Of a stretch of DNA of 64,000 nucleotides, positions 1 to 64,000 are shown piece after piece (within the stretch, counting starts at the first letter, position 1; every line of letters begins with the position of its first letter). The notes under the pieces are model-generated. The model saw nothing but the letters and a program-made list of their open reading frames with translations. It ran no database searches and was not told the DNA's origin. The position numbers and the translations under genes were made by a program. The stretch comes from Meyerozyma guilliermondii (lineage: Eukaryota), in contig CP128815.1 in assembly GCA_051546255.1 (NCBI GenBank), positions 1,922,001 through 1,986,000 of the forward strand, given 5' to 3'.

Positions 1-530
1 AAAGCTGACGACAATTTCGCCATACTTCCTTTTGGAAGCTGAACTAGTTTTACTCTTCTACCTTCTGACCATGACGCTGTATACGATAGAACTGGAAACG
101 GGCTGAGAAGAAGTGCCAGAGAAATGTCGAACTTTGCCACAAACACATACTGGATATACTTTGGTGGAGGATCGGAATTTTCCGCTTTTATTCGTGATTT
201 TCGACCCTGTTGAGCTTGATCTTCAAGAGCCTTTACGGTACTGTTAAACCCAACGGTGATATCTTTCTGTATCGAAGGCTGTTCTAGAGAAACAGAAGAA
301 TCCAGTTTTGAACCATTGACCTTTTGGAGCTTTTTGGCCTCGTTATATCGTCCGATCGGAGTGAGCAAATGCTGGAGAAGGTCCACCAACGATGTCCCTA
401 TTTCCGGTTCTACAAACGGCCATACGTTTGACTGTGTAAGCGGGTTGTCGAGGACTGGTTTAAACACCTGCTTTCTCTTCTTTTCCGACTCTTTGAGCGA
501 ATTGGCGCCGCTCTTCTTGAGACCTGACAT
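1..530 (-). CDS. POP3: RNase P/MRP subunit Pop3 (3'-partial, runs off window start)
   Basis: Not in ORF track. Manual translation from ATG at 530: MSGLKKSGANSLKESEKKRKQVFKPVLDNPLTQSNVWP...FVAKFDIS...RVKLVQLPKGSM, open to position 1. KRxQVxKPVLDNP and VKLVQLPK are Pop3 motifs. Confidence 0.85.
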   Translation of the reverse strand, partial: MSGLKKSGANSLKESEKKRKQVFKPVLDNPLTQSNVWPFVEPEIGTSLVDLLQHLLTPIGRYNEAKKLQKVNGSKLDSSVSLEQPSIQKDITVGFNSTVKALEDQAQQGRKSRIKAENSDPPPKYIQYVFVAKFDISLALLLSPFPVLSYTASWSEGRRVKLVQLPKGSMAKLSSA

Positions 531-546
531 GAACTGAAATGATCAA

Positions 547-555
547 TCTCATCGC
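547..555 (-). promoter_or_regulatory. PAC element (GCGATGAGA) upstream of POP3
   Basis: TCTCATCGC on the + strand, about 17 bp before the POP3 ATG; PAC is the ribosome-biogenesis regulon motif. Confidence 0.5.
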
Positions 556-615
556 ATTTCGCGACTATCTACAGGTTACCAACATCGCAGTGCATTTATC
601 AATTATACAAGTATT

Positions 616-3600
616 TTACTGTTTTTTGTCCTTGTCGTCATTCTGGTCTGGGGAATACAGCGGCGAACGAGGCGAGTATTGTGGTGAGTTTGGTGAGTAC
701 TGGGGTGACGTGGGTGAGTAGGCTGGGGAAGTAGGTGAGTACTGTGGGGAAGTTGGTGAGTAACTGGGCGACGTTGGCGAGTAACTTGGCGAAGTTGGTG
801 AGTAGGATGGAGATGTAGGACTGTAACTTGGCGAGGTAGGCGAGTACAGTGGTGAGGTTGGTGAGTAACTTGGTGAAGTTGGCGAGTAGCTTGGAGAAGT
901 TGGGCTGTAACTTGGCGAAGTAGGTGAGTAGGATGGTGAGGTTGGTGAGTAACTTGGCGAAGTAGGACTGTAACTTGGCGAAGTAGGACTGTAACTTGGT
1001 GAAGTTGGACTGTAACTTGGCGAAGTAGGTGAGTAGCTTGGAGAAGTTGGTGAATAACTTGGAGAAGTTGGGGAGTAACTTGGCGAAGTTGGTGAATAAC
1101 TTGGCGACGTGGGACTGTAACTTGGCGAAGTTGGACTGTAGCTTGGGGAGGTAGGACTGTAACTTGGAGAGGTAGGACTGTAACTTGGCGACGTTGGTGA
1201 ATAGGTTGGCGACGTGACACCATAGCCAGGAGAGGCACCACCATAAGCTGGCGACGTAGCTCCATAAGCGAATGGTGAAGTTGGTGAAGGTGAACCTGGT
1301 TGTCCGCCATAAGCAGTTAAAGCACCCGCACCATCGGATACAGGGGCTGTATGAATTGGTGAAAAACCTGCTCCCTCTTCGAATTGGATCTTGTCGTCTT
1401 CCATATCATATTCTCTGTATGGTGTAGCACCTCCATCGTCAGCATAAGCTCCAGCTCCTTCCGCGGCACCCACTGGAACACTCATGTTCGATGGAGATGA
1501 TTGCAAGATCTTGTCATCCACCATCACATCGAATGCGCCGGTTCCTAACGGTGCCAATTGTCCAAGAACCACATTCTCAGAGATACCATGACAGTCGTCG
1601 AGTTCTGCAGCTGCACCAGCTTCAAGCAAGATTTCCACTGTCTCTTCAAACGAACAACGCATCAAAGCGCCGGTATCGGCTCTATTGATACCATGTCTTG
1701 TAATAGCCATCAAGTGTCCTCTTGCAGTCATCACATCCACCAAAAGAGCCATATGACGGTAGTTCACATACGAACCATCAAAGGCAATGACGTTAAGAAT
1801 TTCCTTGAACAAGGCAGATCTGGTAGCCTCAATACCCAAAACTGATAAAATTTCAATAAAGTTATTGGAATAGGTTCTCTTCGCATCTACTCCAGGTACT
1901 GCCATAACATCTGCCAAGTTCACACCATCTGTTTCAAGCACCCACTCTTGTCCCTGCTTGAATTCACCTGTCTCATCTGGTAAACTGAGTTTGTGTTGCA
2001 TCATGAATACTCTAGTAATGCCCTGAATACCACGCAATGAGATGGACTCCAACATGTGTGCTTCAATCCGCTTCAAAATTTGATCTTCTTCGGCGTCAAC
2101 GTCCTCATCCAAGGACTTTGGATCACGAACAACACGACAACGAATAATCAACTTGTCAGCGGTATCATCAGACCAAATCACAAACAAGTCTTCACCAAAG
2201 TTCTGCGAGATCTTTTCAGCGACTTGGGCCATTGTCAATTGCTTGTCCAACATCTTGGCTCTGTCCAACTCAAGACGCAACAACCAAGGTGATTGCTTCT
2301 CGATAGACTCTTCAACCTTCTCATCGGGAATGGCGAAATAAGCTTCGACAGTGTCGTAATCCTCCTCGAGAACAGTGCTTCGAGGATCTGGATCATAGAA
2401 AATCTCCGTGGATGCAGTAACATTCTTCAAAGTGGTATGTTCAATAGCAGATTGAACCACCTTAGCCTTCTCGATGTCTGCAGCTATGTCCTTTTCCAAA
2501 TACACCGTAAGCGCGGGGGTCTTAATGTTCTTGGCCACATTAAGAATCTCCTTCAAACGAGGGACACCCAACGTAACGTTCTTAGAAGAAACACCAGCAT
2601 AATGGAAAGTGTTCAACGTCATTTGAGTGGCAGGTTCTCCAATAGACTGGGCAGCAATGACTCCCACCATCTCTCCGGGGTGTACAAGAGACTTTTGGAA
2701 TTGGGTCTCGATCTCACCCATGGCCCACTCGAAAGACATACGGTTCAATCTGAACTCCTCTATAACTCTTCTCGTGGCAAGTCTTGATCTTACAAGACAT
2801 TGGAAAAGAAGGGTAGCATTTTCCTGCGATTCCTTGACCAAAGGTGAGTCACCTCTGAGGACAAGCAATTTTTTGCAAAGTTCCTTGACACCCTCAACTA
2901 TCTCTTCCAATCTCAAATCGGACGCTTTATGACGGCCGCCATGGAAAAGTTGTTGTGCGTTCTGGATTATACGACGCAAGTTCACAGGCAATGGCCATGT
3001 ATAGTCACCGTTAGTGAAACAGACTTCCCGCAAGTAACGACGGTCATTGCAAAGCTGCTCATATTCCTCATCAAGAACTCTTTGCAAATTCACGTCACCT
3101 CTGACCTCTTTTCCTGACTCTAACAAAGAATCACGGATGCACTTTTCAGGGTCTAAAAGGTCAACTCTGTATCTGCGTTCGAAGGATTCGTCGGTTCCAG
3201 GAATAACGTCCACCGATTGAGACTCCACTTGAGTTCCATCAACACCGTCCTCTCCATAAACGAATTGAATGATATCACCCAAGGAGTTTCTCGTTGTACC
3301 GTCGTAATGCACCATGATGTCCTCCAATGCCTTGACCAATCTACGTTGAATGTATCCGGTTTCGGCAGTCTTGACGGCAGTATCGATAAGACCTTCTCTA
3401 CCAGCCATAGCGTGGAAGAAGAATTCTTGGGGAGTCAAACCACGCAAGTACGAGTTTTCAACGAATCCCTTTGATTCAGGAGAATAATCGTCCTTGGTGA
3501 AATGAGGCAAAGACCTGTCGGCAAAACCGAAAGGAATACGTTTACCTTCAACGATTTGTTGACCCACACATGCAGACATTTGTGAAATATTGATGAACGA

Positions 3601-5871
3601 ACCTTTCGATCCCGAAACCACCATCTGCTTCACATTGTTCAAGTCCTTCAAATTCATTTCTGCTGAACGACCAGCGGTATCACGAGCTTGATTCAAAACT
3701 CTGGAAACATTATGCTCAAACGACTCACGTAACGTCATACCTGGTTCTGGCTCCAACCTGTTCTTCTGTGCGTCAAGAATGATTTCTTGCACCTTTTGTT
3801 TGGCTTCCTCAATAGTGGTGGTCACTGTCTTCATCGTGTCGGAGTCGGCAATTGTGTCACCAATACCAATCGAGAACCCGTTATGCAAAAGCCAGTAGTT
3901 CACAACTTTTTGAAGTGCACTGAACAACTTAGCACACACTTGAGGTCCCTTTTCTCTCATAACTGTGTGGATCAACCCACCACTAGTGGCACCCACAGTC
4001 TTCTTGTCTACGACACCGAACATAATTTCACCATCAACGATCAAGATACCAGTATCCTTGGGACTCAACATACTCGTTCCACCGTCAAGACGCTGGATGT
4101 GGATACCCTTAGGAATAGCCATCGACAATAACTGCTTTCCTGTCCATAATGGCTTTGGCTTGATAACTGCTGGTGGAGGAATAACTCCATCCCAATCGGG
4201 AATCCAATAAAGCATGTTCATAACTTGATCATATTCGATGAAGATATCACGAAGTGTCATCTTACGGACACCACACAACGTGTCCTGCACGATACCCATA
4301 ACTGGTTTGTTGGATTGTGGAGAAACAATTTGCAAAGGCACAGCACAAATTTCCGATAATTCAGCTCTAGTTTCGGGAGATTGAGGTACGTGTAAATTCA
4401 TTTCATCACCATCGAAATCAGCATTATATGGTGAGGTAACAGACAAGTTCAATCTGAATGTAGAGTATGGCATCACTTTCACTCTATGACACATCATAGA
4501 CATTTTATGCAATGATGGTTGACGATTGAACAATACAGGGTCATCGTCCATCAAATGACGCTCAACTTTCCATCCATATTGAAGGGCAATGTCACCAGCA
4601 CGCTTGTTGTAACGCAAATCAATTCTATCACCAGTGTCTCTTATGACGTACTTGGCACCAGGGTGTTCATTGGGACCATTTCTGACATATTCCGTCAACC
4701 GATGAATATTATAAGGAGTCACAATCTCAGGGTACGTCAAGGTACGAGCAATCGATATAGGAACACCAACCTGGTCCAAATCGAGATTGGGATCACCCGA
4801 AATGACCGTACGTGCGGAAAAGTCCACTCTCTTTCCCATCAAGTTGCCTCTTAATCTACCCTCTTTACCCTTAAGACGAGCTCTAATGGATTTGATCGGA
4901 CGGCCAGTTTTTTGAAGCGCCTGCGGCTGACCTGCAATGTCATTATCCATATAAGTTGCAACGTGAAACTGAAGAAGAGCTTCAAATTCACTGATGACGT
5001 GCTGTGGGGAACCGTCAAGTTCCAATCTCTGCACATTGATATTCGCTTTGATTACGTCTGCCAATTTGAAAGTCAAATCGTCCTCACCTCTAGCAGTATC
5101 GTTGAAAGCAATCGATGGACGCACCGGAGGGGGTGGAACAGGGAGTACAGTAATCAACATCCATTCTGGTCTTGCATAGTCTTCGTTGAATCCAAGTCTC
5201 ACACAGTCTTCGCTGTTGATATGCTTGAAAACATTCAAGATCTCTGATGGAGTCAAAAGACGACGTTCTGGCTGTTCTGTTTCGTCGTAGTTTTTATTCT
5301 GTTTCCAGGTTCCCCACAACTTGAGGCCGTCTTTACGGACAACTGGCTGTGTGTGACCACATCCTCCCCTGGAGGTACGCTTGGGTTCATTGCCTTCTCC
5401 GTCATCTTGCAAAACGTCTGCCTCACAGATCATCTTACCTTTACACAAATTCCACACTGCATTGAACCGTTTTTTGGGGTCTCTAATTCTGATAGCCTGA
5501 GCCATGGCTGGATTGCTTTCATCAAGCAACAACTTACCGCAATGCATACAAACACACTCGCAAACCTTCTTGATTTTTGCTATGAAACCAATGTGGAACA
5601 CTGGTTTGGCCAATTCGATGTGTCCAAAATGACCGGGGCATTCTGCCATGTCTTCGCCACAAGTCTGACATTTGAAGTTTCTATCAATGGATCCTAGTCT
5701 GGGGTCGTTCAAACCACCTTCTCTGGGTCTTTTAGTGGCCTGATCCATGGTTTCTGGATACTCTATTTTAGCCACGGATATCGCCCGTACTTCTTCAGGA
5801 GATAAGAGACCAAACTGTACCTCTTTTACCGACCGAAGCGGAGCGCTGGAATGAGGGAACTGCCGACTCAT
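616..5871 (-). CDS. RPO21: RNA polymerase II largest subunit Rpb1
   Basis: 1751 aa ORF with NADFDGD active-site motif, N-terminal Zn-binding CxxC...CPGHFG and C-terminal YSPTSPS heptads. Confidence 0.99.
658..1203 (-). repeat. Rpb1 CTD coding repeat, 26 tandem 21-bp units (YSPTSPS consensus)
   Basis: 546 bp = 26 x 21 bp; heptads 17 and 26 use CTG at position 7; three degenerate heptads precede the array. Confidence 0.95.
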
Positions 5872-6512
5872 AATCTATATGTGTTTTTTTTTAATGTTTT
5901 GTTTCTGGGTTAATTAATAGAATCAACGATTCAAATGAAAAAAATAATAAATGAAAATAAAATGAACTGGAACCCGACTAATATGCTTTGTTGTATGCTG
6001 AGACAGATACTTTAATAGCACCGAACCGCCTTTGATATCCAGACAGTTCTTCTTCAAGAAATCAAAGCAATCAAATGAATGAGTGCCAAACGCCCGAACC
6101 GTAACCACAAGTAAAAGCCTTAATAACCAAATTAAACGACTTTATTGACGTCCCAAATAATAGTACACTATATGGGGATGATTGATTGATCGACAAAAGC
6201 TGTGTTTGAAGACCCGGGAGGAGATGGGATGTGGGGGTAAAGGTATACAAACGAGAAATGTCAATTTTCAGTCGGTGTTGTGTGGCGACAAATTTTCAGC
6301 GGGCTGACAATTACGCAGAAGGCTGGCGCGCGGTGTGGAGTCCGTAAGTATGGGGCTAGAGAAGGGAACATACAACAGTGGATGTCACTAGTCTTCGAAG
6401 AGAGAACAAGCAAGAGTTAGGTATTTGCAGATATCTTTTTGACTTACAACTCTTCTATTTTCTTCTAATGTACTTTCTCTACTTTTCATCTTTCCTTACT
6501 TTCTTCTTTTTT

Positions 6513-7613
6513 TCAGCTGAAAAATTTGGCCATGGCCTTCTTCTGCTTCTCCTTCCGAGCCTTGATAGAGTTCTTTACATCGGCCAATCCCTTAATTATA
6601 GCACCGTCAGAAGGCTCCAATTTTAATGCATCTTCGAATGCAACTTGGGCTTCATCTTCATTTTTGGCAAGCAAGTACCCACTACCCTTTCTGTAGAGAG
6701 CCTTAGCTTTTGCCTTGTCATCAATGCCCTCTGTTTCGAGTGCTTTCGAGGCTGCTTCTACCGTCTCCTTTCCACGTTTTAATTTGAGTGCTACCAACGC
6801 AGCGTTTAAGTAGCATGAACGTTTGAGAGAATTGACGGTAGCTATGTCTTCATCAGACAAGTCGTCCGGGAAAAAGTCCTCCAAAAAGCCAGCACCCTTG
6901 TTATATTTTGCGAGCGACTTCTCCAAATCTCCCTTTTTGAGCAACTCGGTACCAATATCCTTCAAATGGGTCACTGCCTTAATGACAGATGCTGGATCAT
7001 TAACATTGATGGAGTCGTTGTCCGCCAATACTTCCTCATATATGTCCCCAGTCCCATCATCTACACCACTCGCTTCAGGCTGGTACCCGGGGTCCAATTC
7101 TCCACAGTCACTGATGGTCCACTCTTGAACTGGACGGTCGTCTGAGCCTTTCTCACATCTTTCAAGTTGACGCACAATCGACTTGCCCTGTATCACCTGA
7201 CCAAACACCACATGCTTGCCGTTCAAATGGGGAGTTGGCACGGTGGTAATGAAGAACTGTGACCCGTTTGTTCCCGGGCCAGCGTTGGCCATCGACAACA
7301 AAAATGGCTTGTCGTGGGTCAACTGGAAATTCTCGTCCTCGAACTTTTCACCATAAATCGATTCGCCACCAATTCCTGACCCGTGGGTAAAGTCTCCACC
7401 TTGACACATAAAGTCCTTGATCACCCTGTGGAAGATAGAGCCCTTGTAATGCAATGGTTTTCCTGATTTTTCAGAAACACCTTTTTCTCCAGTGCACAAA
7501 GCACGAAAGTTTTCTGCGGTTTTGGGGACCACATCATTAAACAACTCAAACACAACCCTGCCCTTCTTCACACCATCGCAGCTAATGTCGAAAAATACCT
7601 TGGAATTGGTCAT
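6513..7613 (-). CDS. CPR6: Cyclophilin-40 type PPIase with TPR domain (Hsp90 co-chaperone)
   Basis: Start chosen at [11 protein letters not shown] (ATG 7613); [15 protein letters not shown] and [11 protein letters not shown] cyclophilin motifs; TPR region ending KAMAKFFS. Confidence 0.9.
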
Positions 7614-7732
7614 AATGCTATAAAATTGGAAAAGAAAACTCAAGTATTTAACACACGGCTGGGGAACCTCGATAGAAAAATCTAGAAACTGTGCAGGACC
7701 ACTACCATATTCCGTTTTCGTCATCAATATAT

Positions 7733-8734
7733 CTATTTAGTATTACTTGGCCGTACTGGGTCAAAGTACGGATGTGCCATAGCCTCTTTGGCCGTCAATC
7801 TCTCCTGGTGGTCGTAGCGTAACAACTTGTCGATGAAATCAAGAAACTCGTCACTGACAAGATGCTGGTTGTTCTCGTTGACAAATCGCTTCCAAGGTCT
7901 TCTATTGTAGTATCCCAAATCTTCGTACTCCTCGCTCAAAACAAGCCCGTATTTCTGCAAATATTTGTGTAGGTCGTCCGATCCCAACACACGCACAATT
8001 TGCACCAATTGGTCGGTGTTCGATTTTCCGTGGAAAAACGGTTCTTTCTTGAAAACCATTGACGCCAACATGCACCCGAACGACCACAAGTCAAGAGAGT
8101 AATCGTAGAGACGGAAATCCACGAGCAATTCCGGTCCCTTGAAATACCGCGATGCAACTCGCACATTGTATTCGGTTCCTGGATGGTAATATTCGGCTAA
8201 ACCCCAGTCAATTAACCGCAAAAGTTTCTTCTCGTGGTCTATCATAACATTGTGGGGCTTGACGTCACGGTGCATGATCCCCATCGAGTGCGAGTAGTCC
8301 AACGCTCGCAACAATTCGTACATGTAGAACCGAATGTCATAGTCGGTGAAAGACTGGTAGAGGGTGCGAAAGTCGATGTTGTTGACGTGCTCAAAGATGA
8401 GTCCAGGTGTTTTCAGCTGGGGTTCTCTTACAATATCAAAAAGCCCAATGATATTGGGGCCGTCCAAGTTCTTCAAAATGGAAATTTCTCTCTTGATCTT
8501 CTTTCTTTTGACCGGTTTCAACACTTTTATAACGCATTTTTCACCTTTTTTAAGATCCACTCCTAAAAAAACCTCCGAATACTTTCCACGTCCCAACTTT
8601 TTGATGATTTCGTAGTTGTCTTGCGAGTTCCATTTGATATTTATGTTTTCATAATCCCAGTACGACTGTGGTTTCGAAGCTAAAACATCCGTGTAAACCT
8701 TGGACACCGAGCTGACGGGGTTGGGGATCGACAT
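7733..8734 (-). CDS. Casein kinase II catalytic (alpha) subunit, CKA1/CKA2 paralog not resolved
   Basis: ATG at 8734 ([14 protein letters not shown]); [43 protein letters not shown]. Confidence 0.95.
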
Positions 8735-9022
8735 GGCACTGGATGAAGAAGACCGGAACAAAAATAAGCTGCCAAAGCCAAAGATTAATGCTAGTACAAA
8801 CGCAAGTGGAAGCCTGTGTACCCTCCTTATGGTGAAAGATGTTGTGCAATCCTGTAGAAGAAGTTGTCAAGAAACGCTATGTGTCTCCAAAAGGTTGCTT
8901 TGCCACCTTCAAAATATCGCCACGAGAAAATGCAGGTAATAATCCTCCGTCTTCATCCAGGAAATTTTTTCTAACAGGGCGCACTAAAAACGTCGTGTGC
9001 GGCTCAAGTCCACCGTTTAGTT

Positions 9023-10357
9023 TCAAGATTGCTGGTTTGAGAGTTTCATCAGGTTAAATGCGCGGCCCAATTTATCCACCAGCAGATTCTGTTTGCGTCG
9101 ATTAGCCGCTTTACCTTTGGAAACAGAGTCTGCGGCTTCTTGTAAGCGCTTGAGTTCGGCATCTTTTTTCACCAAACGACGTCCTCCTTTTTCCAAATCG
9201 TAGTTATCGAGAAAGTCGTCCAACATGGAATCAAAATCGCTCCTTTCGTTTTCCATTTTAAAGTTTTCATACTCCGGTTCTTCGTCTTGTTCATATTTCT
9301 TTGAGAGCTGCTCAAACCGGTCGTCGAGTAGCGTAAGGCCCTCAGTTCGGAAAAGAGCCGACGAAGTCATGGAAAACGAAGTTGTATCTGTCATAGCACC
9401 TTTTTTCTTTCGCTGTTTGGTTTTGGATATTTTCTTGTTTGGTTTGGCATCGTTGTAGTTTGGTAGGTCTGGAAGCACATCGCGGTCTTCCTCGTCGTAG
9501 TGGTCGTCGTCGTCGTCGTCGAAATCATCGTCTGAATCCCACTCATTGGCTTGATTCTTGGTTTCCACTTTGAACTTGTGAAAATCCTTTTGCCATGAAC
9601 TATTTGTCATTGGCACTTCGCCCGGGGCCAATGCTTCTTCTGGCGCTTCCCCTTCGTTGTACGGCATATCCTGTACATCCTGGCCGTCAGGAGCATCGTA
9701 CTTGGCGTAGATATCTTCGTAGTTGTCCATGTCCCATTCGTCATCTTCTGCTGCGGAACCATAGTAAAATTCGTCGTCGTCTTCAACTTCTCCCGATGCA
9801 AGCAATTCCGCAAAAACGTCCTTCTCCTCTTTGTCCAGTGCTTCGGGCTCGATATAGGCTTCGTCTTCAAGTGCCTCGATCACTTCTCGCAATCGCGGAT
9901 CCAAGTCTGGATTGAATCCTTGAAGCTCTTTTGGAATATTTTCCAACACATTATCCACCCTCCTGCTTTCCTCCGACGGAAGCTGGTCCCGGAAAAGATC
10001 CTCAATATTTCCTGAAGGTTTCTTGGCCACTTCTTCCGGACCCACAAAAACCGCATCGGGAGCCTCTCCCATAGGCTTCAAATGCTGCATGTAATCGTAC
10101 TTTGAGTCGTCGAAAAACACTCCATATTGTGCCGCGAGCCCCTCGTTGGCTCTGATCTTCTCCGTGGACTCTTTTCCTAGCTTTTCTTCCAATTCTGCTA
10201 CAGAATACAGTTTTTTTTGCACGTTTTTTGCATCCGAAGAAGGTACAAGAACGTGCCTAGAAGCATCGTTATCGTAGTAGAGCGAGTCATCATGTGCTCT
10301 ATGGACCACCGAGTACGTAACTGCCCCTTTTTTGTCAAAACGTCTGCGTGGTGGCAT
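9023..10357 (-). CDS. LTV1: 40S ribosome biogenesis factor Ltv1
   Basis: FDKKGAVTYSVVHRAHDD, GVFFDDSKYDYMQHLK, DPRLREVIEALEDEAY, SMTSSALFRTEGLTLLDDRFE. Confidence 0.93.
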   Translation of the reverse strand: MPPRRRFDKKGAVTYSVVHRAHDDSLYYDNDASRHVLVPSSDAKNVQKKLYSVAELEEKLGKESTEKIRANEGLAAQYGVFFDDSKYDYMQHLKPMGEAPDAVFVGPEEVAKKPSGNIEDLFRDQLPSEESRRVDNVLENIPKELQGFNPDLDPRLREVIEALEDEAYIEPEALDKEEKDVFAELLASGEVEDDDEFYYGSAAEDDEWDMDNYEDIYAKYDAPDGQDVQDMPYNEGEAPEEALAPGEVPMTNSSWQKDFHKFKVETKNQANEWDSDDDFDDDDDDHYDEEDRDVLPDLPNYNDAKPNKKISKTKQRKKKGAMTDTTSFSMTSSALFRTEGLTLLDDRFEQLSKKYEQDEEPEYENFKMENERSDFDSMLDDFLDNYDLEKGGRRLVKKDAELKRLQEAADSVSKGKAANRRKQNLLVDKLGRAFNLMKLSNQQS

Positions 10358-10385
10358 ATTAAAAGTGACTAAGAAGCTGCTACAA

Positions 10386-10394
10386 GCTCATCGC
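10386..10394 (-). promoter_or_regulatory. PAC element (GCGATGAGC) upstream of LTV1
   Basis: GCTCATCGC about 30 bp upstream of the LTV1 ATG; consistent with a ribosome-biogenesis gene. Confidence 0.6.
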
Positions 10395-10454
10395 ATCTCA
10401 ACAGATCGCGACATGCGCGACATTAGATGAAGTGTATAATGTGCCCTATATAGT

Positions 10455-11939
10455 TTATGAATCATGCCGTTTGTATGTATCGATGATGATCTGGTCCCAG
10501 TCGCTTCGGAAAATGCAGTAGATTTGGCTGGCAGCGAGCGAGAAAACCCCCAAAATTAGTCCGATCCAGAGACCACTGATTTCGAGCTCGTAGTGGAATG
10601 CCATGATATAGCCAATAGGAAGTGCTATTACGTAGTAACAAAGAAGATTTAGAATGGACCCGATCTTCTGTCTTCCCTGGCCCCGCAAAACCCCGGATGC
10701 CATGACATTAAACGAGTCTGAAAGCTGGTTAATGGCTGTCAAAACCAAGATTTTGTTACTTATTTTGAGCACATCTTTTGAAGATGTAAAGATGTTACCG
10801 ATGATTCCCCGACCAAAAAAGAAGACACTGAAGTTGGTCAAAGCAGTGCACAATGCGAGCAAGTAAGATGTACGGATCACCCGCAGCGCAAGGTCGATTC
10901 TCTTCATGCCTATAAGCTGGCCGATTCTTGTAGAAACAGCCACGGAAACAGCAAACGGAAGTTGGAATGTCAAAGCAGCCACGTTTGAAGCAATTGACTG
11001 AGCTGCCAACGAATCTGTTCCAAAGCGAGCAGCAAAAACCGTCAAGATTTCAAATGCAAAATATTCTGCTTCTACCATGATAACTCCAGGAAACGCAAGT
11101 TTGAGCATAGGACCCCAATTACGGCCAGCATTTTTGAGGTCGAAGCCTCCCCAGCATTTTCTCCCGTCGATAAAGTAGACGTAAGCAAGCATAAGAAGCG
11201 AAATCATCCAGTAAGTGAGCGAAATAGCAATTGGAGCTCCAATGAATCCGATGCTGAACGTTGGGTGCCATACGAGAAGCCAGTGAGCAATAACGTTGAA
11301 TGGAATCACAATGACTAAAATGTAGGTGCCAGCATTGAAAATCTGCTGAGCCTGAAGAAATCTCTTTCCTATTTCAAAAAGAAGAAGTCCCGGTGCTCCT
11401 AAGGTGATCCACCGCAAGTAGGTTTGACTCATATATGCCAATTCTTGATCTGGTACCAAAGCGTTGAGGATAGGACCAGAAAACCACCATATGAAACTAA
11501 GAGGAAACAACGTAAGAAGCGTCGTTACCAAAACACACCGCTGGAAGTACAATCCCACATGATGCAAATTGCCAAATCCATAAGCTTGAGAACATAACGA
11601 GTCCAAGCTTGTAGCCATTCCCTGGTACACGGCTATTCCAGTGATGTTAAATGTACAGATTGCCAAACTGACCGCCGCCAACTCTTTGGATCCAAGCTTT
11701 CCAGCTGCAAACATGGACACTGTCGACAATGAATATTGCAAGAGAAAGGTCAACACTAGCGGTGCTGAAGATGTCAAGATGATGCCACTTTCAGATTTGT
11801 ACAACTTGTCGTCGATAGTCAGTCCAGATCCCGAATCCAAGAGTTCGACTTCATTGTGTTTTGGTGACGTGACACCGGTAGATCCGTATTCTAGATGATC
11901 ATCGGTAGTAGGAATATGGATGAGATGCTCCGAGCTCAT
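10455..11939 (-). CDS. MATE family efflux transporter (ERC1-like)
   Basis: 494 aa, about 12 hydrophobic segments; LDSLCSQAYG, STRIGQLIG, GVLRGQGRQKIG MATE motifs. Confidence 0.9.
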   Translation of the reverse strand: MSSEHLIHIPTTDDHLEYGSTGVTSPKHNEVELLDSGSGLTIDDKLYKSESGIILTSSAPLVLTFLLQYSLSTVSMFAAGKLGSKELAAVSLAICTFNITGIAVYQGMATSLDSLCSQAYGFGNLHHVGLYFQRCVLVTTLLTLFPLSFIWWFSGPILNALVPDQELAYMSQTYLRWITLGAPGLLLFEIGKRFLQAQQIFNAGTYILVIVIPFNVIAHWLLVWHPTFSIGFIGAPIAISLTYWMISLLMLAYVYFIDGRKCWGGFDLKNAGRNWGPMLKLAFPGVIMVEAEYFAFEILTVFAARFGTDSLAAQSIASNVAALTFQLPFAVSVAVSTRIGQLIGMKRIDLALRVIRTSYLLALCTALTNFSVFFFGRGIIGNIFTSSKDVLKISNKILVLTAINQLSDSFNVMASGVLRGQGRQKIGSILNLLCYYVIALPIGYIMAFHYELEISGLWIGLILGVFSLAASQIYCIFRSDWDQIIIDTYKRHDS

Positions 11940-12269
11940 TGTTAGAAAATACCAAACGACGGAGTAATATCGAATAAGTGCTCACTGCTATGCAAAAATG
12001 AAGAAAGTTTGCATCCCATGATATAAAGATTAAGAGAGCCGCCGAAAGTGAGAACTCAGCGGAACGGCCCAATGCGGTAGTTCCTTGCGCGGAATCCTGT
12101 ACATGTCCCTGTCGTTTGCGCGCGAGATTCCATATCCGAATCAGACATTGGAATTGATCTGGATACAATGCGGAGGTGTGTAGACTTGAATTGAACTGCT
12201 TTAGAATCGCATATTCTTCGGAAATGAGAAGATTTCTCACTTTATAGTTGTCTCTTCTTTTGTTCAATT

Positions 12270-13235
12270 CTAAACAAAAACGTAGATGGCTTGTTCCAGT
12301 TTGACGTAGAACGACTTGGGCTCACATGACTGCGATGAAGCCGGAACGGGAACCTGTAGTTTGTTCGAGGAATTGGGGAGAGTAATGCGTGAATCTGGGG
12401 TAGGCTGCAACACCAACTGTTGTGTTTCTGTATCGATACTCAATGCTAGTTGATTGGCGAGATCAGCTCTAGAATCCGTGGTCAACTTTACTAGAAGATG
12501 GTACTTTTTGTCGCTGATGTTTTGAAAACTAACAGCAAAGGTGACGGTGGATAATTGAGATTTTGATTTAATAACTGGCTTTTGACTTGTCTTTTCCAGT
12601 TGAATCGACATCTCTTCGATTTCCTGGATCAACGGTTTCTTTCCAGCTTTTTGCTCGCGGTTGATATTCATCAAATCTGGAAGATCCTCGTCGTCTTGAG
12701 GCTCGTCTGGCTTGAGTTCTTCTATCAAGCCCAAAGTATCGTTTTGTTTAAGCTGCTGTAACTTTTTCTGGAATCCATTATCGCTCATTTCCAGAGACTC
12801 CACTATCGTCAGAGACAACTCTCCCTTGCTGAGCATCTTGGGAATGGAATACTCTCGGTCCAAAGTCACCTCATATAACAATTCCACTGACTCAAGACAC
12901 CATTCATTCAATATTTGGCGCAATTCGCTGTTTACTTGACACCATTGAAAACATAACAGATTGATACAACAGTCATACACAAACGACGGAATGCCCTTTT
13001 TGTCTGTGGTCTGTTTTTCTTCCGAAACTATGATGGGAATTTCCCATTCATTTTGTATGATGAGCGGAAATACTATTGCCGGATCAAACTCTTGTGGGGG
13101 TTTGGGAACTTGATTATCGTGGCAAACATTGATGAACACCTTGGTTCCAGAACTGTGCTTGAGGTAGTTTTGTGCTTCGAGAACGCGAGACTTGATCACA
13201 AAACCGGGTTTTGGATCTAGTGTGATTGTAGACAT
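12270..13235 (-). CDS. PIH1: R2TP complex subunit Pih1
   Basis: PKPGFVIKS, KVFINVCH, EWEIPIIVS, DKKG...VYDCCIN are PIH1-N domain motifs. Confidence 0.88.
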   Translation of the reverse strand: MSTITLDPKPGFVIKSRVLEAQNYLKHSSGTKVFINVCHDNQVPKPPQEFDPAIVFPLIIQNEWEIPIIVSEEKQTTDKKGIPSFVYDCCINLLCFQWCQVNSELRQILNEWCLESVELLYEVTLDREYSIPKMLSKGELSLTIVESLEMSDNGFQKKLQQLKQNDTLGLIEELKPDEPQDDEDLPDLMNINREQKAGKKPLIQEIEEMSIQLEKTSQKPVIKSKSQLSTVTFAVSFQNISDKKYHLLVKLTTDSRADLANQLALSIDTETQQLVLQPTPDSRITLPNSSNKLQVPVPASSQSCEPKSFYVKLEQAIYVFV

Positions 13236-13557
13236 GAAGATGTAAATTCGCGAAATTTGAAAATCTAGAAAATTGCAAAATCTGAAAATTGCGAAAGATG
13301 AACAAGAAGAGCAAGATAAAAGAAGTGAAAGAAGTGAAAGAATTGTGTATGATAGGCCAGAACCAAAAGCTTAGAGAGAGAGTAATATGCGAATTGTAGA
13401 TTATTGAATCATCATCAACTATTAAATAACATTTTTCAGTTGAGGCTTTCAACTTCAAAAATCGAATGTCCTAATCAATTAAAAGGATCCATCACTCAAT
13501 CGATATGTGCTTCTTTCACTCTCTCACTCTCTCACTTACTCACCTGCCCATCGTCGA

Positions 13558-13627
13558 TGACTCGTCCTGCATATGCCGTGACTCAGAGTCACCTGAATTA
13601 TTCACTCGCGACTCAAACTATTTGATT
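13558..13627. promoter_or_regulatory. Cluster of Gcn4/AP-1-like TGACTC sites upstream of BPL1
   Basis: TGACTC at 13558; perfect palindrome GTGACTCAGAGTCAC at 13578-13592; GACTCA near 13610. Confidence 0.5.
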
Positions 13628-13640
13628 CACTCCTTTTCCA

Positions 13641-15677
13641 ATGAACGTTTTGGTGTATGCCGGCAATGGAACCACGGCAGAAAGCGTCAAGCATTGCATA
13701 GAGTCGCTCAGACTACATCTATCTCCATACTATGCTGTGGTTTCTGTATCAGAATCGGCCATTTTGAACGACCCATGGATGAACAAAACCTCATTACTTG
13801 TATTGCCTGGCGGAGCAGACCTTCCATATTGTAGGTCATTGAATGGCGAAGGCAACAGAAAAATTGCACAGTTTGTCAGAAAAGGAGGTAAATTCATTGG
13901 TTTTTGCGCTGGTGGTTATTACGCATCTGGTCGTTGCGAGTTCGAAGTTGGTAACCTTAGTATGGAGGTTTCCGGCAGCAGAGAATTGAGATTTTTCCCA
14001 GGCATTGCCAGGGGTTGTGTTTACCCAGGGTTCACATATAACAGCCATAGTGGAGCCAGGGCGACTCCATTGCGTGTCAACAACGAAGTGTTGCCAAATG
14101 TCGATTCTCGAGTGATAAACTACTACAATGGTGGAGGATACTTTGTCAATGCTTCCAAGTACCTGGGAGTACAAGTATTGGCATCGTATGAGGATCCTCT
14201 GAAGTATTTTGAAAGCGAACATGACCGGGCTGCCGTGATCTATTGTAAAGTGGGCAATGGAGATGTCATACTTACTGGGTGTCATCCTGAATTCACACCC
14301 AGTTTGTTGAAACCGGAAGAAAACGCCGAGTTTAACCATGCAATTGAAGTTCTCCGTGTAAATGATTTGAGTAGAAGAAAGTTTCTCCAAAACTGTTTGA
14401 TGAAACTCGGGCTTAGAGTCAATAAAGATGTGGAAGTCACGGTGCCTCGTATCACTCCGATATACCTTTCTTCATACATGAATCAGTCTTTGATCATTGA
14501 GACGCTTGATAGGTTGAAACAGAATCTCGATATTATTCATGGAAATACCTGGGAAGATACCAACGATACATTCTGTCTCCACAAAGAAGATGAGGACGAC
14601 CATGAGTATTTTATGGAATCAGGCGAAGGACAACTTGAACACCAAAATGCAAACGAAGCCATCAAGCACCTTAAAGTGTTCACATCAAAAGAGCTTCCAG
14701 GCTCAAAAGAAACACCGTATTTCAACATGCAAGCATATTTCAACGAACTAGAAGCTCTTTGGCGTAACTCTAATAGTACTCCTGGTGCCATTGGTGCCTT
14801 GCTTGGGTACGGTGAAGTAGTTTCTTCCACCAACACTTTGCTTGATAATAATACTAGATGGCTATCACTTCTTCCTCATGGAACCACTCTCACTGCCACC
14901 ACCCAAGTAGCAGGCAGAGGACGTGGAGGAAATCTCTGGATCAACCCCAAGGGAGTCATGGCAACGTCGATACTCTTCAAAATGCCCCCAGGAAATAATC
15001 AAACCTCCACCATTGTAACGTTGCAGTATATGTGTTCGCTTGCGTTGATAGAGCTGATTTTGAATTATGGAGAAGGCTACCAACAGCTTCCTGTAAAGTT
15101 GAAATGGCCCAATGACATCTACATTTTGAAACCGGAGTACTTTAACAGTTTGGACGATGCCAATAGAGAGAACCCAGAAACCGTCGATGGAGACGAGGAA
15201 ATGTTTGCCAAGGTTTCTGGTGCCATAGTCAACTCTCAATTCCTCGATAAGCAGTTCCATCTTGTATGGGGAGCGGGGGTCAATGTTTCCAACGAAGCGC
15301 CTACAACGTCTCTTAATATCGTGTTGGCAAAAATGAACGAGATCCGCAAACGCCAAGGTTTGCCTATCTTGCCGCCATACAGACACGAGCTTCTTCTTGC
15401 TAGGGTGGTGTTCATGTTGGAAAACTACTTCAATGCGTTCAAAAAGTCGGGACTTGAGCCATTTTTATCGCTTTATTATAAAAGGTGGTTCCATAGTAAT
15501 CAGACGGTGCGGTTAGAAACTGGCCAGGGAACTCGGAAATGTATTATAAGAGGCATCACCAAAGACTATGGACTCTTGGTGGCGGAGGATGTGAATTCTG
15601 GTGAGCGGTTTGAGTTGCAACCGGATGGAAACTCGTTTGATATTTTCAAGGGTTTGGTATATAAAAAGAGTGTTTAG
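13641..15677 (+). CDS. BPL1: Biotin-protein ligase (holocarboxylase synthetase)
   Basis: BPL_N domain (MNVLVY, PGGADLPY, GFCAGGYY) plus catalytic QVAGRGRGGN, KWPND and LQPDGNSFD. Confidence 0.96.
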   Translation: MNVLVYAGNGTTAESVKHCIESLRLHLSPYYAVVSVSESAILNDPWMNKTSLLVLPGGADLPYCRSLNGEGNRKIAQFVRKGGKFIGFCAGGYYASGRCEFEVGNLSMEVSGSRELRFFPGIARGCVYPGFTYNSHSGARATPLRVNNEVLPNVDSRVINYYNGGGYFVNASKYLGVQVLASYEDPLKYFESEHDRAAVIYCKVGNGDVILTGCHPEFTPSLLKPEENAEFNHAIEVLRVNDLSRRKFLQNCLMKLGLRVNKDVEVTVPRITPIYLSSYMNQSLIIETLDRLKQNLDIIHGNTWEDTNDTFCLHKEDEDDHEYFMESGEGQLEHQNANEAIKHLKVFTSKELPGSKETPYFNMQAYFNELEALWRNSNSTPGAIGALLGYGEVVSSTNTLLDNNTRWLSLLPHGTTLTATTQVAGRGRGGNLWINPKGVMATSILFKMPPGNNQTSTIVTLQYMCSLALIELILNYGEGYQQLPVKLKWPNDIYILKPEYFNSLDDANRENPETVDGDEEMFAKVSGAIVNSQFLDKQFHLVWGAGVNVSNEAPTTSLNIVLAKMNEIRKRQGLPILPPYRHELLLARVVFMLENYFNAFKKSGLEPFLSLYYKRWFHSNQTVRLETGQGTRKCIIRGITKDYGLLVAEDVNSGERFELQPDGNSFDIFKGLVYKKSV

Positions 15678-15789
15678 TTTTCGCAGCCATTCGAAAATCA
15701 AAAAATCATTACACAAAAAACATTACCAAATAAATTGTATCGAAAACAAATAAACTTTCATAAACAACCTTCAGAACCTTGTATCTCAC

Positions 15790-16200
15790 ATGAAGGTCAA
15801 GATACTAGACTGGCACGCTGTCACTTTTTGGCACTGGGACTTTGCTACACATGGATATTCTGACGATCTCTGTGGAATTTGCAGAGCAGCATTCGACGGC
15901 ACTTGTCCCAACTGTAAATATCCTGGAGACGATTGTCCCATAGTGCTTGGAGACGAATGTACACACAATTTCCACTTGCATTGTATCCTCAAATGGCTCG
16001 AGCAGGATAATCTGAAGGGTTTGTGTCCCATGTGTCGACAGATCTTTCTGGCCAAGGAAGACGTTGACGATTTACAGCCTCGAGATCCACGCTACGCCGA
16101 CTTGAAAAGGCTCATAGAGCGACACAGAGCCACGAGGGAGCGGCTAGCGAACACCAGTGAACAGGAATACGAGGTTTTGGAGGAGATGGAAACGTCGTGA
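15790..16200 (+). CDS. APC11: APC/C RING-H2 subunit Apc11
   Basis: CGICRAAFDGTCPNCKYPGDDCP, HNFHLHCI, S(CTG)KGLCPMCRQ. Confidence 0.95.
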   Translation: MKVKILDWHAVTFWHWDFATHGYSDDLCGICRAAFDGTCPNCKYPGDDCPIVLGDECTHNFHLHCILKWLEQDNLKGLCPMCRQIFLAKEDVDDLQPRDPRYADLKRLIERHRATRERLANTSEQEYEVLEEMETS

Positions 16201-16387
16201 TGATGAAGAAACGAGAAATGAAAAAGAGGAACGAAGAAAGAGAGGGAAACGAAAAACGAAGAAACGAAGAAAGAGGAGACTACTATAGCAACCGTGGCAA
16301 GATGGTCCAATACATTATTTGCACTTCTTTTTCGCTTTAATAATTCCTTTCCTCTCTCTTTGTCAGTTCGCATTTTTCATCTTTTCA

Positions 16388-17530
16388 ATGATTCGTTCGT
16401 TATACACTGTGTCACCACTACGTCATTTTCTACGGTCTTCAAGACCTTTGGGCCCCTCAAACTTGTCCATATTGAGCATATCTTCATCACGGCTGTTTTC
16501 CATAACTTCCAGATCGTTCAATGCCGTAAAACAAGTCGAACCACTCGTCCACCAAGTTCCCGTGTTTTCTCCAGAAGAAAAAGAAGCCGCAAAAAAAGCC
16601 CGTTTAGAAGGTTTGGGGCCCTATGTGTCCAAGCTTCCACAGAGATGGATCCCATACGCTGAATTGATGAGACTCGAAAAACCTGTGGGCACTTTACTCT
16701 TACTTCTTCCTTCATTCTGGGGAATTACAATGGCCGCCTATGGAATTGGTGCTCCGGTTTTGACCACGTTAAAGGTGGTGAGTCTCTTCAGTATTGGTGC
16801 CTTGGTTATGAGAGGTGCTGGATGTACTATCAATGATCTTTTGGACCGAGATTTGGACAATAAAGTTGCAAGAACGATGGAACGACCCATTGCAAGTGGT
16901 CGAGTTTCTGTTCCACAAGCCATAACTTTCCTTGGAGTTCAGTGTTTTGCTGGCTTGGGAGTCCTTTTGTCTCTTCCATTTGAATGCTTTTACTTGGGCG
17001 CACTTTCCTTACCATTCGTTGCAGCTTATCCTCTCTTTAAAAGGTTTACATACTATCCTCAAGCTATGCTTTCTATATGCTTTTCTTGGGGTTGCTTGCT
17101 TGGGTTCCCTGCTGTGGGGGCTCCATTGAACCTTTTCGTGGCTGTGCCTCTCTTTATTTCTAATTTTTTGTGGTGTATGATCTACGATACCATTTATGCC
17201 CATCAAGATAAAAAATTCGATATTTCTGCTGGCATCAAATCCACCGCCCTCAAATGGGGTGACAAGTCCAGACCCTACATGAATGTGCTTGCGTCTGGTC
17301 AGGCTGGGTTATATGCTTTGTCGGGTTTCATGAACAATATGGGACCCGGGTTCTATTTGACGGGAGCTTGGGGCTTCGCCAGGTTGTTCTCTCAAATCAA
17401 AAATGTCAATTTAGACGACCCCAAAAGCTGCTGGAAAGCGTTCACCGGTAACATTAGAACCGGGTTCATTTTCTGGTTGGGGATGGTCGTGGACTATATC
17501 ATGTTGATGTGTGGTTGGAACTTTTTTTAG
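16388..17530 (+). CDS. COQ2: 4-hydroxybenzoate polyprenyltransferase, mitochondrial
   Basis: First ATG at 16388 gives an Arg/Ser-rich presequence; MRLEKPVG, GAGCTINDLLDRDLD, YDTIYAHQDK UbiA motifs. Confidence 0.95.
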   Translation: MIRSLYTVSPLRHFLRSSRPLGPSNLSILSISSSRLFSITSRSFNAVKQVEPLVHQVPVFSPEEKEAAKKARLEGLGPYVSKLPQRWIPYAELMRLEKPVGTLLLLLPSFWGITMAAYGIGAPVLTTLKVVSLFSIGALVMRGAGCTINDLLDRDLDNKVARTMERPIASGRVSVPQAITFLGVQCFAGLGVLLSLPFECFYLGALSLPFVAAYPLFKRFTYYPQAMLSICFSWGCLLGFPAVGAPLNLFVAVPLFISNFLWCMIYDTIYAHQDKKFDISAGIKSTALKWGDKSRPYMNVLASGQAGLYALSGFMNNMGPGFYLTGAWGFARLFSQIKNVNLDDPKSCWKAFTGNIRTGFIFWLGMVVDYIMLMCGWNFF

Positions 17531-20406
17531 CCACCATTGTCAAGACTTTGTATCAATGCTGATGTCGATTTGACTTCAAACCTAGCCAAAGCTTTTGTCG
17601 ATGTAACATGCCTAGATATCACAACTCGCCGCAACAATTCTTGTTGAAGATATTCTTGTACATAACTCACAGGAAACAGTTCGGGAAGTCTCCTGATAAT
17701 ATCATATGCGTCAAAATAAGGTTCTCCATATCTTTGTAGAAACATCTGGATTATCGAATAGTTTCCGTTTTTGTCTAGCACGAACTTCAAGTAGTGATCA
17801 AGTATGCTCGTGAGACCAGCTTTAATGCTGTTTGAATCATTAGAATTTTCTGTTGCTCTTTCTTTAAAATCTTCAAAGTAGTATGGGTGAGATTGTAATG
17901 GAAGTCTGCCGTACTTGGCATAAAACTCAGCATTTGAGAAGTCACCCACGCTGAGTAGCCTCGTTATCATTTCAGTACCAGAAATAATCCACCGAAGATA
18001 CTCGTACTGTTCAGCACTTAAAAGAGTCAACACCTTTTCTTTTTCTTCATGATTCTGAAGCCAATGAAACTCAACTATGAGAAGTTCAGCGGCTTTCAAG
18101 TACAACTCAATATACTCCGGGCATTCACTTCGTCTCATATTGGCACTGAGATAATCAAGCCATGTTAGCTTTGGCCAATCCAAAGTTTCAAGGTTATTCT
18201 CGATTTGATATGTCTGCTGAAGAATCTGAAAGTTCATAATTTCAGCATCGGAACTTCTGGAGGATAGCATACTGACTATTTCCACCAATGTCTCTGACAA
18301 CGTCGACAAGTCTTCGAGATTGCTAATGTCAGCTATATCGTCCCTGAGACTGGCTTCAGCAAACTCAGCTTTGAGCTGATAAATCTCATCCTTCTTATCG
18401 TCGTACTTTGATGATATTTCTTCCAAGATATGTTTGTGAGTTGCCTTGAACTTTCCGCCTTTTTGGCTTCTGAGAAACGAAACACCCTTGTTCATATCTA
18501 TGTCAAGAAATTGCAACAAGTTTTTGGCATAGAGTTTCTCGTCATAAAAGCTGGTTTGAAGGAGTTCCAAAAACGTATCCAACAAGGCTCCTCGATCTTC
18601 TTCCTTGAAAGCGGGATCCACAATCTCACCTTTGAGTACCATCATGGAATACTTACAAATTTCAACGGCATACTCCTGTTTGACAAGTACGTCCTGTTCT
18701 TGGTTTCCGAGAAGCTTGAGAAATTCTATTCGTGCCCAGTAGTTTGTGCCTTGGCGAACAAATTCCATGATTTTGCTATTGGCCTTCTTAAACTGGGTCC
18801 AACCTGTGGTATCTGCTCCTTTTGCAAATTTTATAGCTTCGTCGCTTCGTGTGAAAACTACGGTGTAAATCATCTCTCTGATAAAGCAGCACTTCTTCTT
18901 CGCAGATTCAGTAAGCTTGGCTAAGTCTAAAGCCAAATAGTAGCGGTGAGTTTGAAGTAAGCAATCTTTGAAGATTTGCTCATCCAAAGAATTCAGATCC
19001 ATGCCATCGATTACTTCCTTCAAAGTTTGGTATATCTTGTAGCCCTCATCCGACTTCGCTTTATAGGTATAAGTCATGAATTGTGGGTCGATGAGAAGAG
19101 TGTCGTCTTTGGTCTTTAACAAGATTTCAATACTCTTTTCATGATCTTTGAGAATGATGTAGATTAGCGAAAGAAGGTGAATACAAAACAGTTCAGATGA
19201 GCCGGACACGGCTTTTGAATGCTCACGGACACGTTCTGACAAGCTTTCCAAATCACTGAAGTTTAGTTCTGCTTGTTTCATCAAGTCCTGAAACTGTGTT
19301 GCAAGTAATGACAATTGGTCGGTTTTATGTATGATCAGAAGTTCGTTCGAGGTGACTGCTAGAACTTTGGAATGGGTGCTGAGTTCGCAGTGGGTAGTTT
19401 CACCAGTAGAAACATCCACTGTTGTCAAAAAACTTGAAGAAATATTGTCTTTGCATTCCACAGATCGAGCCAGTTGAATTAGTCGAAGTCCCTCGAGCTT
19501 TTTCTGAGCTTTATGTTCAATTGATTGGAGCGAAGATACAACAAGCTCCGAGTTGTCCATGACGGTGAAAACGTAGGGCCATTGTGTGGCTATACTTTGA
19601 GGGTATCCGAGATCCACCCACGAAAGAGTTCCTCGGGTAACATCACCATCGCTATTAACAAACATAGCTATTGAAGTAGACGAGTCGGCATGAATAGTCA
19701 AGAGAAACTCTTCACGACCCGATTCCGAAGTGAAAGAAGCACAATGTGGCGCGATGGAGGAATCGTCGGTGGACTTATACTTGAAGAGGCTGATCATTCT
19801 TGTCTCTTTTAGGTCAATAAGATCATAGTTTGACTTGTTCGAAACAACCACGAGGTTGCTATATGCGGTGGCAGACTTTGCCGAGCAAGACAACCCATCA
19901 ATTGCGTCGTTATAGTTGACGTCTTTGACAAGCTTGATCAGATCGCGACCAATCTGAATAATTCTTACCTTGTTGTACCCGACAACAAAAGCTTTTTGTG
20001 ATGCATTAGATGAATTTTGGAGTCCCTCCTTGTAGGAAAGCGATTCTATGGTTCGAATATCCTTAAGTTTTCCGAGTTTGCATGGAGAAAGCTCCGGTAG
20101 CGTATATACACTGGCAACACTGCCACACAAGATGAGAGCCCGTTCAACCAATTCGAGTACCAAGATTTTGTTCACTGGTTTCTGGTTCGAGGACACGGAT
20201 ATTCGAGAAATAAGTATGTAAACTGGAGAGTCATCGAACCGAAAATAGTGTAAAACGTTTCCCAATGAAGTTCCCACGTACAAGTTGGATTGGTACACAG
20301 CGACATCAGTAAGGGTTTCACCCTCTTCTAGAGATTCCTCACGAACCACAGTCTGGAGGTGAAACTGGACAGGCCCATCAACCTCATCTATGTTTATAGT
20401 AGCCAT
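17527..20406 (-). CDS. VPS3: CORVET/HOPS subunit, Vps3/TGFBRAP1-like (CNH-type N-terminus)
   Basis: About 960 aa from MATINIDEV; NLYVGTSLG, YTLPELSP, EEFLL, GDVTRGTLSW...YP..I...WPYV resemble the Vps3/Vps39 family; start uncertain (upstream ATG at 20580). Confidence 0.65.
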   Translation of the reverse strand: MATINIDEVDGPVQFHLQTVVREESLEEGETLTDVAVYQSNLYVGTSLGNVLHYFRFDDSPVYILISRISVSSNQKPVNKILVLELVERALILCGSVASVYTLPELSPCKLGKLKDIRTIESLSYKEGLQNSSNASQKAFVVGYNKVRIIQIGRDLIKLVKDVNYNDAIDGLSCSAKSATAYSNLVVVSNKSNYDLIDLKETRMISLFKYKSTDDSSIAPHCASFTSESGREEFLLTIHADSSTSIAMFVNSDGDVTRGTLSWVDLGYPQSIATQWPYVFTVMDNSELVVSSLQSIEHKAQKKLEGLRLIQLARSVECKDNISSSFLTTVDVSTGETTHCELSTHSKVLAVTSNELLIIHKTDQLSLLATQFQDLMKQAELNFSDLESLSERVREHSKAVSGSSELFCIHLLSLIYIILKDHEKSIEILLKTKDDTLLIDPQFMTYTYKAKSDEGYKIYQTLKEVIDGMDLNSLDEQIFKDCLLQTHRYYLALDLAKLTESAKKKCCFIREMIYTVVFTRSDEAIKFAKGADTTGWTQFKKANSKIMEFVRQGTNYWARIEFLKLLGNQEQDVLVKQEYAVEICKYSMMVLKGEIVDPAFKEEDRGALLDTFLELLQTSFYDEKLYAKNLLQFLDIDMNKGVSFLRSQKGGKFKATHKHILEEISSKYDDKKDEIYQLKAEFAEASLRDDIADISNLEDLSTLSETLVEIVSMLSSRSSDAEIMNFQILQQTYQIENNLETLDWPKLTWLDYLSANMRRSECPEYIELYLKAAELLIVEFHWLQNHEEKEKVLTLLSAEQYEYLRWIISGTEMITRLLSVGDFSNAEFYAKYGRLPLQSHPYYFEDFKERATENSNDSNSIKAGLTSILDHYLKFVLDKNGNYSIIQMFLQRYGEPYFDAYDIIRRLPELFPVSYVQEYLQQELLRRVVISRHVTSTKALARFEVKSTSALIQSLDNGG

Positions 20407-20635
20407 GTAGCCATGTGGTGAGAAGATGGAGTGACAAGATGATTCGCGAAATGAGAAAGTTGAGATACGAAAATAGACACTAGAATAGAGATCGGAAATG
20501 TAACTAGTAGTGATTTGGAAAGTTTCATAAACAGATCGAAAGTAGTCCAGAAATGGTTTCTTAGACCAGAATTGGTTCATTGTCCAGAAATTGGTTTTTA
20601 GTGAGAAATTGCGTTTAGTATTTGTCTATTTGTTG

Positions 20636-21898
20636 TCATGCCAATGAGTCCGTAGAAGGTGCAAACGGAGGAAATGCAATGTTGTCTCTGTGAGCAACAT
20701 ACTCACTATCTGCAAACCCCAATATGCTTTCGATTTCGTGACTATGTTTTCCCATTATAAGTTCAATTTCATTGGAGCTGTAATTGACTCTACAGTTTCC
20801 AACAAGAACTGCCTCAGATGGGTCTGAGTCTTTAGTAGGAACGACCTTTAGGGACACAGACTCACTATCGTGAAAGCTTCCTTCAACTCCAACAATTCCC
20901 ACTGGAAGTAAACCGGCACGATTCTTTCGAGTGAGAGCTTCAAAACAGCCTTGATCTATAATAAGAGCACCTTTAGTTTTGTTTCCATGAAGAAGCCAGA
21001 ACCGCTTATCGGAAATGATCTTTGTTTGCCTAGGAAGTCCAAGAAATCTTGTGTGCAAGGGAATCTTTCCATCTTTTATGGCCCGATCGACAAATTCGGT
21101 TTGCTCTTCCATGGTAAGTTTGAGTTTATCCATTTCCACAATATTGTTGACAATATCAAGAATATAGTTGGGCTGAGTGGAAAGCGCAATAATGGTATGA
21201 ACACCAACATTTGTTGCGAGCTCGGCAGCTATTAATTTTGTGGTCATTCCACCGGTTCCAACCTTAGAACCAGCACCGGCTTTGGAGTCCGACTTGATGT
21301 CCAAATTTTCCATTTTTTCCACCAACAACACAGCCTGGGCATCTGGGTTGCTTCTCGGGTTGTCTGTGTACAAACAAGGAACATCGGTCATGAGGAAAAG
21401 ATAGTCAGCATGAACCATTCCTGCGGTAATAGCCGAAAGGGTATCATTATCACCAAACTTGATTTCAGAAACAGATAATGTATCATTTTCATTGACAATT
21501 GGTATCACACCCATCAGCATGAGCTGCTGGAGGGTATTTATGGCGTTTTTGTATTGGTTAAAGTCCAGAATATCGTTTCTTGTGAATAAAATTTGGGCGA
21601 TTCTCTGATCAAATTGACGGAAAAGTGTATCAAATAACCCAATGAGCCGAGATTGACCTATGGACGCCAAAGCCTGAACCTCGGAAAGCGCAGCAGGCTT
21701 AGATGACAATCCCATGGTTTTCATTCCAATGGCAATGGCACCAGAAGACACAATAATGATCCGATGGCCCTGTCTCCGAAGCTTGACAAGTGTCTCCACT
21801 ATACGAGACAAATTGGCCAACCGTGGTTCCATGGTTTGCTCATCCACTATGGACGAGGTTCCCAACTTTACCACTATTATATACGAGGTTTGTTCCAT
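20636..21898 (-). CDS. PRO1: Gamma-glutamyl kinase with PUA domain
   Basis: VVKLGTSS, VSSGAIA, NENDT...KFGDNDTLSA, GTGGMTTKL. Confidence 0.96.
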   Translation of the reverse strand: MEQTSYIIVVKLGTSSIVDEQTMEPRLANLSRIVETLVKLRRQGHRIIIVSSGAIAIGMKTMGLSSKPAALSEVQALASIGQSRLIGLFDTLFRQFDQRIAQILFTRNDILDFNQYKNAINTLQQLMLMGVIPIVNENDTLSVSEIKFGDNDTLSAITAGMVHADYLFLMTDVPCLYTDNPRSNPDAQAVLLVEKMENLDIKSDSKAGAGSKVGTGGMTTKLIAAELATNVGVHTIIALSTQPNYILDIVNNIVEMDKLKLTMEEQTEFVDRAIKDGKIPLHTRFLGLPRQTKIISDKRFWLLHGNKTKGALIIDQGCFEALTRKNRAGLLPVGIVGVEGSFHDSESVSLKVVPTKDSDPSEAVLVGNCRVNYSSNEIELIMGKHSHEIESILGFADSEYVAHRDNIAFPPFAPSTDSLA

Positions 21899-22189
21899 TG
21901 AAGTTGAAGTTTAAATGCAAATAGGCTGAAAAATTGAAACTGAAAAATCAGATCTGAAAAATTATAGACTTACAGAACCTTTGGCACAATGATCTGCAGG
22001 AAGAAAACGTGTTAAGACCAAGTCACTGGAAAGCAGGTGAACCTCGGTGGTAGGTTATAACGATGGTGACAATGAATGGCGGTTATGAACAGATTTGTCA
22101 AATGACTATTATCTGCAGCCCCATCGAAGTATATGCAGGCCATGTCTATAAAGTTTTCCTGCATGTATATGGTAATTTATATGCCGTTC

Positions 22190-22624
22190 CACGTTTGCCG
22201 CTAGTATTTGAATCACCGCCAAGACCAAGACAATGGTTACCGAGACGGAACGCCAATGCCGATAGCCAGATGTTGTTCAATTCAATGAGGAAGAATCGGA
22301 ATCGGTTCCTCTTTTGAATACTTTCGAAAATCCTATACTGTCAACTTGACTAACTATAAATATGGGCTCATCCGATGATGAAGTTTAACGAATTGATCCA
22401 TATAGTCACCAATTCTACAACACCAACCCCTATTAAAGAATTAATTAAGAAATTGCCTATGTCAGAACTGGTTGCAAAGACGTAACCCGTGCGCATACCA
22501 AAAATTGCAACGTTTCTCGTTAATAATAACCCTAAATCAGAACCCACGTTTTGCCATCTTACCATATTGGTGATGCACGTTGACAGCGGTGCGGCTCGAG
22601 GTTGCAGCCGAGAACTCTATAAAA
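22190..22624 (+). promoter_or_regulatory. Pho4-like CACGTT sites and TATA box upstream of the secreted phosphatase
   Basis: CACGTT at 22190, 22545 and 22576; TATAAAA near 22618. Confidence 0.5.
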
Positions 22625-22666
22625 GGTGGCATAGTATGCTGTAATTATTCCAACAATAAGTTAACA

Positions 22667-23683
22667 ATGAAGCTTTTAGCCCTCGTATATTTGATGTCGT
22701 GTGTCCTTTGTAAGAATATTCTTCTTACGAACGATGACGGTTTCGCTGCTACCAACATCAGAGCCACCTACCGTGCGTTGAAGTCTGCCGGACACAATGT
22801 CGTTATGGTTGCTCCAGTATCTCAGAGATCGGGATGGAGTGGAAAGTTCGATGTTCCTTACACCAAGGACTTGATGACTGACGGTGAATTTGCCTACAAA
22901 GTCAAGGGAGACCCTGCTTGGGGACACGAACCAACCGACGTTGGTATCTGGTACTTCAACGGAACCCCAGCCAGCTGTGTTGGATTTGGATTGGACTACG
23001 TTCTTCCAAACTACTTCCAAGGTAAGACTTCAAACTCCAGTAACGTCACCATCGACAAGTTTGACTTGGTTGTGTCTGGTCCTAATGAGGGTGTTAACCT
23101 TTCTCCTGGTCTTTTCACCATTTCTGGTACCATTGGAGCTGCTGTATCTGCTGCATACCGTGGTGTTCCATCAATTGCTTTCTCTGGTTCCAACGGAAAC
23201 AACTCGTTTTTCAAGGACTCTTTGGATGAAGACAAATTGAACCCATCGAATATCTACGCCGACTTGGTTGTCGATTTCGTCGACCAACTCTTCGAGGCCC
23301 AACAAGAAGACGAGAGATTGTTGCCTCTTGGAACCGGTATCAATATCAACATGCCTCCTGTTGGTTACCAGAACGAGAGCTGTACTGCTCCGGAGTGGGT
23401 CTACACCAGAATCACTGGTCCTGATTCCACCTCTTCCACCGTCAAATTCAACGCTACTACTGGTTTGGTCAGCTCCGGCTCAAACAGCTCCAAGGCTCTT
23501 CTCGTGGACTACAACGGTCTTGACTTTTTGCCATCTGAAGCCTCAATTCTTAAAAGTGGTTGTAAGAGTTCTGTGTCTCTTTTCAGCATTGACTACGATG
23601 CACCAAAGAGATTGCAAAGAAAAATCCACAAGGCATTGAAGCCTCTCTTCAAGTCAGAAGACAACGATGATGACAACGAGTAG
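22667..23683 (+). CDS. Secreted SurE-family acid phosphatase/nucleotidase (Yarrowia PHO2-like)
   Basis: Signal peptide MKLLALVYLMSCVLC; NILLTNDDG, GTPASC, SGPNEGVN, SGTIGAA SurE motifs; several N-glycosylation sequons. Confidence 0.9.
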   Translation: MKLLALVYLMSCVLCKNILLTNDDGFAATNIRATYRALKSAGHNVVMVAPVSQRSGWSGKFDVPYTKDLMTDGEFAYKVKGDPAWGHEPTDVGIWYFNGTPASCVGFGLDYVLPNYFQGKTSNSSNVTIDKFDLVVSGPNEGVNLSPGLFTISGTIGAAVSAAYRGVPSIAFSGSNGNNSFFKDSLDEDKLNPSNIYADLVVDFVDQLFEAQQEDERLLPLGTGININMPPVGYQNESCTAPEWVYTRITGPDSTSSTVKFNATTGLVSSGSNSSKALLVDYNGLDFLPSEASILKSGCKSSVSLFSIDYDAPKRLQRKIHKALKPLFKSEDNDDDNE

Positions 23684-23852
23684 TTGTGGCTACCAACAGT
23701 ATTTTTGAATTCTTCCGTATATCCTTTTTCTCGATTTTTATACTCAAAATTTTCCCTCAATAAAATCATAGAATTTGCTCTGTTAATTGCTGCAAAATTT
23801 GTGCGGCTCATAAAATAATATAAAGCCTGCTGGGGTTGAAGCTGTCATCGAG

Positions 23853-24653
23853 ATGTTGACTAAATTGCTTCTTCTACTAGCTGCTATTGCATTAACCGTT
23901 GGAGATGTTCTACAAATCCAGGGCAGAAATTTTAAGGTATTCAAGGACGAAAATGAACTTGTTCAGTCCAAGTTCTGGTCCGAGCTTCTGCTCAAATCTA
24001 CCAAAATTGTGCCAGATTTACTCGTGTATGTCAACAGTACGGGCTCTGTCTACCTCACCAGAGAGGAACTGGCTGGCAAGAACTGGTCTCCATGGTTAAA
24101 ATACAGACATTACTTGCACCTTCAGGAAGTTCAATATGGTGACGACGAACAAGTCCACCGAGAAAATATTGCAATTTCTCCCTGTCTTGTGTCTTCTCTT
24201 TCCTCAGAGAACATGAGTTATACCTACACTCTCGGGTGGGACCTGTCTTTTGATATTAATTTTGGCCCAAGGGCAAGATATACCTACGATACAAGTGAGT
24301 TGGGAGCGTCCATCACCGCCAATGTGGGACTCTTGAAAACGTCAATTTCGAACTCGGGAAGTATCAAGTGCCAACCATCACAAAACGGGACGGTTCAGGT
24401 ATTTGGAACCATGACTCTTCGTTACTTTCCTGACGCCAAGCAACGAGAATGTAATTACAATGTTCGCAAGAAAAGATTCGAGCCGAAAAATTGGAACAAA
24501 ATTACCACCAAGGCTAATGGACGGGAGATTGACGGAGCCGTATTTTACGATTTGTCTAGTATGCCAGTGATGGAGTGTATCACAAAACGAGAATACCAAC
24601 AATGTAACAACGTTGCGGATTTGTTGGACACAGAATGGAATCCGTCCCGATGA
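23853..24653 (+). CDS. Secreted protein of unknown function, Cys-patterned and beta-rich
   Basis: 266 aa; hydrophobic signal MLTKLLLLLAAIALTVG; ISPC...GSIKC...GTVQVF...CITK...C pattern. Confidence 0.75.
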   Translation: MLTKLLLLLAAIALTVGDVLQIQGRNFKVFKDENELVQSKFWSELLLKSTKIVPDLLVYVNSTGSVYLTREELAGKNWSPWLKYRHYLHLQEVQYGDDEQVHRENIAISPCLVSSLSSENMSYTYTLGWDLSFDINFGPRARYTYDTSELGASITANVGLLKTSISNSGSIKCQPSQNGTVQVFGTMTLRYFPDAKQRECNYNVRKKRFEPKNWNKITTKANGREIDGAVFYDLSSMPVMECITKREYQQCNNVADLLDTEWNPSR

Positions 24654-24752
24654 AACCGATACCGAGCAAGAATGAATTATTATACATAATTAGTACTTTC
24701 GTATCCAATAAACTAAATCATGATCGTGAATGATTAGGCCATGTTCTATGGT

Positions 24753-25697
24753 TCACAAGAAGTATTCACTTCTCTGTTGTTTGCTGGTGTTATTTTTCAC
24801 CGCGAGATCTCCATCGGGAACGGCACTAAAAATTTTGAAATCCGACTCCAACTTGTCGTCCACCTTCATAACACTGGCTACATTTCCACACCTATAACAG
24901 TAGTTAGGCGCAGACCACACTGTGACAACGTCTTTTTCTTTAAAGTGGTAACGGAAACCTTCCATAACCAACTGGTGGGCTCGAGCTATCAAGTCCAAGT
25001 TGTTAATATGGTTAAATTCCCGACTCACCTTGGATCCAAAGAGCCACCCGGCACCTCTGGGAGAAACCGCCCATGTATCGACGTTGTCAGGGTCAGACCA
25101 AACCAAGTCACAGAAACCTCCTTCGTGGGGAACTTCCTGAGCTCTACTCAAGACTCTGATCTGGTCCAACATGCGAATTTCTGGCGACAAGCCTCCATGG
25201 ACACATAATATTTTACCATCAATGATAGCTGCCAACGTTAAGAAATCAAACACCTGGCAGCAGTACTTCCACACGGTGGTAGACCCGTATTTCGTCAAGC
25301 ATTCCTCGTAAAAACCGTACACCTGAGTGATTTGTCGTGATTCATGATTACCACGTACTAATGTGATCCGATGGGGATACTTCACCTTGAGCACCATGAG
25401 TAACGTGAAAGTTTCGAGCGAAAAATATCCTCTATCCACGTAATCGCCCAAGAAAATGTAGCTGGTGTTGTTGTCGTCTTCAGGCATTCCTCCAGAAATT
25501 CGAAAGAGTTCAAGAAGATCATGAAACTGTCCATGGATGTCACCGCAAACGGTTACTGGAGATTGTACAGGTTGAATATTCGACTCTTCCATCAAGAGTT
25601 CTTTGACAAGCTCACATAGCTGTTTCATATCGGCCTCTGAAAGTGCCACACATTTTTTGATCAGTTCTAGCCAGTGATCAGGACCCCGGTCACTCAT
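24753..25697 (-). CDS. SIT4: PP6-type Ser/Thr phosphatase Sit4
   Basis: [14 protein letters not shown]-terminus; [29 protein letters not shown]-terminal YFL. Confidence 0.95.
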
Positions 25698-26054
25698 GTT
25701 GATTTTATGCTAGGATGAATATATTAGGGAAAAAGACCAAACACACGGTTTCGTGATGTGCAATTTGGTATAATAAGCTCACTACTGAATAGTTTTGCCT
25801 CTGTCTAAAGATCAGGGATTATTAATTGGTCTCGCCCAAAATGAGTTGGTGGGGAATTAATCAAAAATGCTTGAAAGTAGTATGGCGTCTACCAGTTGCA
25901 AACACAGCAGTCGATCAGAATCCACAAAAAACCAACCACCGCTCTAAATGGTAGGTATTGGTTAGTTATTCTTACCCAAGGTGCTCCGTCGACTTTTTCT
26001 GGCGGTCGTGCGCGGGCCCATCGATTTCGCAGACAAGGCCCGAAAAATTCACAA

Positions 26055-26642
26055 ATGAACAAAACCATGCTTCGCAGAACCGTGGCTGGTGCCATACGAG
26101 CACCGTCGTTGGTAGCCCGTTCATTTACAAATTCTGCTATAACGATGGCGGAGAATCCACTTCCTTCGTCACCAGAAATGAAAAGTGAAAGTGCGTGGAC
26201 CAAGGACACCACGAGCAACAGCAGTTCGGTTGTAAGTCAGGTTGTGGGATTAGCACGCACGATCCAAGAAAGCTCTCAACCCCCAGTACACATAGATACC
26301 ATGTTCACCAAGCGGTTTGGCGTGGGCGAAACTTATGACCCATTTGACTTTTCCAACGATAAATTAGACATCCAAAAAAGAGAAAGAAGATCAGCACGAG
26401 CATCAGGTACATCCAGAGACCCATTTGAAAACGCCGGTATTGATCCTTTGGACGTGTATATGATGCCAGAGTTGTTGTCGCGGTTTTTAAGCTCCACAGG
26501 ACAGATATTACCACGAGAAATCACCGGTTGCAACAACAAAAACCAGAGAAAGCTCTCAATGGCCATCAAGCGAGCACGGGCATGCGGATTACTTTCTTCC
26601 GTCCACAGACATGCGCGGTTCTTGCCCACGCGAAACATGTAA
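26055..26642 (+). CDS. RSM18: Mitochondrial ribosomal protein bS18m
   Basis: Presequence-like MNKTMLRRT (alternative ATG 26067); YDPFDFS, LSRFLSSTGQILPREITG, NQRKLSMAIKRARACGLL S18 signature. Confidence 0.9.
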   Translation: MNKTMLRRTVAGAIRAPSLVARSFTNSAITMAENPLPSSPEMKSESAWTKDTTSNSSSVVSQVVGLARTIQESSQPPVHIDTMFTKRFGVGETYDPFDFSNDKLDIQKRERRSARASGTSRDPFENAGIDPLDVYMMPELLSRFLSSTGQILPREITGCNNKNQRKLSMAIKRARACGLLSSVHRHARFLPTRNM

Positions 26643-26786
26643 ATAGATACTACGACTACTATACTACGGTTACTACGGCTACACTACAGCCTGTCCTGCT
26701 AAATTTGCATCTTGTCGCTCCTGCACACGCCTTTGTGTAACTTGTTCTATCCAATGGCGCAAGCTCGCCAATTAACCCTGTTCACT

Positions 26787-27029
26787 ATGTTGACTCAAAT
26801 TATTGCCAGACGTGCTGCTGTAACCTCCGTTAGGTCGTTTTCTTCTGCCAGAGTGCTTGCCGCCGAAGGTAGCCAGAATGATGCTTTTTCCGACAGAGAA
26901 AAGGCCCAGGAAAACATGTACATCAAGAAGCAAGAAAAGGAACAATTGAGAAAGTTGAGAGAAAAGTTGCAGAAACAAAAGGAATCCATCGACAAGTTGG
27001 AGGAGGAAATCAACAAGATTAAGAATTAA
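26787..27029 (+). CDS. INH1: Mitochondrial F1Fo ATPase inhibitor (Inh1/Stf1 family)
   Basis: 80 aa; presequence then AEGS, DAFSDREKAQENMYIKKQEKEQLRKLREKL coiled coil. Confidence 0.9.
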   Translation: MLTQIIARRAAVTSVRSFSSARVLAAEGSQNDAFSDREKAQENMYIKKQEKEQLRKLREKLQKQKESIDKLEEEINKIKN

Positions 27030-27123
27030 GTAGCTAATCATAGTTTTTACTGAGTGTAGGAACGACTTGAGTAGTGGGTGGTGATGTGGGTTTGTGCAAT
27101 TGGAGAGGACGCAATTAAGCTAC

Positions 27124-27270
27124 ATTGAAGCTGTCGAGTTCATTGAGTGCCTTGAGTGCAATTGAGCTAAATTGAGCTAAACTGGATGCTATTGAGTGAA
27201 TTGAGCTAGATTGGATGCCATTGAGTGAATTGAGTGTATTGATTCACCTGAGTGCAATAGAGTGAACTGC
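27124..27270. repeat. Degenerate ATTGAG-core minisatellite with 29-bp higher-order duplication
   Basis: ATTGAG/ATTGGA cores every 9-10 bp; 27171-27199 and 27200-27228 differ at 3 positions. Confidence 0.75.
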
Positions 27271-28033
27271 AGGCATCTGTTACTCAACCGATACAGTATT
27301 GCCAAACTCACTCCCTGAACTCTGTCATGTATTCACCGAAGTCCAAGCGCCAAGCTTCATCCATTGACATCGCTTAACTCACCCTGAAGTCGAAGCTTAT
27401 TATTTCGCGAAGAACTTTAAATCAGAATCGCCCCGCAAAATTCAAGCTCGTCTTAGCACTTTTCCAATTTGCAACCAGACACACAGCTAAGTCTAGTTAA
27501 TGACAAGTTACTCTACATTTCAATTACTTGAAAACAGAGTGGCTGTTGTTTGGATATGAATGATTTGAAAAGCCTCATAAATCTTAAATTTTGCAGACGT
27601 TGCAAATTATCTGATTAGTACGTGGAGCTCCACTGATTCGCTTATGCTTTTTGCAATTTGTTTCGGAATAATTTTCGAAGTTGACAAGTGATACCAGAAG
27701 TAATATACTGGTGAAGGTATCTACTACTGTTATTTTTTTCAGTTTAGCCCAAATCAACAAGAATGCATTGAGAATTAGGAGAGGATTTGCTCTACGATGA
27801 TGATTTAGAGTTTATTCACAAAATCAAAAATTGATTTCATGAAATGTCCCACCAAAATGGTCTCCCATCGCTTTCCTTACTGATGACAAATTGAGCTTCT
27901 TGCTTAGTATTCTTATTTGCTCATATAGTGACGTGCGGCGCACGGCTCACCTGCTTCAGATCCATGTCAGATTCTATAAATACTGTTTGAAAGAACAAAT
28001 ATGGTGAACCTGCTGACAGCTGTACTGGTATAG

Positions 28034-28260
28034 ATGCCTGCAGTGTTTGTGTCTGCTTCCAAGGGTATAATTTCTCATGACCTTGTGAAACAGCTACTAG
28101 AGCAAGATTGCAAAATTCTAGGATTAGTTGGATGTGATGAAGAAGGTGAGGCATTGGTGCGCGAGTTAAGGTCCTCTAGCTTTGTTTATGAAGTAGTTGG
28201 GTCTCTTCATAAGAACAAATTATGTACTGATGTTCAACTACACGATAAGTTGAGATTGTC
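28034..28260 (+). pseudogene. Degenerate N-terminal fragment of a Gre2-like NADPH reductase (extended SDR), in frame with the MFS gene
   Basis: VFVSASKGIISHDLVKQLLEQDCKILGLV..DEEGEAL....SSSFVYEVV aligns by eye with Gre2 [38 protein letters not shown]....KFSMEVV. Confidence 0.7.
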
Positions 28261-29836
28261 AGAGGATAGCTCGGAAAAGTACTCCATATTACCGATCATT
28301 ATGAACCTTGACAGTGCAGATTATTCTTCGTCTTTGTCCACTAGTATAAGTAGTACGAGCCATCGTGAGCAAAATGCTAAAAACCTTGAGAAAGAGTACC
28401 CATTTCCAGTTGAAGATCGTTCTATTTACGCAGTTTCTTACAATGGCCAAGATGATCCTGCTCATCCGTTCAACTGGTCCTCCAAGAAGAAAATTCTGGT
28501 TTGTTTAACAGCAGGATTAACAGCATTTTCAATCTCTTTGGGATCTGCCATGTTTGCCGCAGGAAGCCTTCAAGTTCAAGAAGAATATCTTGTGGGAGAT
28601 ACTGTGGGTACACTAGGTACATCGTTGTTTGTATTTGGGTTTGCTTCCGGTCCTGTCATTTGGGGTCCTTTATCGGAATTGTTCGGTCGAAGGATGGCCA
28701 TGATCCCATCGTGCTTCGGTTACGTTTTATTCACGTTTGCCGTGGCCTCAGCCCAAGATATCCAGACCATCATGATCTGCCGCTTTTTTGCTGGCTTTAT
28801 AGGTGGAGCAGCCTTTGTAATTGGTCCAGCCGTGTTGGCGGATATGTTTCGTGCCGAAAAAAGAGGAGAAGCGATGTCACTTTTTGGCATTGTTGTATTT
28901 GGTGGACCCATGGTTGCACCTATTTTGGGTGCTTTTATAACCAAGAACCCCCATTTAGGCTGGAGATGGACTTCGTATATTACAGGATTAGTGGCTGCTC
29001 TTGCCAATATCTTGGTAATACTCTTTTTGGACGAAACCCATCATCCAATAGTCTTAGTCCAGAAGGCAGTTGAATTAAGAAACAGAACAGGTAATTGGGC
29101 TATTTTTGCTCCCCATGAAGAGTTTAACTTGACACTAAAGGAAATTGCAGAGAAAAACATTACAAGACCAATTTACATGTTGTTCACCGAACCAATTTTG
29201 TTCTTGGTGACATTATACAATGCTTTCATTTATGGTATATTGTATCTCATGTTGACAGCAATGCCGTTGATATTTGTTGGAAAGTATCATTTTAGAGCAG
29301 GTGTTGGAGAACTACCTTATGTGTCGATGCTTTTAGGTGTGATTGTTGGTGCAATTATTACACTTTTCTTTGAAAAACGATTCAAAAGAATTATGAGAGC
29401 AAACAACAACATTGCAATTCCAGAGGAAAGACTTCCGCCAATGATGGTTGGTTCATTCTTTTTCGCTATAGGCCTATTTTGGCTAGGTTGGACTGGTGAC
29501 TACCCTGACAAAATTCATTGGATGGTCCCCACAGTCGGTTCATCGTTTATTGGCTGTGGTTTAATATTGATCTTCCTACCTTGTTTGAACTATATAATTG
29601 ACTGTTACTTGGTGTTTGCGGCTTCGGCTTTGGCAGGAAACACTTTGCTTCGTTCAGCATTTGGAGCAGCGTTTCCACTTTTTGCTCGTCCTATGTTTGA
29701 GAATATGCACATAAAATGGGCAAGCACTTTGCTAGGTGCGTTTGCCGTATTGATGATTCCGGTCCCTTTCGGGTTCTACAAATACGGTAAGAAAGCAAGA
29801 CAAAAATCCAAGTTTACATTTGACCAAGTGATCTGA
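28034..29836 (+). CDS. MFS DHA1 drug/polyamine:H+ antiporter (FLU1/TPO1-like) with Gre2-like N-terminal extension
   Basis: DDPAHPFNW, GPLSELFGRR, CRFFAGF, WRW, ETHHP, PEERL motifs; alternative internal start at 28301 (MNLDSAD). Confidence 0.92.
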   Translation: MPAVFVSASKGIISHDLVKQLLEQDCKILGLVGCDEEGEALVRELRSSSFVYEVVGSLHKNKLCTDVQLHDKLRLSEDSSEKYSILPIIMNLDSADYSSSLSTSISSTSHREQNAKNLEKEYPFPVEDRSIYAVSYNGQDDPAHPFNWSSKKKILVCLTAGLTAFSISLGSAMFAAGSLQVQEEYLVGDTVGTLGTSLFVFGFASGPVIWGPLSELFGRRMAMIPSCFGYVLFTFAVASAQDIQTIMICRFFAGFIGGAAFVIGPAVLADMFRAEKRGEAMSLFGIVVFGGPMVAPILGAFITKNPHLGWRWTSYITGLVAALANILVILFLDETHHPIVLVQKAVELRNRTGNWAIFAPHEEFNLTLKEIAEKNITRPIYMLFTEPILFLVTLYNAFIYGILYLMLTAMPLIFVGKYHFRAGVGELPYVSMLLGVIVGAIITLFFEKRFKRIMRANNNIAIPEERLPPMMVGSFFFAIGLFWLGWTGDYPDKIHWMVPTVGSSFIGCGLILIFLPCLNYIIDCYLVFAASALAGNTLLRSAFGAAFPLFARPMFENMHIKWASTLLGAFAVLMIPVPFGFYKYGKKARQKSKFTFDQVI

Positions 29837-30286
29837 GCTGCTTTACCAGTATAGCTATATGGCGATGGGCTCTAACACTATTTATAGATGGTTGTTTTAT
29901 GGCATTATGAATATATATTTATCACAGAATCTCAATCAGAAGAAGTAAACGGCTCCCTAAATATCTACCAAAAGTAAGAATTTTAGGAGTTTTAGTAATA
30001 AAGACAAGAATATTTGCAGCAATTAGAGTTAGTACACTCAGTGCTGATTAGATTTGCAATTTTTCAATTTTGTGAATTTCTTGAAAAGGTCAAATTACCT
30101 ATTTCAGAATGCTACAATGTTCTTCATCTTTTCAGTCCCTCTTTTTTATCTTATCCTTTTATCTCTTTTTCGTTATCTTCTCTCTTGCTACCGATCTTAA
30201 TATACTTTCCGCATTCGGTAATCACCTGCATCGAAGCCGTTGTGCGGCAATACCGCCATCTCATCTGGTTATTCTGGCAAAACGAT

Positions 30287-31537
30287 ATGGGGTTCAAGGC
30301 CAGTTTTAATGCGTTCATTTACTCCATAAACACACCTCCGCCATCCCCAGATCCTGCGAAAACCTCAAAGCCTCGAAAGTGCCATACAAAAACCACTACA
30401 AGCGATTCTTCTCAACGCCAACATGGCCAAATATTTGAAAGTATTCCTTCACAAACCACACAGCGATCAGAAAGACAAGCTGCTCGGGATAGAAACAGAT
30501 CTGGGCCTGGTGCAGAAGCTGAGTTTGTGGAACTTCAACATTCTAGTCAACAAGTGGTGAGTTTTGAAGACCCAACTTCTGGCCCAAGACGACCAGACCG
30601 GGAATCTCGGAGACACCGTTCACGAGCATACGGAAACCGTCCAAGAGCCGGTGAAAGAGCTAGCGGACGACCTACGAGAGAAGCTAGTGAAACTCTGGAA
30701 CACCATAGAAACCTGGAGAGGCGAGAGGCTCGCCGAGAAAGGGCACGTCGAAGAACTGGAGAAAGACTACAGGAACGAGACGGCAGAGAAAGAACTCGAG
30801 AAAGAGACAGCAGAGAGAGGGCTCAGGAAAGAGGCAATGACAGAACTCGGGAAAGAAACAACCGAGACCGAAGTAGTCGAGACAGACCTCGCGAGAGGAC
30901 CGCTCGTCGTGAGGAAAGAACGGTCCCCAGACGCAACCGAGACCACACTGGTCGCAGAAGAAACCAGATCAACCCTGCCTTTCCTCCTCCAATTAATATC
31001 CAGGAAGCCACCAGTATAAGAATTCGACGCCCAGTCCCGCTGATGCCACTGCCTCCACAAGAACCTGACCAGTCGCCCATTTCATCACTTTCAACACCAT
31101 CTACGCTTCCGGAAGATTCCTCCGACGAGGTCCCCGAATACGACGTGAACGATATCGAGATCCCTCCGTATCGGGCTTCACTTCACAAGTACCTCGACTT
31201 GATGTCGTTTGACCCTCGGTTTGTCCCCTGTCTACGGATCAACCGGTCGCTTGTACGCAACCACGATAAGCTCCAGGAATCCATCCATGAATTCAAACGG
31301 TTCAACAAACTTCCTAATTCGGTAGATCTCTGGAAGATCAACCATGTAGACGATGCTCACTTTGACGATATTCTTCCCGACCTCATTCCCTATCCACTGC
31401 CACCAAGACAACGCCATGAAACGAACCACGAAAGCGAGCTACAGCCTCATGAATTACAAGCAATCAATGATTATGACTATGCCCTATTCTTGGAGCAACA
31501 AGAACAAGCAATGGCCCACCAATACGTGCGAGCGTGA
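30287..31537 (+). CDS. Hypothetical Arg/Glu-rich low-complexity protein
   Basis: 416 aa from ATG 30287 (MGFKAS); long RE/RD-rich tract, Pro-rich segment, VPEY/IPPY motifs. Confidence 0.7.
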   Translation: MGFKASFNAFIYSINTPPPSPDPAKTSKPRKCHTKTTTSDSSQRQHGQIFESIPSQTTQRSERQAARDRNRSGPGAEAEFVELQHSSQQVVSFEDPTSGPRRPDRESRRHRSRAYGNRPRAGERASGRPTREASETLEHHRNLERREARRERARRRTGERLQERDGRERTRERDSRERAQERGNDRTRERNNRDRSSRDRPRERTARREERTVPRRNRDHTGRRRNQINPAFPPPINIQEATSIRIRRPVPLMPLPPQEPDQSPISSLSTPSTLPEDSSDEVPEYDVNDIEIPPYRASLHKYLDLMSFDPRFVPCLRINRSLVRNHDKLQESIHEFKRFNKLPNSVDLWKINHVDDAHFDDILPDLIPYPLPPRQRHETNHESELQPHELQAINDYDYALFLEQQEQAMAHQYVRA

Positions 31538-31620
31538 TGAGACGACTAATGACAAAAGTTAATATTTAATGTATCCATATATCTAAACTCTCATTTCGTA
31601 AAGTACGTCTACTAGCTCCC

Positions 31621-31670
31621 ATTGACCATTGATTCACTGACTCCACTGAATCTACTGACTCTATTGATTT
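31621..31670 (+). promoter_or_regulatory. Gcn4-like TGACTC array upstream of homocitrate synthase
   Basis: TGACTC at 31638 and 31656 within a 9-10 bp periodic TGA(C/T/A)TC-like array; lysine genes are Gcn4 targets. Confidence 0.55.
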
Positions 31671-31752
31671 CCACTCTCATCTCGCACACCCCAGGCACCC
31701 GAGCAAATTCTCAATCTCAATCTCAAATTTCAATTCTCATTCTCCCATCACC

Positions 31753-33063
31753 ATGCCAGAAGGCTTCACCAAGGTTACAGAGGACGTGCACAAGCCAGAG
31801 GTCCAGAACCCATATGGACCCAACCCTGCGGACTTCCTTTCTAATGTCAGCGAGTTCGAGTTGATCGAATCCACTTTGAGAGAGGGAGAACAATTTGCAA
31901 ATGCTTTCTTCAGCACCGAAAAAAAGATCGAAATTGCCAAGGCTTTAGACGACTTTGGAGTCGATTACATCGAGTTAACGTCGCCCGTTGCCAGTGAACA
32001 GAGTCGTAGAGACTGTGAGGCTATTTGCAAGCTTGGACTCAGAGCCAAGATTTTGACTCACATTAGATGCCATATGGACGATGCCAAGGTTGCGGTCGAA
32101 ACTGGAGTAGATGGCGTGGATGTGGTTATTGGAACTTCTCAGTTCCTCAGACAGTACTCTCACGGAAAGGATATGAACTATATTGCCCAGCTGGCTGTTG
32201 AAGTGATTGAGTTTGTTAAGTCGAAGGGCATCGAAATCAGATTTTCTTCCGAAGATTCATTTAGATCTGACTTGGTTGATTTGCTCAACATCTACCGAAC
32301 CGTCGACAAGATTGGTGTGAACCGTGTGGGTATTGCCGACACTGTAGGCTGTGCTAACCCTCGTCAAGTGTACGAATTGGTAAGAACGTTGAAGTCCGTT
32401 GTCAAATGTGACATCGAGTGCCATTTCCACAACGATACTGGATGTGCTATTGCCAACGCTTACACTGCTCTCGAAGGTGGCGCTAAGCTCATCGATGTGT
32501 CTGTGTTAGGAATCGGTGAAAGAAATGGTATCACTCCATTGGGAGGCTTAATGGCTAGAATGATCGCTGCTGACCGTGATTATGTCTTGTCCAAGTACAA
32601 GTTGCACAAGTTGAGAGACTTGGAAAATTTGGTAGCTGAGGCAGTCCAGGTGAACATTCCTTTCAACAACCCTATCACTGGGTTCTGTGCTTTCACTCAC
32701 AAGGCTGGTATTCATGCCAAAGCCATCTTGGCCAATCCATCCACTTACGAGATTCTCAACCCATCTGATTTCGGTTTGACTCGTTACATTCACTTTGCCA
32801 ATCGTTTGACCGGATGGAATGCCATCAAGTCACGAGTGGACCAGTTGAACTTGCACTTGACCGACGAGCAGTGTAAGGAGGTTACCAATAAAATCAAAAA
32901 GTTGGGTGATGTGCGTTCGTTGAACATCGATGATGTTGATTCCATTATCAAGGACTTCCATGCCGACTTGACCACGCCTGCTGTCAGACCCACCATCGGC
33001 GAGCCCGTTCCTCATGTTATTGAAGGGTTGGACGAGTCTGCTGCTAAGCGTGCTAAACAGTAA
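31753..33063 (+). CDS. LYS21: Homocitrate synthase (LYS20/LYS21 family)
   Basis: [45 protein letters not shown]. Confidence 0.95.
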
Positions 33064-33093
33064 TTTATGTATACAACAATCTTATATTTCGTT

Positions 33094-33312
33094 CTATATT
33101 CGAGTATTGTAGATACCTAACGCTATCGAAGCGACACCAAACGTAAACGCCATTACGGTGCATACCTTGATCGACCTCCGGATCCCGGCAGATCGAATGG
33201 TGAAACCATCCCGATACTCCCGTGCGTATAAAACTACTCCAGTAAGTACATTGAAAAAGCAAACGATTCCGCAAATTAATTGCACCACTTTTACCTTAGC
33301 ATGGACAGACAT
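33094..33312 (-). CDS. Putative small two-TM membrane protein (72 aa)
   Basis: AAAA-ATG-TCT start context; two hydrophobic stretches; lies in intergenic space with no overlap. Confidence 0.4.
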   Translation of the reverse strand: MSVHAKVKVVQLICGIVCFFNVLTGVVLYAREYRDGFTIRSAGIRRSIKVCTVMAFTFGVASIALGIYNTRI

Positions 33313-33487
33313 TTTTAGACTCTGCTTGTGATCATCTCCACTTCATGGAAATTTGGATCTATGGCTTGTGGGTCATGAGCATAAATATGAAATTATTTGA
33401 GAATTTTGCAAAATGTGCATGGGTGGGTTCGGCCCACGCAGGACCCTGGCTAAGCCTCGTGCACAAAGTATATTTATTAATTTTGCT

Positions 33488-36232
33488 CTAATTAGCTTCC
33501 GATTGCTCACCATCCTCTTCATCGTCACTGTAGTCTTCTTCCACATACGATACTCTTCTCCGCTGGAAATCTTTGATATGCGCCCGATTAACGGCATCGC
33601 TAATATTGGCAATTGTCGATTTACGCCGAGACAACTTGGCTCCAGATTGAATTGTTCCAGTGTCACCGCTGCGACCCGACTCGCGTCCGCGAGACGTTCC
33701 AGTAGCTGTAGAAGTGCCACCGTGCCTCACATTATTGTTAACCCAATCTGTGTTCGCACCACCAACGGAATTGTAGCGCAAGTTTACCAATTTTTTGGCA
33801 GCCATTTCCATATGGGGACTGATTGGATATGGTAACGGCGCATCTCTGGAGGCCCGGAAAAGTATCACGTTTGTTCTGTGTTCGTTCTCCATTCTGAAAA
33901 ATATCCATATGAATCTTCTCACAATCTCCGCGAGCGCTATGCAAAAACTAGTAACGGCCGATTGTTGGACTTGATTGCTGAAAAACGCATAGAAGATCCA
34001 TTGGAACCTCAAGATCACGTTGGTGACCATTGCAAGGTAGTAGACAAGGGGATTTTTGAAAAATAATGTATCTCTCAAGAGAAAGTGCTTTGCCTGAGGT
34101 TGCATCAACGACCAGTCCATAAAAATGTCCCACGACGAGGTGTATAAAGAGTTGATACATGCAAAGAATATGAAAGCTGCTCGCGTCTGGTTGGTTCGGT
34201 CAATTCGATAGACACTCAACAAGCAATAATAAATCGTGGTTATCATGTACTTTGACATGTTAGCAAGATGCGGGAACCAGTCCCCAGTATCCATGTAACG
34301 CCGAGCACATTGAAGAAAACGGAGAATCGATGGCAAGCTGCTGAAGAATCCCATGACTCTCGAGCTTGAAGACGAACAAGTATTTTTTCCCCCGCCAATT
34401 ATACCTCTCCAATGATGGGCATACAAGCAAAAGAAGAATGGGATGTTACCGGAGCTGTAGGTTAAAGAGCAAAGAATGTCGCCAAGGAAGAAGTCTCTGA
34501 ACTCGACAGGATAAAAGCCGGAAAGAAGAAGTCTCCAAAGAGCCACTTGAAGCCATCGTCTGCTTGAACCATACAATTGACTTCCTGGCCAGAGGAATAT
34601 GACGAGCATAATACCGAAAAATATCCAAGGCCAATCACGGCCTGGAAAATCGCTTGGCCAATAATCATTGAAACTGAACCATGCTAGTAAAGACAACAAG
34701 GCAAATCCCAAACATGGAAGAAGGAAAAACTGTTTGAGATCAAGGGCGGTAGCAATGTTGAACTCAAAGATAAACTTATAGTTGATCCTGAACAAATCAA
34801 ACACGTAGAGATTGATGCCAAAAAGGATGGTTATTAGGTTCACGAGGAAGAATCCACCCCAAACTTGTAATAGGAACTTGCCCTCAGGAAGTTGTCCAGA
34901 AAGTGTAGCATGCAAAGCGGTATACAAGCCTAGAACGAACAATGGGATACCAAAGCCCAACAATATTCCTGCAAGAAACAACGAAGGATAGTAAGTTGGC
35001 TGTCGTATATCCGTGTTATTGAGAGCGTATGTCATGCTTTTCAACTTTTCCAACGAATGCTTACGCTCACTTGTACCCTGATCAAAAAAAGTGATATACA
35101 ACTCTTCAACTTGAGTGGTCAATTTGTCCAACATGTCACTAGTTTGGAAATAGGCTTCTTTGTCAATCTTGCCCATAGTTTTCTTGCACACGGACGATCC
35201 CGTAGCCTTGTCGAATTTCTTTGTAATTTTCCTAAACGCTGTACGGTTGAGGATTCTATACGATCTCAACAATGCAAGAGACCTATAGTACTCAAGCATT
35301 GCATCCTTTAGCTGTTTTCTGGCATAGAGGTATGGAACACGATACTGCTTTTTCACCGAGTAGTCCCGCCTTGTATTCAAGGAGTTGTTTTCACGGATAG
35401 CATCCGGAACTTGAGAAGCACTTTCATCGGAGCCCGAGGTAACACTCAGGGCTTTTTGACCCTCAGAATCTATTGAACTTTCATCGTCGTTATCGAATGA
35501 TAGCCCATTTCTGATACGGTTCTGGGCAGAATTGGGGTCGTATATGTATTCGTCTGTCATAGAAACGTCGTCCGAACGTCGTTTCTTTCTCCATTGTTTG
35601 AGAAACACCGTGGAAGGAAGGGACGGTAATTCTAACCGTTGCAACATAGATAACGCTGAACGAGTATGAAATGCCAACTCATTTACTGTATGATATACTG
35701 CCTCGGTCTGGGGCACATGGGCGATACGATGGCTCTCACGATTGTGCTTTGCTGCCACGGTACGGTTCACCTTTTTCTGCTCCCGAAGTTGGTATAGTTG
35801 ATCCTGTAAAAGCAAAAATCTTTCGTAAATTTCTTGTTCTCTTTCTCGATAGAACAGCTCCACCTTAGCAAGCTCTTCATCGAGCCATTCGGTGAACTGG
35901 TCTTTTTCCTTGAGAGAAGTTGCCTTATCTTTCGAACCAAAAAATGGAAATTTTATGGAGCTTGGTCCACTTTTTGTACTGGCACGGGTCTCTGGCTGCT
36001 GCTGCATTTCGCTTTCATTCAAGTTTGGATCATCGATATTGTACGAATCTGGCACCGTTCCTTGTCTTTCAGCATCGAGAAGAGGAGTTAGATCATTTGG
36101 TTTTCTAGAATCGAAATCTTCTTGCATTCGTTTGGAAGCTGCCTTGACCATTTTCTTTCCCAATTTGTAGTCCAAGTACTGCCCCTTCCATTCGGGAACT
36201 AAGCCCTCGCTGAGGGACTCGCCAAACTTCAT
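33488..36232 (-). CDS. SYG1: SPX-EXS phosphate exporter-like protein (Syg1/XPR1)
   Basis: Starts MKFGESL...PEWKGQYLDYKLGKK (SPX); LNRTAFRKITKKFDK; EXS motifs EFRDFFLGD and RRFIWIFFRMENEH. Confidence 0.93.
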   Translation of the reverse strand: MKFGESLSEGLVPEWKGQYLDYKLGKKMVKAASKRMQEDFDSRKPNDLTPLLDAERQGTVPDSYNIDDPNLNESEMQQQPETRASTKSGPSSIKFPFFGSKDKATSLKEKDQFTEWLDEELAKVELFYREREQEIYERFLLLQDQLYQLREQKKVNRTVAAKHNRESHRIAHVPQTEAVYHTVNELAFHTRSALSMLQRLELPSLPSTVFLKQWRKKRRSDDVSMTDEYIYDPNSAQNRIRNGLSFDNDDESSIDSEGQKALSVTSGSDESASQVPDAIRENNSLNTRRDYSVKKQYRVPYLYARKQLKDAMLEYYRSLALLRSYRILNRTAFRKITKKFDKATGSSVCKKTMGKIDKEAYFQTSDMLDKLTTQVEELYITFFDQGTSERKHSLEKLKSMTYALNNTDIRQPTYYPSLFLAGILLGFGIPLFVLGLYTALHATLSGQLPEGKFLLQVWGGFFLVNLITILFGINLYVFDLFRINYKFIFEFNIATALDLKQFFLLPCLGFALLSLLAWFSFNDYWPSDFPGRDWPWIFFGIMLVIFLWPGSQLYGSSRRWLQVALWRLLLSGFYPVEFRDFFLGDILCSLTYSSGNIPFFFCLYAHHWRGIIGGGKNTCSSSSSRVMGFFSSLPSILRFLQCARRYMDTGDWFPHLANMSKYMITTIYYCLLSVYRIDRTNQTRAAFIFFACINSLYTSSWDIFMDWSLMQPQAKHFLLRDTLFFKNPLVYYLAMVTNVILRFQWIFYAFFSNQVQQSAVTSFCIALAEIVRRFIWIFFRMENEHRTNVILFRASRDAPLPYPISPHMEMAAKKLVNLRYNSVGGANTDWVNNNVRHGGTSTATGTSRGRESGRSGDTGTIQSGAKLSRRKSTIANISDAVNRAHIKDFQRRRVSYVEEDYSDDEEDGEQSEAN

Positions 36233-36405
36233 GGTACAGCTATATGGGAAGTATACGATCAATCTCTCCGAATCAGTCTCAGCGCAAAAGTCCAAAGTTC
36301 TCGGTGCTTGGGTGGACACGCACGAACGGCTGAAACGTGGGGCTGAAAGAGAGTATAGCCACCAGGCATCTAAAACCTAAAAAAACGGCAACCAGACATC
36401 TCCAG

Positions 36406-38331
36406 CTACTCGTATCGTACATATAACGCATCTATAAAGTGGGGGTGTTTAATACCCGGGGTTCGGGCCATTCGAAATCCTTCAACAGCTTCGCGCACCG
36501 TCCACCCAAGCCGCTCGATGAGATAGGAACAAATCAAGAAACCAGTCCTGTTGAATCCATAATGACAATGAACCGCTATTAAGGGGTGAGGAACGTCGCA
36601 ATTATTAAGAATATCGTCCACAAGCTGTATAAACCTGCGCACAGACCCCTGGTCCGGTACCACCTTGGAGACGGTTGCACATTTATAGTACATGATGTGT
36701 TTGAAATTTTTGGGGCTGTAGGGAGGAATATCAGCCGATATGTCGATTATGGCAGCCAAGGTGCCTTGTATAGACGGATGTTTCTTATCCGAATAAAAGA
36801 GGTTCTCGAGAATTTGCGGTGAGTGAGTGGAGTCTCCTTCACGTAGAGTCTTCATGCCTAAGAGAGGTGCCATATCTTTCCCGCCATTGCGGGTAATGTT
36901 TAAAGACAACGGGTTCAAGTCCAACCATTTCTGCTCGTTTTTCAACCCCCACTTATCTCCAGAAATGTTAGCCTTGACTTGTAGAACCCACGCAGGGGAA
37001 AGGTGAAGTCTTTCCGGAAACTTGGCTTCGATGTGGTTCAATATCACTCCACTGATATACTCGGGCTTCACCAAGAGAAGCGAATGACCGGCATTGGGGA
37101 TCTCAATGGCCCTTGAAACTTGACGACCAAATGTTTTAGTGAGGTAGTAATCTGTCTCGTGCACCACTTTGCATGCGGTTACTTGGTCTTCTGAACCACC
37201 CACGAAAAGGGTCTTTTCATAGGTGTTTTTGTCTGCCAGACGATCGTTGAAGTTTCTTATTGCGGCAAGAAGATCAGTATAGGAGGCACGTTGAAACCCG
37301 TCAATATACTTGAGAATGATATCTGTGTCAATATCTAAATTCCACCGAAGTTGACGCAAGCTATTATAAATATTAGTATTGTTCTTTGCAAGCTGGCGCA
37401 ATACGCTTTTACTCTCCAAGCCCTCGAGTCGATCCCACACTCTAAAGCAATTGAACAACCATGAAGAGCGTGCAAAAACTTTCATAAACGACAAGAGATC
37501 GGATTTTTGAGGCACGGTATCGTCGTGAAATGGAGGTGGTGAGAGCAATATTAATCCTTCCACTTTGTGCGCAGGTAGTTTCTTAGCCAACTTTACGGCC
37601 AAGTGGGTGCCCATAGAGTGGCCCACCAATACCACCTTCTTGCCTTGAGGTATCTGCTGGTTAACATATTCATACAAGATGGACACTAATTTGTTTGTGG
37701 AAAAATCGCTCGTGGCCATCAGCAGTATCGAGTTAGAGACTTTTGCCTTTTGTTCTTCGGACAAGATGGTGATTGACTTGCCCTGGTTTTCGAAAGAGCG
37801 ACGAGAGTTCCCAAATCCTGGGAGATCCACCGATAATATTTCCAGGCACTGCGAAAGAAGACCCATGAGTGGCTCAAACTGAGACATTTGGCCGCCCAAG
37901 CCATGAACAAAGAAAAACACCGGCGACTCCTGTAAATCCTGCGGCACGTGCAACGCTTCTGCCTGGTGTTTATTGGTTTCGTTCCGCATAAAATTGACTA
38001 ATGGATGAGGTATGTGCATCGAAACCAACGACACCGACTCCACCGATAAATCTTGATGACGAAGGTCGATATCCACCACACTGGAGTACTTGGCCACTAG
38101 GGAGCAGTCACTGGGCTCAGATTTGAGCACAAAGTCTTCAAAAGTGTTGTGGTACCGACATAATTGCAACTTGACGAACTCCCATGACTTGGTGAGGGCA
38201 GTGCTAGTTTGCTGTTTCTGGGCATCAGAAGCATTTTTCAAGACATCAAAGGAATTGAGCATATGCCCGTCGCTACGCGAGGTCAGAACTGCCGTTACAG
38301 CCAACAACTCCTGCTCGTCGCCGTCATTCAT
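36406..38331 (-). CDS. Alpha/beta-hydrolase fused to a cysteine phosphatase (RNA 5'-triphosphatase/DUSP11-like) domain
   Basis: HGLGG, DLPGFG, GHSMG nucleophile elbow, AGHS; C-terminal VHCHYGFNRTGFLIC P-loop at 36541-36570 and RTPGIKH..FIDALY. Confidence 0.88.
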   Translation of the reverse strand: MNDGDEQELLAVTAVLTSRSDGHMLNSFDVLKNASDAQKQQTSTALTKSWEFVKLQLCRYHNTFEDFVLKSEPSDCSLVAKYSSVVDIDLRHQDLSVESVSLVSMHIPHPLVNFMRNETNKHQAEALHVPQDLQESPVFFFVHGLGGQMSQFEPLMGLLSQCLEILSVDLPGFGNSRRSFENQGKSITILSEEQKAKVSNSILLMATSDFSTNKLVSILYEYVNQQIPQGKKVVLVGHSMGTHLAVKLAKKLPAHKVEGLILLSPPPFHDDTVPQKSDLLSFMKVFARSSWLFNCFRVWDRLEGLESKSVLRQLAKNNTNIYNSLRQLRWNLDIDTDIILKYIDGFQRASYTDLLAAIRNFNDRLADKNTYEKTLFVGGSEDQVTACKVVHETDYYLTKTFGRQVSRAIEIPNAGHSLLLVKPEYISGVILNHIEAKFPERLHLSPAWVLQVKANISGDKWGLKNEQKWLDLNPLSLNITRNGGKDMAPLLGMKTLREGDSTHSPQILENLFYSDKKHPSIQGTLAAIIDISADIPPYSPKNFKHIMYYKCATVSKVVPDQGSVRRFIQLVDDILNNCDVPHPLIAVHCHYGFNRTGFLICSYLIERLGWTVREAVEGFRMARTPGIKHPHFIDALYVRYE

Positions 38332-38620
38332 GGTGCGACAGTGTTATTGATAAGAAGAAAGATATGCGACAGAACGCTGTATCCAGGAAACCACAGAGAC
38401 GGAACGGCGAGAGAATTGGGCCACAAAAGACAATTTTGAAAAAGTATAAAAACTAGAGGAGATGAGAAATCGAATCTGAGTTAGTTAAAGCAACGAATTG
38501 GCCCACTTTGCAAACTCAATTGCTTTCCAACTACCAATGGCCCTCCGTACCTTCTTCGTCCTCTTCGCCCCATATGCACACCCGCGACCTCTTTTTGTTC
38601 ACGCTGCGGACCACACGGCC

Positions 38621-41600
38621 ATGAAACCCTACAACATGGATTCAATCGATTCGTTTGACGATCTCGATAATTCGTTGGACAAGGCATTGAATCGTGCGCT
38701 GAACACCATCTTCACATACAACACTCCTCCTAGTGTGCGCCAAAGCAGTTCCGGTTCAAATAATGCCATTCCTCTTTCCACCATGGTTGGCCACGAACGT
38801 GATTCTAGAGACTACGAAAACGACAGCTCTCCTTTAATAGGTGGACGGACCTCCATAGATACTAGGCGGGCCGTCCGTGGGGAGCAACTGTTTTTTCAGC
38901 GATTCATAAATTTTTTTCAAAGAGCACGCAAAGAGCTTAATGACGAACGAATAAGAGCCATGAATGCTAAAGACACAACAGATTCACCCGACCAACGCCA
39001 GTTTGGCGAGCGGTACATCAGCCCCAAAGATAACTCCAGAAAGTCGTCGTACCCTACAAATGCCGTCTCCAATGCCAAGTATAATCCCATCACATTCATC
39101 CCGATTATTCTCTACGAACAGTTCAAGTTTTTCTTCAACCTTTATTTCCTCCTCGTGGCGTTGTCGCAGATCGTACCGCAATTGCGAATCGGATACCTTA
39201 GTTCCTATATTGTTCCGTTGGCATTTGTGCTCACCGTAACAATGCTCAAAGAGGCTCTCGATGATCTTTCCAGAAGACATCGTGATAGAGAACAGAACAA
39301 CGAACTCTACGAGGTGCTCAATCGCGCGAGTCTGATAGCACCAGAGGCAAAGTTGGTGCAGTCCAAGAACCTAAAAGTGGGAGATTTGGTTCGTCTTCAT
39401 AAAGATACCAGAGTACCAGCCGATATGATTTTGCTCCAAACTTCAGAGAAGGACGGAACAGGAGAGGCATTCATCAAGACAGATCAATTGGATGGAGAAA
39501 CCGACTGGAAACTACGTGTTGCTCTCAATGCAACCCAGTCGCTTACTAGCATTTCACAACTTTCAGACAGCATTTCCTTGATTGTCTCCGAACCCACCAA
39601 ATCGATTCATAGCTTTGCGGGAAAACTTATTCATCGCCCTCACCAACAGGATACCTCATCATCTGATCAAACTTACCCGTTAACTATCGACCAAACTTTA
39701 TGGGCCAACACGGTCTTGGCCCTGGGACTGGCTATTGGTATCGTGATCTACACTGGATACGAGACAAGGCAGCTGCTTAATACTACCAAGACTGGAGTAA
39801 AGACTGGGTTATTGGAATTGGAAATCAACAAAATCTCCAAGATTCTTTGCATAGTTGTTCTCGTTCTATCCGTTGCATTGGTTTTGGCCCACGGCTGGCC
39901 ATTGAAGTCCACATGGTACATTGACATTCTCAGATTTCTTATTCTATTTTCAACAATCATTCCCGTATCGCTTCGAGTGAACTTGGACTTGGCAAAGTCC
40001 GTTTACGCATCGCAAATTCAAAGAGATTACGAGATCGAAGGTACCATTGTACGAACATCGACCATTCCTGAGGATTTGGGAAGAATAGAGTACTTATTAT
40101 CGGACAAGACAGGAACATTGACCCAGAACGATATGGAGTTGAAGAAATTGCATCTAGGTAGCGTGAGCTATTCGGGAGATACTCTTGATATGGTGGGAGA
40201 ATACGTTGCTGGTATGCTTTCATTGATTGATACAAATCATCCTAAGAAGCGAGATTTGAGTGGAAGAGTTTGCGATTTGGTACTTACACTTGCACTTTGT
40301 CACAATGTCACTCCTACCTATGACGAAGAAGACTCTGATTTCGGTACCGCGGTGACCTATCAAGCTGCATCGCCGGACGAAACGGCAATTGTAAAGTTCA
40401 CTGAGCTGGTTGGTTTGAAATTAGTAAAGAGAGATCGCCAGTCGATAACTCTATACCACACAAGCTCCAACACAATACTTGATTTTGAGATTCTTTACAT
40501 TTTCCCCTTCAGCTCAGAGACTAAGCGGATGGGTATCGTTGTAAAGGATATCCAACGAAACGAAGTTTGGTTTATGCAAAAGGGAGCAGATACTGTCATG
40601 GCACCCATTGTGACATCAAGCGACTGGTTAGACGAGGAGACTGGTAACATGGCTAGGGAAGGTCTTAGAACGCTTGTAATTGGACGCAAAAAGTTGGGAA
40701 GCGAATTGTTCCAAGAGTTTGTCAACAAGTACCAGAAAGCATCAGTAGCAATGCATGAGCGTGAGGCTTCGATGCAAAGGGTTATTTCGCAGTTGCTCGA
40801 ACAAGATTTGGAACTTTTGGGTCTCACAGGAGTTGAGGATAAACTTCAAATGGATGTCAAGACCTCTATCGAACTATTGAGGAACGCTGGATTGAAGATA
40901 TGGATGTTGACAGGTGATAAGGTTGAGACTGCCAAGTGTGTTTCGATCAGTGCTCGACTCATATATAGGGGACAATATGTTCACCAAATCACCAAATTGT
41001 CTCATCCCGATATGGCTCTACCACAATTGGAGTACCTCAAGTCCGATACTCAAGCCTGTCTTCTCATCGATGGTGAATCGTTAGCAGTCTACCTCAAGCA
41101 TTATCGACAGGAATTTTTATCGGTGGTTATTCATCTTCCTGCTGTGATTGCTTGTAGGTGCACTCCTCAACAGAAGGCAGATGTTGCGTTGTTAATCAAA
41201 GAGACAACGGGTAAGCGAGTATGCTGTATTGGAGATGGAGGAAATGATGTGAGCATGATTCAATGTGCTGATGTGGGAGTTGGAATTGTAGGAAAGGAAG
41301 GAAAGCAAGCTTCTTTAGCAGCCGATTTCAGCATTGATCAATTCTGCTACTTGCAAAAATTGCTTTTGTGGCATGGAAGAAACTCATACAAGCGCTCAGC
41401 AAAGCTTGCACAATTTGTGATTCACAGAGGACTTCTTATTTCAGTTGCACAGGCAGTATACTCGATCTGTTCCAAGTTCGAACCACTAGCCTTATACCAA
41501 GGATGGCTCATGGTAGGATACGCTACACTCTATACGATGGCCCCAGTGTTTTCTTTAACGCTCGACTGTGATATTGATGAGCATTTGACAAGACTATATC

Positions 41601-42037
41601 CCGAGCTTTATCGTGAATTGACTCTTGGCAAGGCATTATCGTACAAGACATTTTTCATGTGGGTTTTGATTTCACTTTATCAGGGAGTTGTGATCCAGCT
41701 ATTGAGCCAGAAATTCGACGGAATCGATCCTAGCACCTTCAAAATTATGGTGGCACTTCTGTTCTCCGCATTAGTCTATAACGAGTTGATCATGGTGGGG
41801 TTGCAAATTAACAAGTGGAACCGAATTATGATGTTAACAATTATCATCACATTTATGATTTATGTCGGGTCCATTCCATTTTTGGGCGATTACTACGATT
41901 TGGACTATGTTACGTCATTCAGCTATATATGGCACACGGCGGTAATTTTGGTGGTTAGTTTGTTGCCCGTGTGGGTGTCGCTTGCAATCAGTAGACGCAT
42001 CCGGCCACCCACGTATGCCAAAGTGCAACAAGATTGA
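38621..42037 (+). CDS. NEO1: P4-ATPase phospholipid flippase Neo1
   Basis: DQLDGETDWK, IIPVSLRV, DKTGTLTQN, MLTGDK, IGDGGNDV; first ATG at 38621. Confidence 0.96.
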   Translation: MKPYNMDSIDSFDDLDNSLDKALNRALNTIFTYNTPPSVRQSSSGSNNAIPLSTMVGHERDSRDYENDSSPLIGGRTSIDTRRAVRGEQLFFQRFINFFQRARKELNDERIRAMNAKDTTDSPDQRQFGERYISPKDNSRKSSYPTNAVSNAKYNPITFIPIILYEQFKFFFNLYFLLVALSQIVPQLRIGYLSSYIVPLAFVLTVTMLKEALDDLSRRHRDREQNNELYEVLNRASLIAPEAKLVQSKNLKVGDLVRLHKDTRVPADMILLQTSEKDGTGEAFIKTDQLDGETDWKLRVALNATQSLTSISQLSDSISLIVSEPTKSIHSFAGKLIHRPHQQDTSSSDQTYPLTIDQTLWANTVLALGLAIGIVIYTGYETRQLLNTTKTGVKTGLLELEINKISKILCIVVLVLSVALVLAHGWPLKSTWYIDILRFLILFSTIIPVSLRVNLDLAKSVYASQIQRDYEIEGTIVRTSTIPEDLGRIEYLLSDKTGTLTQNDMELKKLHLGSVSYSGDTLDMVGEYVAGMLSLIDTNHPKKRDLSGRVCDLVLTLALCHNVTPTYDEEDSDFGTAVTYQAASPDETAIVKFTELVGLKLVKRDRQSITLYHTSSNTILDFEILYIFPFSSETKRMGIVVKDIQRNEVWFMQKGADTVMAPIVTSSDWLDEETGNMAREGLRTLVIGRKKLGSELFQEFVNKYQKASVAMHEREASMQRVISQLLEQDLELLGLTGVEDKLQMDVKTSIELLRNAGLKIWMLTGDKVETAKCVSISARLIYRGQYVHQITKLSHPDMALPQLEYLKSDTQACLLIDGESLAVYLKHYRQEFLSVVIHLPAVIACRCTPQQKADVALLIKETTGKRVCCIGDGGNDVSMIQCADVGVGIVGKEGKQASLAADFSIDQFCYLQKLLLWHGRNSYKRSAKLAQFVIHRGLLISVAQAVYSICSKFEPLALYQGWLMVGYATLYTMAPVFSLTLDCDIDEHLTRLYPELYRELTLGKALSYKTFFMWVLISLYQGVVIQLLSQKFDGIDPSTFKIMVALLFSALVYNELIMVGLQINKWNRIMMLTIIITFMIYVGSIPFLGDYYDLDYVTSFSYIWHTAVILVVSLLPVWVSLAISRRIRPPTYAKVQQD

Positions 42038-42579
42038 AGATTAGTAATTGCAAAGATTATTAATTGTCAGTTATCATTGGACACAGTGAGTCCACAGGAC
42101 CCATTAGGTGGATCCACATTGCACTTCTGCATATGACATGGGATAACTACTGCAGTTAAACCACAGCGGTTCAGTGCTAAAGCCACAGGCACACGCAATT
42201 GTGGCGTGATGCAGGAACTATTTTTTTTTGTTGTGCAAAGGTGCAATTGTAGTACTACCTATTGATTGGATAGATAGAGTCGTATAGGAAGGAAAACCAT
42301 GACCTATGCTATTGAACAAATTATACTAAGGGGGATTGTTCATTGAGAAACGAGGATCCCCATTGATCTCGTTCCCTAAACTACCATTGTTATCGGCTGC
42401 AAATACTAAAGATGCGATGGATGTGCATATCGGCCTCGGGCTGCATTTCCAAATTTGGTGGTGGTACGATTGCGCAGGTCCGATACATATAACAACACTC
42501 TCGCTGTACTTTAGTACTAAGTATACTGCAACTATCAAACCTATACTACACTATTTCAAAGCCTATACTATTTCATAAG

Positions 42580-42744
42580 ATGCACTCGGCCCAGATAGGG
42601 AAGGTGTTTACATCGAGACTCATGCTTGGATACCTCGGATTTCTGATCACTACGCCGTTCTTGTGGTCGTATAAAGAGCTGATGCAAACGCTGGAGTACT
42701 TAAAAGGTACTGCCACTGCTCGAACCTTGTTCAACAAGATATGA
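42580..42744 (+). CDS. Putative small single-TM protein (54 aa), not in ORF track
   Basis: MHSAQIGKVFTSRLMLGYLGFSITTPFLWSYKESMQTSEYLKGTATARTLFNKI (table 12); A/C-rich leader with A at -3; sits in an otherwise empty 870-bp gap. Confidence 0.5.
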   Translation: MHSAQIGKVFTSRLMLGYLGFLITTPFLWSYKELMQTLEYLKGTATARTLFNKI

Positions 42745-42906
42745 ATCACGAACGTTCCATGAACCTTTAGTTCGCCAAAGCTATTCTATTAGATAGCTGA
42801 TAGACTGTCTAGTTACTGTCTCGTTACTGTCTAGTTTTACCATCTACTTTCATCTTTCTGTCTGTCCTTGCGGTCTTTGTACCTTTAAGTACCTAATCTA
42901 TGTACA

Positions 42907-43881
42907 TTACTTGACCCAATGCTTTCCCTCCATCAAGGACTTGGGAGATTGTAAGCCACTGGCAATATTGTAAATCAATGTCTTTGATGGAAGATCCAAG
43001 TCTCCGTTCTTCATTAATTGTGCCTTTGCAAACTCAGCCATTCTGATCTCTTCGGGTGATTTGAGATGATCCAGAGACCCGTTCAACTCCGTAACTTGGC
43101 CGCGAACAACCTCGTTGATTCTTGTAGCCAATTTTTCTGCATCAACGTCGGTGTTGTAGTTTGCCTGAGCCAAGTACTTGTTTTTGGGAGCATCGTCCAA
43201 ATTTTGAATAATAGACTTGGGCAATTTATATGGATATTGCGACTTGATGAGTGCTTCCTTGGTGACAGCTGCGACTCGAGAGCTTAAGTTTGCTGATACA
43301 GAAGTCACTTTTCCATACAAAAATGTCTCCCCAGACAACTGAGGAACCAATGGACCACTGCTGACAGTCTTGGACTTCAAAGGCTTAGCTACCACTGGCG
43401 AACGCTGTCTTGACGTTCCTCTCTGTGGTCGACGTTGGCCCGAGTTTTCACTGCCAGAAGTACGAGACGTACGTGGCGAGCGAGAGTTATGCTGGGATGT
43501 GCCACGAGGGGCAGAACTACGATTCTGACGTGGTCCAGAATGTTTTGGGCCCGATTCTTTAAGAGCATTGAATGCCTGGTATGCCATAGGATGGTCGGCA
43601 ACTTGCACCTTTTGCCGCCTCACTACCGATTGTGGAGCCCCCTGAGCACCCGAAGCAGCCTTTTGGCCCTTGGGTTTCATATTAGAGCCGGTATTTTTCT
43701 GTTTATCGCCGGTCTTGTTCAACCGATTTGACTTGGACTGCATTTTATTAGCATCTTTACGAGGTTCCACTATTTTCTTCGTGTTTGCCGTGATCTTGTC
43801 AATTCTCGTGAGAAGATCCGACAAGAACATGGAATTGTCGCCTCCTGTGGAGTACCATCTTCGAGAGGTCTGTTTCAACAT
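42907..43881 (-). CDS. Mitochondrial protein, possibly small-subunit ribosomal protein Rsm28-like
   Basis: Presequence MLKQTSRRWYS, basic low-complexity middle, SRVAAVTKEALIKSQYPY; divergent from ATP1. Identity tentative. Confidence 0.55.
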   Translation of the reverse strand: MLKQTSRRWYSTGGDNSMFLSDLLTRIDKITANTKKIVEPRKDANKMQSKSNRLNKTGDKQKNTGSNMKPKGQKAASGAQGAPQSVVRRQKVQVADHPMAYQAFNALKESGPKHSGPRQNRSSAPRGTSQHNSRSPRTSRTSGSENSGQRRPQRGTSRQRSPVVAKPLKSKTVSSGPLVPQLSGETFLYGKVTSVSANLSSRVAAVTKEALIKSQYPYKLPKSIIQNLDDAPKNKYLAQANYNTDVDAEKLATRINEVVRGQVTELNGSLDHLKSPEEIRMAEFAKAQLMKNGDLDLPSKTLIYNIASGLQSPKSLMEGKHWVK

Positions 43882-44102
43882 GACGATTTTTCACCTTGAG
43901 AAAATCGGTAAAAACTGCGACCGAAGCTCACGTAAGCGGAGGCCAGTGATGAAGTAAGACAATAGTAGGGAATATGAACGGTATACCATCTACACTTCTG
44001 ATGGTCAATTGGACCCCAAAACTCTCCTGTAGAGAACTTACAGCACCTAAACTGTATATACGTTTTACTGAGCCCATAACCTGTCATTCAAGTGCAAAAC
44101 TA

Positions 44103-44226
44103 CCAATACAAAAGTCCGGTAGGCGTTACCCGCACTCCACTCTCAAAGCGTCCGCCAATCAAATTGCGTCCTGGACCGGCTCCCGCGTTAGCGCTCAACG
44201 AGGGAGATTTTTCATTGGCATATATA
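44103..44226. promoter_or_regulatory. CCAAT (Hap2/3/5) boxes and TATA-like element in the ATP1 divergent promoter
   Basis: CCAAT at 44103 and 44155 (CCAATCA), ATTGG at 44214, TATATA at 44221. Confidence 0.55.
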
Positions 44227-44282
44227 GTCGTTTTTTTTTCTCTGGATACCAGTTTATTCTAGGGATATATTAAAGAGAAACA

Positions 44283-46354
44283 ATGTTGTCAGCTCGTCCA
44301 GTATTGCGTTCTGCTGCGAGATCAGCTGCCTTAGCTGCCAGAACTTTGCGTGTGGTAAGTACTTTTTCCAGGTGAAGTGTCACCATGATTTTGGATGTAG
44401 AATCATAAGGAGGCTAAATTGGCCGCTCATATTGGTTCACAATAAAGAGGAGCATGCCAAGTATGACATTGAAGCTTTTCAGCGGCGAAATAGCTACGTT
44501 TTTGCCGATTTGATGTGTTTGTTGGTGGTTTTGCTGAATGGCGAAACTGCCGAAATCGATGAAATCGTAGTGCTTCTCGGCCAATTCAACCTCAAGAGTG
44601 TCCAAGGCAGCTATGGTAGTGCCAGTCTACCGTTTCATTGCTCTCAATTGGAGTATTCACCGGAATCCGTTGACTTTGTGATGGCGCCTTCTCATTGGAT
44701 GAGAGCCGATTCCACGACATCTCAATTTCCGGGGGTTATAACTGGTCCCATATCGACCTGCTACTTCGTAATCACATACTAACTACAGGCCCGTCCAGCT
44801 CAAGTTGCTGCTGTTCGTTTCGCCTCCGCCAAGGCTGCCCCTACTGAGGTCACCTCCATCATCGAAGAGAGAATTAGAGGTGTTTCCGATGAGGCCAACT
44901 TGAACGAAACCGGTAGAGTTTTGTCTGTTGGTGATGGTATTGCCCGTGTTTTCGGATTGAACAACTGTCAAGCCGAAGAATTGGTTGAGTTCAGTTCCGG
45001 TGTTAAGGGTATGGCTTTGAACTTGGAAGCCGGTCAAGTCGGTATTGTGTTGTTCGGTTCCGATGCCTTGGTTAAGGAAGGTGAAACCGTCAAGAGAACC
45101 GGTAAGATTGTCGACGTTCCAACTGGTCCAGAATTGTTGGGCCGTGTTGTTGACGGTTTGGGTAACCCAATCGATGGTAAGGGACCATTGAATGCTTCTT
45201 CTTCCTCTAGAGCTCAAGTTAAGGCTCCAGGTATCTTGCCAAGAAGATCCGTGTACGAACCTATGCAAACTGGTTTGAAATCGGTCGATGCTTTGGTGCC
45301 AGTTGGTAGAGGTCAAAGAGAATTGATCATTGGTGATCGTCAAACTGGTAAGACCGCTGTCGCTTTGGACACCATCTTGAACCAAAAGAAGTGGAACGAT
45401 GGTTCTGATGAGAAGAAGAAGTTGTACTGTGTGTACGTTGCCGTTGGTCAAAAGAGATCCACCGTTGCTCAATTGGTGCAAACTTTGGAAAAGGCTGATG
45501 CTCTTAAGTACTCCATCATTGTTGCCGCTACTGCTTCTGAAGCTGCTCCTTTGCAATACTTGGCTCCTTTTACTGGTGCTGCCATTGGTGAATGGTTCAG
45601 AGACAACGGTAGACACTCGTTGATCATCTACGATGATTTGTCCAAGCAAGCTGTTGCTTACCGTCAATTGTCGTTGTTGTTGAGACGTCCACCTGGTCGT
45701 GAGGCTTACCCTGGTGATGTTTTCTACTTGCACTCTCGTTTGTTAGAGAGAGCTGCTAAGATGTCTGATACCTTGGGTGGTGGTTCCATGACCGCTTTGC
45801 CAATCATTGAGACTCAAGGTGGTGATGTGTCAGCTTACATTCCAACTAACGTCATTTCCATTACTGATGGTCAAATTTTCTTGGAGGCTGAATTGTTCTA
45901 CAAGGGTATCAGACCTGCCATTAACGTTGGTTTGTCGGTTTCCCGTGTCGGATCTGCTGCTCAAGTTAAGGCCATGAAGCAAGTTGCTGGTTCTTTGAAA
46001 TTGTTCTTGGCTCAATACAGAGAAGTCGCTGCTTTCGCCCAATTCGGTTCCGATTTGGATGCTTCTACCAAGCAAACCTTGGCTAGAGGTGAGAGATTGA
46101 CCCAACTTTTGAAGCAAAAGCAATACTCTCCTTTGTCTGCTGAGGAGCAAGTTCCTGTCATTTACGCTGGTGTCAACGGTTTCTTAGATAACATCGCCGT
46201 CGACAGAGTCGGAGAGTTCGAGGAGGCTTACATCTCTAGCTTGAAGTCCAACCAACCTGAGATCTTGGAAGCCATCCGTGAAAAGGGTGAGTTGTCTAAG
46301 GACGACTTGGAGAAGTTGAAGTCTGCTACTGAGTCTTTCGTTGCTTCTTTCTAA
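44283..46354 (+). CDS. ATP1: Mitochondrial ATP synthase F1 alpha subunit; join(44283..44354,44789..46354)
   Basis: Exon 1 [24 protein letters not shown] splices in frame to [29 protein letters not shown] Walker [13 protein letters not shown]. Confidence 0.97.
44355..44788 (+). other. Spliceosomal intron of ATP1 (434 nt, phase 0)
   Basis: GTAAGT donor at 44355, TACTAAC branch at 44777-44783, CAG acceptor ending 44788. Confidence 0.95.
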
Positions 46355-46518
46355 GCAGCCAAGACGGTAGATATGGCATAGACAAGATCTATATAAAATA
46401 AGATGTTATTGTTGTCAGCGTGTAAAAGAAGACCTACATTGGTATAGTTCGTACAATTTTCCTGCACACATAGCCAGTCAATGGTTTTTCGCGAGCTACG
46501 GTTCAGGCACAGATACAC

Positions 46519-47667
46519 ATGGAAGCGGATGAACAATTCGAGGCAGATCTTCAGTTTCTTCTCCTGAAGTCGTCCACGCTCAACAAAAGTGAAAAGTTCG
46601 TCAAGGTATCTCAAAACGTGGTTTCTACCAACCAGAAACAAGGCCAAAAATTAATCAAAGGAAAGTACAAAATCAGCATGGAAGAAATTACAAAAGATAT
46701 GGATGGTATAAACTTCTCCAGTGATGAAAATGACGAGCCGGTGACCCCTGAACCAAGCCCTCACAATACCAGCAAAGAATCAGAAACTTCAAGTAGTGTT
46801 CCAGCTAAGAAAGCGAAGAAAAAGAGACAAAGAAAGAAGAAGGAACATGTAAAAGATGCAGAGAAAGACGGCTTTCCTCCACAATCTCAAGAATCGGGAG
46901 TACCAAGCGAAACCCACTCTTCATCTGCATCAACTGACGGCCAAGAACTGACACCTTCCCGCAGTGCACAGTCCACTAGAACTGTTCCCAAAGCACCTCA
47001 AAAAAGCTTTTTAACTGCCATGGAACCAACTACATCGATAATTGGACTCTCGAATTCCCAAATATTGTCTCTTCCGCTCAACGACGTAAAGTTGAAGCTT
47101 CTAGTATCTTCGGGTAGTAAGACGATACAGAATATATTGAAGTTTGCCAAAAGAGAGACTTCGGATTTGTTCGAGGATTACGAACGCAAAAGAGTGTTTC
47201 TCCAGCTTTGCGTGGAAGTGGCATTGATGGAGTCAATGGGGTTCAAGAAAGTAGCGAGAAAATGGCCTCAAGTGATTGAGTGGTTCGGTGGATATCCCGA
47301 GATCAATCTTACAACTACCAAGACTCGACTAACGCCGTCCACAAAGGATATACACAAGAACTCGTTCGACTACTCCATGCTAGCATTAATTGGCCACATT
47401 TTAATATGGGGAACGTTCCTACAGCGCAAAGCCAAACAGCCAGTTTTCACCAAAAAATACGACATTCAGGTTCAAAACGTCAAAGAATGCCTTGGCGGCG
47501 ACTTCTTGTGGGACCGTCTCTCGCAGCATCCAAAGATGAATGCCAAACGGTGGAAACATGTGATCAAATTCAGACAATCATTTCCATTTGAAGTTAACCA
47601 ATTCATGATGGTTTTGCGGTTCATGAAGGTGGATGATTTTACCAGCTCCAGCAATATATTAGCATAA
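46519..47667 (+). CDS. Hypothetical protein with basic NLS-like tract
   Basis: 382 aa ATG ORF; disordered N-half with KKAKKKRQRKKK, globular-looking C-half. Confidence 0.75.
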   Translation: MEADEQFEADLQFLLLKSSTLNKSEKFVKVSQNVVSTNQKQGQKLIKGKYKISMEEITKDMDGINFSSDENDEPVTPEPSPHNTSKESETSSSVPAKKAKKKRQRKKKEHVKDAEKDGFPPQSQESGVPSETHSSSASTDGQELTPSRSAQSTRTVPKAPQKSFLTAMEPTTSIIGLSNSQILSLPLNDVKLKLLVSSGSKTIQNILKFAKRETSDLFEDYERKRVFLQLCVEVALMESMGFKKVARKWPQVIEWFGGYPEINLTTTKTRLTPSTKDIHKNSFDYSMLALIGHILIWGTFLQRKAKQPVFTKKYDIQVQNVKECLGGDFLWDRLSQHPKMNAKRWKHVIKFRQSFPFEVNQFMMVLRFMKVDDFTSSSNILA

Positions 47668-47770
47668 GAACCAGACATAGCATAGTTGCACCATACATAT
47701 TTGCATCTAAATTAAGCTCAAACTGAAAAGATAGACTGTACATATTTTCGTGCGAAATGAGTTTCGCTTA

Positions 47771-48574
47771 ATGGAGTTTCTTGTTCTCTCCAGAAAATGG
47801 TTATCGGAACCGTATGGGCCCAAGTATGATAAATTTCTGAAAATCATCAACAAGGGATACAGCAAGGCTATGTTCAAATATGGCATTATAAAAACCCCCA
47901 GGATCAAAACAAGCATGTCTATGTTGGACAACTTTAGAGTTCACGAAAATGACGACTTTTGCATTTTATTACTTTTGGGACCCGAAAAACAGTTTGAAAA
48001 ACTTGGGCTCAACCACAATTACAGCAGGAAGTTCGAAACACCGTCCGATTCATGGGAACGTAGTATTGACTGTGATATACCTGACGAGTACCTTCCTCAA
48101 CTCTCGTTCAACGTTGACTCCGATGTCAAAGTTACCTACTATAACAGTGATGAAGAATTGACACCCTCACAAGTGAATAGAGTTCTAGGCAGCGTAGGGT
48201 TTAAATCGTACGATGGCGATTTGAGGAGCTCTAATCTGTCGATAAAAGACATCGAAATAACAGCTTTTACGTCGTTCATGAAACGTTCGGCTCCTACAAT
48301 GCTAGAGATGGCTATCAAGCACTTTTTGAAACGAGAGAACGAACTTGTAGCTGACTTTACCAGCTTAAAGAGTATTGTTTTGCATGCTGATTGTATCAAG
48401 GAGCACAATCTTGTTCCATACTATGTCAACTGTTGTTCATTCAAACCTTCCAAGAAAGAAGACACATTTATCGACGTACATTCTGCCAGTAGCAGCGGAG
48501 TATTTGAAGACAACTTAGAAGCGTACAAAGATTTTCATATCAGTTACTTGTATAGAACCATCGATATTCCATGA
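47771..48574 (+). CDS. Hypothetical protein, possibly divergent GNAT fold
   Basis: 267 aa from first ATG; IINKGY near N-terminus, EITAFTSF, LHADCIKEHNLVPYY. Confidence 0.7.
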   Translation: MEFLVLSRKWLSEPYGPKYDKFLKIINKGYSKAMFKYGIIKTPRIKTSMSMLDNFRVHENDDFCILLLLGPEKQFEKLGLNHNYSRKFETPSDSWERSIDCDIPDEYLPQLSFNVDSDVKVTYYNSDEELTPSQVNRVLGSVGFKSYDGDLRSSNLSIKDIEITAFTSFMKRSAPTMLEMAIKHFLKRENELVADFTSLKSIVLHADCIKEHNLVPYYVNCCSFKPSKKEDTFIDVHSASSSGVFEDNLEAYKDFHISYLYRTIDIP

Positions 48575-48621
48575 ACGGCTGAGTTGTGAACTGACCGATA
48601 AATTCACAACCTACTCAGTAG

Positions 48622-51375
48622 TTATTTGTAGCCGTTTGTAGAAATCCATTCCTTGATAGCCTGAGAGTCTCTCTCGACCCATGCAATTTTACTGTTCAAG
48701 GCTTCTAAAGATTGCGCCAATGCCTGGTCAAAGCCAGCAGTGTCCTTATTTTTGAAAAAACTTTCCACGTTCTCTTTGTCAGAGGCAGTACCCAAACCAC
48801 GAATGGCAACGCTAACGGCGCTACCCAACATCGACAAACCTGGGGGTAAGATCTTGTAAATTTTGTCCCAGTTGACAGTAAACCACTGCCACAACTGAGA
48901 AGCAGCATCTTTATCAACGGTGCATCCTACCATGGCATAGAGCATGTCTTGTTGCTTGATAACGTCAGACTTCAAAGACAAGTCTAACAACTTGGCACGC
49001 AACTCTTTGTCTGGTACCCGACCGAGAACTCTCAAAGCAGCAAGCTTTTCTTCGGCTGACAGAGGGTTCAAGTAGATTTTGTAAAGTTGGTCAAATTCTT
49101 CCTTACCACCTTTCTTGGCTACCACGGTGAAAACAGACGATCTTGAATTGGGGTGGATAGCGTTCTTGTTTCCAGCGACATAGTCTTTAAATGCTTTCTG
49201 ACAGTCGGCCACAACCTCTTCCTGATCGGCTGCGGAAGCGGAAGAGAAAAGGGACTGCTTGAGCTGTTGTTCGGTAAACGAGTCAGTGTCCTTGAAGTCC
49301 CATCCTACTTGGAGAAGTTGTTTGCTGATCAATTCACGAGTGAAGGCTTTGAGTGCATCATCAACTTCGTCAGACACATTCTTGAAAGCACTTCTCACGG
49401 AACTAACACTACCCAAAATTGTATCCCACACAACATAATTTTTCTCGTCGGTCCATGATCTCACCAAGTTGAGCAAGTCAGTAGTTGGAATGTACCCCGA
49501 AACAGACAAGGCTCTTGCATCGGCCACCAAACCAACTCTATCTTCAACAGACAATTTTTCAGGAGCTTTTCCAAGCTTTGCCCATCTGGTTTGGTCATAA
49601 GATGTTCTGTAAATACCTGTTTGACCACTGTTGAGCTTGAAAAAATCGTCTGAAGTGCTCAAGTCAAATGTCTTACTTCTAGTGTCCAAAACCAACGATC
49701 TGTCGGTGCCTTCGCTTGTCTTGACATTCAAGAAAACAGGGTACAAGACCTCGTCTTCCTCGGGTTTGACGTCTGCCGAAGTGAGGTATCTGTTTTGAGT
49801 GACAGTAATCTTCTTGCCGTCTTCCTTGACATCAATGATTGGGTAGCCCACCTTCTTGGTCCAGATATCCATTACCTTGACAACGTCCTCACCACTTGCC
49901 TCACTCAAAGAGGCCCACAAGTCAGAGGTTTGGGTGTTGCCCCACTTGTGCTTTTTCAAGTAGTTGGAGACACCCTTGATGAACACATCTTCACCCAACC
50001 AGTCGGCAATCATCTTCAACAACGAGGAACCTTTGGAGTAGGAAATGTTGTCGAAAATCTGGTTAATCTGGTCAGCTCTCTGAACAGGAACTTCGACTGG
50101 ATGAGACGATCTCAAAGCATCCAAATTCATAGCACCTTGCAATGTGTCGCTGACGTAGGACTCCCAAACCTTCCATTCGGGGTACAACGAGTTACAGGCA
50201 AACCACGACATCCAAGTTGCGAAACCTTCGTTCAACCATAAGCCGTCCCAGAAGTCCATAGTCACCAAATTGCCGAACCATTGGTGAGCCAATTCGTGCA
50301 TCACCACCTCGGTAACTCTTGTCAACATGGTGACATCTGTCTCTTTAGGATTTATCAACAAGTCAGCGTTTCTGAATGTAATGAGGCCAAAGTTCTCCAT
50401 GGCACCAGCTGAAAAGTCTGGAATAGCCACCAAGTCGCACTTAGGTAATGGGTAAGGAATATCGAACTTTTTGTCGAAAAAGACCAAGGTTTTGGCAGTG
50501 ATGTCAGCAGCATACTGGCCCAAATGTTCTGAGCCTGGAGTGGCATAGACTTTGATGGGTACTCTGTACGAGTTGTTTTCAACGTATTTCAAGTCTCCGA
50601 TAACAAATGCGACAAGATAAGTGGACATCAATGGAGTAGTGTTGAAGGTAACCTTCTTGCGATCATGGTCCAAGAGCGTGGTTGACTTCTCGTTCATGTT
50701 GGACAAACACACAAGATTGCGGTCGGCAATTAAAGAAATGTCAAACTTGGCCTTCAATGCTGGTTCATCGAAGGATGGGAATGCCCGGCGACAATCCGTA
50801 GGTTCCATCTGGGTAGTGGCCAAGTATTTGGTGGTTCCGTTGTCGTTGTATGATGAGCGGTAGAACCCGGCCATCTTATCGTTAAGAATACCAGAAAAGT
50901 TGATGTTGAGATGGACAATAGAGCCTTCAGTCAAGGTGTCAGCAAGGTGGAAAGTGGCAGTTTGGCCCTTTTCGTCGTAGTCAATTGACTTGACAGGAAC
51001 ATCACTGACATTGGCATCGTGGATGGTGATCTCGGTGGAGTTAAGGGTGATGGAATCCGACAGGTCATTCACTGCTAATTCGATTGTCTCCGTACCAGCA
51101 AAGGTAAAATTGGTGAAATCAGGTTCGAAAGAAAGAGTATATTTGAGCGGCTTCACGTTGGTGGGAAGCACCTCTCTATGAGGAGCAGACGCAGAGCCGG
51201 CAAGATTGTTCAATTGACACATATGATGACGGGCACAATAATTGCGGATAAACCTGGAGCGATTAAAAGGAACTCTGGTGCGCACACCCTGTATTTGACT
51301 GTGGCCCGCAAGCGACATAAGCCCCGGCGAGCGCGCGGAAAATGCGAGTGCGCGGAGCCTGTCAATGATGGGCAT
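48622..51375 (-). CDS. APE2: M1 family aminopeptidase (Ape2/Aap1)
   Basis: REVLPTNVKP, TQMEPTDCRRAFPSFDEP, GAMEN, HELAHQW...NEGFA; in-frame ATGs at 51375, 51318 and 51222. Confidence 0.93.
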   Translation of the reverse strand: MPIIDRLRALAFSARSPGLMSLAGHSQIQGVRTRVPFNRSRFIRNYCARHHMCQLNNLAGSASAPHREVLPTNVKPLKYTLSFEPDFTNFTFAGTETIELAVNDLSDSITLNSTEITIHDANVSDVPVKSIDYDEKGQTATFHLADTLTEGSIVHLNINFSGILNDKMAGFYRSSYNDNGTTKYLATTQMEPTDCRRAFPSFDEPALKAKFDISLIADRNLVCLSNMNEKSTTLLDHDRKKVTFNTTPLMSTYLVAFVIGDLKYVENNSYRVPIKVYATPGSEHLGQYAADITAKTLVFFDKKFDIPYPLPKCDLVAIPDFSAGAMENFGLITFRNADLLINPKETDVTMLTRVTEVVMHELAHQWFGNLVTMDFWDGLWLNEGFATWMSWFACNSLYPEWKVWESYVSDTLQGAMNLDALRSSHPVEVPVQRADQINQIFDNISYSKGSSLLKMIADWLGEDVFIKGVSNYLKKHKWGNTQTSDLWASLSEASGEDVVKVMDIWTKKVGYPIIDVKEDGKKITVTQNRYLTSADVKPEEDEVLYPVFLNVKTSEGTDRSLVLDTRSKTFDLSTSDDFFKLNSGQTGIYRTSYDQTRWAKLGKAPEKLSVEDRVGLVADARALSVSGYIPTTDLLNLVRSWTDEKNYVVWDTILGSVSSVRSAFKNVSDEVDDALKAFTRELISKQLLQVGWDFKDTDSFTEQQLKQSLFSSASAADQEEVVADCQKAFKDYVAGNKNAIHPNSRSSVFTVVAKKGGKEEFDQLYKIYLNPLSAEEKLAALRVLGRVPDKELRAKLLDLSLKSDVIKQQDMLYAMVGCTVDKDAASQLWQWFTVNWDKIYKILPPGLSMLGSAVSVAIRGLGTASDKENVESFFKNKDTAGFDQALAQSLEALNSKIAWVERDSQAIKEWISTNGYK

Positions 51376-51878
51376 CGGAAAATAAGAGTAGGAAAGAGTC
51401 AATTAGGCGAAGCCACTAGTAATCTCAACAAGTCTCAACAAATTTAAACCTCAAACTCAAATCAGAAGAACTTTTTATGACCTTCCTAATACTCTGGTAC
51501 TACTGTCTTCTCACCCAATACGACTTCAGCTTTTTCTGAGATAATTTCGGCGGAACTCCTCGCAACTATTTTTGGGTGCGAAATCTACTTGTGCACGGCA
51601 TCTCAGAGCCTCACAATAAGTGGCCCAAAAAGAATACCAAATACTCCAAAACACGTTCTCAACCCTGTACAATACCCATACCAGACTCCAAAACACCCCG
51701 CATTTAACACACCTGGCATAATCTCAGCCAAGTCTGGTATCCTCTGTCCGCACCTCCCACCTCCTACACCCACTGTCTATGATTGCTGTTGTGCCGCTTA
51801 TGTCAGCTGGCGAATCGATTCGCCGCATTTTCTGACTTTTGCGTACACATAACACAACCCTAAATTCCCTTGGCCGCC

Positions 51879-54284
51879 ATGTCACTTCAGGATCTCATCC
51901 CTGTGGTGAACAAGCTCCAGGACATTGTCACCACCACCCAGTTAGCAGACTTGGATCTTCCAATTCTTGCTGTGGTGGGTTCGCAATCGTGTGGAAAATC
52001 GTCTGTTTTGGAGAATATTGTAGGCAAAGACTTTCTTCCTCGAGGCACTGGAATCGTCACCAGAAGACCGTTGGTACTCCAGCTTATCAATATCAAGGCA
52101 GAGGATGCGAGGAAAGTAGCACAGTACTCCGAGGAGGAAACTGAGGTGGATTTGGAAGCACATTTGCGCAAGCAAACCTCCAAAACAAAGAGCAGCAAAG
52201 ACCAAGTTCGGGAATGGGGTGAATTTTTGCACATTCCAAAGAAGAAGTTTTTCAATTTCCACGACATTCGTAATGAGATTGAAAACGAGACTGCTAGAAT
52301 TGCTGGCGAAAACAAGGGTATCAGTAGAATCCCAATCAACTTGAAGATTTACTCGCCCAACGTGTTGAATTTGACAGTGGTGGATCTTCCTGGATTGACC
52401 AAAATACCCATTGGTGACCAGCCCACCGATATCGAGAGACAGACGAGATCCCTCATTCTGGAGTATATCGCCAAGCCAAACTGTATTATCTTGGCGGTGT
52501 CGCCAGCCAATGTCGACTTGGTCAACTCAGAATCGTTAAAACTCGCAAGGCAAGTCGATCCCACGGGAAAGAGAACCGTTGGTATCTTGACCAAGCTTGA
52601 TTTGATGGACCAGGGAACGAATGCTTTGGACATTCTCAAGGGTAATGTGTATCCATTGAAGCTTGGATTCATTGGCATTGTCAATAGATCCCAACGTGAT
52701 ATCTCCGAGAACAAGCTGTTGGAAGACTCACTTTTTGCGGAGCAGCAGTTCTTTGCTAGCCACCCCTCCTATAAAACCATGTCCAACAAGTGTGGTACCA
52801 GGTATTTGGCCCAGACCTTGAATAAGATATTAATGAATCATATTCGTGATCGTCTTCCAGACATCAAGGCCAAGTTAAACACTCTCATGGGACAAACTGA
52901 ACAGGAATTGGCAGCCTATGGCGATACCCCTGCCAATTTAAACGATTCCAAAGAGGGACGTGGTGCGTTGGTTTTGAGCTTGATGACCAAGTTCGCCAAT
53001 AGCTTTGTCAATTCTATCGAAGGTACATCCATGTCCGAAGTCAGCACCAAAGAACTTTGCGGTGGTGCTCGTATCTATTACATTTACAATGAAGTATTTG
53101 GATCTCAGTTGGCGTCGATCAACCCCACTCACAACTTGTCTATCCATGACATCAGAACAGCAATCCGCAACTCCACTGGTCCTCGTCCATCGTTGTTTGT
53201 GCCAGAACTCGCGTTCGACCTCCTCGTTAAACCCCAAATCAAGCTTCTCGAAGAACCTTCACACAAGTGCGTGGAACTCGTTTATGAGGAGTTGATGAAA
53301 ATAGTACACAACGTCTGCTCCACTGGCATAGGAGTGGAATTGAACAGATATCCTCGTCTTCAAAGCAAGCTTATTGAGGTTGTTTCAGACTTATTGAGGG
53401 AACGTTTGGGTCCCACCATCAAGTATGTGGAACTGTTGATCGAGATCCACACTGCTTATATCAATACCAACCATCCCAATTTTGTTGGCGCTGCCAAGGC
53501 TATGAGCATGGTTGTGGAAGAGCGTCAACGTCAAATGGAGTTCAACCTGAAAGACAAATTGAAGTTGGCCAGCGAGCGCATCCTCAACGGGAACAGAAGT
53601 GACTCTCCTGAAGAGAATAGCGAGAGCGAGAAGGACAGCGATGGAATGGATATCAATGAAGTGGATGATGTCATCAAACCAGTTAAGCATAAAAAAACGG
53701 ACTCCAAACAAAATGGAGCCTTGCGGTCCGATTCAACACCCACTTTGACCGGGGGAACACCACACGATTCTTATTTAAATTACTTCTTTGGCAAGGACCC
53801 AATAACGCACCAACAATACCTCCAAACCCAGGCACAACTAAATCCCACGCCATTCAAGTTTCCCCAGCAACACGAATCCACATTGAAATTCAACTCTAGC
53901 TTTGTTCCAAACGAGACGAATGGATCAGTTTCGCCAGATATGAAGGCGTTGAGCCTCAGTGACCTGTTTGACAGCGACGAGACCATCAACGAGCTCAGTG
54001 AGCGCGAGCAACTCGAATGCGAATTGATTAGAAGGTTGATCATCTCGTACTTCAGCATTGTCAGGGAGATGATCCAAGACCAGGTGCCCAAGTCGATCAT
54101 GTGTCTCTTGGTGAACTACATAAAACAGCATATCCAGAACCGATTGGTGGTCAAGCTCTACAACGATGTTATGTTTGACGACTTGTTGCAAGAAGATGAA
54201 ACCATTCAAATGGAGCGGGAGAAATGCGTGGATTTGTTAAATACCTATCGCGAGGCATCGCGGATCATCAGCGATGTCGTCTAG
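51879..54284 (+). CDS. DNM1: Dynamin-related mitochondrial fission GTPase
   Basis: MSLQDLIPVVNKLQD, GSQSCGKSS, DLPG, TKLD, YLNYFFGKD insert, GED domain; near RTT109 as in S. cerevisiae. Confidence 0.95.
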   Translation: MSLQDLIPVVNKLQDIVTTTQLADLDLPILAVVGSQSCGKSSVLENIVGKDFLPRGTGIVTRRPLVLQLINIKAEDARKVAQYSEEETEVDLEAHLRKQTSKTKSSKDQVREWGEFLHIPKKKFFNFHDIRNEIENETARIAGENKGISRIPINLKIYSPNVLNLTVVDLPGLTKIPIGDQPTDIERQTRSLILEYIAKPNCIILAVSPANVDLVNSESLKLARQVDPTGKRTVGILTKLDLMDQGTNALDILKGNVYPLKLGFIGIVNRSQRDISENKLLEDSLFAEQQFFASHPSYKTMSNKCGTRYLAQTLNKILMNHIRDRLPDIKAKLNTLMGQTEQELAAYGDTPANLNDSKEGRGALVLSLMTKFANSFVNSIEGTSMSEVSTKELCGGARIYYIYNEVFGSQLASINPTHNLSIHDIRTAIRNSTGPRPSLFVPELAFDLLVKPQIKLLEEPSHKCVELVYEELMKIVHNVCSTGIGVELNRYPRLQSKLIEVVSDLLRERLGPTIKYVELLIEIHTAYINTNHPNFVGAAKAMSMVVEERQRQMEFNLKDKLKLASERILNGNRSDSPEENSESEKDSDGMDINEVDDVIKPVKHKKTDSKQNGALRSDSTPTLTGGTPHDSYLNYFFGKDPITHQQYLQTQAQLNPTPFKFPQQHESTLKFNSSFVPNETNGSVSPDMKALSLSDLFDSDETINELSEREQLECELIRRLIISYFSIVREMIQDQVPKSIMCLLVNYIKQHIQNRLVVKLYNDVMFDDLLQEDETIQMEREKCVDLLNTYREASRIISDVV

Positions 54285-54295
54285 AATATGAAAGA

Positions 54296-54871
54296 TTAGC
54301 GTGGAGGCCGACTATATACATATATGCTGATACCTTTAGGTATGATGATTCTTTTGGAACCTATGGAGTACTGAGACTCCTTCTTCTCCAGTACAAGCTC
54401 GTTGTCGTCATCCGGATCCTGTTTAAACAAATACTTTGTTTCTCTTGTCAATAGTTCTGTATCACATTTGGAAAAATGAATGTTTTTTTGTTCGAGGTAT
54501 TCTTGGTCTCGGTTGGTGAGCGAATTGAGGTAGAATCGCAACTGGAGCATGATGTGAACCGGCACTTTTACATAGCATTTCCAGTCAGTTTTATCGAGCA
54601 CAAATGTCACCTGTGTAGTTTTGGAGCTCGAATGATTGATTTCCAGGTTTAAGAGAACATCCATTAAGGAATGTCGAATATTTGAAACGAGTGAATCGAG
54701 GTCGGCATTGGAAAGCCTGATGATATTGATTCTTGAAAGATGAAGAATAGACCTTTGGTTAACAGCAACCACTGACGATTTTGTAGACGCTAGTAGCTTT
54801 CTCCTGTGTACGAAAACCCGTATGGGAAAGGCATCGTGGGGCCCCACAGAGACATAAGTAAGTGTAGGCAT
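54296..54871 (-). CDS. Hypothetical protein (191 aa)
   Basis: ATG ORF filling the gap convergent with DNM1; FPIRVFVHRRK and IRLSNAD look like conserved yeast sequence but were not identified. Confidence 0.7.
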   Translation of the reverse strand: MPTLTYVSVGPHDAFPIRVFVHRRKLLASTKSSVVAVNQRSILHLSRINIIRLSNADLDSLVSNIRHSLMDVLLNLEINHSSSKTTQVTFVLDKTDWKCYVKVPVHIMLQLRFYLNSLTNRDQEYLEQKNIHFSKCDTELLTRETKYLFKQDPDDDNELVLEKKESQYSIGSKRIIIPKGISIYVYSRPPR

Positions 54872-55359
54872 AAAGAGAAGTTCGCGAAGAAAGAAAAGGA
54901 CTGCAGTGGGGAATATAGTTTGAAGGATTATTTTTCAAACTGAAAAAGAAAATTTGTGAAGGGAAACTATTTGAGCTAGATGGATACGACAGATAGAAAT
55001 CTCGTTTGCTTGTAGTTCAAGTTCATACTGTATTATTCATACGGTAGAACTGGTCTTCTCAACGACTCATCTTATTTCGGGCGGTAGGCCCATTTCCTGC
55101 ACACAATCAATAGATAAGGGCTAATTTTAGCTTTAGTATCTATACATTCCTTCCTCAAAAATGATTAATTTCATGAAATCTGGCTCAATTGGCCACCAGA
55201 ATACACAGAGGATCACAAATTTAACGAAAAAACTTGCATAACTTCTTCTTTTTCCACACCTTTATCACCATCTCTTCTCCAGAGGTAAGTGACCTGCATA
55301 CAGCAAACCCAAAATCCCACGTTCTCGCGCACGCTACCTTTACACACTTGTCCTCAGAG

Positions 55360-56481
55360 ATGTATTCTCGTGGATTACTTTCGTTCTGGTTACCGGTATT
55401 GGTACTCATATGTGTGGTGCTATCGACTCTCCGCATGTACCAAGTACTGCTGCTCCTGGAAAAGACGTATAAAGGAAGCCGAGGTTACTCACGTTTAGTC
55501 CATGAAGACAAGGCGTTTAATTACACCAAAATTACCTACGTGAATAATGACACTCCAAAGACGTTGGCCGACGATTCGTTACTCTTCGTGGCCACGATTG
55601 CCAATCTGGAGTCGTATGGTCCAGGCCGTCAATTTCAAGACTTTTTTTCTGTCATCAAGTCGTTTGATTATGACGAAAATGCCATTTCCTTGGGGTTCTA
55701 TTTTGGTGACGAGTCCGAGTTCAATACAGTGGACAAGTATATCCACCACTACTTTGCCCTGGTGAAGGCTAACAACCAGAACGCGCCCTCCGTCAATAAA
55801 GTCACCATTCTCTTCGCACCTTTTTTGGAAAAAGACTATAATAGTATTGATCGAAGTCAAAGACACAACGACAATGTCCAGCGGTTGCGCCGAAGAAACA
55901 TTGCCCGAACCAGAAACTTTGCGTTGTTGCACACTCTCGCCGAAGAACGCTACACCGTGTTCATGGATGCCGATGTAGTGGCCATCAAGAACCCAGATAT
56001 GATCCATCAGTTCATCGCTTCTAAGAAAGACATCATAGTGCCTCGTGTGATAAGAGGTAGCCTTATTGACTACGACAGAAACTCTTGGGTAGGAGAACGG
56101 ACGGTGCCGAACGAAGAACAACTATTGAAAATGGATCAAAATGACTGGGAACATTGGGATTATGTTCCTCTAGATGTTCCCGGCAAGATGATTCATTTCC
56201 AGGACTTGATCGAACAGCAAGAACAAACGCCGCCTGATGATGTCAGTCGTAGACCAGACTACATTGTCAAACTTGATTCCGTTGGCGGTGCCATTCTCTT
56301 TGCCAAGTCCATGATCTACAAACAAGGTGTGGTATTTCCTCCCAATTATATCATTGGCACCACCTGGCAACGCCTTGAAGGCTACGATGGTATAGAAACA
56401 GAGGGTCTTTGCTACATTGCCAAATCCCTAAACTATGAGTGCTGGGGTATGCCCAACATGGTGGGACAGCACGTTGACTAG
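55360..56481 (+). CDS. GT62 (Anp1/Van1/Mnn9 family) Golgi mannosyltransferase-like protein
   Basis: Type II anchor; RH...Q.LRRRNIARTRN, MDADV (DxD), KDIIVP, YDRNSW, LDSVGG, IETEGL. Confidence 0.85.
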   Translation: MYSRGLLSFWLPVLVLICVVLSTLRMYQVLLLLEKTYKGSRGYSRLVHEDKAFNYTKITYVNNDTPKTLADDSLLFVATIANLESYGPGRQFQDFFSVIKSFDYDENAISLGFYFGDESEFNTVDKYIHHYFALVKANNQNAPSVNKVTILFAPFLEKDYNSIDRSQRHNDNVQRLRRRNIARTRNFALLHTLAEERYTVFMDADVVAIKNPDMIHQFIASKKDIIVPRVIRGSLIDYDRNSWVGERTVPNEEQLLKMDQNDWEHWDYVPLDVPGKMIHFQDLIEQQEQTPPDDVSRRPDYIVKLDSVGGAILFAKSMIYKQGVVFPPNYIIGTTWQRLEGYDGIETEGLCYIAKSLNYECWGMPNMVGQHVD

Positions 56482-56645
56482 AAGCACTATTTATAATAAT
56501 TTGTATACTAGAGATGTTTTCTGGTTCGTGAGAATAGAATGCTATTTATGATGATTGCTAATCTACTGTTGTACCTTTATACTTCTCTATACTTGTCTCA
56601 ATACTTGTCTCTTTAGTTAATTTCGCGTCGCGATTTTTCATCACC

Positions 56646-57881
56646 ATGACTTTGGGTGAGGCATTGGCTCCATATCTACCCAAGGACACCAAATTCAAGG
56701 CATTGCATGTGTACACGGTGACATACGAAACAAAGGATTTCATCTGTGTAAGAACAAAGAACCCAGAAAAACCACAGACCTTCAAGAATAAGCATTTTTT
56801 AGCTTTGGTTGACTCAGATCAACAGATAATTCTCGGATTGGAGCTTTATGTGTACCTTATATGCACCAATGACTCTACAATCAACCATATATTTGTATCG
56901 AAAGCAGATACTACAGGTTTGTCAAAGCACAAAGTAAAAGTGGCCGATATAGTTCGGACTATGATAAGTTACGTTGACAACATCGATATCAAAGAACACA
57001 CCAAACATGTTGAACGCAAGAGAAAGGCAATTGAAACACACAGCAGTGCTGAAGGGTCCCCAGTAGTAGCGGCAGTGAGGTCTTTGGTTGACAAATTGCG
57101 TTCTGAACCATCATTTTACCGGACGTTGGTCCATGATCAAAGCAGCGAAAAAACTCCAATATGCGTCTCCAATAATGTAATTCACCGCATATCGCTATTT
57201 ACCAGATCCTCAGAGCAGTATCTTTTTCCAGAGTCGTCAGAGAACAAAAATAAGCATATCATCAACGGGAACCAATTGTTGGAATGGTGGATAGGTATCT
57301 TGGATGGAATAGCAGTCCAGAGAAAATGGCAGTGTTATGTCACCATACCAGGTTCTGACTCCGAGTCTATGAAAAAGTACATTTCGAAGGTCAATGGGTC
57401 GTGGACTCTAGGTTCTATCTTTGACGAGAACGAAAATTCACCTGCCATATATACTATTCCCTTGTTGCCTGACGATCCCAAGGGCCGCTTTCTAGAACAC
57501 TTGGTGGTAGAAGGACGCCATAAGACCGTTAGCACCAAAGACTTTTGGGAAGAACTAGGGTTTCGCCAGGAGTTCCGTATAGGCAATGTTGTGGGTATTT
57601 TAGGATGTGAACTGTCTTTGGACACCAAGCAGGGTTCCAACATGTTACCAAAGCCAGTGAAAAGAGCACAGTACCGTCAAGTGATCAAAGCAATCAAAAG
57701 AGCTGATTTTAGTGACAGTGAAGATGTTAGATCGTTGGTTGAAAGAGAGATACCAAATTTGATTGGTGATGTATATGAAGATGTTATTGGGACACAAGAT
57801 ACTAAACACCCTAAAATAGAAAAGAGGCTGGCTCCAGTGGTGAACAATATAACTGGGCTTGTGAAACGCAAAAAGCAATGA
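56646..57881 (+). CDS. RTT109: Histone H3K56 acetyltransferase
   Basis: FVSKADTTG, LFTR...QYLFP.S..N..KH, LLEWW, DDPKGRFL, FWEELGFRQE. Confidence 0.93.
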   Translation: MTLGEALAPYLPKDTKFKALHVYTVTYETKDFICVRTKNPEKPQTFKNKHFLALVDSDQQIILGLELYVYLICTNDSTINHIFVSKADTTGLSKHKVKVADIVRTMISYVDNIDIKEHTKHVERKRKAIETHSSAEGSPVVAAVRSLVDKLRSEPSFYRTLVHDQSSEKTPICVSNNVIHRISLFTRSSEQYLFPESSENKNKHIINGNQLLEWWIGILDGIAVQRKWQCYVTIPGSDSESMKKYISKVNGSWTLGSIFDENENSPAIYTIPLLPDDPKGRFLEHLVVEGRHKTVSTKDFWEELGFRQEFRIGNVVGILGCELSLDTKQGSNMLPKPVKRAQYRQVIKAIKRADFSDSEDVRSLVEREIPNLIGDVYEDVIGTQDTKHPKIEKRLAPVVNNITGLVKRKKQ

Positions 57882-58164
57882 ATCACACCAAGAATCTCAA
57901 GAACCGAAGCTGAACATTAACCGCCTGTTTTGCCGCCTTCAAACTGCCCTTGAATGATCTCCAATGCATTCTGAATAACAAGAAGGTGATAGACCGGTAC
58001 ACGGGCCCAGTTCGAGTGAAAATGGTACGTAAAAGCATAATTGAGTAAGGAATTTGCAGCCATCGCACAGAACCACAAACAAAATCTGGGGTAGAAAATC
58101 TCAGAAATTTTTGAAAATTACTGATATGTTATTACAACTGGTTTCTGCTTCATAACTGAATGGC

Positions 58165-58196
58165 ATTGAATTGAATTGAGTTGAATTGAATTGAAT
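58165..58196. repeat. (ATTGA)n pentanucleotide microsatellite
   Basis: attgaattgaattgagttgaattgaattgaat in the intergenic region. Confidence 0.8.
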
Positions 58197-58634
58197 GAAC
58201 TGACAATATATTGATGGTTCAAATGCATTGGATTGAATCAGCATGCATCAGCGTGCATTGACTTCATGGCCATCCACAACTAAAAAACAAAGTCAATTGA
58301 CATCATACCGCCAGTGAACGGTCAAAACTATCGGCTGAGTAACATTGTCTCATTAGCTTCGCTTCAGTGCTAAGGCTTGCCTAGACCGCTGGGGCTATGC
58401 TATATGCAGACAACGTGCTTGTGCAGCGCCCCCTTCCCCCCATTCCTGCATTGGAACAAGAAAGATAGCAGTGGCTTCATTTCAATTGAAATTCATTTTC
58501 TTTACCATATCGTATTACCGATCGTTTCGAGCCGAAATATTTTTTGTGTACCAAATCAGGCTAAAAAGTTTCGACATTCAACCCAACTACACATTTATTC
58601 AAATTTCTTCAAATTTCTACAAATTTCCGCCAAC

Positions 58635-59180
58635 ATGATCTCACCTACAAGTCCGAAACTCAAGCAAGTTTCCACAATAAACAGCGATATAAGAAGCGGA
58701 AGAGCACTGGCGAAAAGCGCAGCTTCCAACACGCCATCCAGCAGTCTTTCAAACACCCGAAATAACCGGTCGCCCAATCCGCCAACCAAACGCTACTCGA
58801 CTCATGATATCTCTTCGGTGCCACAACTGCCGGAAATGTCCAACGAACAGGTGTTCGATTTGATGGAGAAGGAACAAGACAAGATCGTGGTGAAAATGAC
58901 ACGTGAGATCAGCCAGCTCCAGGAAGAACTTAAGGCATTGAGAGCACAATCCAGCAGTCGCAATCGCCGGTCGTCTTCGATATCTTCCAATGCCTCCTTG
59001 GAAATTCCCCGGGGCGAAGCCCATACGGCGGCGACAATAAGGCGCTCCTCGTCAAGCTCACACACTCACCAGCTTCCCCAGGCCCAATTGCATGAATTGG
59101 CACAAGAAAATGCTGCACTCAAGCACGAGAACGAAGCGTTGAAGCGCGAGATAGAATCGCTAAAGGCACAATTACGGTAG
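58635..59180 (+). CDS. Ser-rich coiled-coil protein, YLR257W-like
   Basis: DLMEKEQDKIVVKMTREISQLQEE motif and C-terminal coiled coil. Confidence 0.7.
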   Translation: MISPTSPKLKQVSTINSDIRSGRALAKSAASNTPSSSLSNTRNNRSPNPPTKRYSTHDISSVPQLPEMSNEQVFDLMEKEQDKIVVKMTREISQLQEELKALRAQSSSRNRRSSSISSNASLEIPRGEAHTAATIRRSSSSSHTHQLPQAQLHELAQENAALKHENEALKREIESLKAQLR

Positions 59181-59308
59181 TTGTTTGCGTTTAAATCTTG
59201 TCTAGGAGATACCCCATGACATTCCTTAGATTCTCGTGTCCACCTATTTGTGTTGCACAAATATTGCACCCACTTGCAACCACGATTTCGCATCCACAGA
59301 AACTCTGT

Positions 59309-60205
59309 ATGCATCTATTCGTTGTCGTTGCCATTCTACACTATGCCTGTGCCCTGATCCTTCCATGGAGATCACTGCCAGTTCTCTCCAAGGCCGTTGA
59401 TCCTCCGGTTCCGTTTCCTAAATGGCTCTCCGATTTCACCGGTTTGACACAATGGCCAGGGCTCGATCCACCATACATTCCTCTTGAGTTTATTAATTTT
59501 GCAAAGGTTCCCGCTGTCCCTCAACACGCCCAAGCACAATGTGCAACGTTGTACCGAGACTCCTGTTCATTTGATTGTTTCAATTGCATTTCTTTCGATG
59601 ACGTCTACACTTGTCCGCAGCTTTCACAAACGTTCGATGATGGTCCTTCACCTGCAACCGTTAAACTTCTCGAGCAAATTAATACCAAGTCAACTTTCTT
59701 CACACTAGGCGTCCAAGTGGTCCAGTACCCTAGTATTTATCGCCAGATTGTCGAGCGTGGCCATGTTATAGGTTCCCATACTTGGTCGCACAAGTTTCTT
59801 CCTGGATTATCGAACGAGGAAATTGTGGCTCAGATAGAATGGTCAATTTGGGCCATGAATGCCACAGGAGGACACATCCCAAAGTGGTTCCGGCCACCAT
59901 ATGGAGGTGTGGATAACCGTGTGAGGTCAATTGTGCGGCAGTTTGGCATGCAAAGTGTATTATGGAACTTTGACACTTTTGACTGGAAACTTTTAGACCT
60001 GGCTTATGGCAGAGACGAGAAGGAAATTTATCGAGATGTGGCTAAATTCCGTGAAGCTAATAACAACCAGGGGTTGATTTTAGAGCATGACGCCGTGATG
60101 AGAACCGTCAATATTGGTATCGAGGTGAACAAGATTTTGGGCCCATCTCAACTAACCGTTCCTCAATGCGTTGGGGGAATCGATTACATCAAGCGATTTA
60201 ACTAA
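59309..60205 (+). CDS. CDA2: Chitin deacetylase (spore wall CDA1/CDA2 family)
   Basis: Signal peptide; WPGLDPPYIPL, TFDDGP, HTWSH, FRPPYG, LILEHD CE4 motifs. Confidence 0.93.
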   Translation: MHLFVVVAILHYACALILPWRSLPVLSKAVDPPVPFPKWLSDFTGLTQWPGLDPPYIPLEFINFAKVPAVPQHAQAQCATLYRDSCSFDCFNCISFDDVYTCPQLSQTFDDGPSPATVKLLEQINTKSTFFTLGVQVVQYPSIYRQIVERGHVIGSHTWSHKFLPGLSNEEIVAQIEWSIWAMNATGGHIPKWFRPPYGGVDNRVRSIVRQFGMQSVLWNFDTFDWKLLDLAYGRDEKEIYRDVAKFREANNNQGLILEHDAVMRTVNIGIEVNKILGPSQLTVPQCVGGIDYIKRFN

Positions 60206-60334
60206 ACATTTACTTGCTAATTAGTATAAATACAGAATTGAGCGACAGAAAGAATAACCAACTTGTCATAATCTTCACTTCAAAATAAGAAATCAAACAA
60301 TGAGTAGAGTGAGCATAGACAAATGTAGCGAAGC

Positions 60335-61159
60335 TTAGGCAGAAGCAGTGACCACTGGAGCGCTCTTGCTCGATTCAGCAGCGCCGTTCAAGAGCTCCTG
60401 GCCCTTGGCGGCAGCTTCGTTCACCTTTGGCTTGATTCCGTTCTTGGCTTCGGCAATGAAAAAATCAGCCTTATTCTGGGTGGTGGTTGCAACATCGACA
60501 ACGTAGTCTTGGGTTTGATCTTTCAATGGACGAATGAAACTGTTGTTGATGTCGGACACAAACTTGATCAAAGTGTTGTATGAGGCAACTGCCTTCTTTT
60601 GCAAACCTCCAGAAACATTTTCCAAAGCGGCAACTTCCTTATTGTAGCTATCGGTAACGGAGTTGGTTACTTCGGACGACTTGGCGGTGGCCAATTGTTT
60701 GGAACGCGAGTATGTTTCGTTGAGAATCCTGAAGAACTTGGAAACCTCTGACGACTCCTTCAAGTCATCCAACTTGAATGTGGCCTTGTTCTCGGTAGCC
60801 GATCCAGGCAAGTACTTGTCTACGGTATTGTAGATGTAGGAGTTGACAGGAGCCAAATATTTCTTCTCAACGGTGGAGACAGGATGGAAGTTGTTAGCCT
60901 TATCAACAACTTGATCCACTCTGGTCAATACCACCAGGTCAACTTGAGAGTCGACCCAGTTCAAATTGTTTTTAACCACGGGGAAAGGAGCCACGAAATT
61001 GGCAAAAAAGAATCCCGTTATAAGATAAGCTTGTTGATAAACATAGCTTACCAAGCTGTAAGACAAGGCGTAATCGGTAACATCCTTGATAATGGGATAA
61101 CCCACAACGTGCTCGATGGATTTAGAGCTGAGTTGCTTGTTGGCAATTTCCTTGGCCAT
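60335..61159 (-). CDS. PET10: Perilipin-like lipid droplet protein (Pet10/Pln1, Sps4 family)
   Basis: SKSIEHVVGYPII N-terminus, amphipathic helical composition; adjacent to NAP1 as in S. cerevisiae. Confidence 0.7.
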   Translation of the reverse strand: MAKEIANKQLSSKSIEHVVGYPIIKDVTDYALSYSLVSYVYQQAYLITGFFFANFVAPFPVVKNNLNWVDSQVDLVVLTRVDQVVDKANNFHPVSTVEKKYLAPVNSYIYNTVDKYLPGSATENKATFKLDDLKESSEVSKFFRILNETYSRSKQLATAKSSEVTNSVTDSYNKEVAALENVSGGLQKKAVASYNTLIKFVSDINNSFIRPLKDQTQDYVVDVATTTQNKADFFIAEAKNGIKPKVNEAAAKGQELLNGAAESSKSAPVVTASA

Positions 61160-62363
61160 TATGATCTATGTGTATAAAACTCCAATAGAGAAAAAGAAGC
61201 ACCAATTTCTGATGATGCAACAATAAGAAAGTGACCTGTAATAAAAATAACAGGGGTTATGGGGCAAGCTTAACTTAAGCAACCACAATAAATTTGAAAG
61301 TCTAGGGCGTGGGTGCGGCTCAGGGCTTTTTTTTTCTCTTATCAGCAGATTTGCGACACAGAAAAATACTCGATTTGTAGATGTGGACACCACTTGTGGA
61401 AACGAATGACCAATATCAAACGTTAAAAAATTTCCAGAACAATTGAGTTTGTCTCTAGTAGGTAAGACAATTTTAAATAATGGGATGTACCACTAACTTT
61501 TATAGTACGAAAGGTGACGCATGAAGGCCATCACAGACCTGGTTGCATCTGGCATGTGAAATTGCCCCCCGACTGTCGCTTACGTCATAGACGCGCAAAG
61601 GTTTAATAAAGGTCCACAAAAATTTTAAAACTGAGCAAAAACAAACTAGGGCGCAGGAACTTGTGTGGTGGGTTGTGCATGAACAAAAAATAAATCTAAA
61701 GCTTAATTGAAGGGGCAAAGTAAATATATGTATGACGTCGGCATTTGGAAAATACATTTGTTAAATAATTTCCTCAAATTGGAATGTGGATGCTTGTGGA
61801 TGCTTGCGGACTGTGCTCCCAATGTAGTCATAGGTAACCCTTTACTAGCCATCAATTATTCGTAAGTTTACCCGCACCACATCCGCACCACCGCATCGCG
61901 CATAGCCCGAGATGCCGAGGCGGATCGTCGGAGTAGGGTTAGGGAGAGTCCGGGTTCGGCCGGTGCGGGAGAGGAAAGGAAAGGGAAAAATAAAAAGTAG
62001 GGAGTAGAAGAAAGTGTAGAGGAAAACGTAGAGAAAGAAAGTAAGACAGTGGAAAGAAGAAGCTTGAAGAAAGAACAAAAGAACAATTCTAGAGTATATT
62101 TAGACTTTGTAGATGCAGGGAGACTGTACAGACCACAGCAATTGATTACCATGTACCTTTTCGCCAACGTCTCCGCACGATATTACCGGTACCTGTGCGG
62201 GCTAATAACCTAGTGGCAGAGCAGTTTCTGTCAACATTTCATCGTTTTTTGTGGCTAGGGTGTTGGCATGTGAAGTTGCAAAATCGCACGGCTGAATTGA
62301 GACTGACTCTATTGTATTGTATAAAATTTTCACAGGCAAATACCATTGAAACACTATCTAGAA

Positions 62364-63563
62364 CTATTGCTGTTTGCACTCAGGAGGTTGTTCCTTCGAC
62401 TTGGACTCGTCGTCTTCTTCTCCTTCACTGTCTTCATCTTCTTCTTCATCGGTGAATTCCTCTACATCTTCGAAATCATCTGGGTACCCAAATTCCACCG
62501 CATCGCCAGTGAACCAGTCTACTGCTCTTGGAATCAACCTGTCCTTGATCTCCTCTCCAAGCTGGTAGTCCAACTCCAAACGTGCTTCCAAATCGTCATC
62601 TTCTTCGTCTTCTTCATCTTCCTCCTCTTCGTCTTGCTCATCCTTGGCTGGAGGCTTTGGAGGATCGAAAAAGTTGAAGAAGCTTTCGGCTGGAGTCAAT
62701 TTCTCGATGGTACGCGTTTGCTTGGTGGTCTTGTTCCGTTGCTTTCTCCGCTCGATGTTGATGGTGACATTCATTTCTCTCAGTTTCCAGTTGATTTCGC
62801 ACCCATCGGCATGGTCGTATACAAAGTCTCCCGAGTACCCCAATTCCGCCTGATAGTGGTAAGTCTTGGTGAGAATGTGGTTGCTAAAGTACTCGTTGTC
62901 GGCAAACTCAAAAATCAATTCGAAACCGGGAGTGTCCAAATACTCCATGCGCACATCAACCAAGCTCTGAAGAATGTCGCTGTCTCTGTCGGTTATGGTC
63001 TCCGATACGGTGGGAAGGTTTTCCAACGCCGTGAGCCAGAACCCAGGAACACCCGAGGGTGCTTCTTCTTCGGCATCTTGTTCTTCTTCCTCTTCGTCAT
63101 CTTCTTCGTCTTCATCATTTTCGTTCAACGCTTCACCTTCCTCAACTTCTTCCTTGGTGGGTTCGGCATCACCGTTCACAAACTTCTTTCTTCTCTCGTA
63201 CAATGGTTCGTACTTCTTAAAATACTTCTTTTCCAACTCCAACAACTCCTTTTGGAACTCTGCTTCCAAAGCCAACTGTTTTTGTTGCACCGCTTTCAAC
63301 CCAAGAACCCTTTGCTTGACGGCTTTGGGCAACGAGTCGATGTATCCGCTCTGTTTGCCCACCAAAGTTCCAAGCTTACCTTGAATCATCGATAATAACG
63401 CGGGGTTGTTGGCGAGCTGGCCACCAAGTTTGGACGAATCCTCCTCAGTAATCGTGGACACATTTGGGGGTTGGGACCGTAAGTATGAAGTGGTTACCGA
63501 CGATGGCGTGTTCTGGGGAGTCGGCGCTTTCGAGATATCTCCCTGCCTGTTTCTTGCTGACAT
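62364..63563 (-). CDS. NAP1: Nucleosome assembly protein 1
   Basis: KAPTPQNTP, GVPGFWLTALEN, ESFFNFF, LIPRAVDWFTG, acidic tracts, terminal CKQQ. Confidence 0.96.
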   Translation of the reverse strand: MSARNRQGDISKAPTPQNTPSSVTTSYLRSQPPNVSTITEEDSSKLGGQLANNPALLSMIQGKLGTLVGKQSGYIDSLPKAVKQRVLGLKAVQQKQLALEAEFQKELLELEKKYFKKYEPLYERRKKFVNGDAEPTKEEVEEGEALNENDEDEEDDEEEEEQDAEEEAPSGVPGFWLTALENLPTVSETITDRDSDILQSLVDVRMEYLDTPGFELIFEFADNEYFSNHILTKTYHYQAELGYSGDFVYDHADGCEINWKLREMNVTINIERRKQRNKTTKQTRTIEKLTPAESFFNFFDPPKPPAKDEQDEEEEDEEDEEDDDLEARLELDYQLGEEIKDRLIPRAVDWFTGDAVEFGYPDDFEDVEEFTDEEEDEDSEGEEDDESKSKEQPPECKQQ

Positions 63564-63778
63564 GGTGTTGGGAATAAATTGTCGCTCATCGTGAATAATC
63601 GCGTCTAGGCAGGGCACGAACGGGCTGCGAAAGGAATAATGCGAAGCATAATGCGAAAGAATAAGAGGAAGAGAAAGGGAGAGGAACAAAAAAAAAAGAA
63701 GAAAAGAAGAATGAAAAATGAAGAATGAAGATGACTGTTGGCTCTTTACACTTTGTCGTAACGTAGATTCATAAATAG

Positions 63779-64000
63779 CTACTCAATCGATGGGATTGAT
63801 GACTCCGGCAATTCCATAGTTGAGTCCTTGATGTCGTCGTACTTTCCGTCAAGGTACCGCTCGATCTCGTCCTTTCTGGTTTCCCACTCATCAACTTGAG
63901 ATAACTTGCCCTCAATTTCCTTGATCTCATTATCAATGCTCTGCAAGTTTTCCTCCGATGTCAAATCTTGAAATTCCCAGTTGGTAGCATCGCCATTCTC
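63779..64000 (-). CDS. 3' end of an unidentified gene (5'-partial)
   Basis: Open frame from the window end: ENGDATNWEFQDLTSEENLQSIDNEIKEIEGKLSQVDEW...PSIE*, coiled-coil-like. Confidence 0.6.
   Translation of the reverse strand, partial: ENGDATNWEFQDLTSEENLQSIDNEIKEIEGKLSQVDEWETRKDEIERYLDGKYDDIKDSTMELPESSIPSIE

Follow-up and report, generated by a model that had tools for sequence, protein, structure and literature searches.

The gene at positions 28034 to 29836 of the window (the 64,000-nucleotide stretch of Meyerozyma guilliermondii contig CP128815.1 analyzed here) raises the question of how a drug transporter came to begin with the start of a reductase, and whether that beginning is translated, conserved, and accompanied by borrowed regulation. 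The locus consists of a single open frame of 600 aa on the plus strand, read with table 12 (the alternative yeast code); its neighbors are INH1 on one side and, on the other, an unnamed ORF followed by a homocitrate synthase and an SPX-EXS gene. The 600-aa MFS ORF, the TATAAA at 27975, and the second in-frame ATG at 28301 (M90) reported in a first-pass annotation were all confirmed, and the TATAAA-to-ATG spacing, put there at about 55 bp, is 59 nt when counted from the first base of TATAAA. Our overall reading, which we consider likely, is that the gene is an old Meyerozyma chimera in which a Gre2 head is joined to the pump of a FLU1 copy, translated from the Gre2 ATG and perhaps expressed from a GRE2-derived promoter. 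The features on which this reading depends are as follows.

27929..27945, plus strand: candidate promoter module, TGACGTG then CGG-N4-CGG, 105 nt before the ATG; putative function
27975..27980, plus strand: TATA box (TATAAA), at −59 relative to the main ATG
28001..28033, plus strand: in-frame upstream ORF (uORF) of 10 codons, read directly from the sequence
28034..28219, plus strand: aa 1–62, Gre2/SDR-derived Rossmann start (beta-alpha-beta-alpha-beta) with changed NADPH-binding residues, under purifying selection
28220..28300, plus strand: aa 63–89, probably more Gre2-derived sequence, weakly supported (EKYSILP aligned with EKDLLLP)
28301..28387, plus strand: aa 90–118, Ser/Thr-rich linker holding the junction, the most variable part
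28388..29836, plus strand: aa 119–600 plus stop, FLU1-type DHA1 transporter body (MFS_1 at aa 162–536)

The upstream ORF was overlooked in the first pass. Its ATG at 28001 is in frame with the main ATG, its TAG lies directly 5′ of that ATG, and its context is the better of the two (A at the −3 position, as compared with T at the main ATG); if transcribed, it could divert ribosomes from the main start. A short intron within 28004–28033 was considered and dismissed, because 30 nt is too short.

The Gre2-type identity proposed for the N-terminus is upheld by homology far over chance to PDB entries, to paralogs in the same genome, and to a profile built from those paralogs. A phmmer search of the PDB with aa 1–89 matched the NADPH-dependent methylglyoxal reductase GRE2 (7ymb; E 8e-6) over aa 3–58, and 17 of the 20 PDB matches listed were Gre2-type or ketoreductase entries. 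When the head was used to search its own genome, 13 of 14 matches were Gre2-like frames of 336–381 aa, the best being L002 (PGUG_03246; E 3e-10). An HMM constructed from 11 Gre2 paralogs scored the N-termini of four fusions at 41–45 bits, as compared with −0.1 bits or less for 13 other DHA1 N-termini; in a second comparison the four fusions scored 38–42 bits and none of 76 FLU1-like homologs from other yeasts scored above −0.5 bits. Aligned with 10 Gre2 paralogs, aa 1–62 are 31–39% identical and share a common start register and beta-alpha pattern. The profile check suggested in the first pass therefore gave a clear match to the Gre2 paralogs and none to Epimerase (PF01370), for which Pfam reports no match in the ORF; Pfam searches restricted to aa 1–89 and 1–60 likewise contained no SDR match, returning only XdhC_C at E 0.18.

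The match had originally been drawn over the first ~75 codons; its homology stands, and its significant extent in this gene is closer to 62 codons. In the ortholog of the Meyerozyma sp. JA9 type, the significant match reaches 71–74 codons, and the multiple alignment carries the Gre2 register on to aa 87–89 after a gap of roughly 10 residues. This extension was only weakly better than 500 shuffles, with 8/500 in two orthologs and 73/500 and 290/500 in the other two, and pairwise BLASTP of aa 63–89 against Gre2 was not significant. These residues are probably further Gre2-derived sequence from which about 10 residues have been deleted. Among the closest donor candidates, L002 is nearest by protein and L005 is the sole match at the DNA level; the tree does not settle the donor.

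The described change of the cofactor motif from GxxGxxA to AxxGxxS is present as A8-S-K-G11-I-I-S14, and the fusion orthologs have either AxxGxxS or TxxGxxS. After strand 2, the Gre2 residues SVR-S..K are replaced in the fusion by LVG-C..E (R to G, K to E); the basic residues at these positions are presumably NADPH 2′-phosphate contacts in Gre2. The absence of the catalytic remainder was also borne out: the head corresponds to the first fifth to quarter of Gre2 only, the catalytic S...YxxxK is missing, the six frames of 26000–31000 hold no further Gre2 remnant, and the rest of GRE2 was not found in the DNA downstream of the gene. Because the NADPH motif is lost and no catalytic half lies nearby, the head cannot act as an enzyme. 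AlphaFold models (mean pLDDT 32 and 36) predict beta-alpha-beta-alpha(-beta) over aa 3–54 at low confidence; head pLDDT values of 55–67 were obtained only with an alignment seeded by Gre2 N-termini, which is circular. Foldseek superposed the modeled head on Gre2-type structures at an rmsd of 2.4 Å over 55 columns (E at least 0.018), and the ESM Atlas returned SDR fragments at 0.75–0.78, which serve as leads only.

The remainder of the ORF scores 130 bits against MFS_1 (PF07690; cut-off 33.4) over aa 162–536, is predicted in low-confidence models to form about 12 long helices, and is 72% identical to the FLU1 copy retained in the same genome (L014, which is PGUG_04286) and 65% identical to CLUG_05825. 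By homology, it probably encodes an active drug or polyamine:H+ antiporter. In a tree of 19 rows (18 stored proteins and L014, with L015, L016, and L019 left out), the fusion clade is recovered at 100/100 and its sister is Meyerozyma FLU1 at 88/92, unstarred; the fusion stem (0.43) is about four times longer than that of FLU1 (0.11). The pump body is a fast-evolved FLU1 duplicate whose parent copy survives. Both parent families are intact elsewhere in the genome, as 13 Gre2-like frames and the FLU1 gene L014.

Similarity to FLU1 begins at aa 119, and aa 90–118 can be assigned to neither the Gre2 nor the FLU1 parent. Among the tails of FLU1-like proteins, PxMG occurs in 75/76 and [SA]RxxSx[RKL] in 56/76, whereas each is found in 0/4 fusions; these PxMG/SRxxSR motifs are a trait of the FLU1 clade and are not required for DHA1 membership. 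Because similarity starts only at aa 119 and the tail motifs are missing, the Gre2 piece displaced about 100 residues of the FLU1 acidic tail and does not precede a complete pump. The proposal that a reductase 5′ end was joined to a duplicated pump is thereby sustained as to chimeric origin, but not as to a pump kept whole.

How old this arrangement is can be gauged from its relatives. A search with aa 1–130 found two 90% clusters with 16 members: proteins of 600 aa (9), 605 aa (2), and 601 aa (4, one of them from Meyerozyma sp. JA9), plus a 107-aa C-terminal piece. The Gre2 head is open in 15 of these 16 records, that is, in all 15 full-length members, and the fusion types differ by several in-frame length changes. 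No headless sister cluster was identified among 8000 candidates scored with the pump body; across the 78 clusters listed in that search there is a gap between 88% and 72% identity. A search among shorter proteins identified P0161 (an ENA cluster with 2 members), which follows aa 1–41 and ends at 44 aa, and may be explained by a broken allele or by misassembly. Scanning metagenomes for DNA of fusion orthologs returned only the ordinary FLU1 locus (L027). A search of 50% representatives yielded two short Gre2-like pieces only; because the known fusion was itself not returned, that search is blind to fusions clustering with FLU1. No repeat or LTR that could have served for recombination was found beside the gene, both flanks matching only themselves within the genome in a search that skips common words.

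Whether the head is part of the protein depends on which ATG is used. The first-pass annotation regarded the ATG at 28301 as the usual transporter start, a view that the orthologs contradict: M90 is present in two of the three types (600 and 601 aa) and absent in the 605-aa type, in which the next Met falls in TM1, and the FLU1 tail is lost. Since the Gre2 piece stands in place of that tail, M90 was not the ancestral start. A start at M90 would yield a pump of 511 aa, the length of paralogs L015 and L017. Within the 7 of 16 records checked, P0012/P0013 have Met at 1 and 178 only, and Met 178 lies inside TM1. It could nevertheless be that the head is an untranslated relic, a GRE2 pseudogene fragment in the 5′ leader of a pump that starts at M90, its frame open by luck. 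The occurrence of M90 in two types would accord with this, as would the weak −3 context of the main ATG with a uORF upstream, the loss of the cofactor residues, and the truncated record P0161; the lack of any Met between 1 and 178 in the 605-aa type speaks against it.

Sequence conservation bears further on the same choice. Between types, aa 1–62 are identical at 58/62 and 46/62 positions (74–94%), whereas the linker at aa 90–118, downstream of M90, is far less conserved (17/29 and 14/29); the pump bodies are 91% and 88.5% identical. For reference, the first 72 residues of FLU1 are identical at 67/72 positions to the most similar non-identical cluster representative and at 57/72 to the JA9 record. 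A neutral simulation calibrated on the linker divergence between types predicted about 37/62 and 34/62 identical residues; 0/3000 runs reached 58/62 (d = 0.25) and 0.2% reached 46/62 (d = 0.3). At the calibrated divergence, both the ATG and an open frame of 89 codons would persist with a probability of 0.06–0.09 per comparison, before indels are considered. Comparison of the head with L002 gave codon-position identities of 54/79/34%, with pS 0.73 and pN 0.37, as compared with 68/79/41% for pairs of intact paralogs. Conservation at second codon positions matches that seen in pairs of intact GRE2 genes even though third positions are saturated, a combination not expected under free decay.

These data indicate that aa 1–62 are under purifying selection at the protein level despite the lost NADPH motif, and the relic reading is, on this evidence, very unlikely. 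The description of the head as simply decayed is not supported, given a frame maintained in 15 of 16 records and constraint over aa 1–62. The Gre2 ATG at 28034 is the likeliest start, because no further Met precedes TM1 in the 605-aa type and because aa 1–62 are constrained; we hold translation from it to be highly probable, while the database proteins used here are gene calls that favor the longest frame. Translation, suggested in the first-pass annotation from the open frame, is supported as the likeliest reading by ortholog Met positions and constraint.

Alternatively, the head may have gained an active role, for example thiol sensing by Cys26 and Cys34 or docking that recruits intact Gre2 to the pump. 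Both cysteines are new relative to Gre2, occurring in 15/15 full-length fusions and in none of the 10 aligned paralogs, and the fold pattern is retained in the predicted models. Cys34 falls in the part that forms the NADPH 2′-phosphate loop in Gre2 structures. Three close lineages cannot, however, part selection on the cysteines from shared ancestry, and half of such a fold would hardly be stable by itself; we regard such a role as improbable. Under the reading preferred here, the head would instead be a non-enzymatic Rossmann remnant on the cytosolic side.

The remaining question is whether regulation was acquired with the coding sequence. The first-pass annotation had proposed borrowed regulation through the Mrr1 regulon, and methylglyoxal reductases and MDR1 have been shown to be co-regulated by Mrr1 and Cap1 in C. 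lusitaniae (bioRxiv 10.1101/2020.05.18.101840). The Mrr1 consensus CGGAGWTAR (bioRxiv 10.1101/2025.05.04.652153) has no site in the 1-kb intergenic region (27030–28033), even allowing 2 mismatches outside its initial CGG, as compared with four such sites before the GRE2 gene L002 and four before the FLU1 gene L014. In the same source, FLU1 is itself bound by Mrr1 in C. lusitaniae. These observations count against borrowed Mrr1 regulation. No canonical Cap1 site (TTA[CG]TAA, or TTASTAA) is present upstream, and the upstream DNA has no overall similarity to 10 GRE2 and 2 DHA1 promoters (best z 2.7 of 12 tests; z −0.4 with the L005 promoter).

A shared short element was nevertheless identified, consisting of an ATF/CREB-like word and a zinc-cluster-type direct repeat. 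In its tight form (TGACGTG and CGG-N4-CGG within 0–4 nt), it has 3 matches in the 10.7-Mb genome, as compared with 0 for the control; these precede the chimeric gene and the twin GRE2 genes L005 and L006, alike in order and strand. A looser form has 8 matches, as compared with 5 for the reversed control, and its other five sites are located inside long ORFs (three), in a doubtful ORF (one), and before another gene (one). The chance of a sense-strand match to the loose form less than 200 nt from one of 12 distinct GRE2 starts is about 6e-4, before post hoc correction. Because the pattern was built after both promoters had been inspected, the module is a lead of modest weight; L005, which carries it, is also not the best protein match to the head (L002). 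A TATA-like word occurs at −32 to −54 in 8 of 10 GRE2 paralogs scanned, and no TATAAA lies on the sense strand in the 1 kb upstream of FLU1.

Published expression data offer a further comparison. In a patulin RNA-seq study of another isolate, in which the table reports selected genes only, PGUG_01124, labeled 'TPO1', has a log2FC of 3.56 (~12-fold), FLU1 a log2FC of 1.01 (2-fold), and four GRP2/GRE2 genes log2FC values of 1.03–6.70; MDR1 rises by log2 10.1, and 54 genes rise by log2 2 or more (PMC10219284, Table 2 for PGUG_01124). PGUG_01124 is very probably the chimeric gene. It was mapped here because it is expected midway between two anchors (C1:1,884,410 and C1:2,035,277), because the chimeric gene is 42–46 and 43–51 ORF steps from these anchors as compared with an expected 47 and 47, and because it is the sole DHA1 in the interval; in the literature searched, the locus tag is mentioned in a single paper. 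Co-induction is no proof of capture, since DHA1 pumps are often stress-induced anyway.

It may be, then, that only the coding sequence is chimeric, with a real fusion protein whose promoter has since been replaced or rebuilt and whose stress sites were gained independently. This explanation competes with the promoter clause of the main reading only, so that the confidences in the two overlap. It would account for upstream DNA with no alignable homology to GRE2 promoters, for the lack of Mrr1 and canonical Cap1 sites, and for a module found post hoc whose loose form turns up about 5 times per genome as background; the Mrr1 binding of FLU1 reported in C. lusitaniae (bioRxiv 10.1101/2025.05.04.652153) also fits. 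It fits less well with a tight module confined to the chimeric gene and two GRE2 copies, with the low chance of the loose module near a GRE2 start, with GRE2-like TATA spacing where FLU1 lacks a nearby TATAAA, and with a patulin induction far above that of FLU1 in the selected-gene table (PMC10219284). We place it slightly below an even chance. Promoter capture in the wider sense is plausible, with modest support from the common module and patulin co-induction, and we judge it an even matter whether the proximal promoter is of Gre2 origin and brings the pump under GRE2-type stress induction by means other than present-day Mrr1 sites.

Taken together, the preferred reading begins with a duplication of FLU1, as the retained parent and the sister position of the fusion clade show. 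A putative recombination step would then have linked the 3′ portion of the copy, beginning immediately ahead of the YPxP segment that precedes TM1, with the 5′ end of a GRE2-type gene in a single reading frame, exchanging about 100 FLU1 tail residues for some 60–90 Gre2 codons. The product would be a drug:H+ antiporter of about 600 aa read from the Gre2 ATG, as the orthologs suggest. Its head, with neither NADPH motif nor catalytic half, would be kept by selection as a structured extension at the N-terminus. This extension would provide the start codon and, standing in for the FLU1 tail, probably affect how the pump is folded, sorted, or turned over. A promoter arriving with the Gre2 piece would have placed the pump in the electrophile-stress response common to GRE2 genes. 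A stronger version, in which one rearrangement gave the pump both a GRE2 promoter and a head remodeled as a cysteine-bearing regulatory module responsive to electrophiles (patulin, methylglyoxal), appears unlikely.

The chimera differs from each system that it resembles. Its MFS_1 body (72% and 65% identical to PGUG_04286 and CLUG_05825) and its sister position in the tree ally it with FLU1/TPO1-type DHA1 transporters, from which it departs in having a Gre2 head for an acidic tail, a longer stem, and, in the published selected-gene data, stronger patulin induction. To the Gre2/Grp2/Mgd1 reductases (extended SDR) it is allied by aa 1–62, the start register, and the beta-alpha pattern, but its A/TxxGxxS motif and missing catalytic half set it apart, and it is not an enzyme. 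SSU1 rearrangements reportedly leave the coding sequence intact. In wine yeasts, rearrangements at the SSU1 promoter (PMC7336578, PMC8631656) likewise bring an efflux pump under a foreign promoter; those events are recent, whereas here coding sequence was captured, the pump had been duplicated, and the event is older than several lineages. The S. eubayanus MALT chimeras (PMC6448821, PMC6448828) are also transporters born by in-frame gene joining, but of two homologous transporters, whereas the present fusion joins unrelated folds, an SDR enzyme and an MFS pump. No description of a Gre2-FLU1 fusion was found in the literature searched, subscription papers being mostly outside its scope. DHA1 phylogenies of Candida species presumably include C. 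guilliermondii and could contain the duplicate.

The chimeric DHA1 pump is real and conserved, and apparently undescribed. It represents a clean, datable birth of a new gene from unrelated genes in an intron-poor yeast, within a family of key importance for tolerance to antifungals and xenobiotics. M. guilliermondii is an opportunistic pathogen. The species is also a biocontrol yeast that degrades patulin (PMC10219284). Public records name these proteins FLU1/TPO1/DHA1 only and Pfam does not recognize the head, so annotation overlooks chimeras of this kind. With both parents surviving and published data suggesting that parent and chimera differ in induction, the share of captured regulation in efflux-pump diversification becomes testable, as does the function of DHA1 N-terminal tails, using the chimera and its surviving parents. 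Should the sensor reading prove true, this would be the first DHA1 antiporter carrying an enzyme-derived sensor domain.

The sequence ahead of the fusion gene (28034-29836, + strand), which joins a Gre2-type reductase head to a FLU1-type pump, holds two small elements, listed here with three further features of the window.

27142-27266: degenerate tandem array, 3' of INH1 and 770-890 nt ahead of the fusion gene
28001-28033: in-frame uORF of 10 codons, ending TAG-ATG at the main start of the fusion gene
30287-31537: 416-aa ORF directly downstream of the fusion gene
36406-38331, - strand: 641-aa protein with an alpha/beta hydrolase and a dual-specificity phosphatase domain
45011-46354: ATP synthase alpha ORF

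The array comprises ~13 copies of a 9-10 nt unit (consensus ATTGAGTGA, 63% matches), adjoins a TTACTCA word, and has no second occurrence in the genome by DNA search; weak half sites of AP-1 type are one possible reading of it, a neutral minisatellite another. The start context of the uORF is better than that of the fusion gene's main ATG. The 416-aa ORF gave no match in a Pfam scan and contains an Arg/Glu-rich repeat block, where units of 27 and 39 nt recur in tandem (30751-30856). The joining of domains in the 641-aa protein is a known fungal architecture. The ATP synthase alpha ORF opens within the N-terminal domain, at profile position 39, so the gene either has a 5' exon further upstream or suffers a frame break there.

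P0100, the FLU1 record of Meyerozyma sp. JA9, is annotated at 949 aa and fused with a downstream Obg-like ATPase; these are two separate genes in the source genome, and the fusion is probably a gene-calling artefact. P0005, P0097, P0109, and P0149 are labelled Naganishia cerealis, a basidiomycete, yet match Meyerozyma proteins at 99-100% identity, which suggests that this public assembly is contaminated or mislabelled.

Among the GRE2 paralogs, L005 (C8:24146-27316) and L006 (C8:207314-210484) lie 183 kb apart on one contig, with identical protein sequences and equal upstream motif positions; the pair is a recent duplication. TTA[CG]TAA, the Yap1/Cap1 site, is present upstream of L003, L005/L006, L007, and L012, and the same scan did not find it upstream of L002, L004, or L008-L011. 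A primer match identifies L012 as a patulin-induced GRP2, and L003 is probably another, judging from its position (PMC10219284). Four clustered CGGAG words resembling the Mrr1 motif occur at -108 to -190 of L002 (contig C3), the paralog nearest the fusion head in protein sequence.
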